Below, piece after piece: positions 1-64,000 of a stretch of DNA of 64,000 nucleotides (positions within the stretch are counted from its first letter, which is position 1; every line of letters begins with the position of its first letter). Source of the DNA: Kudoa neothunni (taxonomy: Eukaryota > Animalia > Cnidaria); NCBI GenBank assembly GCA_964304625.1, contig OZ199838.1:8267550-8331549 (forward strand), written 5' to 3'. The notes under the pieces were generated by a model. The model had not been told where the DNA came from and made no database searches. It was given only the letters and a program-made list of their open reading frames with translations. A program made the translations under genes and the position numbers.

Positions 1-1949
1 TCGCCCTCGTGTAACTTCTAATCTGTGTAGAACGTTAACCCTTGATGATGCAATAAAAATCATTATGGAAAACTCAGAAGATTCTAACGTGGATGAGAAT
101 CTGTCTTCTGATGAAGAAATAGACAACGTTATAGAAGAACCAGTTTCAAGCGATTCGGAGAATATTTCTGATATTGAATAATCTCAAGAGGAAACACTGT
201 TCTCAAGAGACAAATTAATTAAATGGGAGACAAAAATACCAACTAAAGCGGTTAGAACACGCAACCACAATATTGTACAGAATTATAAATCTAGAATACC
301 AGACGAAGTTAGGGAAAAAATATCTTCACCATCGACTTCATTCAAAAGTTTTATTGGAGATGATATTATTTCAAAAATAATAATTTCGACAAACACATTT
401 ATGGAAAAGAGAAACAAAAATAAAACTTAATGATTCTGATTTTTGGAAATGGATAGGTGCTAATTTATATCTTGGAATAATGAAAAACAAAAACTCTTCA
501 TTACAAGATTTATGGAATAAAGAAAAAGGTTTACCGTTTTTATCGAAAAGTAATAAATCTTTAATAAAATTTAAATATAAACATGTGGAAATAACATTTA
601 TATATTTTATAGTAATATCATATCGGAGATATAGAGTTATCTCTGAAAATATTCGTTTCGATAACCGTGTAGAGCGTGACCCTCAGAGAAGATTCACCAA
701 TTAGTTTTGTATGGGATTTATTTATAAATAATTGCCGAAATAACTACATACCATCAGAGCAATTAACAGTGGATGAACAGCTTTGCACAACAAGGGGTCG
801 TGTGAATTTTAAAATTTATATACCGAGTAAACCCAGAAAATATGGCATCAAAACTTGGGTCTTGGTGGATGCTAAAAATGCTTAATTGTGTAATACCCAA
901 ATTTATACAGGAAGATCATCAAATGGTCCGGAGGTAAATCAGGGGAACGAGTTGTCAGAGAACTCGCAAACCTTTATCTAGATAAAGGTAGAACTATAAC
1001 AACTGACAATTTTTTCACAAGTTTAAACCTGGAAAAATATTTAAGAGGCCGTAAGACAGCCCTAGTTTGAACTGTGAGAAAGTCACGTAAATTTTTACCT
1101 ACGTGCTTTCAACAGAATAAAAAAGAAGTTGGATCTCAGTTTCTTTTTCATGATAAAATCACTCTTGTTAAGTTTTGTGAAAAGCCAAATAAGTCTGTTT
1201 TGCTTCTCAGTTCTCTATACAATGACAATAACATTGAGGAAGATGGGAAGCCCGAAATACCACGTTACTATAACCAAATTAAGGCTGGCGTCGATGTTCT
1301 TGATCAGCTTATTCGATTCTGCACTGTAAGGAGAAGAACTCTGAGATGGCCACTTACAATATTCTATAATATGATTGACATTGCTGGTTATAACTCAATG
1401 GTTGTATATTTGGAAAAGTATATTGAATTTAAGTTAAAATACAAAAACCGTACAGGGCGGCAATATTTACAAAATCTAGTTGATGAAATTGTTGAATCAT
1501 ACGGTAACGATAATAGTGACCCTTCGCTTATCGAACCATCAAAAATCTATAGAAGAGTGAAAAAAGAAGTTGCCGGTTGTGCTCCTATATAGCAGACATA
1601 AAAACTAAGACGATCTGTTCTAAATGTGGAAAAAACGTTTGTAAACGACATTACTCAGTTTTATGTAAGAATTGCCATTGATTCTTTATGTTTATTATAA
1701 AACTAAAAATTCACACTAGTATATTTGTGCTGTCATCCACGTCAGTGATGGCGTCGTGTTATATCTTGTTTTTTACAGCTTTGCGATAAATTATTAACAT
1801 GATATTAAAAATAAACCAATAGGAAATTTTCTCTTATAATTATGACATATTTATAATCAGTTGGACAGCGTTAAGTCCAATTTTACCGACTGGGTCCATT
1901 GGACCCAGTTTGTACAGTAGTGTGATTTTTTGGGGCGTACGTATGAGTG
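1..1949 (+). mobile_element. piggyBac transposon, decayed; left end lies outside the window
   Basis: Transposase fragments (LTVDEQL..RGRVNFKIYIPSKPRKYGIK; YYNQIKAGVDVLDQL; RRTLRWP). The right end ...GTACGTATGAGTG is followed by TTAA (1950-1953). Subterminal palindrome ACTGGGTCCA-T-TGGACCCAGT at 1889-1909. Confidence 0.9.
65..1681 (+). pseudogene. piggyBac (PGBD4-like) transposase pseudogene containing a 63-nt GT-AG intron at 550-612
   Basis: Acidic N-terminus, DDD core split over ORFs 480-704, 676-885 and 1074-1592, and a C-terminal Cys-rich domain (CRLC..ICSKCGKNVCKRH..CKNC) ending TGA at 1679-1681. Several stops and frameshifts. Confidence 0.85.
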
Positions 1950-1963
1950 TTAATCTAAATAAA

Positions 1964-3577
1964 GACAGTAGCTATTCTCATGGAAACGAATAACTCCTCC
2001 GCTATAGATGATATTTCAAATCTGATTTAATATTTGAGTTTAACTCTTTTGAATCTAATTTTTATGTAAAAATTGTTTGAATGTTTGAAGAATAAAAACT
2101 CCACACTTTGTCTGCCCTATTTACACTGTTCAATAGGTACACTCACATTTTCTGAGTCTGATATTGTGTAATGTAAACATTTTAGTTGAAATAAAATGTG
2201 AACATATCTATCGGTGGTTAGAAACCTTGAGTTTAATATGTCTCAACGCACGCGGTTTATCCTAGAATAATTCCTCTCCAATCATTTACGAAACATGTAC
2301 GTTTCTATCTGAACATTTTTTAATATTAATTTAACAAAATTGTGGTTAATTAATGTATATTAATTGAATTCAAACTATTTTACATCGGTGTAAACCACTT
2401 TTCATATGTATCTATAAGATTGTACCATAATTTCGGGGAATGCTCGTTTTTTGTCCCTACATATGTATTCATTTTAATCAAAGTATGAGAATGGTTTTCA
2501 TGGTGTCGATTCGTGAATATGGAACCTATAAATACAGGAACCTATGAGTTTAAATTTAAGAGTAAACCTATACTTCTTAATTTAAACTCATTTGAAAATT
2601 TATAGCAAGCAAGGTGATTCTAAATTTTCTGTATTAATTCCTTTGGTAGTGTCCCAATGGGTTAATTTATAAAATCAGAATTTGTTAATGGTGATTTCTG
2701 GGGTGCCTTTGCTTTGACTTTTGTAAAACGAGCCAACGAGGAAATGTAGTAAGTATGATAAACAATGTTGGAATTAAAATAACGGTTAATTCTTCCTTGC
2801 GCATTTTGAATTGTTCTGAAAAATTTCATTTTAAGGTTGCAAACATTTTCTTCCTGATACTGAGGAATGTGTAATTTTAATAATTCAGAAAAATCAATTT
2901 TCATCCTAATGAAGAATTGATCAACTTATCCACTAGCCATGGTTGTTTAGCTGTGCACCCAATAAAATTTCTCTAAAACAACCACATTCGAAATTTTAAC
3001 AGTACAATAATATTTTTTAATAAAAGGGATAGGTTTGAGAAACTCAATTTAACAGCGCTCGATAGGAAGCAATAATGACACCACATTTCAGACTTATTCC
3101 ATGCAATTCAATTGGTATTTTATATCTTGCGGAGTCTTAAATTTCTATTCTCCAACTGAATGTAATACATAAACTTATTCTACAGATTTCAGTCATTTCA
3201 AAGTTGATTTAAACTCAGAAATAGTCTCACGAAATAGAATGTCCCAAGTCAAACAGGATTCACGCGCATATTCATTCAGACACGGTGGGTGACACAATAA
3301 TGTACGAACAGAACAGTTTCTACTCATTAGTAAATGTTTTTATTTTTCACTTCAACTAGAATGTTTTTATTACACAATATTAGACTCAAAAAGTGTGAGT
3401 GTACTTACTGAACAATGCAAATAGGGCAGACAAATTGTTAAATTTTTATTCTTTAAATTTTCAAACAATTTTGACATAAAAATCAGATTAAAAATAACTA
3501 AATTCAAATATTAAATCAGATTTGAAATATCATCTATAACTGATGAGTTATTTGTTTCCATGCGAATAGCCACTACC
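1964..3577. mobile_element. Non-autonomous Mutator-like (MULE) element, about 1.6 kb with ~240-bp TIRs (copy 1)
   Basis: Starts GACAGTAGCTATTCTCATGG and ends CCATGCGAATAGCCACTACC, with long imperfect TIRs. Full-length inverted paralogue at 61964-63614, which has a 9-bp TSD. Confidence 0.85.
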
Positions 3578-3599
3578 ATGCAAAAAAGGTAATACGCAA

Positions 3600-5722
3600 A
3601 TCCAAACCGCGTCAAGAGAAATACGATAAAATCAAATATTATGATAGTTTGCAATTCGTTAAACAGAAAGACTGAATCATTAAACACTTCAAATAGGAAA
3701 TGTTTACATACTAAATGGTATTTTACAAGAGAAGGGGCTCGAATTAATCATGCATTTGAAGGTAATTGCTTCAGACTCAACGAAGATAAATATAAAAAAG
3801 GAAAATTTGGACAAAAGTCAACGTTCTTATGAGTGATTTGGTTGAATGAGTGCGAAACGTATTGAATTATCATATATTGAAATAATTTAAAAAATTAATT
3901 CGATCGGTGCACCTGATGATTTCAAAAATGTTACCGATAGATGGTTTCTGGGCTTTAAAAGTAGGCTCAACCTAAAAAAATTAGGTTCCATAGCGAAGCT
4001 AATCCAAGACCTATAGGAATTATTACAGATTGGAACTTTCAACTTCTTTACTTTATTGAAAATTATAAGGAATATGAAATATATAATGTCGATGAGTTCG
4101 CGCTGTTCTGTCAGTTGACGCCCTGCATGTGGTTCCTAAACATGGTTATTTTTGTTTCGAATCCATTACTTTTACATAAATTAAGAGAAATAAAATAATT
4201 TTTATAGTGCTACTTCCAAAATAATAATTTATTTTCGCACTAAAAAATTATCTATTATTTTTGGTTTAATCTAAATTATGCAATACATCAAACAAATTAA
4301 TCGATTATTGTTGCTTAATTATTTATCTGTTATTATTGACCAGGGGTGGCCAGGCTTGCTTAAAATGGAAGCCGAATTTAATGAACTTCAAATTTTTCGG
4401 TGTCACTAGGAGTAAAAATTATATTTCGCGGTTTGTCATTATATTTATATTTTGTCTAAAAGTTTGAATTATTAATGAATTAACGCCAGATTCATACTTT
4501 CTTATTGGGGATAACTGCATGATCCTATGACTTTCAAACTGTCAAAATAATTTATGAGTAAAATTTAATGAAACAATAGGTCAAGTCTAAATTTTTCAAG
4601 AACCGCATTTCAACCTCTAAGAGCCACATGCGGATCGCGAGCCAGGGTTTGGCCACCCTGTTATAAACAAAAGTTACGTTTCCTCTATTGAAGATCCCAT
4701 GTGTTTTGTCAAAAATTCAATAAAAAGACAACATTACTTTTTGGAGTCTGGATGAATCGTGATTAACTAGAATCTTTATTGATAGGCCTTCACACACGAC
4801 ATTGTTGTTTAAAAATATAAATGCTACTCCAATTCTATATGTGCATCACACGAAAGTCTAGATGATAACATGAGTTTTTATAAATTATTTTTTAAAACTT
4901 AACAATGTTTTCCTTTGCAGAAACAAAAAAACTGCTCTATATATGGACAAGACAAATTGTCATTAATGCATGGACATTTTCAACGATTAAATAGCCAATA
5001 TCCCGAAAAACGTCACTAGAATCCTACAGTCAGTTAATAAATTCATTATTCATTCTTTTAAAGCAACTTATCTAAAAAATTACACGGGTGTACGATTTAT
5101 GCGGAAGTTGACTGGATATAAAACCCGTATATCTATTGGAAGCAACAACTTTATTAAGTAGTCTTGGAATTCAATAGTCCCTAAACCAATCATTAGTTGC
5201 TTTTACAAATATGGTTTCAGGTTAATGACCTCTGCAAGTAAACGATAAGGTTATGATCAAATTGCACCTCCAGATAATTCCGCATCTCTACATTCAACGG
5301 ATGAATTAGGTAATGGGAAAAGTTTGTTTCCGGTGTATGATAATTTAGATATTATCTCATACGAGTAAATCGTTGAAATCGTTTAGGGGTAGAAGTTAAA
5401 TTAATGGATCCTAAATTCCTTTCTATAGACGACTTTACATTAGTTGAAAATTTATAGATCATTTGGAAAGCCCTGGTTAATCTATAGTTTATTAATTGTC
5501 AAAACTAGAATCTTATGTGTATGGCCACGCTAAAAAAATTTAAAAACAATAAAAAATAAAATACTATTTTACAAATTCTTATGAATTGAATAATAAATTT
5601 CAATATTTCCATGTCTTATATTCTTGCGTGAGCATAAAATTATTACGAATTAGACGTCAATGATGTTAAATTTGTAATTTTCCCAGGTCCCGAAGGGATT
5701 ACGAATTAGTGGTCACCTGCTG
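3600..5722 (+). mobile_element. pogo/Tigger-like transposon relic
   Basis: Decayed motifs RWFLGFKSR (~3940) and IYNVDEFALF (~4080). Tigger-type right end GGTCCC...CTG followed by TA (5723-5724). Left boundary is approximate. Confidence 0.6.
4341..4660. mobile_element. hAT-type MITE
   Basis: TIR CAGGGGTGGCCA / TGGCCACCCTG. The 8-bp flanks TTATTGAC and TTATAAAC match at 6/8, consistent with a decayed TSD. Confidence 0.75.
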
Positions 5723-6345
5723 TACTGCTCAATAACAAGACCTGAACTTTACCAAAATCGTGTCAAATAGATGTTATTTCATGCTTTTATATATAAAGTT
5801 AAATTAAAAGATTATATACACCAAAAAATTTACAATGATGAATACAGAAATTAAAAAAAACGCTAACTACCTCATACCGAACCTCGAAATATCGAGACCT
5901 TACTGTAATAATCCCAGCCTTATTTCCTAGCAAAGAATTGTGACTTTTAGTTGTATCACTATGAATATAACAGTCTTTTAAACAACTCTATTTATTTAAA
6001 TATTAATAGTTCCAGAAATGAAGAAAAGCATAACACATTACATTTCGTTTGTGACAATCCGAAGTAAAAATTTAAATTTGAAAAATGACTTAACTGATGT
6101 TTTTGGCGTGTAAATAGGAACAGGGTAGAGTCTGGCAATATTTTGATAAACAAAATTCTTATTGTATAAAAAATTATAAGTAAAGTATTTTTTTATTTTT
6201 TTTATGGAAACTAGTCTTATGTAATGGTTAACGAATAAAATAAATGTTAATAAAATATTCTACGAGCTGTCCTGTTGATATTTCGCTTTTATAGTTGTTA
6301 GTTCGGATTTCTTTGGTAACCAAGTAAATTAGAATAAACAATTCC

Positions 6346-7387
6346 ATGTCGACCGTTATTAGAAATGTTATAAAACGAATAAGAGATGATTCCAAAGTAT
6401 TTCTGAGCTCATCCCAACCCATGGACTACTTTCTAACATGTGCACTTGCTATGATACCACTTTTGTTGGACAGTCTGTTCTATGACAGTGAATTAAGTTG
6501 CCCCCAAGAAAATCATCTGTTCTATTCTGTTTTTATGTTGATAAGCCCAACAATATCGGTGGTTATGATGGCGGGAATACTTGGACTTCAGTATATTCAT
6601 AAAAACTTCTCCAAGATTCCGTTCAAACAAGTTAATATTTTAGCATAAATGTACATCGAATTTTTCCTTATAGATACTGAAGAGAATGGTTGCTTCAATA
6701 TGGTCAGTGTTTTTTATCTGTGGAATCACATTAGGATCAGCTTTCATTAAAGGAGATCCTTATGCATGCATAGCTGTAGGTCCACCCCCTTTCCCATACG
6801 GTAACATGTATGATTCTTTCCCATCTACAACATTTCCTAGATTCAGTTGTTCTGGCCGAATATCGATTCAGTCACTATAACTATGTTGTGAAATCAAAGT
6901 TGTATGGTTGGGGAATCATATGGGGGGCCATGATTTATATTATGATAGGAATCTTGATTAGATTCACAGTTGCAAAACCGATAAAGATTGAAACACTTTT
7001 CAAAAATTTCCATCTAATCAGAAACGAAGAAACTAAAGAATTGGTCAACAATGAAATAGTTTCTTTAGGAAAAGCTGTGGCAAAAGAAAGAGTTGATAGA
7101 TGCCTCAAGATTGCCGAAGAGCTTTTCCATTATGGCCCTCTCGCCACACTTGTATTCTTGGACAAATTTCGTCGCAATGAAACTAGATTGAGTAAAGAAG
7201 GTGAGTTTTTATGTTGATTACATAAACTATGCTAAACTTAGATAAGTTATTGTTATGCTCCGATAAATTCTGCAAACTGGATGAAAACATTGATTCAGCT
7301 ATGAATTCATTACAGAAAAAAATTACAAACCCATACAATTTAAAAGACGACCCTGAGGAATCTCAACACATTAGATTGTTGGATTAA
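6346..7387 (+). CDS. Calcium homeostasis modulator (CALHM/FAM26)-family large-pore channel, 4 exons
   Basis: GT-AG introns at 6631-6673, ~6801-6840 and 7201-7241 join the ORFs in frame. CALHM-like motifs LSCP, KGDPYAC and SKLYGW, with four hydrophobic segments. Stop TAA at 7385-7387. Confidence 0.7.
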
Positions 7388-7687
7388 TGTTCAACATTAA
7401 CCATATTGAGATATATTTATAGGAAATTTTGTGTTGATTCAACAAAAATGAACTATAAATAATTCTATGATAATATTAAGTAAGCTTTTCTCTCCTATAG
7501 TTTTGTTTATAACGCATAATTAAAAAAGATTAACTCCATAACTATACATTCTATCATCTTATTTGATGTTAACTAACATATTTTCAATCTTATTCTGTAC
7601 TGGCGCTTTCTAACACAATCTGATTCACACCTCTTTCTTAATGCCAAAGCTTAGGTCATACTTTGATGGTTAGGGGAGTACAATTTT

Positions 7688-8380
7688 GGCAGTGGCTATT
7701 TCACAGGCAGTTAATATCTCTAAAACTAACCAGCCGAATTTACAGAAAATTTATATATCAACATAATCCTTAAAGAGCAATTAATTAATAAATTTTTAAG
7801 CATATATAGATGCGTTATATAGATGACCCAAAACTAACGCATATGACTGAATGTGAACAGGTTTTCCAACTTTAGAAACAGATTAATAATCAAGGTATCC
7901 ATTCAAAAATGTATTAGATAGTTTTGTGAATCTATAACGACAATTTTTCATGATTATGAGCGTGTTATTAATTTGCGTGCCAGGGTGATGAATAAGAATT
8001 TATCTAAGGTTGGCGTGAAGTTTAATTCTTTTGATGAATTAGAAAGTGCTATAAAGATTTATGAAAAGACATCATATTTTAGCTTGTATTAATTTCAGGA
8101 AGAATCCTCTTAAATATTAAAAACACAAGAACCAAATCAACCAATCCAATTTGCGTTACTACAAAATTACATATTGATGTGTTTTCGGTGGTACTAATAG
8201 ATGCACAAAGAATTGATAATGAAACAAAAGAAAATTAAAAAATGATTGTTCTGTTTTTAGACTTGCATTGAGAGTTTCCGGGGATGGATTGTCTATTGAC
8301 GTGAGTATTTCTATTTTGGATTTAACCACCTTCATATCACCATAAATATATGACGCATACACTTATCGACAAATTTGTGA
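7688..8380 (+). mobile_element. Mutator (MULE) left TIR plus relic transposase N-terminus (FAR1/ZSWIM3-N-like)
   Basis: Terminus GGCAGTGGCTATT is identical to the terminus of the 1.6-kb MULE. Relic peptides VGVKFNSFDELESAIKIYEK, LRYYKITY*CVFGG and FRLALRVSGDG. Confidence 0.6.
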
Positions 8381-8434
8381 ACAATGATATTTATTGAAGT
8401 TATTTCAATATATAAAATTACAACAAATTTATCT

Positions 8435-8877
8435 ATTAGTTTTCATAAGTTTTCTTCCATCTCTTTTATTTTTTCTATTTTTTTATCTCTTAAAAAGTTA
8501 GTGGTGCACCCAGTTACCGAGCCAGACCAGAATTCGACTTTTAAAAATCCTCCGGGAAAAAAAATAACGTTTCAGATAACACCTTAACGGGATTTAAATA
8601 ATTCGGAATGAAAAAAATACAACGCTGACCTTAACTTGTTTAGCGTTGATGCCGAGCCACGAAATTTTTAAATGGACGTAGGGATTGATACTTTCCTTCA
8701 CAGAAATTATCATAATTTAAATTGCACAATCCAAATCGTTATAATAAGTTGCTTAAAATTTTTTTAATTATTTTGTTTGTATGGGTTAATTCGAGATTTC
8801 AATATATTTTTTGAATGCTATTAAAAAATGCCTCTAGGCGAAATCTTCCCCAAGCAACGCTGGGCAGTTCGAGCTAG
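8435..8877 (+). mobile_element. Helitron family A, 3' fragment
   Basis: Near-identical to ~23800-24234. Ends with hairpin CCCAAGCAACGCTGGG, then CTAG followed by T. Confidence 0.8.
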
Positions 8878-9429
8878 TTGTTGATAAATTATGATTTAAT
8901 TAAAATATATTAATTTCCTTTTTTTATTTATAAATTAAAATTTCCAGTGCAGAAATCATCTTTGTAACATTGAATCATTAAAAATTTTAATTCACACACC
9001 ATTATGTACGTCGCTATATTTGAATTTTGTTTCCTTTGTTTAAACACGATTTTTGATCATTCAAGAGTAAATATAGATCTAAGCTATTTCAAGGTTTATT
9101 TTAAAAGTATATAAACATTGACGGATTAAAAATTGTGCATATATTTCCTATTCAATAAACATTTAGTATTTAAATGAGATATGAATACCAGTTGAACAAT
9201 TCGATAATGGAATCGGATAAAAAAATTTCATTCTTTAATAACAAAATTCAACTTGAAGTCCTATCGACGATTGGTTTTACTTCAAATTTGGGTACCCAAA
9301 AATTGGTCACAAAAACATGAAATTTGAGCATACGTATCCAAACCAAAAAACACATAGCCCCAAATGTTTAGACATCGGAAGGATTTAGCTGACGCCTGAA
9401 CATTAGACTTTGAGTTAAACTACAAACTC

Positions 9430-9700
9430 GATAAGGTCATTGTGCCTAGAATGACCCTCACTATTATCTGTGACGCACATGCAGACATAGTTCGTTAAAA
9501 TGGATGGGTTGGATTGGACGTTTGAATCGTCGGGTATGTGTTAGGTATATAAAAATGCTCTAGGTCTCACAGAATCAACGCTGTTGAAGTTGAATTGGGT
9601 AGGATCAGGGACTACTTGTGTTCCGTTGCACTGCTTACAGCGCTCATGGAGCTAGTTAGCCCGATCAGCTACAAGGTCGCAGCCCAATAAAATGGGAGAT
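9430..9700 (+). mobile_element. Possible Ty3/Gypsy integrase relic
   Basis: Decayed translation KVIVPR..IICDAH..GWVGLD..IVGYV..KC resembles the HHCC zinc-binding region. Heavily degenerate. Confidence 0.35.
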
Positions 9701-10006
9701 GGGATTTTACCTTGTGAACAAATAAAAAGCGGTCATAAAATATTTTTCAGCACCAGTAAACCGCCGGTTGTTACAAAAGTGAGAGATAAACCAAAAATAA
9801 GTCCTAAAAACCTCTTTCAACGTAAAATTAATAAAGGATAGCTCTTATTTTCGTTTAATTATTAGATGGCAACAATAAAAATTGGGGCAGATGAACAACT
9901 ACAAATGAAAACACGCTATATGAATTTTATACATTTTCTACATAAGAACAGTGTCATTGTGTGTTGGGTTCAAAAAATCTCTCACAACTTAGCCCCACTT
10001 TATAAT

Positions 10007-10680
10007 TAGGGAATGCAATTTTCGACGCTTTTAAGCATAAAGGAGATCCTACACAGATCTGCGCAAACATCTCGATGGCGCAAAAAATGCAAATTAACAT
10101 ATAATATAACAAAATTATACTTTAATTTCACTATTTTAATATAATTATAATACCGTAGAAATTTCTCCTCGCGAAAGAACATGCCTAATATCCAAAAAAA
10201 ATTTTAATTGAGAATGAAGACAACAGTTTGTTTAGAAAATATTGTCGGAAAAGTTGGCATTACTATAATCTTTTTTCAAACAATGTAGGTAGGTGCTTAT
10301 CAACAGGAGTTTTAACATTAGAAAATGAACATGATGAAAGACAATATTTTTAGGAAAAACTTCTAGGTTTTGTGAGATTATCTATTCTTTTAAATGGTAA
10401 TCCATCGTACACATCAGTTGAAACAAGATGAATCTTTATTTTTCTAATTTTTATGATCTCTTAATAACGAAGGGAACTAGGAGAGATGTGCTTTAACTAG
10501 CGACATTTATAAACAAATTCATTTTAAATAATTTTTAAACCAACTCAATCCTCAATAAAATGTTCCAAATCACATCTTTTCTGTCCATTCTTACCGAGGC
10601 GCCCATTTCGAAACACTCCGAAAAAATAAACGTCGAACCATCCTGATAAAATCGATTTAAATCAAAAATTGCATGCCCCA
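10007..10680. mobile_element. hAT-like non-autonomous element (copy 1)
   Basis: TIR TAGGGAATGCAATTTTCGA / TCAAAAATTGCATGCCCCA. The 8-bp flanks are TTTATAAT and TTCATAAC. Paralogue at 36606-37338. Confidence 0.7.
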
Positions 10681-10883
10681 TTCATAACTAACACAACTGA
10701 TAGTTAATATGCATAAACTCAGACAGCAGATGATGAGTTAACTACTGTCTGAAAGTGGAATTAATTTGAAAAAAATGAAATAAAGAATAGAGTTAAAGGC
10801 ACATAAACACATATTTTATCAAGAAAATTTAAATGAAAGTATTAGCATAAAGAACACAATAATGTATCAGACCGCGGGGGGAA

Positions 10884-13548
10884 TTAAAGAGTTCCATCTT
10901 GGAGGAAATCAAAGAACAGGTCCAAAGCTTGTGGATTGCGTAGCGATTCTCTCTGAATGATGAACGGTTGACGACACAGAATCCTCTTAACAGCCATTTC
11001 AATTTTCTTACCAGTAAGCGTATAGGGGATGTCAGCAATGGGGAGAATTATCTTCGGGATGTGCCGAACTGACAAGGTGTTTCTTATTTGGTTACGAATT
11101 TTCTTCTCAAGTTCTGGAGTGAACTCACTAAAAAATATGACATGCAAAAGCTAAGACCAATGAGAAATGATTACACTCCCGGCTGAAGCTTCACAAATAG
11201 AATGACCCTTTCGACTTCGTTATGCACTTGACCGACACATAAACTATCTTCTATTTCGGGAATTTCTTCCACTAATTATGATTCAACAGTCAACTCGTGC
11301 AAACAGCTCACAGACACCTACCGACAGCATATATTTCCGCACTTCCAAATCTAACACCGAAAGGATTGAGAGTAGCATCACTAGAATTTAAATTAAGAAC
11401 AATCAAAAAAAGCCAACCCACCTTCTGCCGAGCATAATAATTCCCTTAGTATCACTTACGATTTGACAGAAGTCACCTTGAGCCCACACACCAGGAAATC
11501 TGGAAAAGTAGGTGCTGGTGTACTTCTCTTTTTTCGGATCATTCCACAAATACACAGGCATAGAAGGGAATGGTTTGGTTACGACCAGCTCACCAGGGGA
11601 GTCCAATACAGGTTTGTTGGTATCAACCCAAGATTGAACACCCATGCCCAAATTGATATTTTGTACTTGTTCTCTGTATACATTAACCATGGGATTCACA
11701 CCACCGAAACAAGATATTGCATCGGTTGCTGCTGCGATGGAGCAGATTTGCAAGGGGTTTTTGATGTAATCAAGCATATAATCATAGGTGTGGCCGGGGA
11801 GAACGGAACCAGTGCTTAATATTAAACGTAGCATGGAAAGATCGAACTTATTCTTAGGGTCGTATTTTTCGTTTTCAAGAATTTGATAATAAGCAGCACC
11901 AGCTCCCAAAATAGTCACTCTACGCGCAAGAGAAACAAATCAGAAATAATAACAATTGACGACATAATCCAACTTGTATTTCTCAACAGCATTCCACAAA
12001 CTGGATGGATTTGGGTGAAATGGTGACCCATTATAGAGAACAATACGACAACCTGCAGCTATAGCGGAAACCAACCAATTCCACATCATCCAAGCAGTCT
12101 GTAGAAAACACATTACACACCATATTGATCACATTCAGATACTATAGTATAGTAGAAAAACACATCTTTATTTGTAATACTCTCATGAACTATGTGATCC
12201 TTGAGATGTTGAATTAAAGTTCCCTAAAATGAAACGTATGTAGACGTGGATAAGTAGAGCTTATAATATACACCGGCGGAATGGACAAGACCTTTTGGTA
12301 TTCCAGTGGTTCCAGACGAATACATAACAAACAATGGATGATCAAAAGACACTTGTTCAAAACAAAAATCATCATCACAATTGTAAAATTTGTCCATGAA
12401 ATCTTTTTGGGTAATTCTGTGGAAAAATTTTAATTGTAGCGAAAATCACCAATAGAGATACCCTTTATCGATAGAAGAAATATCGGACATTTTCTCAGAA
12501 ATATCAGCGGCAACAATTATATGCTGAAGGGTGGACATTTCTACAGCGAATCAGCCACATGTTTAACATTGATAATATCACCCAAGGAGAGGTTTTGTAG
12601 CTTATCAATTTGAGAGAATGTTTTTCCATTGTACACAACTTTATCGTAACTCAACAGGAGCTTTGGTTCTGTTTGTTTCATTCTCATCACAATACCCTGA
12701 ATTGAGTAGTTGTGTACTGAGATCGAAAACAAAGAGCATCAATCTCATACTTTGGTTTGAGTTTCTGGTGAAGCACAGGTCCATACTGCACCAATACTAG
12801 CTGTAGCCAACATACATTCCACCGCAAATGCAACATTCGGAAGCAGTGCTAAGGATTTTACATTATAAATTGGATCTTCCAATCCAACCAAAAAGTTACA
12901 CCCTACGACGTCGCCTGATTTTAGACCACATGCTCGAAAAGCTTTAGCGATTTTGCGTACGTTATCATTCAACTCACGAAATGTGACATTAGATTCGGTT
13001 ACTCCTTCTCCTGAAGAATTTTTAATAAACAAAAAATTGGTTTGAATTTTTTTCAGTTACCAATTGAAGTGATTGCGATTGAATCATCGTTGTGTTTGAG
13101 AAGATTTTCGGCATAGTTGAGTTTGCAGCCAACAAACCATTTCGGGATTTCTGATATATCCTTATAAGTAGCCAGTACCTATTATTGGCGATATGGAAGT
13201 TAGATTAACATAAAAAGAAGGAGTGGGTGAACCTCATTCATTAATTAGAAACACAATAATGGTATATAACGACAAAAATAGAAATTTGCATACTTCTGTG
13301 TATTTAGTGGATGTAATTATGTTGGAAAATTCAAAGAATACTTCCCAAAATTTTTCGGTATTATCAATGGACCATTTATGCATGGTGTGATAGTTAAAAT
13401 GATGTTTCTCCTTATTGTGGTATAGCTCGAGAGAATTCTCCTCACAATACTTTCCTACATCAAAACGTGTGACTATTTCCTCAAAAAATTTGTGCATTGC
13501 ACAAGATTCATCGTATGTGGCTTTCCAAATAAGCTTCGATACAGTCAT
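10884..13548 (-). CDS. AACS: Acetoacetyl-CoA synthetase, 13 exons
   Basis: Spliced product contains [72 protein letters not shown] and [11 protein letters not shown]. All 12 introns are GT-AG. Confidence 0.93.
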
Positions 13549-13828
13549 TTTAACGTCGTGTCAGGTCAGAAGACGTGATTACAGCCGAAATCTGAGATTT
13601 GTCGCTTTAATACCTTAGCGGATATTTTCGACAATCAAATATCGCGGTGAGTGTATTAAAGTAATGCCGTAATATTAATATTCTATTCACCATTGTATTA
13701 AACTCTATTAATATTTACAATTGCAGCTTGGATTTAATTTACAATTTTCAAACTTATTAATATATCAATAATCCAATTTATTCAAAGTAAAGAAGAGGAT
13801 TATCCTACATTATCAGTCATTGTCCTAA

Positions 13829-14234
13829 TATTGTAGTGGCAAGAGCTCTGGGTAACCGTCAGCTAATCTTGTGACTGAATTTTAGATTATTTTACGTTTT
13901 AATTTCTTACACTGTTGTTCAGAATAATGCTAATTTTAAATTATTTTTGAACAAGATGCGAAGCGTGCCAAAATTTTTATTATTTTTGTTTGTAACTTAT
14001 TTTAATCAACCACATTATTACTCTCTAAGCTGCAGAATTATTAATTAGTTTTGTTTTTGAGATAAGAGATAAATATATTGCTACTGAAAATATGATGAAT
14101 AAGACGCTGTAATTCACTGAGGAATTGTATATACAATGGAGCTTTCAAGGGCGAATTTTTATCGTTTAATCTTTTCTCAAATCTCTTTAACTTGGTATCT
14201 TACAAAGTAACATCCGGATCCATATAATACTACA
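13829..14234. mobile_element. Candidate decayed solo LTR
   Basis: Termini TATTGTAG...TACTACA flanked by the direct repeat CCTAA (13824-13828 and 14235-14239). Confidence 0.35.
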
Positions 14235-14659
14235 CCTAAGTGATTGTCTCCGGCCTAAATTTCCGAAAAAATTGTTTTGTGTGTAGTGTGTAATATTCTG
14301 ACAGTAGAACCTAAAGTGCGCGGGAATAATCGAATCCATCATACTAAGTTGGTTATTATCCCTGATCTGAAAATTGTAATAAAATATTGTTCACTTCATA
14401 TTTATGTGATAATACGAATTATTTTGCATATAAAAGCTATCAACTTATTTTGATCGTTCATGATAGCTCAATTACCCATTAATGGTTTCTATTAGCAAAA
14501 TATCTATTGGCCTCTATATATTTAGCCATTATGTGTAGTTTCGCGCATAATTGCAATTTCTTGTCTCTAAGAGGGTAGCGAAGAGCTAGTAATATCTAGA
14601 TTTGAAAGAATCGGCTGAATCACACAGCATATGTAATGTACAGATAGGAAATTTAATTA

Positions 14660-15055
14660 CAGTAAGAAACCAAATCCACAATTGCGTGCGCAATTCTTCT
14701 AACAAAGATTGACATTTAATAATGGTTAAGTTGCGTTTAAAAAGACCAGTTAACTATATATTAATTAAAAAAAATTAAAGCTCGAAAAAATTGTTAATAG
14801 CATAAAAATATTTTTCAACGATCTATGAAATACTCTTCTTGTTGCTATCGGTAGAATAAGGCAGTTTCGTCTACATTCTAAATAAAATTTTCAGAGTATC
14901 TTTTAAAAAATGTTATGATTGGTTTGGTCTACTATGAAGTAGTTTCTGGTGTAGCATCAGCAGATTGATTAGCTAATAAAATTCGATTTTTTAATGTTGG
15001 ACCTTTTTTTTTAAACAACGAAATCCTCAACGAATTGCACATGAAAGTAAACCAT
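14660..15055 (-). mobile_element. pogo/Tigger fragment, paralogue of 40268-41782
   Basis: TA-CAGTAAGAAACCAA terminus. The reverse strand encodes NVDETALFY and aligns to 40830-40905 plus 41414-41700. Confidence 0.75.
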
Positions 15056-15063
15056 TTGGCACT

Positions 15064-15365
15064 GGTGACAACTTGTGGACACGGATTAAGGAGCTTAGGA
15101 GATTACGCAGCTTTTAATCGCACGAATATGAGTTTTGACTTGATTTCATCGATAACGGCATCAGAAGACGCTAGCATAGAATTTTTGAAGAACAGAAATA
15201 TTCTCAAACAAAACCCATCATTATATGTAACTTGTAGTAGAGAGATGAGCATTATTAAGTATGGTAGCTCCAAAATATATAGGTGCCCATCTCATAAGAA
15301 TATTAAAATGTTACTTAAAAAGGCACTTTCCCGGAGAACTCCAATTTAAGTTTTCAAGATTTTAT
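15064..15365 (+). mobile_element. Merlin/IS1595-like transposon 5' fragment
   Basis: GGTGACAAC start. Peptide SIEFLKNRNILKQ..CSREM..KIYRCPSH..GTFPENSNL resembles the Merlin N-terminal zinc-ribbon region. It truncates the adjacent pogo fragment. Confidence 0.55.
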
Positions 15366-16079
15366 AGACATGCGCGGCTGACCTTGCATATAGGGTCCCC
15401 TAATCCGCCGTCGCACATATAGGATTAAAATAATTAAAAATATTCAAAACTAACGACAATTGAATTATTTATCCTGTAAATAGCCATTTTAAGTACTATT
15501 ATTAGGCTACACCATCAAAAGATAAACGACGTATAAAAAAGGAGACAGAGAATAGTTTTATAAATAGCTGTTAAAAACTTATTCCTAAAAACATTTTAAG
15601 AATTTTTTCCCAATCCATATTTAATTTAATAGCCCTGAATAACATGATTTCTTAGAAATCCGGAAGTACGTCACAAACCCATAATGCAAAAATTCCTATC
15701 ATCAAATTTTGATGATATTTAATTATCTCCGGTTGAGAACCCCTGCTCTAGATAATTATATTAAAGCTAAAATATTCACCCCTATTTATGTATTTAATGA
15801 TAAAAATATATTGCGACCGTTTTATGCTGATAAAAAACAGTTGAAATTTCAGAAACGTTTTCTTCTGTATTATAAGCCCTTCGATACATACCCAACGCAA
15901 TTGGCCACCGCATGTGCCTGTAATTTATATTCATTTAGCGTGACTGCAAAGTAGCTCCAGCTCGGATTATTGAGGATTAATTTATTAAGTAAAGTGTGAT
16001 TTTCTAAATGTTATGTCGATAGAATTTTGCAATAATTTAAGGATCACATTTCCATCATTATTTAATCAGATTAAGCCAA

Positions 16080-16144
16080 AAAACCTGGGGTCCCACAGAC
16101 CCCAAGTTAGTAGGTGTGTGCTCGCTTTTCGGTCTGTTAGTGGG
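16080..16144. mobile_element. Isolated piggyBac-type end
   Basis: Imperfect palindrome TGGGGTCCCACAGACCCCA, then ...GTGGG followed by TTAA (16145-16148). Partner end not found. Confidence 0.5.
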
Positions 16145-16529
16145 TTAAAAACAAAAAGAATTCATTAAAAAGTTAACAAAATTGAATATAAATAAACATA
16201 GACAAAATGTGAAGTTTAATTTAGGTTATTTTACAATTTTTTCAATAACATCGAGTTTTCTTGGTATCGGTGCATCATCAAACAAAATTAACTTATTATA
16301 CATAATTTTTAAAAATATATTTCAAAAACAAACCAGTAACCAAATTTAAAGGAAACTTATGAGTCAATATGAAGGCATCATTCAAATATTATAAAAAGGG
16401 CCTTAAGTATTACATCGGTAATAATGAGCTTACAGAAATACAAAAATATAAGAATATTTGGAAAATTGTTAATTCTACTCCAATAAAATAATGTTTTTAT
16501 TTGAAATTTCCATTTTATCAAACATCCCG

Positions 16530-17441
16530 TCAGAGCTGATTGCCGAGTGTACTGATCACATCCAGAAGGGCTTGAGGAGAAGGTTGCGAACAAACTAACG
16601 GTTTCTTGGCAGGTAAATGACTAATGATAGTGGTTTGGGTTTGCTTCCCGATGGCAATAAAGGTTGATTTTTCGAATTCAAGGCTGTACTCGATAACACG
16701 AATAGAGTTTTTAAAGCATGAAGGACTAAAGAACACCACGAAAAAATGTACCCCCTGTGACAACCAAGGAGCTACTTTGTCTCGGAATCGAGACTCAAAA
16801 TCTAATTTTGGAATTGTTCTCATAGAAAAAAATAGATAAAACTGCTCAATCGCAAAATTAAATACTTGTATATAACACATGGATTGCATGGTACACCTAC
16901 TCGGGAGAGCATCTTGGGAAGATTATCAACTGCCAAATCGCCACAAGGGAAAAAAACCTCAAGTTTTTTATTTTCATTTTTATTCTCCATAAAACCTTTT
17001 AGAATGCATTCATAAATCAGTCCATGTACATTGTGATCATTAGTTGGGATAATTGTTTTATCGGGATATGGCATAATATTTACTGAAGCAGGTCCTACCT
17101 TAATAAAATTATGTTTAGGAGGATAGAAACAACGTTTGAAGCAATACTGCATAAAATTTTTTTCTATTCCACATTTCGATGGCCGGATTTTGTTTATTTT
17201 CATCGAATACATTTCTAACAGCTTTTCCAGCTCTAGGACTAGTGGCAACGAGTGCCCAATAACGATCAGGGTGGTTAAGGATCTGTTCATTGAGTAATGT
17301 CTGATTTATATATACAAAGTCTATAGGAGCAATGATGACGCTTGGGATTTGATTTGTGGATAAAAATGAGGTATACTCATCCAATGCATCGTTGTCAGAA
17401 TCGGTTGACTTTATAAGTAGTACAACCAATGAAGTCGCCAT
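16530..17441 (-). CDS. UROS: Uroporphyrinogen-III synthase, 3 exons
   Basis: Motifs YWALVATSPRA, FYA|VGPAS, VFFPCGDL, VVFFSPS, FIAIGKQT and PSPQAL. Two short GT-AG introns join ORFs 17115-17462, 16820-17290 and 16530-16889. Confidence 0.88.
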
Positions 17442-17777
17442 TCTTTTCCGCCAATTACCCAATCCGATTAAACTCTTTTTTCAGTCAAATAATACACTAT
17501 GTTACTGCGGGTAATATAACTCTTTACAGAAAAAACAAATAATATCGATTAAGATATTTTACAGTCACTAAAGCAAACGTGCGTTTAAACAATCGACTGC
17601 ACAAGGAATACGCCAGTTATTTAAACTTTAACACAATTTTGAAGATGATAAACTTATGCAAGCTGAAGAAACGAATGCGTTGTACGTTGACTTTGAAATC
17701 GTTCAAACACTCATTCCAAATATCATCTGCCGACCTAACGGTGTGATCTTTAGTTTGCGCAGCCTCAGACTTTAATT

Positions 17778-20700
17778 ATGGACGTTGTAGGAGGAAACTC
17801 ACAAGAAATTAACAGCAACTGTCTAAAAATAATACCACTGTAAGAGTTGGAATATTTTAAACTCCATAAATAACATGGTTTAGTGGGTCAGGTCAAGAGG
17901 TCGGTAGATCATGCATAATTGTTGAATACCGCCACAAAAAAATCATGGTAACTCTGATGGATCAGTTCACTGTTTACATCTTACCTAGTTGGATTGCGGC
18001 ATACATCCTGGTCTTAATGGTGTAGCTTCTTTGCCATATTTAGATCAAATTGATCCTAGCGAAATTGACTTGATTCTTATAACTCAGTAAAAATTTTATA
18101 TTTTAAAGACAAAATAATTATTTTAATAAGTTTTCACATGGATCATTGTGGTTCGTTGCCATGGTTTTTAGCAAAGGTATTTTGATTGTTGAAACAATGA
18201 AATGCTGAGCTTTTTAGACTAATTTCAAAGGTCGTGTATTTATGACCCATGCAACCAAAGCTATTTATAAGTATATTCAGTGGAAGAAAGTGAAAGGTGT
18301 TTATTATTTCATTTTTAGGTGGCTACTATCTGACTATATTAGAATTATGTAACATTGAATAATGGTTTAAAATCATCATGGTTGTTGTAGGTGCTCTAGT
18401 TCTAATGATATATTGTATGGAGAAAAAGAATTGGACGAAAGTATGGATCGGATCGAGACTATTCATTATCATCAGGAACATGAGGTTTCTGACATACGTT
18501 TTACATGTTATCATGCTGGACATGTGTTGGGTGCAGCTATGTTCAGATTTGATATTGCTGGTGTGCAGGTATCAAATGTTGTTGTGAAATCTTCTGTTTA
18601 ACATCAACCGATGTGATATAGATTTTATATACAGGTGATTTTTCTTGCCAAGAAGACCGCCATCTGGCTGCTGCTGAAATTCCTCCAGTCGTACCGGATC
18701 TTCTAATTATGGTAAGTTGATATTTTTGTGTTATTATGAAATTGTTTTATAGGAATCAACATATGGGATTCATCTTCATGAGGATCGTGAAACAAGGGAA
18801 CACAGATTTACTTGTGATTACCTCAGGATGATATTGCTTTGAATAAATGTGTTCTTTTGAATTTAGCATTTGTTCAAGATATTGTGCTTGTCGATCCATC
18901 AACAGGTGGTGGTAAATGCCTTATTCCAGTATTTTCGTTGGGTAGAGCTCAAGAATTGCTGCTTATTCTTGGTATAACCATTACATTAATGATCAGTTGT
19001 TCTAATCAAACAATAGATGAATTTTGGATTCAAAATCCACAACTTCACCACATCCCAATTTATTATGCTTCAAATCTTGCCAAGAAATGCATGAACGGTA
19101 TAATATTCTATTGAGATGCGTGTATGCAATTCTATCGCGTGTGTTTCTAGTGTATCAAACGTATATAACCTCGATGAATGATCGAATTAAAAAACAGGTT
19201 CATAATCTCGACACTACATTTTGTCAATATTAGTTCATATAGTTGGTTTCAACTGGAAATCCTTTCAATTTTAGACATGTCCATTTTCTGAAGGTATAAT
19301 ATTTTCGCATTATTTCACTCAGATTATTGCCGTTGTTTAGTCTTTGGATGATTTTGATGACAGCAGACCGTGTGTGGTGTTGGCTAGTCCAGGAATGCTT
19401 CAAGTTTGCTCGCATAATTTTATGCTATTTGTGGGAAACTCACGGATGATTTAGAATGGCATATCTCGAAATCTTTGCGAGATGTGGTGTTCAAATCCCA
19501 ATAATGGGATTATGCTGGCTGGCTATTCAGTCGATGGAACCCTCGCAAGAGAACTAGCCTCCGAACCGGAACACATCCTTTCTCTTTCTGGGAAGCTAAT
19601 TCCGAGGAAATGCAAAATTGGTATTTTCATTTACTAATTGCCCTAAATAAGTACCTTAAATTTTCCGAATGGAAAAAGATTAATTCCCCTTATAATTCAA
19701 ATTAGCACTCAATTGTCGAGATGTAGATGCAAACAAACGCCATTCGCAGCTCGTATCTTTTTTAATAAATGAGAAATTAAATAAATTCGTTAATAGAATT
19801 ACGTATGAAGTTCATTTAAGTATATATATTGGGTTTGATGGGTATTTAGGGTTTTATAGTAGGTGCGAGTCTGATTTTGAATTTGGAAATCGCTTAATTA
19901 GTAAATTTAGAATTTATAAAATTAATTCAATAAAAATTGTTATCAAACTTTTCTCAAACAATGTTTATCATACTTTGATTTGTATGATCTAAACAAATAT
20001 GTGAAGCATAAAAATCCTTATTTATTCTTGGGGGTTAAATTTCCAAGTTACTTAAAAGTTAAACTTGTTAAATAAAATTTTAATCGTTAGAATATATTAA
20101 AGAATATTTCTTATAATAACAGCAACCTACTAGAAATTATAAACAACATTGTTATTGGTATGCAAATACTAGATATCTTATTTAAAAACAATTGTTTTTT
20201 ATGTTAGGTTTACTCTAAATTAGACTGAAATTCTGAAGTTTATTAAAGTATGATGAATAATTCATACAAGTTTAACCTTAATTTGCGCGCATGAATATAT
20301 AACACCCGTTTTTACTCATCTCCTTATTTATCGACTTCATACGCATTTATTTTGTAAAATCTGCTGCAGTAGATGACCACGTTTATAAAATCTCTTCAGG
20401 ATGGAAATAATAAATATAACTCATTACTTAACTAATTCTACTTGGTTCATACGCGCGCTCATTTAAAATTTGATTTTTGTTGTTATTGCTCTCTGGATAT
20501 AATTTGGGGAAAATAATTCATTTAAAAACAATAAATCTTAAAGAAAAATATAATTTGTCACTTTTATATATTTTAACACTCTTTAAAATCTAAAATGTTT
20601 ACGCAGTTTTTATTTGTTGCTACATAACTTATTCGTTAATTACATACAAAGTTTAAATCTATGCCGCGTTGTTGCTGGCTAATTAAAACAAAATTATTAA

Positions 20701-23700
20701 TTTGATAGATATAGTGGGCAGCATGATTTTCGCATATTTTTTTGAGTTATCCAATTAGAAATGACAACTGAATAAACGGAGGCGATTCTCCAGGAAAATT
20801 TATTATTGTTATATTGTATCTTTTTAAATAAATGAAAGAAATCGATTAAATGCGATGATATTTCTTCTTTTTATTTGATTTCATTTATTTAATATTTACG
20901 CAACGCATAATTTTTCAGGCCACTTTTATCGAATTCGACTATAAATGTGTTAATCCGCGGAAACCAATATTTCCACGGATTAACCCTCGGAAGACGAAAC
21001 TCGAAAAACTTACGCGTGTGCCAAAAGGGGACCTAAGGTACCCCAGCGATGTTTCAACTTAATTCGCGAGCAGGAATAAAAAATTTGTTTTGTGTGATTA
21101 TTATTTAATTTAAAATAAAAGTAACAGCCAAAAATGGAAAATTATTTAACCGTCTAGGAAAAAAAATACAAGCAATTCGTAACCATCACTTTTAAGAAAA
21201 AAAGCGAGAATGAACAAGAACTTCCTCAAAAATATAGGTTATGCTTGTATAAAGCTATCAATTAATGGTTGGAAAACTCGAGATTGATTTTCAAGTGAAT
21301 TTGTCATCTGAAAGGAACAACCAACAAAACCGCCGCAACAAAGATATCCAAAAGTTTTCGTTAATCTCAATTTGTGATCGTGGTATTAAAGGTAGAAATA
21401 TTTCCTTCCCTTTATCCTTCCGAGCGCGTTTGGGGTCTATTATTCCCCAAGCCATATTAAAGATTAGTTTTTTTCCCTCCCAATTATCTAAATTGTCTAA
21501 ACTCGGTCTATTCTTATAAAATTTCTTACATTGTGTGTCCGCCAAATAAGTTCTGAATTATCATTAATGAATGAAAAATGAAATGAAATGAAAATTATAC
21601 ACTTGGTACTTTTGGGGTCTAATACACCCCACAATTTTATTATATAATTTTATGTATAAAATTATAATAAAATGGAATCGATAATATTAGCAAAATCTAT
21701 CGGCGAAATAAAGAGAAAAATGAGATATACTTGCCAGTGAGTATATACGATTATACACGAATCGCGCTTATTACGAACATTTGTCTTCATGGAGGCCTTT
21801 AACGAAATATATTCCGCAAATTATAATTCCGACTTCAGTAAAATCATCGATTCCTCCGATTTTATTGATTCTGCCAATGATTTAACTGAATCTGATGATA
21901 ATAACCTGATCTGGGCTACAGAAGCTCTAAAAACCTCTTAAACACTGAAAGAAATCTTTTTAAGCAAGGTCTCTGGTCTTAAGAATGTTGCACCTCAGAG
22001 AATCCTTCATAGAACGGATTTTTTGACATATTTTTGTATGGCAATTTTTTCAGAAATGTTGCGTGTAATGTCAATGTGTTCGACTTTCACTATTATAATC
22101 ATTGCTGCAAAGAGCTTTCAGCTATTGAAAATGGTTCTTACCATGGTTAGAATACTTAGAGCTAATAAGAGGAATGTTCCGCATATAATGAAAAAAAATA
22201 AAACAAGGGAGTCATTTAGCACACTTTTTCTTCTCAATATAAAGAAAATTCTAGCTTCTTATGTCATTAAAATAATGCTTTGTTAATTTTAGCCAATTCA
22301 ACAGTTTATACAAATATATTGAATGATGGAAGAAGAAGCCAGGTAGCACCAATTATTATAACAAAATTAGATGAGCAATTGTTATGATTGATCATATTTT
22401 CACTTCCACCAACTTACAAAAATATTACATACGCAGGCTAGGAGTTATTTTATATAATATCGACATAAATCTCTTAAACGCGTTTTGCTGATACAAAATC
22501 ATATTTAATGATGGAAAAATCAAAAGTGCCTAATGTTTAGAGAATCTAGCCAGCACATTCCGTTCCTTCAGCAGTTCCTTGGTGCTAAATTTTCAACTAA
22601 ACCAAGAGCAGAAAATCTAAATAAAACCAAGATTGTTCCAAGAAATCCCGTAAACAATGTGCTGTAAGCCCATGAAACAGTGATCGTAAGACGATGCATA
22701 TGTGTCGTATGTAAGAAACATTGCTGCGAAGAACATATCGAATGTGCTTGTTTTAACAGTTCATTGGTCAAAAATAAATGTCTGGATTACATTATAATTT
22801 TCATATTTTTGGGGATGAGATTTCTGTTTTGACGTACATAATAAATTGTTGATTAGAGGCAGAGCATCGATTTTATTGTAGATCTGATATAAATTAAGAT
22901 ACTATCGTTCCTTTAAACTCACAGACAATAACAGGGAAAGTTACAGAAAGAAAAATTTAACTTTTGCATTGATTTATGCGTTCAAGTTGGACGTTGGAGA
23001 CCTTGTTAATTCATTTTGTTGATAACCATTTTGCTGTACCGTAAAGTTGTACTCTAATCCTTTATATATATATAAGAGGACTGTCGGTATATTTGTTTGT
23101 GTGTGTATGCCCCTAAGTACGCATGTGCGGATAATTTTTTCCTTATAGAGAGCCATATATAAAATTTTTATAAATTTGTGATATTTAAAAAGTCGTTTAA
23201 TTGTTTTCGGACGACCAAAGTTTCCAAAAAGTATTTATGAAATAGTGATTTTGTCGATTTAAAGTTTGTTTATCGGATTACATGAGTTCATCTATTAGAT
23301 TAGCGCTTGCTTATGTCATGGTGATGGTCGGTTGAAGTTAACTATCTCCCTTGTATGCTCCATCATATGTTCATTAACTGCTTCTATCTATCTTTATGTA
23401 TAAGATTGGTGTTTCTATTTTGGTGTCTGTTTTAACACGTTCCTTATTTGTGGAGTTTTAACGTATATGACTTGATAAGTATATTTTATAAGTTCTATTA
23501 ATGATTTTCAATGCGATAAAAAATTTATATATGTTTCATATATAACGAATTCGTGGAGAATGTTAAAGTTACATTGACTGAAGCGCTATAATGGAAATAC
23601 TGCGTTCATAGGTTTCATTAAATCGTCCGCTAAGCTTTACTTTACGTGGTTAAATTCAATGCGGATGGTTGTACTTTTATTTCACCAGATTATTTAAACT

Positions 23701-26700
23701 GTTTATGTTGAAGTCGGCGCGATTTGTGGCTGTTTATGATAAAAAGCGCATGAATGTTTATGCCGAGCTAAACGATGCTAATTTTTGCAATATCGATTAA
23801 TTTTCATGAGTTTTCTTCTCTCTTTTATTTTTTCTATTTTTTATCTTTAAAAAGTTAGTGGTGCACCCAGTTACCGAGCCGGGACATAATTCGACTTTTA
23901 AAAATCCTCCGGGTCAAAAAATAACGTTTTAGATAACACCTTAACGGGATTTAAATAATTCGGAATGAAAGAAATACAACGCTGACCTTAACTTGTTTAG
24001 CGTTGATGCCGGGCCACGAAATTTTTAAATGGACGTAGGGATTGATACTTTCCTTCACAGGAATTATCATAATTTAAATTGCATAATCCAAATCGTTATA
24101 ATAAGTTGCTTAAAATTTGTTTAATTATTTTGTTTGTATGGGTTAATTCGAGATTTCAATATATTTTTTGAATGCTATTAAAAAATGCCTCTAGGCGAAA
24201 TCTTCCCCAAGCAACGCTGGGCAGTTCGCGCTGGTTAATTATATACGAGATAATTTATAAAGCATTATTTCAAATATTCTTAAAGTTAATATCAAATAAT
24301 ATTTCGTAAAAATTTATTTTACAAACATATAAAACCCTTAACGTTGTTCGGGTGGCATGGGGAAACTTTTCCGATCATGTTTTTTGCAAATATTGTGCGA
24401 TTTTGTCAATAGAATTATTTTGTTTTTGCATGATGAAGTTTTAAAAATTATTTAAATTCATAATACTAAATAAAAAAGTGGTGTCTAATAGACCCCAAAA
24501 GCATTAAGTTTCTAGTCAATTTTTAAGCGCTCGGAAGGTAAACAACTACAATAATGGATCGGTCATACATAATCCCCTTGAGGATGAGGAAATTGTATGT
24601 ATTACCGGTCCCGTCTGGATAGTACATCCTTCTGTGCGCGTGCGCATGAGTATTAAAACACAAAACTAGCTATGACTTAAATATTAATGAAAAGAAAATT
24701 ATTTTTGTTGTTCAAATCACGATTTAAAATTGAATAAACATCTGGAATAGAATCAGACATTAACCCCCACTTTTTTGAACCACGATGTTTAAAATAATTG
24801 CCGAGCCCTTCTAAATAAAATAAGACCATCTCTGAAAGATCCAATTTTTTATCAATAAAATAATCTCCCTTTCTAAATTATTGGGGAGGAGCTGTCATTG
24901 CGCCATTGTTATTTCTAAGAATTAGAGAGACATAATTATAAACCACATTACTATAATCTACAACATGTGTCTATGTTTACCCTTCATTTTTAATTAGCTG
25001 CCACATTGATGTAACTAGAAAAACTTACTGATTGTTTAATTGTGGTAAAAAAGAGAAAACGCTCAATTTGATCACGCGGTCAAAGCAAATGGTACGTATG
25101 ACCGATTCTCACGTGACTTTTCATTTTTCGTTTTCTCCTACTAATTATGCTAATAAATTATTTAAAGTGAATAATAATAACATTAAATCATTTTAAATAC
25201 GAGATAACCTTCTATGTGTAAAATAACTAATGTACGTACGACCGGTATATTACTGTATTACCAAGAGCGCTCGTGGCTTACAATAATCTCAGGATAATCT
25301 CAAAAATTTTCGGATTCTTCCGGTAGAAGATAAAATCAAAACTTAGTCGTACTCTTACTGCTTTTATTCATTTAAAAATTAATTTTTAATCATCAATTTT
25401 TAGTTAAAATTAAATAAATAATAAATATAAGAGATTCAAAGGCCTTTAAACACTAAATACCACTGGTTAGGTTTCGAAAAAGTAGTCTATTATTTTATAT
25501 CTTTAAGGAAAAATTTTTTTGTTGATTTGATTTAAATTTTATTTGATAAGAAAAGATTACATGGAAAAATCTGGAGAAAATAAAAAGGTAAAGATAGAAA
25601 TTCTGAAGAATAAAATAATCGGGGTTCCTAAAATATCCCGACCGTCCAGTAGGGGTTAAATTCTAGGAATTACTCATAAAAATCATCAGACAATTCATAT
25701 TCAAAAGTCATGTATAATTATCGTTATTTTTTAAAATTCCATTCCGTACTTTAATTTATAATATGCTAAATTGCGATATAATACTAGTATTCACCTCTCG
25801 CAAAGCTCACAAAGGAGAGCTATTGTATTACAATATCATTTTATATTTATCTGTAATATTATTGTTTTATGTTCAATTCCGTTAACCGTCGAGGATAAAA
25901 AATATCAATCAGTAAACATGGTTCACCCATTGAAACCACTCAAACTGGTTAATCATGTGATTTTTATCGGTATCATTGTCTATCTTATTTTAATTCTGAT
26001 TGCATTGAAATTCGCAAAATTTTTTACACTTAAAACAACACTATTCCTTAATTAATATTTATACCGTAGTGAACTTTAAAAAATTGAATATTTATTACGA
26101 AAAGAAAACTACATTGAATAATCTTAATTTGTTCGATCCACTATACATTACCTTAAAATAAATATATCTCGTTAGCAGATGTAGATTTAATTGTTTTAAA
26201 TTAAATATTTCTCTAATATGTTAATGTGACTAATGCACAAATTTAGGCTATGTATCTTTTTCTGCACATGCAGATTATGGGCAAATACTGAATTTTGTCA
26301 GGCAGTTAACTCCTAAACAAATAGTATGCCTTGAAAATAATGGTGATTGTGTTGAGTTTAACAATCACTGAATAGGTGTTGGTGCACGGTGAAAAGCATG
26401 AAATGTTGCGTATGAAATCTGGACTGGCGCGTGATTGTGCAGATATCAATGTATTTTCCTCTCTTTTTGATGTAATAAATAATTATTTTTTAGCTTGACA
26501 ATGATAATATTTTCACGCCGCCGAATTGCTATCAATTATGTCTCAATTTCAGAGGTGACCATACTATAAAAGTGATTAGATTTTGTTTTGCTATTCACTC
26601 TGAAGCAAAATTGGATAGATCATTGGAGAGCTCACCAATAAATTTCAATGTAATCAGAAAGTCAGCGGAATCCTGGTCAAACATGGGTTTTCTTATCATT

Positions 26701-27614
26701 TGATTGATCCCTCTGAACTATGTGGTAACTTACAAAGGTCACAATAATTTAGCTGGATTTCCACACTAAAATTGTAGAATATACTTCTTTAAATATCACA
26801 CAAGTTTCTCAGCGAATTATTATTCCCTTTAATGGAAATATCACGCTATTACTTCAAAATCTTACCATCCTTAATTCAACGCCCATCAAAATTCCGGGCG
26901 ACTCTAATCAACTACCTCTGATTTTTTCGTTGGTAAATGACACCGTCAATCTTAGCGTATCTAACGAATCAGTTATTGTTGAAGTGAGCATTCGTAGTAA
27001 GTCAGTACACGAAGTAGAAATGTCTTATTTTAGTGGTGCAGTGACAAACTTACCGATATGCATGCTGAGGCTATTATCGCAGTAGTTATAGAAACGACTA
27101 TCTGCCTAGTTCAAAGTATTTTTCGTTATAAAACCACTGTTTCTATTTTGCCACAATATAATCGTGTTAAGTTTATAATTTTAAATATTTTAAGTATTGA
27201 AAAATGGCTCTATTATTTCGTCACATATTAGATCAAATATATCGAGTGAACCACATTTTAACAATACATATAGTAATGTCAGAGTATTGTAATTTTAATT
27301 TAGGACCACCTAAAATCAATGGACCGTCTGACGACAATAAAAAACTTCAAAAACTTCTATCAAACTTTTATGACTGCTCGGATGCATATGCTGAGAATGG
27401 TCAAAGTTATTTTGTAGTCACACATCACGAGTCTCAAACCAATAAAATAACAGCTAAAGTTTTTACGCCATCCATGGTACGTTTATTTTTGTTACGTGAA
27501 AAATTAACGTGATCAATGCTTTAGGAGATTGAATGTGAACACGCTGCTTTAGTCGAGCAATTGAATTTAATATTAAAACATTTCAGATGCGCAGTGAGTC
27601 CATTTTGTTGCTAA
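17778..27614 (+). CDS. CPSF3: Cleavage and polyadenylation specificity factor 73-kDa endonuclease, 23 exons including a 6.6-kb intron
   Basis: [94 protein letters not shown]. Intron 15 spans 19621-26246. Stop TAA at 27612-27614. Confidence 0.95.
21415..24538 (+). mobile_element. Inner piggyBac element with internally deleted transposase
   Basis: TIR CCTTCCGAGCG / CGCTCGGAAGG. Palindromes of the GGGGTCTA(A/T)TAGACCCC type at ~21431, ~21612 and ~24478. Relic C-terminal [14 protein letters not shown] at ~22700. Confidence 0.7.
23058..24234 (+). mobile_element. Non-autonomous Helitron family A, apparently full length
   Basis: 5' A^TCCTTTATATATATATAAG followed by a TG-rich microsatellite. 3' hairpin CCCAAGCAACGCTGGG, then CTGG^T. 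No TSD. Confidence 0.75.
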
Positions 27615-27681
27615 CAGAAATCCGACATCAAATTTGGCATTAAAAGAGAGCTAACATTGTACGTGCTAGTTGTTTATAATT

Positions 27682-29214
27682 TTATTTGGATTTGTTACTT
27701 TTTTTCTTGTTGCTGTAAGACTCGGATAACAATTTCTATTCAAATTAAAGCATAAGATCTAATTCATTTATCGAATGCGTCATACCGTAATAGTTTCATC
27801 CTCAACCTTCTTCTCCGACTTGACCAGCTTATCATTCCACGGGGGGATCGTAGTTCTAGCAAAGGTCAATTAGAATTTAAAACAACGTAGCAACATCAAC
27901 CTCAAAAGGCCAGTCGGTGTTATGATTGCGGTGAACTTGAAATGAGCCACAAAATCACCTAATTTAACATTTAAATCAATCATTTAACAAATCAAAAACA
28001 AAATTATTACCATCATCTTTTACATACAGCGGAGGATAAGGTATCACAACAGCATGCTCAACACATTCTTTTATACCCATTCGAGCTTTGCTTTCGTTCT
28101 CCATTGATCTCAGGTTGAATGCCATATGCAGATTGGTGGCTAACAATTGTTTCATGAGTTCTAAAAATGTGAAAATAAGATAAAAATGAAGGTGGTTAGC
28201 AAACAGACCGACGAACCTTTTGAGGATTTCAATTTTAGATTGTAAGGAGAGTTTGTATGTTTGTATATGGTAGTTCTGGTGTCTTTTTGGCGGGGTTTAT
28301 TTGACTCACTATTAGTGACAAATATGTCGATGCAATAAACCTCAAAAAGCTCAAATTTCTGCTCGATATAATCCTTTCCATGCCCATCGCCGGGAACCAT
28401 AATAATTTTCTTTTCGTCCTCCATGTTGTTCTTTGTAACCCGAAAACACACCATATCTTCGACGCCTTTACATTGAAATTCGTTGACCACTTTGTTGAAC
28501 ACACTACCAACATCTTTGTTCTTGAATAACAATAATTAATCAATCTTTATGCACAACTCAAGTAAAACCTACAGATTTTCCAACTTTAAGTGTCCTAAGT
28601 ATAGCTTCTTCTGCCATGTGAGAAGCTTTAAGAATATCAGCTTTGACCCCAGTAACTGGATTCGACTATTATAGATAGTTGATCAAATCATAAGTAATTT
28701 ATATTTGACGCTTACTTCTGTTGCTCCGACCACAAAGGTGTGTGCGATTCCACCAGGAAATCCATCAAGGTTAACGGAAAGGTCTCTGTATTTATGTTAG
28801 CAATATCAACGGGAGATATAACATACATTTTAACCATGTCTCCTTCCTTGATAATTTGATCGGGGTCCGAATTTAACGGCGAAAAAGTGACAAATGCAGT
28901 CATTCACAGACACGCAAGTTGGAAAAGATATACCCTTTTTCATGGTTTTGTTCTTTTTGAATATTTTGCTACACTCTTCAATTATCATCTTGTCACCCAA
29001 TATGCACAATTCGCGACAACTCGAACCCACAACACATTTGCTGACCAACTCATTCAACACTCCCTAAATGAACAACTTACGTGCATGGAATAAAAATCCA
29101 TCCAATACGATTGGCTATATCCCCAGCAACGACATATTTATCTAAAATTGCATCTGAAGCTGGTGAATTGTCTTGATTGGTTTCGTTTACAGGATCCTTA
29201 GATTTATCAGCCAT
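27682..29214 (-). CDS. PA2G4: Proliferation-associated protein 2G4 (EBP1); the assembly shows a 1-nt frameshift
   Basis: [65 protein letters not shown]. GT-AG introns. Apparent extra base in the A5 run at 28882-28886 and probably in the C3 run at 29062-29064. Confidence 0.9.
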
Positions 29215-31105
29215 CACAACTGTTCGAACTTATCGCAACTATTTGGGCTTTGATCGGTGAATTCTTCGGAATAGTTCACTATGTAGGCGTGTGTATCATG
29301 CCGTAACAAATTTTATTTTCGCACTCTATTTCACTGTTTAACGCCATAATTTTGGTTAAATAACTGTTATTGAAATAAATTATGTTGAACTATCAGTGCA
29401 TGTGCAGAAACATAAAACAATAGCCTAATTGTCGGAATTATTTTTGCATCTTAAACTTCCTAATGTTTCCCTTATGGAGTTTGAATCAATTAAAATGAAA
29501 CACGTTTTATTTTTTTGACTTTTAAGAAATTTTTTAAGAATTGTTATTTTGCACGTGGTGACATGTGTGTTCGAGCGGATCGTGCCACTATTGATCGGTT
29601 GTTTCTGTCTAACCCTTGCTGTCTCGTATACACATTTATTTCATTAATTTAATTTTTATCTATGTATAAAATTATATGCATGACTAAGTTAATGTGTTTT
29701 ATTTTTTCTAGTTAAGGATTAGGAAATATAACACGCTATTTTTGGATTGAGGGTTTTATAGTTGATGAAATCAAATCGAATATTTTACTTTATATTTTCA
29801 CCAATTAACTAATGATAATAATTAACTATAAAAAGGAATGGTTTCAACGGTAACACACATGCACTCATTCTCACCCGAAATGCCAACCATATCTATCACG
29901 GCTGTGTACATAAAAAGGTTTACGTTGCATAATCTAATAATCGATTATTACCGATGAACAACATTGCTGATTGGAACTGCATATAATTTAATCAATTCAT
30001 ACTACCATAAATTTGAATTAATGTACCTCTTTTATAAAGTAGGGTTGATAACTCTTTTACTATACAGTAAACTCACCGTATCTGCGAGGCATATGGTGCA
30101 CGACTTATCCGCGAAATGGTACAACATGGATGAGTAGAGCGGTAACTCGACTTGGAGAATTAAATTATCTTTTTTACGTGTAATTTAAAAAAGAGACGAA
30201 GGTTATGAAAAAGGGTCATAATTTTTTAATTTAAGGGAGAATTTTATAGTCCGGGTTAATCGGGAAGTAGCTCAACGGAGGTTAACGATAATACGTGCCG
30301 TATCAATTGTAATCCGGACGTTGTGTAGAAACCATGATTTAAATCAAGAATTTACAACAAAAATAAATGTTCGTGTGCTTTTTATCTATAAAATCATAAA
30401 ATTTTTGTAAGACAAAATATAAAATTAGCATAAGTAATATGCGTTTTATAATTTGTGCGATAGAACAACAAATTTTATAGAACAGCATTTTTTAATTGGA
30501 TTGAAATATAAAAGAAAATAACTATTTGCGCGTTGAATAATATTTATATGTCACTAATTTTTATTGTATTAAATTATTTCTGATCCATAGCTTCGCTCCT
30601 AGAGACCAGAAATATTTAAATATCCGTGCCTGCCCGAAGTGGGTAACTAGGTGATACCAAAAGAGCTATTTTGTTCATAACTCATAGAAAACTACATTAT
30701 TTTCTTCATAATCTTCTGAACACTTTATAAAGTCTTAAAGTTTTATTCTAAACCAAAAGAGTTATAGATTTACTTTATTGAGATAACAATTGTTGCCTTA
30801 AAATATGTCATCTATTAGTCCCTGGTAAAAGTTTAATTGTAATGATATAATTTTATATTTGTAGCGAGAACCGGCAGATTTTGAAATATTTTTAATGAAA
30901 TTATTTAATTTCTGAAATATTACATAATTATATCAAATATTTCACCCCGGTTGTTTTAAATAAATTTCCCCGTGATTAATTCATTTTGAACTTTAATAAT
31001 TAAATAAAAAATCTACCTCGAGTAATAAGCCTGATTATTTACATCTATAATGCTAAATTATAATATAAAGATAATCGTTTTAAATAATCAGCGTATCTAA
31101 TGTTA

Positions 31106-34100
31106 TCTACTATATAGAGCAAACCGGTAATCCGTGCGTGTGCCAATGCGTACGCATTTTTCATTATTTATAGAGAGACATATCGCTCTACTTGTGCACG
31201 CATATGGAAACATAAAATTTTATTTTAAGAAAGATAAATACGTAAAAATTATAAAAGGTTTGCATCCTGCAAAATGACTAAAAACATTTTCACGTGATAT
31301 GAGTGGTATGATTTCAGGATTTATGCAAACATATAGATCATTTCGTTAAAATTATAAAAGGTTAATTTTAAATGTACTATGGTGTTTACTTTACTTTAAA
31401 ATTATTGGAAAGTAATTTAGTAATTGAAAAAGTTCAAATAAGGAGGGTAATATTAGGTTATGTATCCAAGCATTAATATGAAATTCATTTGTTGATGTTT
31501 AACAAGATTAGTCCTATTCATATGGTATGATTTAGAGATTACTGCCAACAACAAGGAGAAAATCGATATTTTAGGAGCTCTAAATAGGAAATTCAAACGC
31601 TCAGTAGTATTTATTCGTTTTTAAAAATATTAAATAAGGTTCATGCGTCCAATGAGTTAAATAAATCATCAGTTAATTGAGTAATCTTTGTATTATTTAT
31701 CCATATACTCTGAATTTACTTTGAACTTCAAATGACCTTGGCCTACTTAACCCTTTCACGCCGAAATTTTTTTGACGGGTGAAAAAAAATATTTGATAAC
31801 ATATATGACATTTTTAAAATAAAATAAATCATGTGTAACATTTTTGGATTCGATTGTTCTAAAATAAATAAGTTACATGAATGATGCCATATGGCATCAC
31901 TCGGCCGCCCCAAATTTTCAAACACATTAATGCGCAAGCGCGGTTCAACAAACCAAACACAATATTGCTGTTTATAAAGAAAATAAGAACGAAAAATGGT
32001 GTTTTTATATAGTTTTATATTGTATGGTATTCTTTAAAACAATTTCTGCTGATGTTAAGACACAGAGCGACGTTGCATTTTATGCAGTAAATCCTAGAAT
32101 ACATTGAACAGTATTTGCATCTCTTTTTTCATTTCTAGATTCTGGATAATGATACATTCCATCGAAACGAGCACTCTTGAGCAATCCGCTTCCATCGGAC
32201 GTTCGCTTGCGATTAGGAATACTTCGGTTGACGGTTACTTCGGTGGATGATGGTCTACCCCTTTTTGGCACACGTTCTATGTTTTGGCAGTAAAACATTA
32301 GGTGTTCACTTACCTCCACTGTAAAGTTTTGAAGATCCATAATCTTTTTACTGTCTATATCCACTAGTTTACATTGCCCGCGATAAATGAGCCATCCATT
32401 TAGTAAGCAGAGATTTAAGCACCAAAAAAATATTCTGGTGTACCATTTTTTTGAATTGTGATCTAATCGATACAATGCCATCAACATATCGAACAAATCG
32501 ACTCCACCCATGTACTTATTATACATTTTTACGATTAGAGGATAGCTGATACTGAGAACTTTTTTATGTTTTTTGTCATACCTTTGTACAGAAGACATCG
32601 GAAAAGCAGAATAAAAAGTGGATGATACATTAACAATAGATCCATCTAACCAGCGTACAACATTTATTTTTGAATTATTTAGACAATAGATTCCATATTC
32701 AAAACTTCCTCTAGGTTGATTTTTAAATTCTTTTTCTGCTTTAAAAGGACATTTTGTCATGTGAGTTTTTCTTATGGTGCTGGTAGAAAAGTAACCAAGC
32801 TTCAAAAGTTGGGCATGCAAGTTAAAACTTGAAAAGTAATTATCATAGTATATATGATATTTAGAACTATTCAAGTTTCACACAATTTCAACACGATGTC
32901 CGATGACTTATTCCCCGTAGATGTAACATTTAAAGTAGTTCCAGATTTAAAGTAAAAATCATGAATAATTCCACCGGCCCCATTCCTCGTAAAAACTTTA
33001 AACCTCCATTTAGTAGGTTTCAACGGTAAATAACGTTTTAAGGCCGATTTCCCCTTAAAGGGAACAATTTGCTCATCAACGGATTGATGGTATTCAGGCT
33101 CGATAACTAAGCAAGCCTGCCGTATTATGTCAAGGACAGGTCTTATCTTAAAAAACCTGTCGTAACCATCGTTATTAGGATTTAAAACAATATTGTTGTT
33201 GTCGCAGAAATGTAAATATCTTAATAACGACTCGAATCTAACTCTCGTCATTCTGTCAGATATGGTGTTGTAATTAATTTTTGTTGACTAATAATTCCTA
33301 TATCGCGGCAGTTTTACGACAGACATTCGAATAAGAATACCAATTAATAGCCGGATTTCCTCAATTGTAGTTTTAAACGACGGATTTAATGTTGATGCGT
33401 ATTTATTTGTTTCATTCAAAATTAGTTCAAAAAGGGCGTCGGTAAAAAACTGATTGAAATAATAAAACGATTCAAAAATATCACCATCAACTTCCGTAAA
33501 AATAGATTGTGATGCAGTTGAGTTTTCACCATCAAAAGATTCATTTAGAATCCACTTAGGATTAACGTCAGGAGTTACCGTATCGTTTTCGCTTTCAGAG
33601 AGGTCGTTATCACTGACAGAATTATTAAAAGTTTCATCATCCGGCGCGTTCTCGGCATCGGATTTGTCAGGATCTGGAAACAGTTTAAGCTGTTTCACCA
33701 TCCTCCCGAATTTGTTTTTTTAATAATAAAATCAGCATCCATCACCATTCTCCCACGGGTAATCGACCTCCGCCGAGTGATGCCATATGGCATCATTGTT
33801 TATTTTTCGTTTTGAGCCTTATTGTTAAAACTTTCCTCAATTTTAATCTGCGTTTTTGAAAATATTTTATTATACTAACACAATAAATTTTTATCAGTTG
33901 AGTAAAACTGTTTCTTCAGTCTTATAGTTATCGTTCGAAGGGGGCAGTTTTGCTAATCCCAACAGCAAGTACTATTATCTATTTTATTACATGAAAATAT
34001 AAAACCCAACACTTTCATAATTTTTTGATGATTATATTGATTTTCATCTAATAATATGACAAATTTTGTCTTGCAGAAATATGTAATAACGGAGAAATTT

Positions 34101-34209
34101 GCTAATTAACAAAATGATGCCGTATGGCATCACTAGGCACGAAAGGGTTAAGGCTTTAGTCTGCGTGGCCAGGCAAGGAAGCCCATGCGAAGCGGGGCTT
34201 TTGCGCTAG
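31106..34209 (+). mobile_element. Non-autonomous Helitron family B (copy 1), interrupted by a piggyBac
   Basis: 5' A^TCTACTATATA. 3' hairpin AAGCCCATGCGAAGCGGGGCTT, then CTAG^T. Inverted paralogue at 61533-63861. Confidence 0.8.
31751..34147 (-). mobile_element. Full-length piggyBac (PGBD2/3-like transposase, disrupted)
   Basis: TTAA TSD on both sides. TIR CCCTTTCACGCC / GGCACGAAAGGG. Palindrome TGATGCCATATGGCATCA three times. ORFs 33288-33701, 32871-33251 and 32080-32874 carry SVDEQIVPFKG, YYDNYF and YMGGVDLFD. Confidence 0.93.
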
Positions 34210-34665
34210 TTTTCTATAAAATTGTTTGAAAATTAGTCACGAAAGGTTCTTTAATAGAAAAGTCCATTGCATATTTAGCGAGATTATTGTACGTTAATTA
34301 TTTATCAATACATCAAACAATGATTCTTTATTACGAACCTCAAGATATTGATAGAAATGGATTTATACACCTTGAATGCTGATTTACCACTAGATTTCTT
34401 AATGCAATAATTCAATCAGAAACCATGATATTTACAATATTCAGATTTAGCTGGGAGAAATTAATTAGGATGATAAAATTATTTATTGACATATTACATA
34501 GAGTTGTTCCGCAATTAATGTTCGGTTAGAAGTAACTTTTAAAAATTTAATTAAAAAAAGGTAGGTATTCTTCTTGGTAGGAATTATGGAAAGCAGTTAA
34601 CATCTGTTGTTTGAGGTTAGCAAAGAAAATGGACTGATAAAATAAACAAGTTTCAAATTCAAAAA

Positions 34666-35406
34666 TTAGCTACAATTGAAAATTTTTTTAAAACACTTTA
34701 TAAATATTGGTATAAACTGATCGATGGTAACAATCTCGTTCGTTTGTTTGGTTAGCGAAGTGGTGCCTTTACCGAGGAGACCACAGGGAACAATGTACGA
34801 AAACCATTTAAGGTCGACGTTGCAATTGAAAGCCATTCCATGGCTGGTAATAAGATTTTGATTTCTAACGCCAACGGAAGCGATTTTGGAGTTGCCGATC
34901 CAGACACCAGGATGTTCAGTTAGTGTGGATTTTATTCCATAATGGTCACAACACAATATCCCTACTTCCTCCAACGCTCGTACATACTCTTTGATATTCA
35001 TTCCGAAATTCCTAAGATTAACGATGGGATAAGCTACCAATTGTCCAGGTCCATGAAATGTGAGCAGACCTCCACGTTCACTAACGCAAACATCAGCTCC
35101 GAGCGATTTTAATCGTTCTTCCTCCCCGGGAGGCAAGTTATTCACCTCTCTAAATCCAATAGTATAAACAGGTTCATATTCAACTAGCATTAAGGTGTTC
35201 AATGTTTGCTCATTCGAAGATTGACGTGACACGTTGAAATTCAAATTTGACGAATGATTGTGGACAGGGTGTGCAGTTTGTTGTTTGTTTGAGATTTTAT
35301 GCATATAATTCAAATGAGATTGGACAAATTCCCCCATGATTTTCATCGATTCCGTATAGGTTGTTTTACCGACATTTACAATTGATAGCAGCCTACTGGC
35401 ACTCAT
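34666..35406 (-). CDS. LIPT2: Octanoyltransferase (LipB family), intronless
   Basis: PVYTIG, RGGLLTFHGPGQLVAYPI, GVWIGNSKIASVG, ITSHGMAFNCNVDL, IVPCG. Confidence 0.93.
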   Translation of the reverse strand: MSASRLLSIVNVGKTTYTESMKIMGEFVQSHLNYMHKISNKQQTAHPVHNHSSNLNFNVSRQSSNEQTLNTLMLVEYEPVYTIGFREVNNLPPGEEERLKSLGADVCVSERGGLLTFHGPGQLVAYPIVNLRNFGMNIKEYVRALEEVGILCCDHYGIKSTLTEHPGVWIGNSKIASVGVRNQNLITSHGMAFNCNVDLKWFSYIVPCGLLGKGTTSLTKQTNEIVTIDQFIPIFIKCFKKIFNCS

Positions 35407-35895
35407 CACAGTCCAAACACACGAATTTTGACGAAATGTGCGCTCTCGCTGATAATGAGGTTTATTTTTAACTTTAATGCTCTATCTCTTAGGTTATGCT
35501 CACCAAATTTGTCACTTATGTTTTTATCCCCTTAATCCAATCAAATTCTGAATAAACACCATAAACGAATCTAATTGTACTCGTATTAGTGTTGAAAGAA
35601 TATAATGGTGGACAATACAGAAATTTGAGGCTGACACTTTTTATCTGATTAGATTAATCTTTAAATATGCTGACATTTCAACTTGAACTTGTAATAATTC
35701 AGAAAAACAATTTATTATGTAAAACCTAGATTTTAAGGCGCGAAAGCAGGAATGGCTAACCGACTATTAAGTTCCCACAAAAACAAATTAAAATACAATG
35801 AGACTTGTTGAAACAAAACCAAAATAAAATGTTGGCAAATTATTTCATTTAAAACAGATTAAAACCAATACAAAATAATATCCAGTTACCAACAT

Positions 35896-39091
<3,196 letters not shown>

Positions 39092-40267
39092 AAGTTATAC
39101 GTGTGCGCAAGTGCAAATTTGGGGTTTAAATTCATCAAATATTTTTTTTGGATTTTAAGCCAAATCATATATTAAGAGGGTTATTGATCAAATATAAATT
39201 TTATAAACAATTGATTTATGTTCTAATTGATTTGATAATGATGTAAACATCATTCTTTTTGTTTACAAAATAAACACTTGTTTCGTCTTAATAGAATTTC
39301 TACATTTGGTTGGTTAGAAGAATTTTATAAAAAGTTTTAACCCCGAACGATATAAAACGTTAGCTCATTTTTATCTTGCTGTTATTGTATGGAGGTTTAG
39401 CAGACTAAATGTCCTTATTTAGAAGATAATCTCCATTCCAATAAATTTTTCAAAGTAAATAGTTATAATGGTTCATTTTTTTACTATACTGTGTCTGTGA
39501 AGGTTCAAAACTCAAATTCGATATTTCCTATTGATTAAATGGCAGTTGCGTGCGCACCGTGTAGCAAGCATTACGTGCAATAGGTGACCACACGTTCATA
39601 ATCCCATTGGGGCAAAGAAAAAAAATTACGAACCACACATATTGTACGTGCGGTTCGTAATTTCTAAGGTTGTGCGCGCAGTACTAAGGAGGATACAATC
39701 CTATAAATCAACTACAGTCGATATTGGATATTGCATGGGTTTCCGGGACCAGAAAAAACCACGCAATAAAAGTTTTTACGCAATATCCAATTTCATCCGT
39801 GCGCCACACTGTAAAATACGGTTTTCTTGTGCTTACGTTTGATGATGATTCCTACAAACAAACATTGTTAAAACACAGATAATATAGAGTTCAATTAAGG
39901 AAGAGTTATTAAATTTTGTCAAAAAATCTTTCTATTGGTATTTTTTAAATTCTGTCCATTATGGGATATGAATCAAAAAATCCAGATGAAACCTTTGGAA
40001 TTAAAATTTTCAGTGTATTTCTTATTTATTTGATTAAAATTTTGGTTTTTTTAATAATTGGTTTGATATCATCAGATTTAACCATTGTGAGCAATAAGTC
40101 CGCATGATTTTGATCCTCACATGTTGTAGCATTGTCATCGTCAAATATATTTTCGTAAGCTTCGAATTCATTTAAAAAGATTAATTATGTATACATAAAA
40201 TATTACTTTGTGAACTGTTTCTGACTTGGGATAACTTTCTTAAATCTTCTTGTTCTATAAACTGATA

Positions 40268-41782
40268 CAGTAAGTAACCAATTTCACGCACTTTTTAAAA
40301 ACCAATTTAGTTAGAATATTGATTAGTCATTGTTTATACAATATGTTTCTTATAATATTTCAATCAAAAATTTGATAAAAATTATTTCAAAAAGTTGCTA
40401 AATAACGTAATTAAAATTCACGTGATTGACCAATTTCACGCACCTTTTCTGGGTACTTCTTGTTTATTAGTTAGTTAAGTCAATGTTAAACGCCCAAAAA
40501 CTCCTAAACTATATTTATTATCGAAGAGTACAATATTACTAATTATTATGAAAGTCTTCAATCTAACGACCAAAAAACTGCCACTGTACCACATTTTAAA
40601 ATATCTATTATCCCGGACTCCTAATGGCATCCTAGAGATGAAAAATAAAATAACCAAACCCTATAAATTGTTGTATAATCTAAAAATAGAAATTATTTGC
40701 ATGCAAAACAATTTAATTCTGTTGATGAAGATGTATATGAGTGGATTGGGTGGACACGAATCAGAAAGATTGTAGTAAGCGTCGTCACAATAATTATCAA
40801 TAGAAATCAATTGGTCAAGAACAAGGTTTACCTTCGTGTGCAATTCGTGGTAGGTTTTACTCTTTTAAAAAAAGGTCCAATATTAAAAAATCAAATTTTA
40901 TTAGTTAACCCTTTCGACCCGAATGATGCCATATGACATCATGGGATTGATGTCGGAGTATCTATTCCATTTTTGTATGTATACTTTAAATCTATGGTTG
41001 TGTAAAAATATAACACATACTTTATGAAATAAATTTAAAAATTTAGAATTATCTGTTGTTTATTTATTACAAAATAGGAAACAAAATGCGTGAACGGCTT
41101 TAACAAATAATGGATTATTGTATTGATATTTACGGAAATAACGAATCTATATTTTTTATTTTAAAAATATGATGATTTATTATTAAGCAAATAATTTTTA
41201 AAAATTGGATCGAATTTTAAAAATAATGTTGTATAGCGGGTTCGGAAGATGAAACAACGAATGATGCCATATGGCATCATATAGTTATTTAATAATTTAT
41301 AATACTTTTTAAATAAAATATAATGTATTCCATCTTAATTTTATATCTAGAAATGATATATATTGGAAAATATTCTTTCTCAATTGTAATTTTTTTCGGG
41401 TTGAAAGGGTTAATCTACTGTTGCTACATCTGAAACTACTTCGTAATAGATCAATTAAATCAGAACATTTTTTAAAAGATACTCCGAAAATTTTATTTAC
41501 AATGTAGACGAAACTGCCTTATTCTACTGATAACAACAAGAAGAGTATTTCATAGATCGTTGAAAAATATTTTTGTGCTGTTGACACGTTTCTCGAGTTT
41601 TAATTATCGTTTAAAAAATTAATATATAGTGAACTAGCCTTTATAAACGCAGTTGAATCATTATTAAAGGCCAATTTTTTCTGAAATAATTGCGCGCGCT
41701 AGTGCGTGAAATTGGACGTGACCGGGTTTACGCACTTTTTTCTTGGTCCCGAGGGGGTTACGTGAAAATTGGTTTTTTACTG
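40268..41782 (+). mobile_element. pogo/Tigger-like element (level 3 of nest)
   Basis: TA|CAGTAAGTAACCAATTTCACG ... CGTGAAAATTGGTTTTTTACTG|TA. Relic YNVDETALFY. Confidence 0.8.
40909..41409. mobile_element. 501-bp piggyBac MITE (level 4 of nest)
   Basis: TTAA|CCCTTTCGACCCGA ... TCGGGTTGAAAGGG|TTAA. Carries the ATGATGCCATATGGCATCAT palindrome of the 31751-34147 family. Confidence 0.9.
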
Positions 41783-43695
41783 TATTATCATTAGACCATT
41801 TTTAACGATCCAATCAGAGATAGCTCACCATCTATATTTTTAATTTTCCCAAATAATGTGTCCTCCTTTTAGTTTCAATATCCGTATTGTTGAATTTATC
41901 TAGGTGTGAACGAATTCTATCCATTTTTAAATGAACTTAAACGTGACAATGTATTAATATTCAACATAGTTCGCTATATCACTCAATTTAAACTTAGAAA
42001 TTGTCATTTTTTTGACAACTTTCAATATTTTTATCGAATCATAATAATCAATGATTTCTCTTTTCTCTTAATTGTTACGGCTTTAACGGGAAATAATGAA
42101 GAAAACACTTCTATTTTCAAATAGATGACTTACTAAAACCACGCAGTAAAAAGTTTCCACGCAATAACTAGACTTTATATATAAATTAAAAAATTTTTAA
42201 TGTTAAAAATGTTTACAAAATGAAAAAATAACAACAATACAAACGAACTAGGTTTCTCTCTAAAAAGAATAACGTCGAAATTTTGGAATTACGCAATATC
42301 CAGTCACGCAGTATCCAATCTCGACTGTATAAGGATAGTTCATTTTGGGGTAAATTTCTCAGTTTTAGTTATATTTTTAAGTTTTCTGACAATTATATGG
42401 TGTACTTCTCGTTCAATATCCGTTCAATGTTTATTACTATTTAAACTATGATATTTCAAGTAATGTCTTAAATCAGATAAATGAGGGAGAGGGGTAATTT
42501 TAAATGGAATAATTCTTCGTCCTATGCCATCAAAATTATAAAATTTGTCGTTGTTGTTACAGTTACCATCACTTATAAAATCACCAACATTGGCGTCATT
42601 TTCAATATTGTTTTCGCTTCACGCCATCCCTGGTTTTGGAAAAACTTTATTATTTTATATTTTTCTTTTAAAGTCCTAACTCAATTTTCATTTCTGCCCC
42701 TCATTTCACCATCAATAGAAAACAAAAATCTCAACGCACCTGTAAAAGTTACGAACCATACGTCACTACAAAATAATCCAGAAAAAACCTAATTAATTTA
42801 AAAATATTTTATTTATATTCATAATGGTCAAATAAGTGTTTTTAAATAGTTCGAGAAATAAATAACTTATTATAATCTTATGTGTACGTTAATTTTGTAA
42901 TATTTCATCAAATTACGAACTACACGTCATTACGAACCACACGTCACCCACTGTATATAGGCAGCAGTGTCGCCAATTTTAGCTAGGCATCCTGTCAAAT
43001 TTTTTCCAGAAAATTTATTATTTTTTGCAAAATTCAAAATGATACTTAATTGTACATATAAATGGTACGTAAAATTTTAATTGTCTCAGAAAATTCGAAG
43101 TTATAACGTCATTTGGTCAAGTGTTGAAATATTTCCACCTTTGAAAAAGACCATCAAATGTGGGTAAAAACACTCTAATTTTTATCTTATAATTTTGATA
43201 GCGACAGAAAAAGAAAATATTATTCCATAAATGCGCCAATCAGATAGTTAACTAGAGATGTGCAATATTTCTTGATGATGTGAAAATTATTTTGCTTAAA
43301 AAATACTACAGAATTTGATTAGATTTAATATTAGTATATTATCGAATCTTGAATATTCATTTATATCAACTTCTTTTAAGAAGCGATATTCTTGCTAAAT
43401 ATTTTCAGTTTTGACAGGGTTTTCTGGCAATTCACGGAATGTTTGTTTCTTGTTTGGAGCGGATGTGCAATTCATTTTTAGAAAATAAATTTTGGATTAA
43501 TTCATATGAATTTACAGCTCTAGGTTTAAATTCAGTTGATAATTTACTTAGATACCTCCAAATTATAGTTTTTATAACGAAATGGGGAATTAATTGAATA
43601 AATGTTGAATCGTATTCAACTGCATCAAGTTTCTTAGGTAGATTTAAATTGTTGCATAATCTAACCCTTAACTATTTTATTAAAGGGTTTGTTTC

Positions 43696-43865
43696 TGTAG
43701 TAATCCCCCAATCAACCGAGGCTGGACTCCGCGCTAGCCCACTACATTACTGGGCGGAAATCCCCTAGACAATAACAATCAGGGTGATCACCATAGCTTC
43801 GTTTACTATAATAACTTAGCTGTACTATTCTTTAATATTGATTGTTTCCTCGCGCAAATACAACA
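43696..43865. mobile_element. 170-bp solo LTR
   Basis: TGTAGTA...TACAACA termini with a perfect 5-bp TSD GTTTC (43691-43695 and 43866-43870). GC-richer than its flanks. Confidence 0.75.
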
Positions 43866-45514
43866 GTTTCCTTTACTTCAATCATTGGATTAATAAATTA
43901 TATTTGAAAAAGGGTGTTTTTCCTCTATGAGATTTACAATATGATATATAGATTATATTACTTTCTATACTTTTTAAAAACAATTTAATTCAGGGTTAAA
44001 TTGTTTGATCTTTTTTAGATTATGAAAAATTCATCGGAAACTTTCGAATATAACCAACGAAATGCTCAGTTATATCACGTTTGTAATTCCCTATCATTTT
44101 ATTGCCCATCATGAAGTTATGATAGACGCATAACGATTCATCGATTTCGTGCTCAATACAACTTTTTTAACCGTTTTGTGATTTTTTTCAAATCAACACT
44201 CATGAATTGTGTAAAAATAAGAAATGATTATCAAAAAACCTTGTCAAGCAAACGGCACATACAAGTTAACCGAATAACATTAGTTTCTTATAAAATATTC
44301 GAGTCAAAACAAATCATGTTTTCCTGACATAACAACATCCGACGAAAATATTATAGTTCAGCTCATAAGACGTAATTATGGATCACTGAATTCGCCATAT
44401 ATTGTTTTTGAGTCTGTTTTTAACTCTTTTAATTTTATGCAATTGTCTGATAACTTTTCGGTCGTTTTTGAATAACTATTCTTAAATGATGTTTCGTCTT
44501 TATGCTTGATAATTTGCAAATAAGGAAAAATTATTCATGTATATAATTTAGTTGATGAATTTTATTTATTTGCATATTACTTAAAATTTTAACACTTCTT
44601 TAAAAATTCATTAAACAACACTTTTATTGGTAGCTTAGAGTTTGAATCATTGGCATTAACGTCTTTTCCTGTATTTAAGCAGTCCGAATTCCAACACATA
44701 CAACACGATTCGAGGCTATTTAAAAATGATCTACGGTCATGATAAGTCTATGCATCACCAATAATGATGAAAAAATCCATAATGTCTGTCTCAGCTAGTG
44801 CATGAAATTTTAAAATGTGTTTATTTTCATAAATTTTTGGCATGTTCTTTTTACCCTGAATTTCTGTATTCTTCGGGCTTTAAGTATGAATTATTAAAAT
44901 CTGTAATTTAACTTGAAGTTAATGAATTTCTATTGCAGATATTTTAATTATAAATAAAACACCGCGCTAAGTATAAAAACATCTGTTTAAAGATTTCTCC
45001 TAATGAAATAAACAACGAATATATTTACATTTTTTGGACTGAACGATAATTTCTTTCCTTTGAAAATTTTTTTGTGATGATGTGACATTTCAAAAAACAA
45101 GAATGAAAAAATCGAACGAATTTAGCCAATTTGTTTGAGATAGGACATCGTTGTCAACGCCGATTTCAACTAAAATAGCAATAATATTTCTTTTACATGT
45201 ATGTTTTTGTTTACATTTGCTTATATTATTTTAAGTTTTATATATAGAATGTAATATTTGATTATGAAAATAAAAATCTTAAAATTAACTAGAGCAGCCT
45301 ATCTAATATTATTTTTCAGCTCCAGATAGTGCGTTTATTTAAAAGGTTAGGCTAAAAAAATTTAAAAATCAAAAGATTTAATAAAATATCGTTAATAATA
45401 GAGTATAAAACAATTTACTTATATGGATGAGGAAATTGAAGAAATCTTAGTTTTTATGCTGACATCGACATTACTAACAAATATTTTTTTAGTTTCATAA
45501 TTTCGATTCATTTA

Positions 45515-48041
45515 CCCTCCGAAGACGTTGGGGTCAATTTTACCCCAAAGTAAAATTAAAATCAATATTACTTCTTGTGCACTTTTTAAAATTTCTCTAT
45601 TTCTTATCTATTTTCCTAAATTTGTGTACAGTATGCAATGATAAAATTAGGGGAAAAATAATCACAATAATAATATGTAAAAAATTTTTATCTTCGGAGG
45701 ACTTTTGGGGTCAAATTGACCCCAAGTTTTTATTTTACGATATTATTATAAAAAAATTTTTGAAAGTGGAGACGTGTTTAGTTTGAATTCTATCGACTCA
45801 TTTGTTGGTAAAATGGTGATTAATATTACATTTAATCCATGTTAATACCTTACTAATAGTCTCGGATCCAGTTCGCAAATTATCGTACAAAAAAATAACA
45901 CTTCGCGTATAATTTTTCAGTTGATAGATTGAAGATTAAACATTCATCACGCAAAAAAACAACTATATAAATTTGTAAAATTTTATTCGGAGTATCTAAC
46001 TAATTCAACACTTCTTACATTTCTTTGATGAATGAATTGAGCAATAGTATTTATTGTAACAGGAGCATTTGGTTTGAGTTTTTTTATCGGTTCCTCGAGG
46101 ACAATATTCACATCGACGTCTTTTTTTGGCGATTTGGAAAGTGTTAGTTGGGGTCCCTAAATGGGGTGATTTTGCTTTGACAATTTCCCCATTCTGTAAA
46201 TTACGATCTATGAGAGGTTGATAGAGACCTTGTGCGATTTCTTTTAAAAATATACGACGTCTTTTAAATTTGCAATTTAAAATTATTTTATGTAATGAGA
46301 ACGCATTTATAAGTGACAAATCTATCATATTGAAAAATACGATCATTGGCCACCTACGAGTGAATCGACGTGTCGAAACCGATGCCAACATACGATAGAC
46401 AGTGTCGACCCCTCCTTTGGTTTTATTGTAATATGTAATAATTTCAGTTTTTTTAGGAGAATCATTCATAATTTTTACATTATTAGTTCCCCTAGACAAG
46501 ATTATAACACTCTTATTCGTTTTATTCACATAAGAGGTGAGCATATTCTTTTGGAAAAATACAAATGTGGTGCTGAAAAGATTTCTATTTTTAGACGGAA
46601 GAACACATGGAGGGAGCTCCCTCTTATTGTGCCTTACAGTTCCAAGATATGTTAATTGTTTTTCCAACAGTTTAGACGCAAGACAAACCGAGTAAAAAAA
46701 GTTGTCAGCAACGATATTCCTCCCAGAGTTGAACAAAGGTTCCGACAGTGATAACACAATATTTTCCCCAACCTTTGCATTGCATTGCGTTGATTTGAGT
46801 TATTATTTTTCCCGAGGTACGGTAAAATATTAATGATATACTCTTCAGCCGGATCAACAGCTAGAAAAAATTTGATGCCGTATTTTGCCGGTTTGAGGGA
46901 CATATATTGTTTGAAGGGACACCTCCCTCTAAACGCAATTAACCGTTCATCGATTGTCACATCCTCATTCGGCGAAAAATACTTCGGAATTTCCCTTGAT
47001 CAAATTTCCCACAATTCTCTTATAGGACAAAACTTATCCATTTGTTTCTTTTGCGCCCTTGTAGAATAATTGTCAAAATGGAGACATCTTGTGATTTGCT
47101 TAAAGCGCGTCTTCGAAAAAATATTTCGGTATATCTCCCTACCTTCTGATAGACTGAATAATTCAGATAATGGCTCTTCACGATCCTTGTGTAGAACTAA
47201 TAGAATGAGGATCCCCAAATAACCGTTCAATTCATTAGAATCCATATCTATCCAGTCATCCTTCAACTAATGTTTCCCAAACAGATTTGTGCAATCGAGT
47301 ATTTTTTACAGATAGTTTCTGAAAAAAATATGGAAAAACTGTCCAAAATATTGTGAAACCGTTGGTAACAATATGTGGTAGGACCAGGAGGGGGGTTCAA
47401 AATGTTTTCCCCCAAGTGCGTTTTGTTTGAGGTATTTTGGGGTCCCATGCAATTCCTGATTTACTAAGATTTGAGCTTGTGAATACTGTTGTCTCCATTG
47501 AATCGGATGAATCTACTGATGAATCCAAAAAGCAGTCGTCAGGCTCGCTTCCTGGCGATTCTAATTCACTATTGAATTCGCTGTAATCACTCATCGACAT
47601 TTGTTTAGTTAGAGTTTAACACAAGGTGAAAATTAAAATTTGGGATAAAAAACCAACTGAAAAAGTATTACGGCCTAAGTGAAAATAAATAAGAATTGTT
47701 ATTTTCGGGTATGTATTAAGTTATTGTTTACCTAAACTTAAAATGAAAATATTTTTCCAGAAATTGACCCCAAATTATTATTTTAAACAACAAATTAGCT
47801 ATTAAACAGTGGCTTACATTGTACGATCATTTCCTAACAGCTTACGAATAACTATGTAAAAGATTTAACAGGATTACTTTTTATGTTTCACATTGTTTTA
47901 CTAAAAAACTAGTCAATAGAAATCGAAATTATCGGAAAATTGAATTGGTAACAATTTTTGTAATTAGTTTAGCAAATAATAATCTGGGGCCAAATTGACC
48001 CCAAAAGACCTCCTAAGATGGTTTTTAGCGACTTTAGAAAG
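45515..48041 (-). mobile_element. piggyBac (PGBD4-like transposase, frameshifted)
   Basis: Left end CCCTCCGAAGACG; decayed right end before TTAA at 48042. Palindrome TGGGGTCAAATTGACCCCA. ORF pieces 47600 to 46005 carry TIDERLIAFRGRCPF, VADNFF, YNKTKGGVD and a C-terminal CRD. Confidence 0.9.
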
Positions 48042-48075
48042 TTAATATACCAAGTCAAATTTTAATCTAGATGTA

Positions 48076-51000
48076 CAGTTGTGTCTCAATATTGCGTGAC
48101 TCGATCCTGCGTAATTTAACTTTATTGGAGTTATGTGCTTTAATTCACTAAACAAAGTATAATAGTCATATTAATTAGGCTTAAATGGATAATTATACAA
48201 AAAACAAAAACTTTGAATAAGCGGATATCAAACTAATTAGGAAAAACCTTATGTCTCGCTATTGCGTAACTCGTTTTTAAAATTTTAATCCCTTTAACCC
48301 TCAGAAGACGGAGCTCAACAAACTAACGCGTGGGACGAGGGGGGTGCATTATGCACCCCAGCAAATTTTCATGTTATTACTCTTTATTGATGCAATATAC
48401 CGTTTAATTTGATTAAAATTTATTTAAATATTAAAAAGATCCACCCAGAAGTCAAAATAGTGTAGCTCTATAGAAAAAAACGCATTTAACTAATAAGAAC
48501 GATCCATTAAAGAAACGATGGATCAACGTAGTATTCAAGCGAAACATATTCAATAAAACAATAAAGCTCTCTATAAATTCTTAGAAGATTCAGCATTCGG
48601 CTTCAGTGTTTTTCTCACATCGACACCGAGAGTCGAGCCATCCAGGTTTATGCAAACTACCGACTATTCTCGTTAATCCCATATATGGATAATAAGATTA
48701 AATTAGCAGGGAATTCTTTCTCACCTAATAATCATCGTTGCATTGTAGTTTTCGATTCTATAACTTGGTAAAAACGAAATGTAATATAGATAAATACTGA
48801 TGATTGAATAGAATAAATTAATTTCATGTATAAATATCAATCTTAACGATATGAGTTAAGTATTTTAGGATTTATTTTCACTTGTAGCTTTCAAAACTTA
48901 TTATATTATTTATTATTATTAATGGGTTCAGTTGAATTTTCAAAGCAGCATCGAACGCACGAAAATAAATATTCCAATTAAAAAAATTTGTAAGTTAGCT
49001 ATTACAATTTTAACTAAAACATGATATATTCATTGTGTAATTTTCATTATATTCTCGAGGAGATGAATACCATACATAAATGGACTTTGAACTAAAAAAT
49101 ATTCCATAATTTAAAAAATCTGTTAAAATGGGACTACTTTTTGAACATTAGTTTGATTCCATATTACAACTAAGACATTGTATAACTTTTTTTTTTAATT
49201 TGATGCGAATGACACGCTGCCTTCTTGCATGTGTAGCATGGAACTCTGGACTTCTTGTCAATATTCCTTGGACAAAGCGTACATCTTGACTGTACTGGAA
49301 TTAAAGTTTCTTCATTAGAAATAGATGTTTGACCGTCCTTTATGTATTTGTCAAATATATTAAATCCACATTTAATATGAGTGATAAGTATGTCCTAAAC
49401 TTTGACGACTCAAAACATTCGGTTTGATTAATTCAGTTGCCAGCTCCCGAAGAAAATATTGGCACCGACTTCGATCACTTGATCGCCAGTCTGGGAACCT
49501 CGACATCCATATAATATAAGAATTCAATGTTGATATATCAATAAGGTCCATAAACAACCTGAATGGCCATCTTCTTGTTGTCCGAGCACAGCTGTACTGT
49601 TGCGTCATTCGATCGCCATTGTCAACGCCCCCTTTGGTCTGATTATAATTTAGAATAATTTCGGGGCGTTTTCTTTCTGATGGTTCGATCGAACTATCAT
49701 AGATTTCAGTCGACAATAGAAAAACATTACGATTTTTCTTGGGAATATATGACACTAATGTCACATCTTCAGAGAAGCAAAATCTCGACGATAGCTCATC
49801 ACGATTCGTCATATCTCGAAGAATATCAGCTAAATATCTGTTGCTTCTTCTCAAAGTTCCAGTAAGTGTAATATTTTTCTGTAGTAAAAATAATGCCAAG
49901 GGGACGGAGGTGAAAAAGTTGTCAATTGTTAATCCTCACCCAGAACCAAAAAACGGAGTCATGAGGTATTTGACAACCCTTTCCCCTTGTTTAGTCTCGC
50001 GTACGTTGCCCATCCTTCCTATGTACGGTTGCACATTCAGCAAATATGAGGTGTCAACATCGGCTGCAACCCGAAGTTTCCTACCATTCGTTCATCAATG
50101 GTTATAATGTAAACCGGGTGAAAAATTTCCTCGAAAAGATATATTGATTTCCTCGAAAATCTCACGGATAGGTTCTAATTTGTCATATGAGCTATCGGTT
50201 CTTGGTGTTCTCCTTGATTTGTCATCAAATCGGATAGTCCGATAAATGAGGATGAATCGATCCCTCGACATTGCAGCTGAAAAAAAGGCTGCTTAAATAG
50301 GGGGTGAGTTTCCCAGAGGAGTTTGAGGGACACTCTTGATCCATTACAACGACCAGACGCAATCATAACACCAAGGAAGGCCATTAATTCTTCCATCGTT
50401 ATTGCATTTGTATGTTTATACTGAGTGCTTGATTGCCTGTACTTATTCGTGAAGATTAAATTTTTTTAACACAGAATCATAAAAAAACAGCTGGAACGAA
50501 GATAAAATTGACGAAATATTTCCTGAATTTCCTAGGGGACCAGGCTTATTGATAACATGATTGTGGCAACTCGTTCGTTTTCTTGATTTGCGGCAATATT
50601 TCCATTGGAAACCTGATTTACTAGTCATTATCCCTTGAAATATATCTAATCACTGTCGACTTCTGAGTCATCTGAAATTCCAGAATATTCAATAAAATCA
50701 TTATATGAGGATTCATCAGACCTGCGACCTTCAAATTCTAGGTCACTGTCAGCATATTCATTATTATTAAAATCTCCAATAAGATCATCTGAACTATTTT
50801 CTGATACCATAACTTTATCGAAAAATTAAATATTAACAAATTTTCATACAAACGTAAATGCACCTGCAGAACCCGAATGACAACGTTACCACTCGTGCGT
50901 TTTTGAAAATAATCCTATGGTCCATAAGGCTCGGTCGGTAAAGTTATAAATATGATTTCTTAGGTTTTTAACGTATTTCATTTTAATTTAATCAGTGCTT

Positions 51001-52919
51001 TATATGTAAAAATAAATTTTATACTATGTAGTAACCATTACTTATCATCATTTATAATTTTTGAAGGTAAAGGATAACCTGCGTCATTTTAACAAGTAAT
51101 ATTAAGCCAATTTCTTTCAAATTATCTATTTTAAATTTATAAGATAAAAATATTAATAAAATTGTGGGATTTGACAAAATATGAATCAGATTCTTAACGT
51201 GTAAAAGGGAAAATTTTTGACAATAAAAAAATTGGGATGCATAATGCACCCCCTTCGTCCCAGAAGGGTTAATCTGATGGATGCAATATAAAAGGCATGG
51301 TAAGTTATCAAATAACTAAAGAGAACATATTTAAAAAAATTGATTATTATAATTTTTTACGTTTATACTTGTTGCTAATGATAGTACAGTAAAACGTTTA
51401 AGTTAACCAAATTATATCAACTACAATATTGTCCGATAATTTAAAATAGGTCGTTAAAATCTTTTTAGAAGTTTTTCTAAACAATACAAACCCATATATT
51501 CAAACATTTCAAAATATTTCAAACTATTTAAATTTGGAAAATATAAATATATTAAAATAATTTTTACAATTGGGTAGTTTCAATGCGAGAAAAAAAAATA
51601 TTAACTATTTTTTTAATAATCGAATAATCTTGTTTTATTGCCAAAGATATTTGAATAAAAGATTTTAACGGAATCGAGGGTTAGTTTAATAATTGCAGAA
51701 GGCGTTACGGTCTGAAAAACTCAAATTGCACGGAGAAGGGGAGCACTGATTTTAAATACATTTATCAATGGATGGGAAATTTCGCCGAGATTTTGTCAAG
51801 ATACGATCTGGAATACATATTAAATTTGGATGAGACAGCTCATTTTTATGAACAACTGATACAGCGTACGTCCACTATTAAAAATTAGCACAATGTAAGT
51901 GTGTAAAACAACTCAAAAGCGTGCTAATATGTTTATCACTGCTATAATGACCGAAGAAAAATTTCAAGAAAAATAGCTGTTTTATGGGAATTAAAGAGCT
52001 TTAAGTTTAATGTCATTCGCAAATGAATGTGTGATTATCTTCATCTATATTTTATCAGATCCTCAGAGATATGAACCAAAGATTCATTATAAGAAAACAG
52101 AAAGGTGCTTTTCTTATTATAACCGTGCTCATATTGTCCTTAATCGATCGATTATTTCAAAAACATTAAGCTCCAATTTCTATCAAAAATACTGTTTATG
52201 TTGTGTGACAAATTGATCTGGGAATAATTCATCGCTTAACACCCAATTAGAGAAAAATATTATGCGTAAATATGCTGTTCAGAAAGAAGGACAAAAAAAT
52301 ATTTAAATATGCCGTGTTCGATTACTTAAATACTTTAAAATTGGCTCGAGGAATGTTTACGGTTCAAAAATTAGTGAGTTAATAAGTCGCCTATTTTTCA
52401 ACAAAATTAATTGATGTTTCCTTCATTTTTATTGAAAAATTATGAAGATAAAACTTAAAATAATGTGATAAAGAAATAACATTATAAAGTAATTAATAGA
52501 AAAATTTTACTATTCATGTGTAGATAACAATGTGTAATTATATTATTTTGTTGGAAGAAAATGAAATTATACATGTAAATTAAGATGATACAAGTAAATT
52601 TACTTTTTGAAATGTAGATCCTGACCTCATACACAACGATGAGGTCGTTACAACGTTTCAATTGAAAGATCTTATGAATCCACGAAAAAACGTGTCATTA
52701 GGAAACCTAATGAAGTATTTTCTGTACATCAAGTTAAAGATTCCTTACGCGAAATTCTCAAAAAATGAATAAAAAATTATAAAGTATATGAGTAATGTTG
52801 TAAGAAATATTAATTAAAAGTTATTGTGCATGCGCACGTGACTAGATATTACGTGATGTTTTCCTATTGCGTAATTTTTCACCGGTCCCAAAATATTACG
52901 TAATATCGAGACATGACTG
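48076..52919 (+). mobile_element. pogo/Tigger element hosting a piggyBac
   Basis: TA|CAGTTGTGTCTCAATATTGCG ... CGTAATATCGAGACATGACTG|TA. Relic KLHGEG and ILNLDETAHFYE at ~51720-51860. Confidence 0.8.
48298..51268 (-). mobile_element. piggyBac (PGBD4-like transposase, disrupted)
   Basis: TTAA TSD on both sides; CCCTCAGAAGACG / CGTCCCAGAAGGG. Palindrome GGGGTGCATTATGCACCCC near both ends. ORF 49372-49899 has YNQTKGGVDNGD and TRRWP. Confidence 0.92.
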
Positions 52920-54304
52920 TATATGAAAAAAACCAACAAAAAATGTTTTATTTAATGTATGATAATGTAATACGAACATAAACTTCTCTAAATGGTTAGA
53001 ACCAATACTTAACCCTTAAAAATTTTAATTATAACATCACAAAATTCTAATAATAATCGTGTATTATAATACTATTTTATCTACTAACATTTCACAAAAG
53101 GTAGTTTTGGACAATTACACACGTCATTTTATTGATGAAATACAAGAAATCTAAAACTTTAGTAAGTTAAAGCGATTACTTATAAATAAATTTTGTTTGG
53201 AATTTGTTAATACTTTTATTCAAATTCATATAATCTAAAAGATAATGGAACACTTTCTTAATTGATTAATATCTTAACATAATTATTTTCCGTTTGGATG
53301 TCTCAAATTACAACTTTCGGCTTTATATGAGACCAGTATTCTAAGACGTTACACCAACTTTGATGTAGTCGAACAATTGTATGTTTAATAATTGAATTTA
53401 TAAAAAGTTTTCGTGGAACAAAAGATTAATTCCCTTATGGCCTGTATCCCGATAACTAACTTCCTTATACATTATTATAATACTGGTATGTTTTTATCTA
53501 TTTGGGAATGAATGAAACGACGATTTTTATTTCCCGAAAGTATGAACTAAAAAAGTTTATTAATTAAATCTGATGCTTAAGATTTTCTGCGCATGAATTA
53601 TTCTTATTTTAACGGAAAATCGATGTATAAATGTTACATTACCTGAATTTTTTATTAAATTTAATTGTATACAAAAATAAAAGTCCTAACAAGGATAATG
53701 TATTATTTCTACAACGAAATTAATTTTGTATATTCTCTTTGAATTGTAATAAAATACTTTCAAATAGATACAAATGTTATGAACTGACTGGACTAGTATT
53801 TAAATGTATATTTTTGTAATAACCTTTTATTTGCACCGGAGGCGGTTACATCCACTGGCATATAAGATAAAATGAATTAAAAGCGCTTCGATCTCTTAAC
53901 AGTAACAAAACCTTTGAATTATATTTGAATTAGTATAGGAATTTCTATAATTTTCGAAATCCCTAGTGAATATTTACGCCTCAATTAAGTACATAATTGC
54001 GTTATACATTGATAAAATAATTTCTTCATTCAAATCTGTTCCTTATTTATTACTTAGACTTTCAATTAATTGTGCTGAGCGCGTGAATTTAAAACTGTAA
54101 ACATATTTAGACGCGGTTCATGTTATCGCGTTTTCTATCGATAAACTATTTCGTTGGTTAACTGACTTAGCCGCTATCCCTAGTGTAATGTTCAAGTCTC
54201 AGTTTACTTAAAACATTTCCGGTTCTCTGTTGTAGCTAGGAAACATAATAATCACAAACGCAATAAGAGACCTCTTAGAAAGGTTACGCTATCAAAAACT
54301 TAAA

Positions 54305-56566
54305 ATGAGAGTTAGTGTGAGAGCGATCGTCTTCACTGTTCTTGTCATAATATTTCAAATTATATTTTTTGTGCTTTACATTACATTGACTGACTATGGT
54401 CCTTGTGGTTTCCCTGAATGGATCACAAATGTTAGCTATACATTAAATTCCAGCCTATTCACATCAATATCCGGCTCCTCTGATATCACTGATACTACCA
54501 CTGATACCACATCGGTGGCATCCATCACCGTTACGTCTAGTGGTATAAACCCAGATTATTTTAAACCCATAAAAATATTTTTATAGACAGCCTGTCAACT
54601 ACAGCTACGGACACGTCTGTCACTACTACAGATACAGGTACAGCCACAACCACGGATACAGGTACGGTCACAACCACGGATACAGGTACAGCTACAACCA
54701 CGGATACAGGTACGATCACAACCACGGATACAGGTACAGCGACGACCACGGATACAGGCACAGCGACGGCTACAACCACACCTGCACCCTTAAAAGGTGA
54801 TGTTATATTGAATTAAAATAATCTATATCCATTAATTTAGCCAACAAGATTAGAAATAATGAATTTGAAATAAAATATGCTAGACACTATCCATCACCAA
54901 GATATTTCTTGCCTCCTGGTAGTTATATTCCTCCAATATCAACCGACCCAACTAAGGGACCATTTTATTGTAATTAGTCTAGTAGTTTTTGGTTTTAATT
55001 ACTAGTTTATAATAGCCACTCTACCAATAAGTGTAATGATATTTGCGGGCCTGGGCTTACTGTTCAGTGCAATCAGATGTAACAGCTTTACAGGATTGGG
55101 TTTGACATTCTTCCTTGCCTGTTTTGCTTTCGAGTGGGCAGCACTTGTTGTGCCTTGGTTACTGCAAGCCGCTATAGGCACTTTTAAACCCGAAGAGATA
55201 TACTACAACATCACCACGTAAGCCAACTAATTTGTCTGTGACAATGATTAACTTATCTAGCATACTCGATATACTATATGCAGTGTTCTCGATGATCGTT
55301 GCGTTTGGTGCATTAGCTGGACGAGCTAGCCGAGTTCAATTATTGGTGGTGGTCATATTTGGCGTTGTGCTGTATGCCGTCACTAGGATGGTTATTGTTC
55401 ATTATTTAGTTGTACTTGATCTTGCCGGATCAATGTCGGTATTCACTTTTGGAGCATTCTATGGAGTTTCCATTTCATGGGTGATCAACGCATTCTACAA
55501 ATCAGACTCCTCAATAAGTAATAACAATCGCAGGAATTATCTCTATACTGGATACGTGGAAAACCTACTTTCACTTCTCGGTAAGTATTTATGCAGTATC
55601 AATTTACACAATTTTTTATCAAGGTTCTATTCTCATATTTGTTCATTGGCCGTATTACTGTGCATATTTAATTCCTGTCACAATGGATATGTATATCAGA
55701 GCAATAGTCAATACCTATTTCTCTATGGTGTCTTGTGTGGTGATGGTGTATGCTCTTAGTTCTGTGATGACAAAGAGTAAACGAATTGACATAGTAAATA
55801 GTTTTCCATTATTCTCTACTGTGATTTTTAACAGGGCCATATTCAAAAAGCTACTCTTGGAGGTGGTGTCGCAGTGGCATCTGTGGCACCTCTGTACTTA
55901 CACATATGGGGTGCAGTATTACTCGGAGTCCTCACTGGATTGTTTTCGATTATTTTCTTAAACTACATTCAAGTAGCACATTCTAATTATAATAAAATAT
56001 TAAGAAAAATTTATTTTCAGAGACACACCCATAAAAGATATGTCTATGATAGTTATTCTGTGATGTCAGCTTTCGGTATCCCTGGAATAATTGGAGGAAT
56101 TGCAAGTGCAGTTATGGCGGCTCTTGCAGTATCACCGCTTGACTACACTTTGAACGAGTGATCAAACATTAGTTTTTAATGTTAACCTAAAGTCTTTATT
56201 TAGATTGTTCATCTTATACCCTGCTATTACCGGTCCAAACGGAGTTGGTGCTCCTAGAAGTGACACAGTACAAGGAGCCTACCAATTTGCAGGCTTACTC
56301 GTGGCAATTGGAATTGGATTAGTTGGTGGATTATTAGTTGGTATAAGTAATATTTATGCCCATTCTTTAACTATTAATGTAGGCATCATTGTGAGGTATT
56401 TGGGGCCACTTGAAGAAGATGAAGCTTACACTGATGACACAATGTTTACTTTTGTAAGTTCTAACTATCAGACACTCATAACTTTCTTTAGCCATACGAG
56501 ACCGGAAATCCATGTTGTCCGCCTGCAACAAAGTGTGAAAAAGCTTGCAAAAATGCCAAAGATTAG
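54305..56566 (+). CDS. Rh-family (Amt/Mep/Rh) membrane protein lacking the twin His, with a Thr-rich extracellular insert
   Basis: Spliced ORF without internal stops: VMIFAGLGLL, VAFGALAGR, DLAGSMSVFTFGAFYG, HWP, RAIVNTY, HIQKATLGGGVAV, FGIPGIIGG, QGAYQ. All introns are GT-AG. Stop TAG at 56564-56566. Confidence 0.9.
54622..54765 (+). repeat. Coding tandem repeat, 6 x 24 nt, TTTDTGT(A/V/I)
   Basis: Unit ACAACCACGGATACAGGTAC(A/G)NNN within Rh exon 2. Confidence 0.95.
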
Positions 56567-57239
56567 TGTCCATGCACAAACTGCCTATATTATTGAACTA
56601 ATACGATTATTTCATCTCACTAGGATGTTTATTCTATTTCCAATTTTTCAATTTATTGGGTTAACAAAAAAGTATCCAACAAACAAAAACTTTGATTGTC
56701 TTCATTTGTCAATACTAAAAGAATTTTAAAAGTTCAATTTTTTGGACGATTTAAATGTACGCAAGCATCAGATGATCATATAATTATTTAAGCGGCGTTT
56801 TTACGTATAGCAAGACGCCTGGCACAGCTTATTAGGTCCTGGCAAATCTGGCCCATTCCATTTATGCTGCGGATACCGCAGCTATTAGGACGTAACTCAG
56901 GGAGAAAAAACTCCCACGCTCGATAACCAATTTTGTGGCCTGCAATGAACCTTAATTAAATTTCAGTTCACGTCAAATCCTCACATAGATAAAATAATAT
57001 CTGATTATTAACCTTCCAAAAGTTCAAATAAGTATTGAATACTGATTTTTTCATCCAAAACCGAAGTATATTAGTTAGCATTAATAGGCAATTTTTTTCT
57101 ATTTATTTAATAGCGCTAGCTAAGTAAAGAGAAGTTTATATGTAAAGTAGAAAACATGATTATTATGTTAAACTAATCACAGTTGATATCTATAAGAGAA
57201 AAACATTGTCCAAAGAATGTTTCCACATGTAAATATTCT

Positions 57240-58135
57240 TTCAGATTATATTCATTCACTGTGTTTGAAGCGTTTCTCATTCAATTCAATAAATTTATCC
57301 CACCTTGAATTGGAAAATTTCTTCGGTTATTTACTCTTATTTGATCAAACACCTCTTCACAGGGTTTTTTTGGGAAGTACCTCGGTAAAAAATGAATTTC
57401 TAAGTGGAAACTGTCATCAAACTCCCAAATATGGTGGTGAAAACGAACATTATCCATTACAATAATGTAGTTTTGGTCATCTCCAATGATATCTGTTAAG
57501 TTTGACAAAAAAATTTGAACGAATTTTCATCAACTCTACCAAGGACCACTTCACAGCTAATAACATTAATTGCGCTCACCGCGAGAGTCATCGTTACATT
57601 CAATCCTTTACTGTTTGAAATTACAGCGTTTAAAATCCCCCTCACAAAGGCCGACCATGGTTCCTCATCATGTAAAGAGAAAATGGGCTCTCTTCCACAA
57701 AAAGTATATTCCAGTATCTTACGTCGACAAGAATTCCAGTATACCACACAGCGCAAAACTTTCTCTCCTGCTTTACAATGGGGATATTTCTAATAACAGA
57801 GATTGGCCTCACAACCTATTAAGTGTTCTTTAAATTTGTTAACCACCAACAACATATCGAACGGAATAACTGTAATCCCTATTTTTTTAATTACACCCTG
57901 AGTTGTTATAGTGTAATTGTCTTTCAGTAATTTTATTAGGTTATCCTTCGGTCCTTGGGTTAAAATAATGTTTCTTATCCCTTCTCTAATGGCCTTTTTG
58001 GATGAATTAGCAAGCCTATATTTTTTAACCAAATCACTTAGTATCGACTTTGGAAATCTCTTCCGGACTCTTTCCCTTGTCAGAAATAAGACGACAAGCG
58101 AAAGCTCTCTTGTCTTCAGAATGATGCGTTTTTTT
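57240..58135 (-). mobile_element. IS630/Tc1-like transposase relic
   Basis: Fragments KGLNVTMTLAVS, IIVMDNVRFHH and FLPRYFPKKPCEEVF in different frames. TIRs not identified. Confidence 0.7.
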
Positions 58136-59401
58136 AAATCTAGATTGCCGTGTGATTATGATTTGGTTTAAATTGCAACGAATCCGATTTTTGGCGCCAA
58201 ACATGGTAGTAAAATTCGAACAAAACCAAAAAAAATGATGTTAGAAACCAGTTTTTTGGCAAATCATGTAACTTAATGTAATAAGTATTCCATACAAGAT
58301 ATAGAGAACGACCAATTAATGTTATCAGGCATCTATCATATGTCATTATTAGCTCACAACCAATATCGCTACATAATTTCCCTAATGCATAGCATAAGCC
58401 AGCATCATAATTATACTTTACTGTATGCACTCTAATTCGATCCCGAAAGTTCTTAAATAAGGAGTTCATTTTTAATCCATTTGTTTCCGCAAATTAGCAA
58501 TGATAATAATTTTCTAAATGAGGAACCTCCTTAGAATTTCATTCGAAAATACACTTACAATCTAAAAATTAAAATCCAGAATAAAACTAAAACTTTTAAA
58601 CATTTGCAACAAAAATAAATTCTACCATCCAAATTTAAAAGAACTTTCTCGATTTTTACGCCTTTAAATCTACTTTCTTCATTAGTGCATAACAAGTAGA
58701 CTAATTTGTAAACCAAATAGATATTGAATGCTTAGCACTCTATGTAACTGACGATATCTATTAATCAACTTGAAAAGAGATATTTGATTTAATCATCAAT
58801 TTTAGGAAATTATTCGGTGGCAATGACTTTTCAAATGGCACAATTTAACAATAAACGATGCAAATGTTAACAGAATTGTATTTTTGGTCCTAATATCCCT
58901 ATTTAGAGGTGGCCAAAAAACTCTAATAATCCGAACCGACCACAGTCAGCGTTTTTCCAATGATCATGTGGCTTTTGGATCCGAACACTAATTGATTTAA
59001 TTCAAAATTACGTCCACGCTGAATACAGTATTGTATATGAACAGCCGCCTTTTTTTTAATTGTTAATTACTATGTTCCAAATCTGAACCGACTCTAAATA
59101 TTAACAAATTAAAGAAAGAAGCTTAAATTGCATATCAATAACATGAACAAATAATATCTTCTTTTAGAATTAAAATGAGTCAGCGAAAAAAACCTAATGT
59201 TTACAAAACGGCTTCCAAAGTAACTATTAGTACACAGGGAGACGTGAGTCCCCTCATCAATCACAATTAGTTGCACAATTAATTATACCAACGACTTCAT
59301 CAGAAGGAAGCCGCAGATTAAACAAAAGAAAAAAAACATTAGTAGATCTAATTACAAAACGTAACAGCACAATGTTCAACTTTAAAAGTTTTTGGTTATT
59401 A

Positions 59402-61044
59402 TTAGTCGAGATCATCGAGCTCATAGTGGATACCATCATCGGACAGTTTGTAAGGAAGTTTTTTATCGGCCATTACGTTTTCGAGATAATCACTAGACAA
59501 AATAACTCGGATGCGGTAATGTTGAAAAATATACAAAACAGACGCAAGAAAGCGTTTTGATTTAGAATTTTCTTTGAGTTTGACTACATATTGATCAGCG
59601 CGTTCAGACTTTTTCCACACATAATAAAAGTGGATAATTTCACAATAGGGTTTATGGGGTAGGTAGGTTTGTTGAATCATGAGGAAATTTTTGCCGTAAT
59701 CCAAAATGCCCTTTTCAAACTCTTCACAGTCTTTCACACTCCAATCGAGATGAGAGTCATTAATTGTAGCGATAAGTTCGTCAACATTTTTAATGGCCAA
59801 CTCAATATTACAGCCGTACTTATAGAAATGAGCGAGAGCCTAATTATGATACTTGTGTTAGTGGGAACGTACGCAACAACAATTAGCCATTACAAAGTCT
59901 TCTGATGGCTGCATAGCATAACTTTGGCATTTGTTGAGCTCAACGAAATATTTATCGACTATTATACAGTGTTAATATGTCGAAAATTACATTCCATGCA
60001 TAGCATTACCATTGGTGGGAGTGGTTACAAACGGACTCCATTGTAGATGCCCTGTTTTCTTACACATCAGCCAAGAAATCAAACCTACACAACACAATAC
60101 TTTGATGCACGGGGAAGGGATTAGGAGGATATATGTCGAGGGTGTAGAAGATAGGCGCCGTATAAGCTTGATGATCTTCGCCAATTTTAACCTCCCTACT
60201 ATCATCGTCGTCATCATAGTCATCGTAATCGCTTCCAAACACGTATCTTGGCACTAAACCGCATTAATACTATAATCGATAATAGCTTCAAGCTCACATT
60301 GTCGTGAAGCAATACGCTTTGATCTTGGGGGTAGAATTTTGTTATTATGATTATTTTCTACAATTTTGCGATAATTATGCGTCAAACAGAAAGGTAATTT
60401 TTACGAGTGTATTTGTTCTTTTTGTCATTTTGATAGTAGTACTTTTTTGGCACGTATTCGTCATCATCTTCAATTTCTTCAATCGGAGATATTTTTTTAT
60501 TAATACAAGAAAAAGGAATTACCTCCAGCGTCCAAACCTTTTTTTATTTTGATGGCGGCTAATTTTTGTTCTTTCTCATATCTTTCCTGTAAAAGAGCAT
60601 ATTGTTCACGTAATTCGTCGATCGACATTTGATTATCCTAGAAATGAAATAAATCAACAATTTCTGATTGATAAAAACCTTTTCAAGATTTTCAAGTTCT
60701 TCTAAATATGCGCCATCGGATAACTGTTCCTCTTCCCATAATGTTGTTTCGTCATCAAAATCGTGAACCATCATTTCAGCCGTTAGCTCAAAATCCTCAT
60801 CTTCTTCAGTGTCACTATTCTTTTGGTTGAGCTTATTTTTGGAAGAAGCCGGTCTACCTGTAAAAACAATAAGGGAGTAAACACAGAAAACAAATGTTAT
60901 TGAAAGACCTCTCGGTCTTGGAGCGACGTTTATTTTGTCCTCCTTTCCGGCAAGTTTTTTTTTCTATGAAAATCACCAATTTTTATCAAAGATACTCCGA
61001 TATGGGAAATGATTTACAGGTCCCCTTCTTCTCCTTCTTGCCAT
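59402..61044 (-). CDS. MIER: Mesoderm induction early response (MIER) ELM2-SANT corepressor
   Basis: DFELTAEMMVHDFDDETTLWEEE; ELM2 EVKIGEDHQA..LQWSP; SANT WSVKDCEEFEKGILDYGKNF..FYYVWKKSER. Exons join in frame through GT-AG introns from ATG at 61044. Confidence 0.88.
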
Positions 61045-61532
61045 TAACCACAGGCATGCGCATTTGTTCAAGGCTTTAAGTCAACATAATTTACTTATTT
61101 CACCCAATTTAGGCAGTTGTGACGTTTTAAAATGAATGGTTTATAAAATAAATGGATTAAGTTGGAAGTATTCTATATTTAACCTCTTTCTTAAGCGAAA
61201 TGGACGTCATTTAATTAGCGATGCCGCAGTTAGTATGCAAAACTTTTTCACGATAAAGTAGTAAATTTTGCCTTACGTTTGATATTATTCGAGAAAAACA
61301 TTTTTTATTTCGTATCTAATGATAAATCTTTATAATAGTTCATATCTTGAAAATTTCCTGTCTACGCTTTTACTCTAAAGTAGCTGCTTCATCTCACATC
61401 AGGCTAATATTCAACTATGAATGTTGAAGAGAACTTTAGATTTATTTTTGAAGATCAATAGAAAATTTGTATAAAAAAAGTAGAACCTGGAAATTAACTA
61501 ATGTTCAGTTATATTTTTTCTATATATAATAA

Positions 61533-63861
61533 CTAGCGCAAAAGCTCCGCTTCACTTGGGCTTCCTTGCCCGGCCAAAGACATTTGAAGTTCAAAGTAAA
61601 TTAAGAGTATTTAGATAAATAGTACAAAGATTACCCAATTAACGGGTAATTTATTTAACTAATTGGAGGCATGAACCTTATTTAATATTTTTAAAAACGA
61701 ATAAACATTACTGAGCGTTTGAAATTTCATATTCAGAGCTCCTAAAATATCGATTTTCTCCTTGATGTTCATGGTAATCTCTAAATCATACCATATGAAT
61801 TAGACTAATCCTGTTAAACATCAATAAATGAATTTCATATTAATGTTGGGCTACATAACTTAATATAACCTTCCGTATTTGAAATAATTCATTTACTAAA
61901 TTACTTTTCAATAATTTTGAAGTAAAATAAACACTATGATACATTTAAAATTAATTTTTTATAGACAGTGGCTGTTCTCATGGATCCATTTAATCCCCTC
62001 TCGGGACTGACTATTCTCATGGAAACAAATAACTCCTCCGTTATAGGCGATATTTCAAATCTGACTTCATATTTGAATTAAGCTATTTTTAATCTAATTT
62101 TTTATGTAAAAATTAATCGAAATTAAAGAAATAAAAATTCAACACTTTGCCTACCTTATTTACACAGTTCATTAGTAGTACACTCACGTTGTTAAGTCTA
62201 TTATTATGTAATATAAACATTATAATTGAAATGAAAAGTAAAAAACATTTATTAATAAGTAGAAACTGTTCTGTTCGTGCATTCTTGTGTCACCCACCGT
62301 GTCTGAATATGCGCGTGAATCCGTTCTGGTTGTGGGACGTTCTATTTCGTGAGACTATTTGTAAATTTAAAAACAAACGTTGAAATGAATGAAATCTGTA
62401 GGACAAGTTTATATATTATATTAAATTGTAGAAGAGAAATTTAAGCTTTTGTAAGATATAAAATACCAATTGCACGGAATAAGCCTGAAAAGTGGTGTCA
62501 TTATTGCTTCCTATGAAGCGCTTTTAAATTGATTTTCTCAAACTTATACCTTTTATTAAAAAATAATATTGTACTGTTAAAATTTCAAATGTGGTTATTT
62601 TGGAGAAATTTTTTGGGCGGACAGCTAAACAACCATAGCTAGTGGATAAGTTGATCAATTCTTTATTGGAGTGAAAATTGGTTTTTCTGAACTATAAAAA
62701 TTACACATCCCTCAGTATCAGGAAACAAATGTTTACAATCTTTAAATGAAATTTTCCAGAACAATTCAAAATGCTCACGGACGAATTAACCGTTATTTTA
62801 TCTCCAACGTTGTTTATTATAATACTTACTACATTATTTCGTTGGATCGCTTTACTAAAGCCAAACAAACGTGCCCCAAAAATCACCATTCAAAAATTTT
62901 CATTTTATAAATTTACCCATTGAGACGATACCAGAGGAATTAGTGCAGAAAATTCAGAATCACCCTGCTTGTTAAAGATTGATAAATGAGTTTAAATTAA
63001 CAAGTATAGGTTTACTCTAAAATTTAAACTCATAGGTTCCTGTATTTATAGGTTCTGTATTCACGAATAGGCATCATGAAAACCATTCTCATACCTCTAA
63101 TTAAACTAAACACATTTGTAGGGATAAAACAACGAAAATTCCCCGAAATTATGATACAATCTTATAGATACATATGAAAGTTGTTTACATCGTTGAAAAA
63201 TAGTTCGAATCCAATTAATATCCATTAATTAATGACAATTTTGTTAAATTTATATTAAAAAATGTTTAGATAGAAAAGTACATGCTTCGTATATGATTGG
63301 AGATGACTTATTCTAAGTTAGACTGCGTGCGTTGAGACGTATCAAACTAAAGGTTTCTAACCACCATTAGATATGTTTACATTTCATTTCAATTATAGTG
63401 TTTATATTACATAATATTAGACTTAACAACGTGAGTGTACTACTAATGAACTGTGTAAATAAGGTAGGCAAAGTGTTGAATTTTTATTTCTTTAATTTCG
63501 ATTAATTTTTACATAAAAATTAGATTAAAAATAGCTTAATTCAAATATGAAGTCAGATTTGAAATATCGCCTACAACGGAGGAGTTATTCGTTCCCATAG
63601 GAATAGCCACTGCCTTTTTTATAACTTTAACGAAATGATCTATATGTTCGCATAGATCCTCTAATCATACCAATCATATCACGTGAAAGTGTTTTTTGTC
63701 ATTTTGCAGAATGCAAACCTTTTATAATTTTTTAGGTATTTTTCTATATTAAAATAAAATTTTATCCTTCCATATGTGTGCTCAAATGGGGAGATACGTC
63801 TCTCTATAAAGAATGAAAAATGCGTACACACACGGATTACCAGTTTGTTTTATATAGTAGA
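61533..63861 (-). mobile_element. Non-autonomous Helitron family B (copy 2), interrupted by a MULE
   Basis: Reverse complement of 31106-31745 plus 34165-34209. CTAG end with hairpin at 61533; TCTACTATATA start at ~63861. Confidence 0.85.
61964..63614. mobile_element. Non-autonomous Mutator-like element (copy 2)
   Basis: G-initiated ~240-bp TIRs and a perfect 9-bp TSD TTTTTTATA (61955-61963 and 63615-63623). The empty site is visible in the Helitron paralogue at ~31350. Confidence 0.92.
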
Positions 63862-64000
63862 AGATTTAATAAATTTTTATAGATTTTTTTATAGAATTAT
63901 TCAACATAAATTAAATAATAGGTCAACTAATCGAATAAAAATGCTTTGTTTGGCCTATAATTATATAATTTATTGGTGTTTTAGCACTTCGCCAAATTTT

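What the first reader, a model, noticed from the sequence alone, without database searches (positions are those of the whole stretch)
55260..56100. Rh protein that has lost the ammonia-pore signature: twin His to Phe/Phe, Phe gate to Tyr/Tyr
Seen: the gene is intact, but DAGGSMTIHTFGAYFG reads DLAGSMSVFTFGAFYG (TTC at 55442-55444) and DTCGINNLHGIPGIIGG reads DSYSVMSAFGIPGIIGG (TTC at 56072-56074). The gate motifs ADF and WPSFN read ILY and WPYYC. FQDVHVMIF reads TLPISVMIF, and the AVNE Glu is Arg. Established: the twin His (RhCG H185/H344) and the Phe gate (F130/F235) are the conserved conducting elements of Amt/Mep/Rh. Vertebrate RhD/RhCE replaced the His pair with aromatic residues and are regarded as non-transporting structural proteins. 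Inference: this is an independently evolved Rh30-like paralogue in an invertebrate, probably parasitic, lineage. It could be a scaffold, sensor or adhesion protein, or a channel for a different substrate.
Basis: partly seen in the sequence, partly recalled or inferred. Interest (0 to 1): 0.85.

Follow-up and report, generated by a model that had tools for sequence, protein, structure and literature searches.

The report
Myxozoan Rh protein without pore histidines
The only Rh/ammonium-channel gene found in this small parasitic-cnidarian (myxozoan) genome is intact and under strong selection, yet it has replaced both pore histidines and other conducting residues, as all its myxozoan relatives have, so it is probably not a normal ammonia channel and resembles the human RhD/RhCE blood-group proteins.

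Summary
Window 54305-56566 (+) holds an intact 11-exon, GT-AG, 608-aa Rh gene. Alignments to human RhCG show H185->Phe (TTC 55442-4), H344->Phe (TTC 56072-4), F130->Tyr, F235->Tyr, E166->Arg and loss of the NN shunt pair. D177, D336 and the structural glycines are kept.

- It is not a paralogue. No other Amt/Mep/Rh gene was found in the 40.26-Mb genome, which fits the published Kudoa neothunni assembly.
- The change is not private to this species. All seven myxozoan orthologues examined lack both histidines: Henneguya, Myxobolus, Thelohanellus, Ceratonova, two unnamed ones and this one.
- Eight of its ten introns match coral and fish Rh genes in position and phase, so it is a true metazoan Rh gene.

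Against a 70%-identical intact orthologue, dN is 0.20 while synonymous sites are saturated. That indicates strong purifying selection, and the new residues (Tyr130, Arg166, Phe344) are fixed across the clade. The Ceratonova orthologue was detected by a few peptides in isolated polar capsules.

My best reading is a repurposed Rh that cannot conduct ammonium by the canonical route, analogous to Rh30. Its actual function is untested. No RNA-seq check was possible.

The parts
54305..56566 (+). Whole Rh gene: 11 exons, 10 GT-AG introns of 38-48 bp, 608 codons plus TAG stop
   Evidence: Model built and translated without stops. Exons 5, 7 and 8 hit PF00909. Exons 5-8 align to RhCG/RhAG.
54305..54542 (+). 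Exon 1: start codon, TM1 (aa 8-26), start of extracellular loop 1 with sequons NVS (54428) and NSS (54446)
   Evidence: The N-terminus is conserved with the L005 orthologue.
54587..54796 (+). Exon 2: Thr-rich mucin-like insert (TTTDTGTA-type units). The 24-bp tandem repeat x5.6 lies at 54631-54764.
   Evidence: TRF. Loop 1 (aa 29-195) is 32% Thr. The repeat is absent from the L005, Henneguya, coral and fish proteins.
54841..54969 (+). Exon 3: rest of loop 1
55016..55217 (+). Exon 4: TM2-TM3. TLPISVMIF stands in place of the canonical FQDVHVMIF.
55261..55580 (+). Exon 5: TM4-TM6 with Tyr266 (55277-9, = F130), Arg302 (55385-7, = E166), Asp313 (= D177, kept) and Phe321 (55442-4, = H185)
   Evidence: Alignment to 3hd6 at E 7e-14; codon coordinates
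55624..55793 (+). Exon 6: TM7-TM8 with WPYYC. Tyr378 (55656-8) = F235; Cys379 = N236.
   Evidence: Alignment to RhAG/RhCG
55835..55972 (+). Exon 7: TM9-TM10, the best-conserved part (GHIQKATLGGGVA)
   Evidence: PF00909 at 23.3 bits; RhAG E 3.9e-5
56021..56157 (+). Exon 8: TM11 with Asp479 (= D336, kept), Met484/Ser485 (= shunt N341/N342) and Phe487 (56072-4, = H344)
   Evidence: Alignment to RhAG/RhCG
56204..56453 (+). Exons 9 (56204-56340) and 10 (56383-56453): last extracellular loop, TM12 and start of the cytoplasmic tail
56492..56566 (+). Exon 11: Cys-rich cytoplasmic tail (CC-x5-C-x3-C) and stop. A Cys-rich tail is present in five of the six aligned myxozoan orthologues and absent from coral and fish Rh.

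Best explanation
This is the single Amt/Mep/Rh-family gene found in a myxozoan genome that fits Kudoa neothunni. It descends from the ordinary metazoan Rh gene and keeps the 12-helix Rh scaffold and the structural Asp and Gly residues. In an ancestor of the myxosporeans the conducting chemistry was rebuilt: twin His became Phe/Phe (Tyr/Phe in the Myxobolus group), outer gate Phe130 became Tyr, buried Glu166 became Arg, and the cytosolic shunt Asn pair was lost. These replacement residues have stayed fixed under strong purifying selection. Without the histidines the protein cannot deprotonate NH4+ and relay the proton as RhCG and AmtB do, so it is not a canonical ammonium channel. Most likely (inferred) it acts as a trimeric membrane glycoprotein with a structural or anchoring role, made mainly in spore-forming stages. 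It has a fast-evolving, heavily glycosylated outer loop and a Cys-rich, possibly palmitoylated, cytoplasmic tail. That would make it a functional analogue of vertebrate Rh30 (RhD/RhCE), but one working without any canonical Rh partner.
For: Shown here. (1) The spliced frame is intact. (2) Residue replacements are confirmed against RhCG/RhAG/RhCE. (3) It is the sole family member in the genome. (4) An intact 560-aa orthologue lies on L005 at 70% identity and also has Phe/Phe. Core dN is 0.20 with pS 0.76 (saturated); over all 533 aligned codons omega is 0.07. (5) All four Myxobolus-group orthologues and the Ceratonova shasta protein lack both His. (6) Of 84 columns near-invariant in 23 canonical cnidarian and bilaterian Rh, 27 are kept in all six aligned myxozoans (Gly, Pro, D177, D336, S181). 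Another 26 are changed in all six; F130Y, E166R and H344F each go to one and the same new residue in all six. (7) Eight introns share position and phase with coral and fish Rh genes. (8) The AlphaFold model of the Henneguya orthologue (pLDDT 84.8) superposes on RhCG with TM 0.88 and on RhCE with TM 0.83. From the literature. [quoted passage not shown] The C. shasta orthologue gave 2 and 3 peptides in two of three isolated polar-capsule preparations (PMC5566210 Table S1). The T. bryosalmonae Rh transcript rises together with sporogony markers (PMC8056827).
Against: No functional or localisation data exist for this protein. The polar-capsule detection rests on 2-3 peptides and could be membrane carry-over. 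Single twin-His substitutions in AmtB and Mep2 still pass ammonia, and Ala variants become channel-like (PMC10433425), so missing His does not by itself prove an impermeable pore. The RhCE authors themselves leave an auxiliary transport role open. The strong conservation of the whole transmembrane core, including D177, D336 and S181, is more than a simple scaffold would seem to need.
Confidence: 0.5

Rival explanations
1. It is still a channel, but for neutral gas (NH3 and/or CO2) moving through a purely hydrophobic pore, with no NH4+ recruitment or deprotonation step.
For: The whole pore-forming core is under strong constraint, and D177, D336, S181 and W232 are kept. Canonical cnidarian Rhp1 conducts both NH3 and CO2 (PMC8916725). 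RhCE has cavities reaching almost across the membrane. The parasite has no other Rh or Amt for ammonia disposal.
Against: Two Phe side chains plus Tyr/Tyr at the gate make the path narrower and remove the water and His wire. The cytosolic shunt Asn pair is gone. Very small organisms can lose NH3 and CO2 by plain diffusion.
Confidence: 0.25
2. It is a sensor or receptor that uses the Rh fold to detect a ligand or ammonium and signals through its cytoplasmic tail, like the occluded sensor Amts.
For: Non-transporting Amt sensors and receptors exist and were among the structural matches: 6eu6 'Sensor Amt Protein' and 8qj3/8qj4 'Receptor Sd-Amt1'. KsAmt5 has an occluded pore (PMC10433425). The myxozoan tail is a conserved lineage-specific Cys-rich module.
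Against: The tail is about 45 residues with no recognisable signalling domain and no Pfam hit. The external recruitment and gate residues are themselves altered.
Confidence: 0.08
3. It remains a working ammonium transporter that uses other residues in place of the histidines.
For: Some twin-His variants of AmtB and Mep2 still support growth on ammonium. It is the only family member in the genome.
Against: Both His, both gate Phe, E166 and the shunt pair are all replaced together. No alternative His is conserved across the myxozoan orthologues.
Confidence: 0.08
4. Origin rival: the gene was captured from a fish host, as an Rh30-type gene, rather than inherited from the cnidarian ancestor.
For: Myxozoans live inside fish. 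Arg at E166 and Tyr at H185 are shared with human RhCE. The AU test does not reject a clade of myxozoan Rh with fish RhBG (p 0.195).
Against: The exons score far better against RhCG and RhAG than against RhCE: exon 5 gives 55 and 35.5 versus 22.4 bits, and exons 6 and 8 give no RhCE hit at all. The phase-0 intron present in fish RhBG is absent in coral and in all three myxozoan genes mapped. A clade with Cnidaria is equally unrejected (p 0.239). No fish Rh30 sequence could be brought into the tree.
Confidence: 0.05
5. It is a decaying pseudogene or an annotation artefact.
For: The canonical functional residues are lost. No RNA evidence could be obtained for this species.
Against: The frame is open across 11 exons with perfect GT-AG borders. 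Orthologues are intact in at least five other genomes or transcriptomes. dN is 0.20 against saturated synonymous sites. Peptides of the C. shasta orthologue were detected.
Confidence: 0.02

Closest known systems
Vertebrate Rh30 polypeptides (RhD/RhCE)
   Same: Both have the Rh fold with the twin His replaced by aromatic residues. RhCE has Arg at the RhCG E166 position and Tyr at the H185 position, as the myxozoan proteins have Arg and Phe or Tyr. The RhCE pore is blocked by a short hydrophobic constriction and the protein is thought to be mainly structural. From general knowledge, Rh30 is palmitoylated on cytoplasmic Cys; the myxozoan proteins carry Cys clusters on the cytoplasmic side.
   Different: Rh30 is a vertebrate paralogue that assembles with two RhAG subunits. 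Here no canonical partner was found in the genome. Rh30 is not N-glycosylated (PMC8916725), whereas this protein has sequons and a mucin-like loop. Orthology is not shown: similarity to RhCE is lower than to RhCG/RhAG, and the fish-type extra intron is missing.
Canonical cnidarian and invertebrate Rhp1 (e.g. coral ayRhp1) and vertebrate RhAG/RhBG/RhCG
   Same: Shared features are the 12-TM architecture, a glycosylated first outer loop, D177 and D336, the Gly-rich helices, and eight shared intron positions and phases.
   Different: Rhp1 keeps the Phe gate, twin His and shunt and conducts NH3 and CO2. This protein has Tyr/Tyr, Phe/Phe, Arg166 and no Asn pair, and keeps only 44 of 84 near-invariant positions. 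It lies on a very long branch, with a stem of 1.3 changes per site.
Sensor or receptor Amts with occluded pores (Ks-Amt5, Sd-Amt1)
   Same: The Amt/Rh fold is retained while transport is lost or reduced, and the fold is reused for another purpose.
   Different: Those proteins keep the twin His and are fused to signalling domains. This protein lacks the His and has only a short Cys-rich tail.
[quoted passage not shown]
   Same: These are direct orthologues. They form one clade with 100/100 support and share Tyr130, Arg166 and Phe344.
   Different: The databases name them as ammonium transporters. No paper found in the searched library remarks that the conducting residues are missing. The window's protein adds a species-specific Thr-rich repeat and Tyr at F235.

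Membership tests
Amt/Mep/Rh superfamily (Pfam PF00909) | Significant match to the family profile | tested here: met
   The genome-wide six-frame search gives 34 bits, over the 23.2-bit cut-off, at this locus. Exon 7 alone gives 23.3 bits. The orthologues carry PF00909.
Amt/Mep/Rh superfamily (Pfam PF00909) | Helical bundle fold of 11-12 transmembrane helices | tested here: met
   There are 12 hydrophobic segments. The AF2 model of the Henneguya orthologue superposes on RhCG at TM 0.88. The window's own joined protein was not folded.
Amt/Mep/Rh superfamily (Pfam PF00909) | Twin-His motif in the pore (RhCG H185/H344) | tested here: not met
   Both positions are Phe, at codons 55442-4 and 56072-4.
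Amt/Mep/Rh superfamily (Pfam PF00909) | Phe gate (RhCG F130/F235) | tested here: not met
   Both are Tyr in the window. The other five aligned myxozoans have Tyr at F130. At F235, four keep Phe and Thelohanellus has Ile.
Amt/Mep/Rh superfamily (Pfam PF00909) | Conserved aspartates (RhCG D177/D336) | tested here: met
   Asp313 and Asp479 are kept, and both are invariant in all six aligned myxozoans.
Metazoan Rh gene (Rh50/Rhp1 type) by descent | Shared exon-intron structure | tested here: met
   Introns 3-10 lie at the same alignment columns and phases (1,2,1,0,0,2,1,0) as the eight introns of a coral Rh gene and eight of the nine in fish RhBG.
Metazoan Rh gene (Rh50/Rhp1 type) by descent | Phylogenetic placement inside Cnidaria or Metazoa Rh | tested here: inconclusive
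   The free tree puts the long myxozoan branch outside the cnidarian plus bilaterian clade. The AU test does not reject a clade with Cnidaria (p 0.239).
Functional Rh50-type NH3/NH4+ channel | Complete conducting set: gate, twin His, E166, cytosolic shunt N341/N342 | tested here: not met
   All are replaced: Tyr, Tyr, Phe, Phe, Arg, Met/Ser. The residue list is taken from PMC8916725.
Functional Rh50-type NH3/NH4+ channel | Measured ammonia, methylammonium or CO2 flux | not testable with these tools
   This needs yeast, oocyte or liposome assays.
Vertebrate Rh30 (RhD/RhCE) | Orthology to the vertebrate Rh30 clade | tested here: inconclusive
   No Rh30 sequence was available as a tool reference for the tree. 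Similarity to RhCE is lower than to RhCG/RhAG, and the fish-type extra intron is absent. Against that, a clade with fish RhBG is not rejected (p 0.195).
Vertebrate Rh30 (RhD/RhCE) | Heterotrimer with a canonical RhAG-type partner | tested here: not met
   No second Rh or Amt gene was found in the genome.

The most novel reading that the evidence does not exclude
Myxozoa as a clade turned their only Rh protein into a histidine-less membrane component of the polar capsule (the nematocyst homologue) or of the capsule-forming cell. There it would serve capsule biogenesis, anchoring or discharge rather than nitrogen excretion, which would be a new cellular role for the Amt/Mep/Rh fold and an independent natural replicate of the RhD/RhCE transition.
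Probability: 0.15. Interest if true: 0.8.

Novelty: new variant of a known kind. Interest (0 to 1): 0.6.

Why it matters
What RhD and RhCE do, and why a channel fold would be kept after losing its conducting residues, is a long-standing open question. So far it has been studied in one lineage only, where the answer is confounded by the RhAG partner. Myxozoa offer a second, apparently independent case with three advantages: the histidine-less Rh is the only family member found, it is old, and it is under strong constraint with the same Arg166 / aromatic-185 / Phe-344 solution. That makes the question testable by expressing a homotrimer in yeast or oocytes, solving its structure and localising it in spores. 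It also means the database name 'ammonium transporter Rh type C' for myxozoan proteins is probably misleading. Finally, these fish parasites may have no dedicated ammonium channel at all.

Tried and rejected

(2) I could not find a full-length predicted protein for this genome to use as a reference. The library searches returned only relatives. The joined spliced protein was therefore never sent to a search or fold tool. Exons were searched one by one by reference. The joined model was built only inside scripts from window.fa, for local alignment, dN/dS, intron mapping and the tree. The AlphaFold model is of the Henneguya orthologue, not of the window's protein.

(3) The tree did not resolve the origin. 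The myxozoan stem is too long, and both 'with Cnidaria' and 'with fish RhBG' pass the AU test.

(4) Vertebrate Rh30 sequences could not be put in the tree, because PDB chains are not available as references. The residue of RhCE at the H344 position was not seen in any tool output here.

(5) The T. bryosalmonae supplementary files hold no Rh entry, so the malacosporean state stays unknown.

(6) Two gene look-ups, for Nematostella and Exaiptasia, found nothing on record. A coral gene (Desmophyllum) was used instead.

(7) The pseudogene reading was rejected on the selection data.
Full report
**What is in the sequence**

Reading window 54000-57500 and splicing by hand gives an 11-exon gene on the + strand, 54305-56566. 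All ten introns are GT-AG and 38-48 bp long. The joined frame is open for 608 codons and ends at TAG 56564-56566.

Taken one at a time, exons 5, 7 and 8 match Pfam PF00909. Exons 5-8 align to human RhCG (3hd6) and RhAG (7uzq_L), and exons 5 and 7 also align more weakly to RhCE (7uzq_K).

- Phe321 (TTC 55442-4) lies opposite RhCG H185.
- Phe487 (TTC 56072-4) lies opposite H344.
- Tyr266 lies opposite F130 and Tyr378 opposite F235.
- Arg302 lies opposite E166.
- Met484/Ser485 lie opposite the shunt pair N341/N342.
- D177, D336 and S181 are kept.

Hydropathy gives twelve transmembrane segments. It also shows a 167-residue first outer loop that is 32% Thr, carries two N-glycosylation sequons, and contains a 24-bp tandem repeat of 5.6 copies at 54631-54764.

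**How unusual it is**

A HMMER search of 1.8 billion representative proteins with exon 5 gave 477 hits. Among the 65 full-length ones, 56 have His at the first pore site and 55 at the second.

The exceptions are four myxozoan proteins and a handful of unnamed environmental eukaryotic sequences: P0008/P0151 F/F, P0149 W/F, P0075 F/I and P0111 F/Y.

**Whose genome, and is there a normal copy?**

The assembly has 40.26 Mb in 4 sequences and a window GC near 31%. The closest named relatives of the protein are from Henneguya salminicola, Myxobolus squamalis and Thelohanellus kitauei, all Myxozoa.

The figures match the published Kudoa neothunni assembly: 40.2 Mb, three chromosomes plus a circular mitochondrial genome, GC 30.4% and an intron length of 49 bp (PMC12239612). 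I take that identification as likely but not proven.

Three searches of the whole genome hit only this locus: Pfam PF00909, a canonical jellyfish Rh (P0007) and a profile of myxozoan Rh proteins. These searches see genes exon by exon and can miss very short or very diverged pieces. Within that limit, this is the sole Amt/Mep/Rh gene and not a paralogue beside a canonical one.

**The change is clade-wide and old**

- A 4.9-kb contig from a public run (L005) carries an intact 8-exon, 560-aa orthologue at 70% identity. It has Phe/Phe, Tyr130 and Arg166, but no Thr repeat.
- Henneguya, Myxobolus and an unnamed transcript have Tyr/Phe; Thelohanellus has Phe/Phe.
- The Ceratonova shasta protein printed in Table S1 of PMC5566210 reads SVTR, ISVFLFG and ALSAF at the three sites, which is Arg, Phe and Phe.
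- In a careful ML tree the window and L005 are sisters (100/99) and join the four Myxobolus-group proteins (100/100) on a stem of 1.3 changes per site.

**Selection**

Against L005, the core (411 codons) has dN 0.20 while the synonymous difference is 0.76, which is saturated. Over all 533 aligned codons omega is about 0.07. The two species differ greatly in GC3 (36% against 9%), so dS is rough, but the direction is not in doubt.

Of 84 columns that are near-invariant in 23 canonical cnidarian and bilaterian Rh proteins, the window keeps 44.
- 27 are kept in all six aligned myxozoans. These are mostly Gly and Pro plus D177, D336 and S181.
- 26 are changed in all six. They include F130Y, E166R and H344F, each to one and the same new residue, H185 to Phe or Tyr, and the columns of RhCG N342 and L343.

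That is the pattern of a shifted constraint, not of decay.

**Descent**

I mapped introns of the Henneguya gene (L006), a fish RhBG gene (L007) and a coral Rh gene (L008) onto one alignment.

- Window introns 3-10 fall on the same columns with the same phases (1,2,1,0,0,2,1,0) as the coral gene's eight introns and eight of the fish gene's nine.
- The extra phase-0 intron of the fish gene is absent in coral and in all three myxozoan genes.
- Window introns 1 and 2 lie inside the lineage-specific loop insert.

So this is a genuine metazoan Rh gene.

The tree cannot say more. The myxozoan clade sits outside the cnidarian plus bilaterian clade, probably because of its long branch. AU tests reject neither a clade with Cnidaria (p 0.239) nor one with fish RhBG (p 0.195).

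Capture of a fish Rh30 gene is therefore not formally excluded. Two things argue against it: the intron pattern, and the exon scores, which are much higher against RhCG/RhAG than against RhCE.

**Fold**

The window's joined protein has no reference, so I did not send it to any search or fold tool. Exons were searched singly. The joined model existed only in scripts, for alignment, dN/dS, intron mapping and trees.

As a stand-in I folded the Henneguya orthologue with a 57-row alignment, giving pLDDT 84.8 and pTM 0.88. Its best structural matches, with TM-scores normalised to the target, are RhCG (0.88), RhAG (0.87) and RhCE (0.83), followed by bacterial Rh50 and AmtB. The scaffold is intact. 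The tools give no coordinates, so pore radius could not be measured.

**What it probably does**

Established knowledge:
- In RhCG the Phe gate, twin His, D177/D336 and the cytosolic shunt are the conducting elements, and a coral Rhp1 that keeps them conducts NH3 and CO2 (PMC8916725).
- Twin-His variants of AmtB and Mep2 are not all dead (PMC10433425).

In the alignment RhCE shows Arg at the E166 position and Tyr at the H185 position. That is the same solution as in the Myxobolus group, so the parallel with Rh30 is real at the residue level.

For myxozoans there are two pieces of published expression evidence, both weak:
- The C. shasta orthologue gave 2 and 3 peptides in two of three purified polar-capsule samples.
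- The T. bryosalmonae Rh transcript rose together with minicollagens and was read as a sign of sporogonic stages.

Putting this together, I favour a repurposed, non-canonical Rh. It would be a stable trimeric membrane glycoprotein with a variable mucin-like outer loop and a conserved Cys-rich cytoplasmic tail, acting structurally in spore-forming stages (confidence about 0.5). A hydrophobic gas channel is the main rival (0.25). A sensor role, residual ammonium transport, host-derived origin and pseudogene status are less likely.

**Novelty**

The genes are annotated in databases as 'ammonium transporter Rh type C'. Full-text searches for myxozoa with ammonium transporter, and for Rh30/Rh50 with histidine and invertebrate, found no paper noting the loss of the conducting residues.

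The finding is a new variant of a known kind: a second, apparently independent Rh30-like transition, and here in the only family member found in the genome.

**Limits**

- No Rh30, Polypodium or malacosporean sequences were available.
- The species identification is by assembly statistics only.

I confirmed it and found it to be species-specific.

Noticed in passing
window 54631-54764 (exon 2): A 24-bp tandem repeat of 5.6 copies encodes TTTDTGTA-type units in the first outer loop. It is absent from the 70%-identical orthologue on L005, which has an Asn/Lys-rich stretch there instead, so the loop evolves fast and by repeat expansion.
   Followed up: partly
window 56492-56566 (exon 11); L005 4551-4625: A short Cys-rich cytoplasmic tail is present in five of the six aligned myxozoan orthologues (not in the Myxobolus squamalis prediction) and absent from coral and fish Rh. 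Examples are CC-x5-C-x3-C here and CCCxC...C in the Myxobolus group. It may be palmitoylated or bind metal; this is untested.
   Followed up: partly
window 57281-57508 (- strand): An ORF fragment gives a weak DDE_3 transposase match (E 2e-4, below the cut-off). It lies among other short broken ORFs at 57.2-58.5 kb and is probably a decayed Tc1/mariner-like element just downstream of the Rh gene.
   Followed up: partly
proteins P0008/P0151, P0149, P0075, P0111; locus L009 1213-2394: Other Rh-family proteins from unnamed environmental eukaryotes also lack the twin His (F/F, W/F, F/I, F/Y). P0008 and P0149, together with the His-His protein P0022, group weakly (82/52) with the myxozoan clade, possibly by long-branch attraction. 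Loss of the histidines has therefore happened several times.
   Followed up: partly
L005 2712-4625; L006 1820-3449: Intron turnover among myxozoan orthologues. L005 lacks window introns 1, 2 and 5. Henneguya lacks intron 9 and its introns are only 26-31 bp. The L005 coding sequence has GC3 of 9% against 36% in the window.
   Followed up: yes
whole genome G000: The assembly size (40.26 Mb), number of sequences (4), GC and intron length fit the Kudoa neothunni genome assembled from yellowfin tuna reads (PMC12239612).
   Followed up: partly
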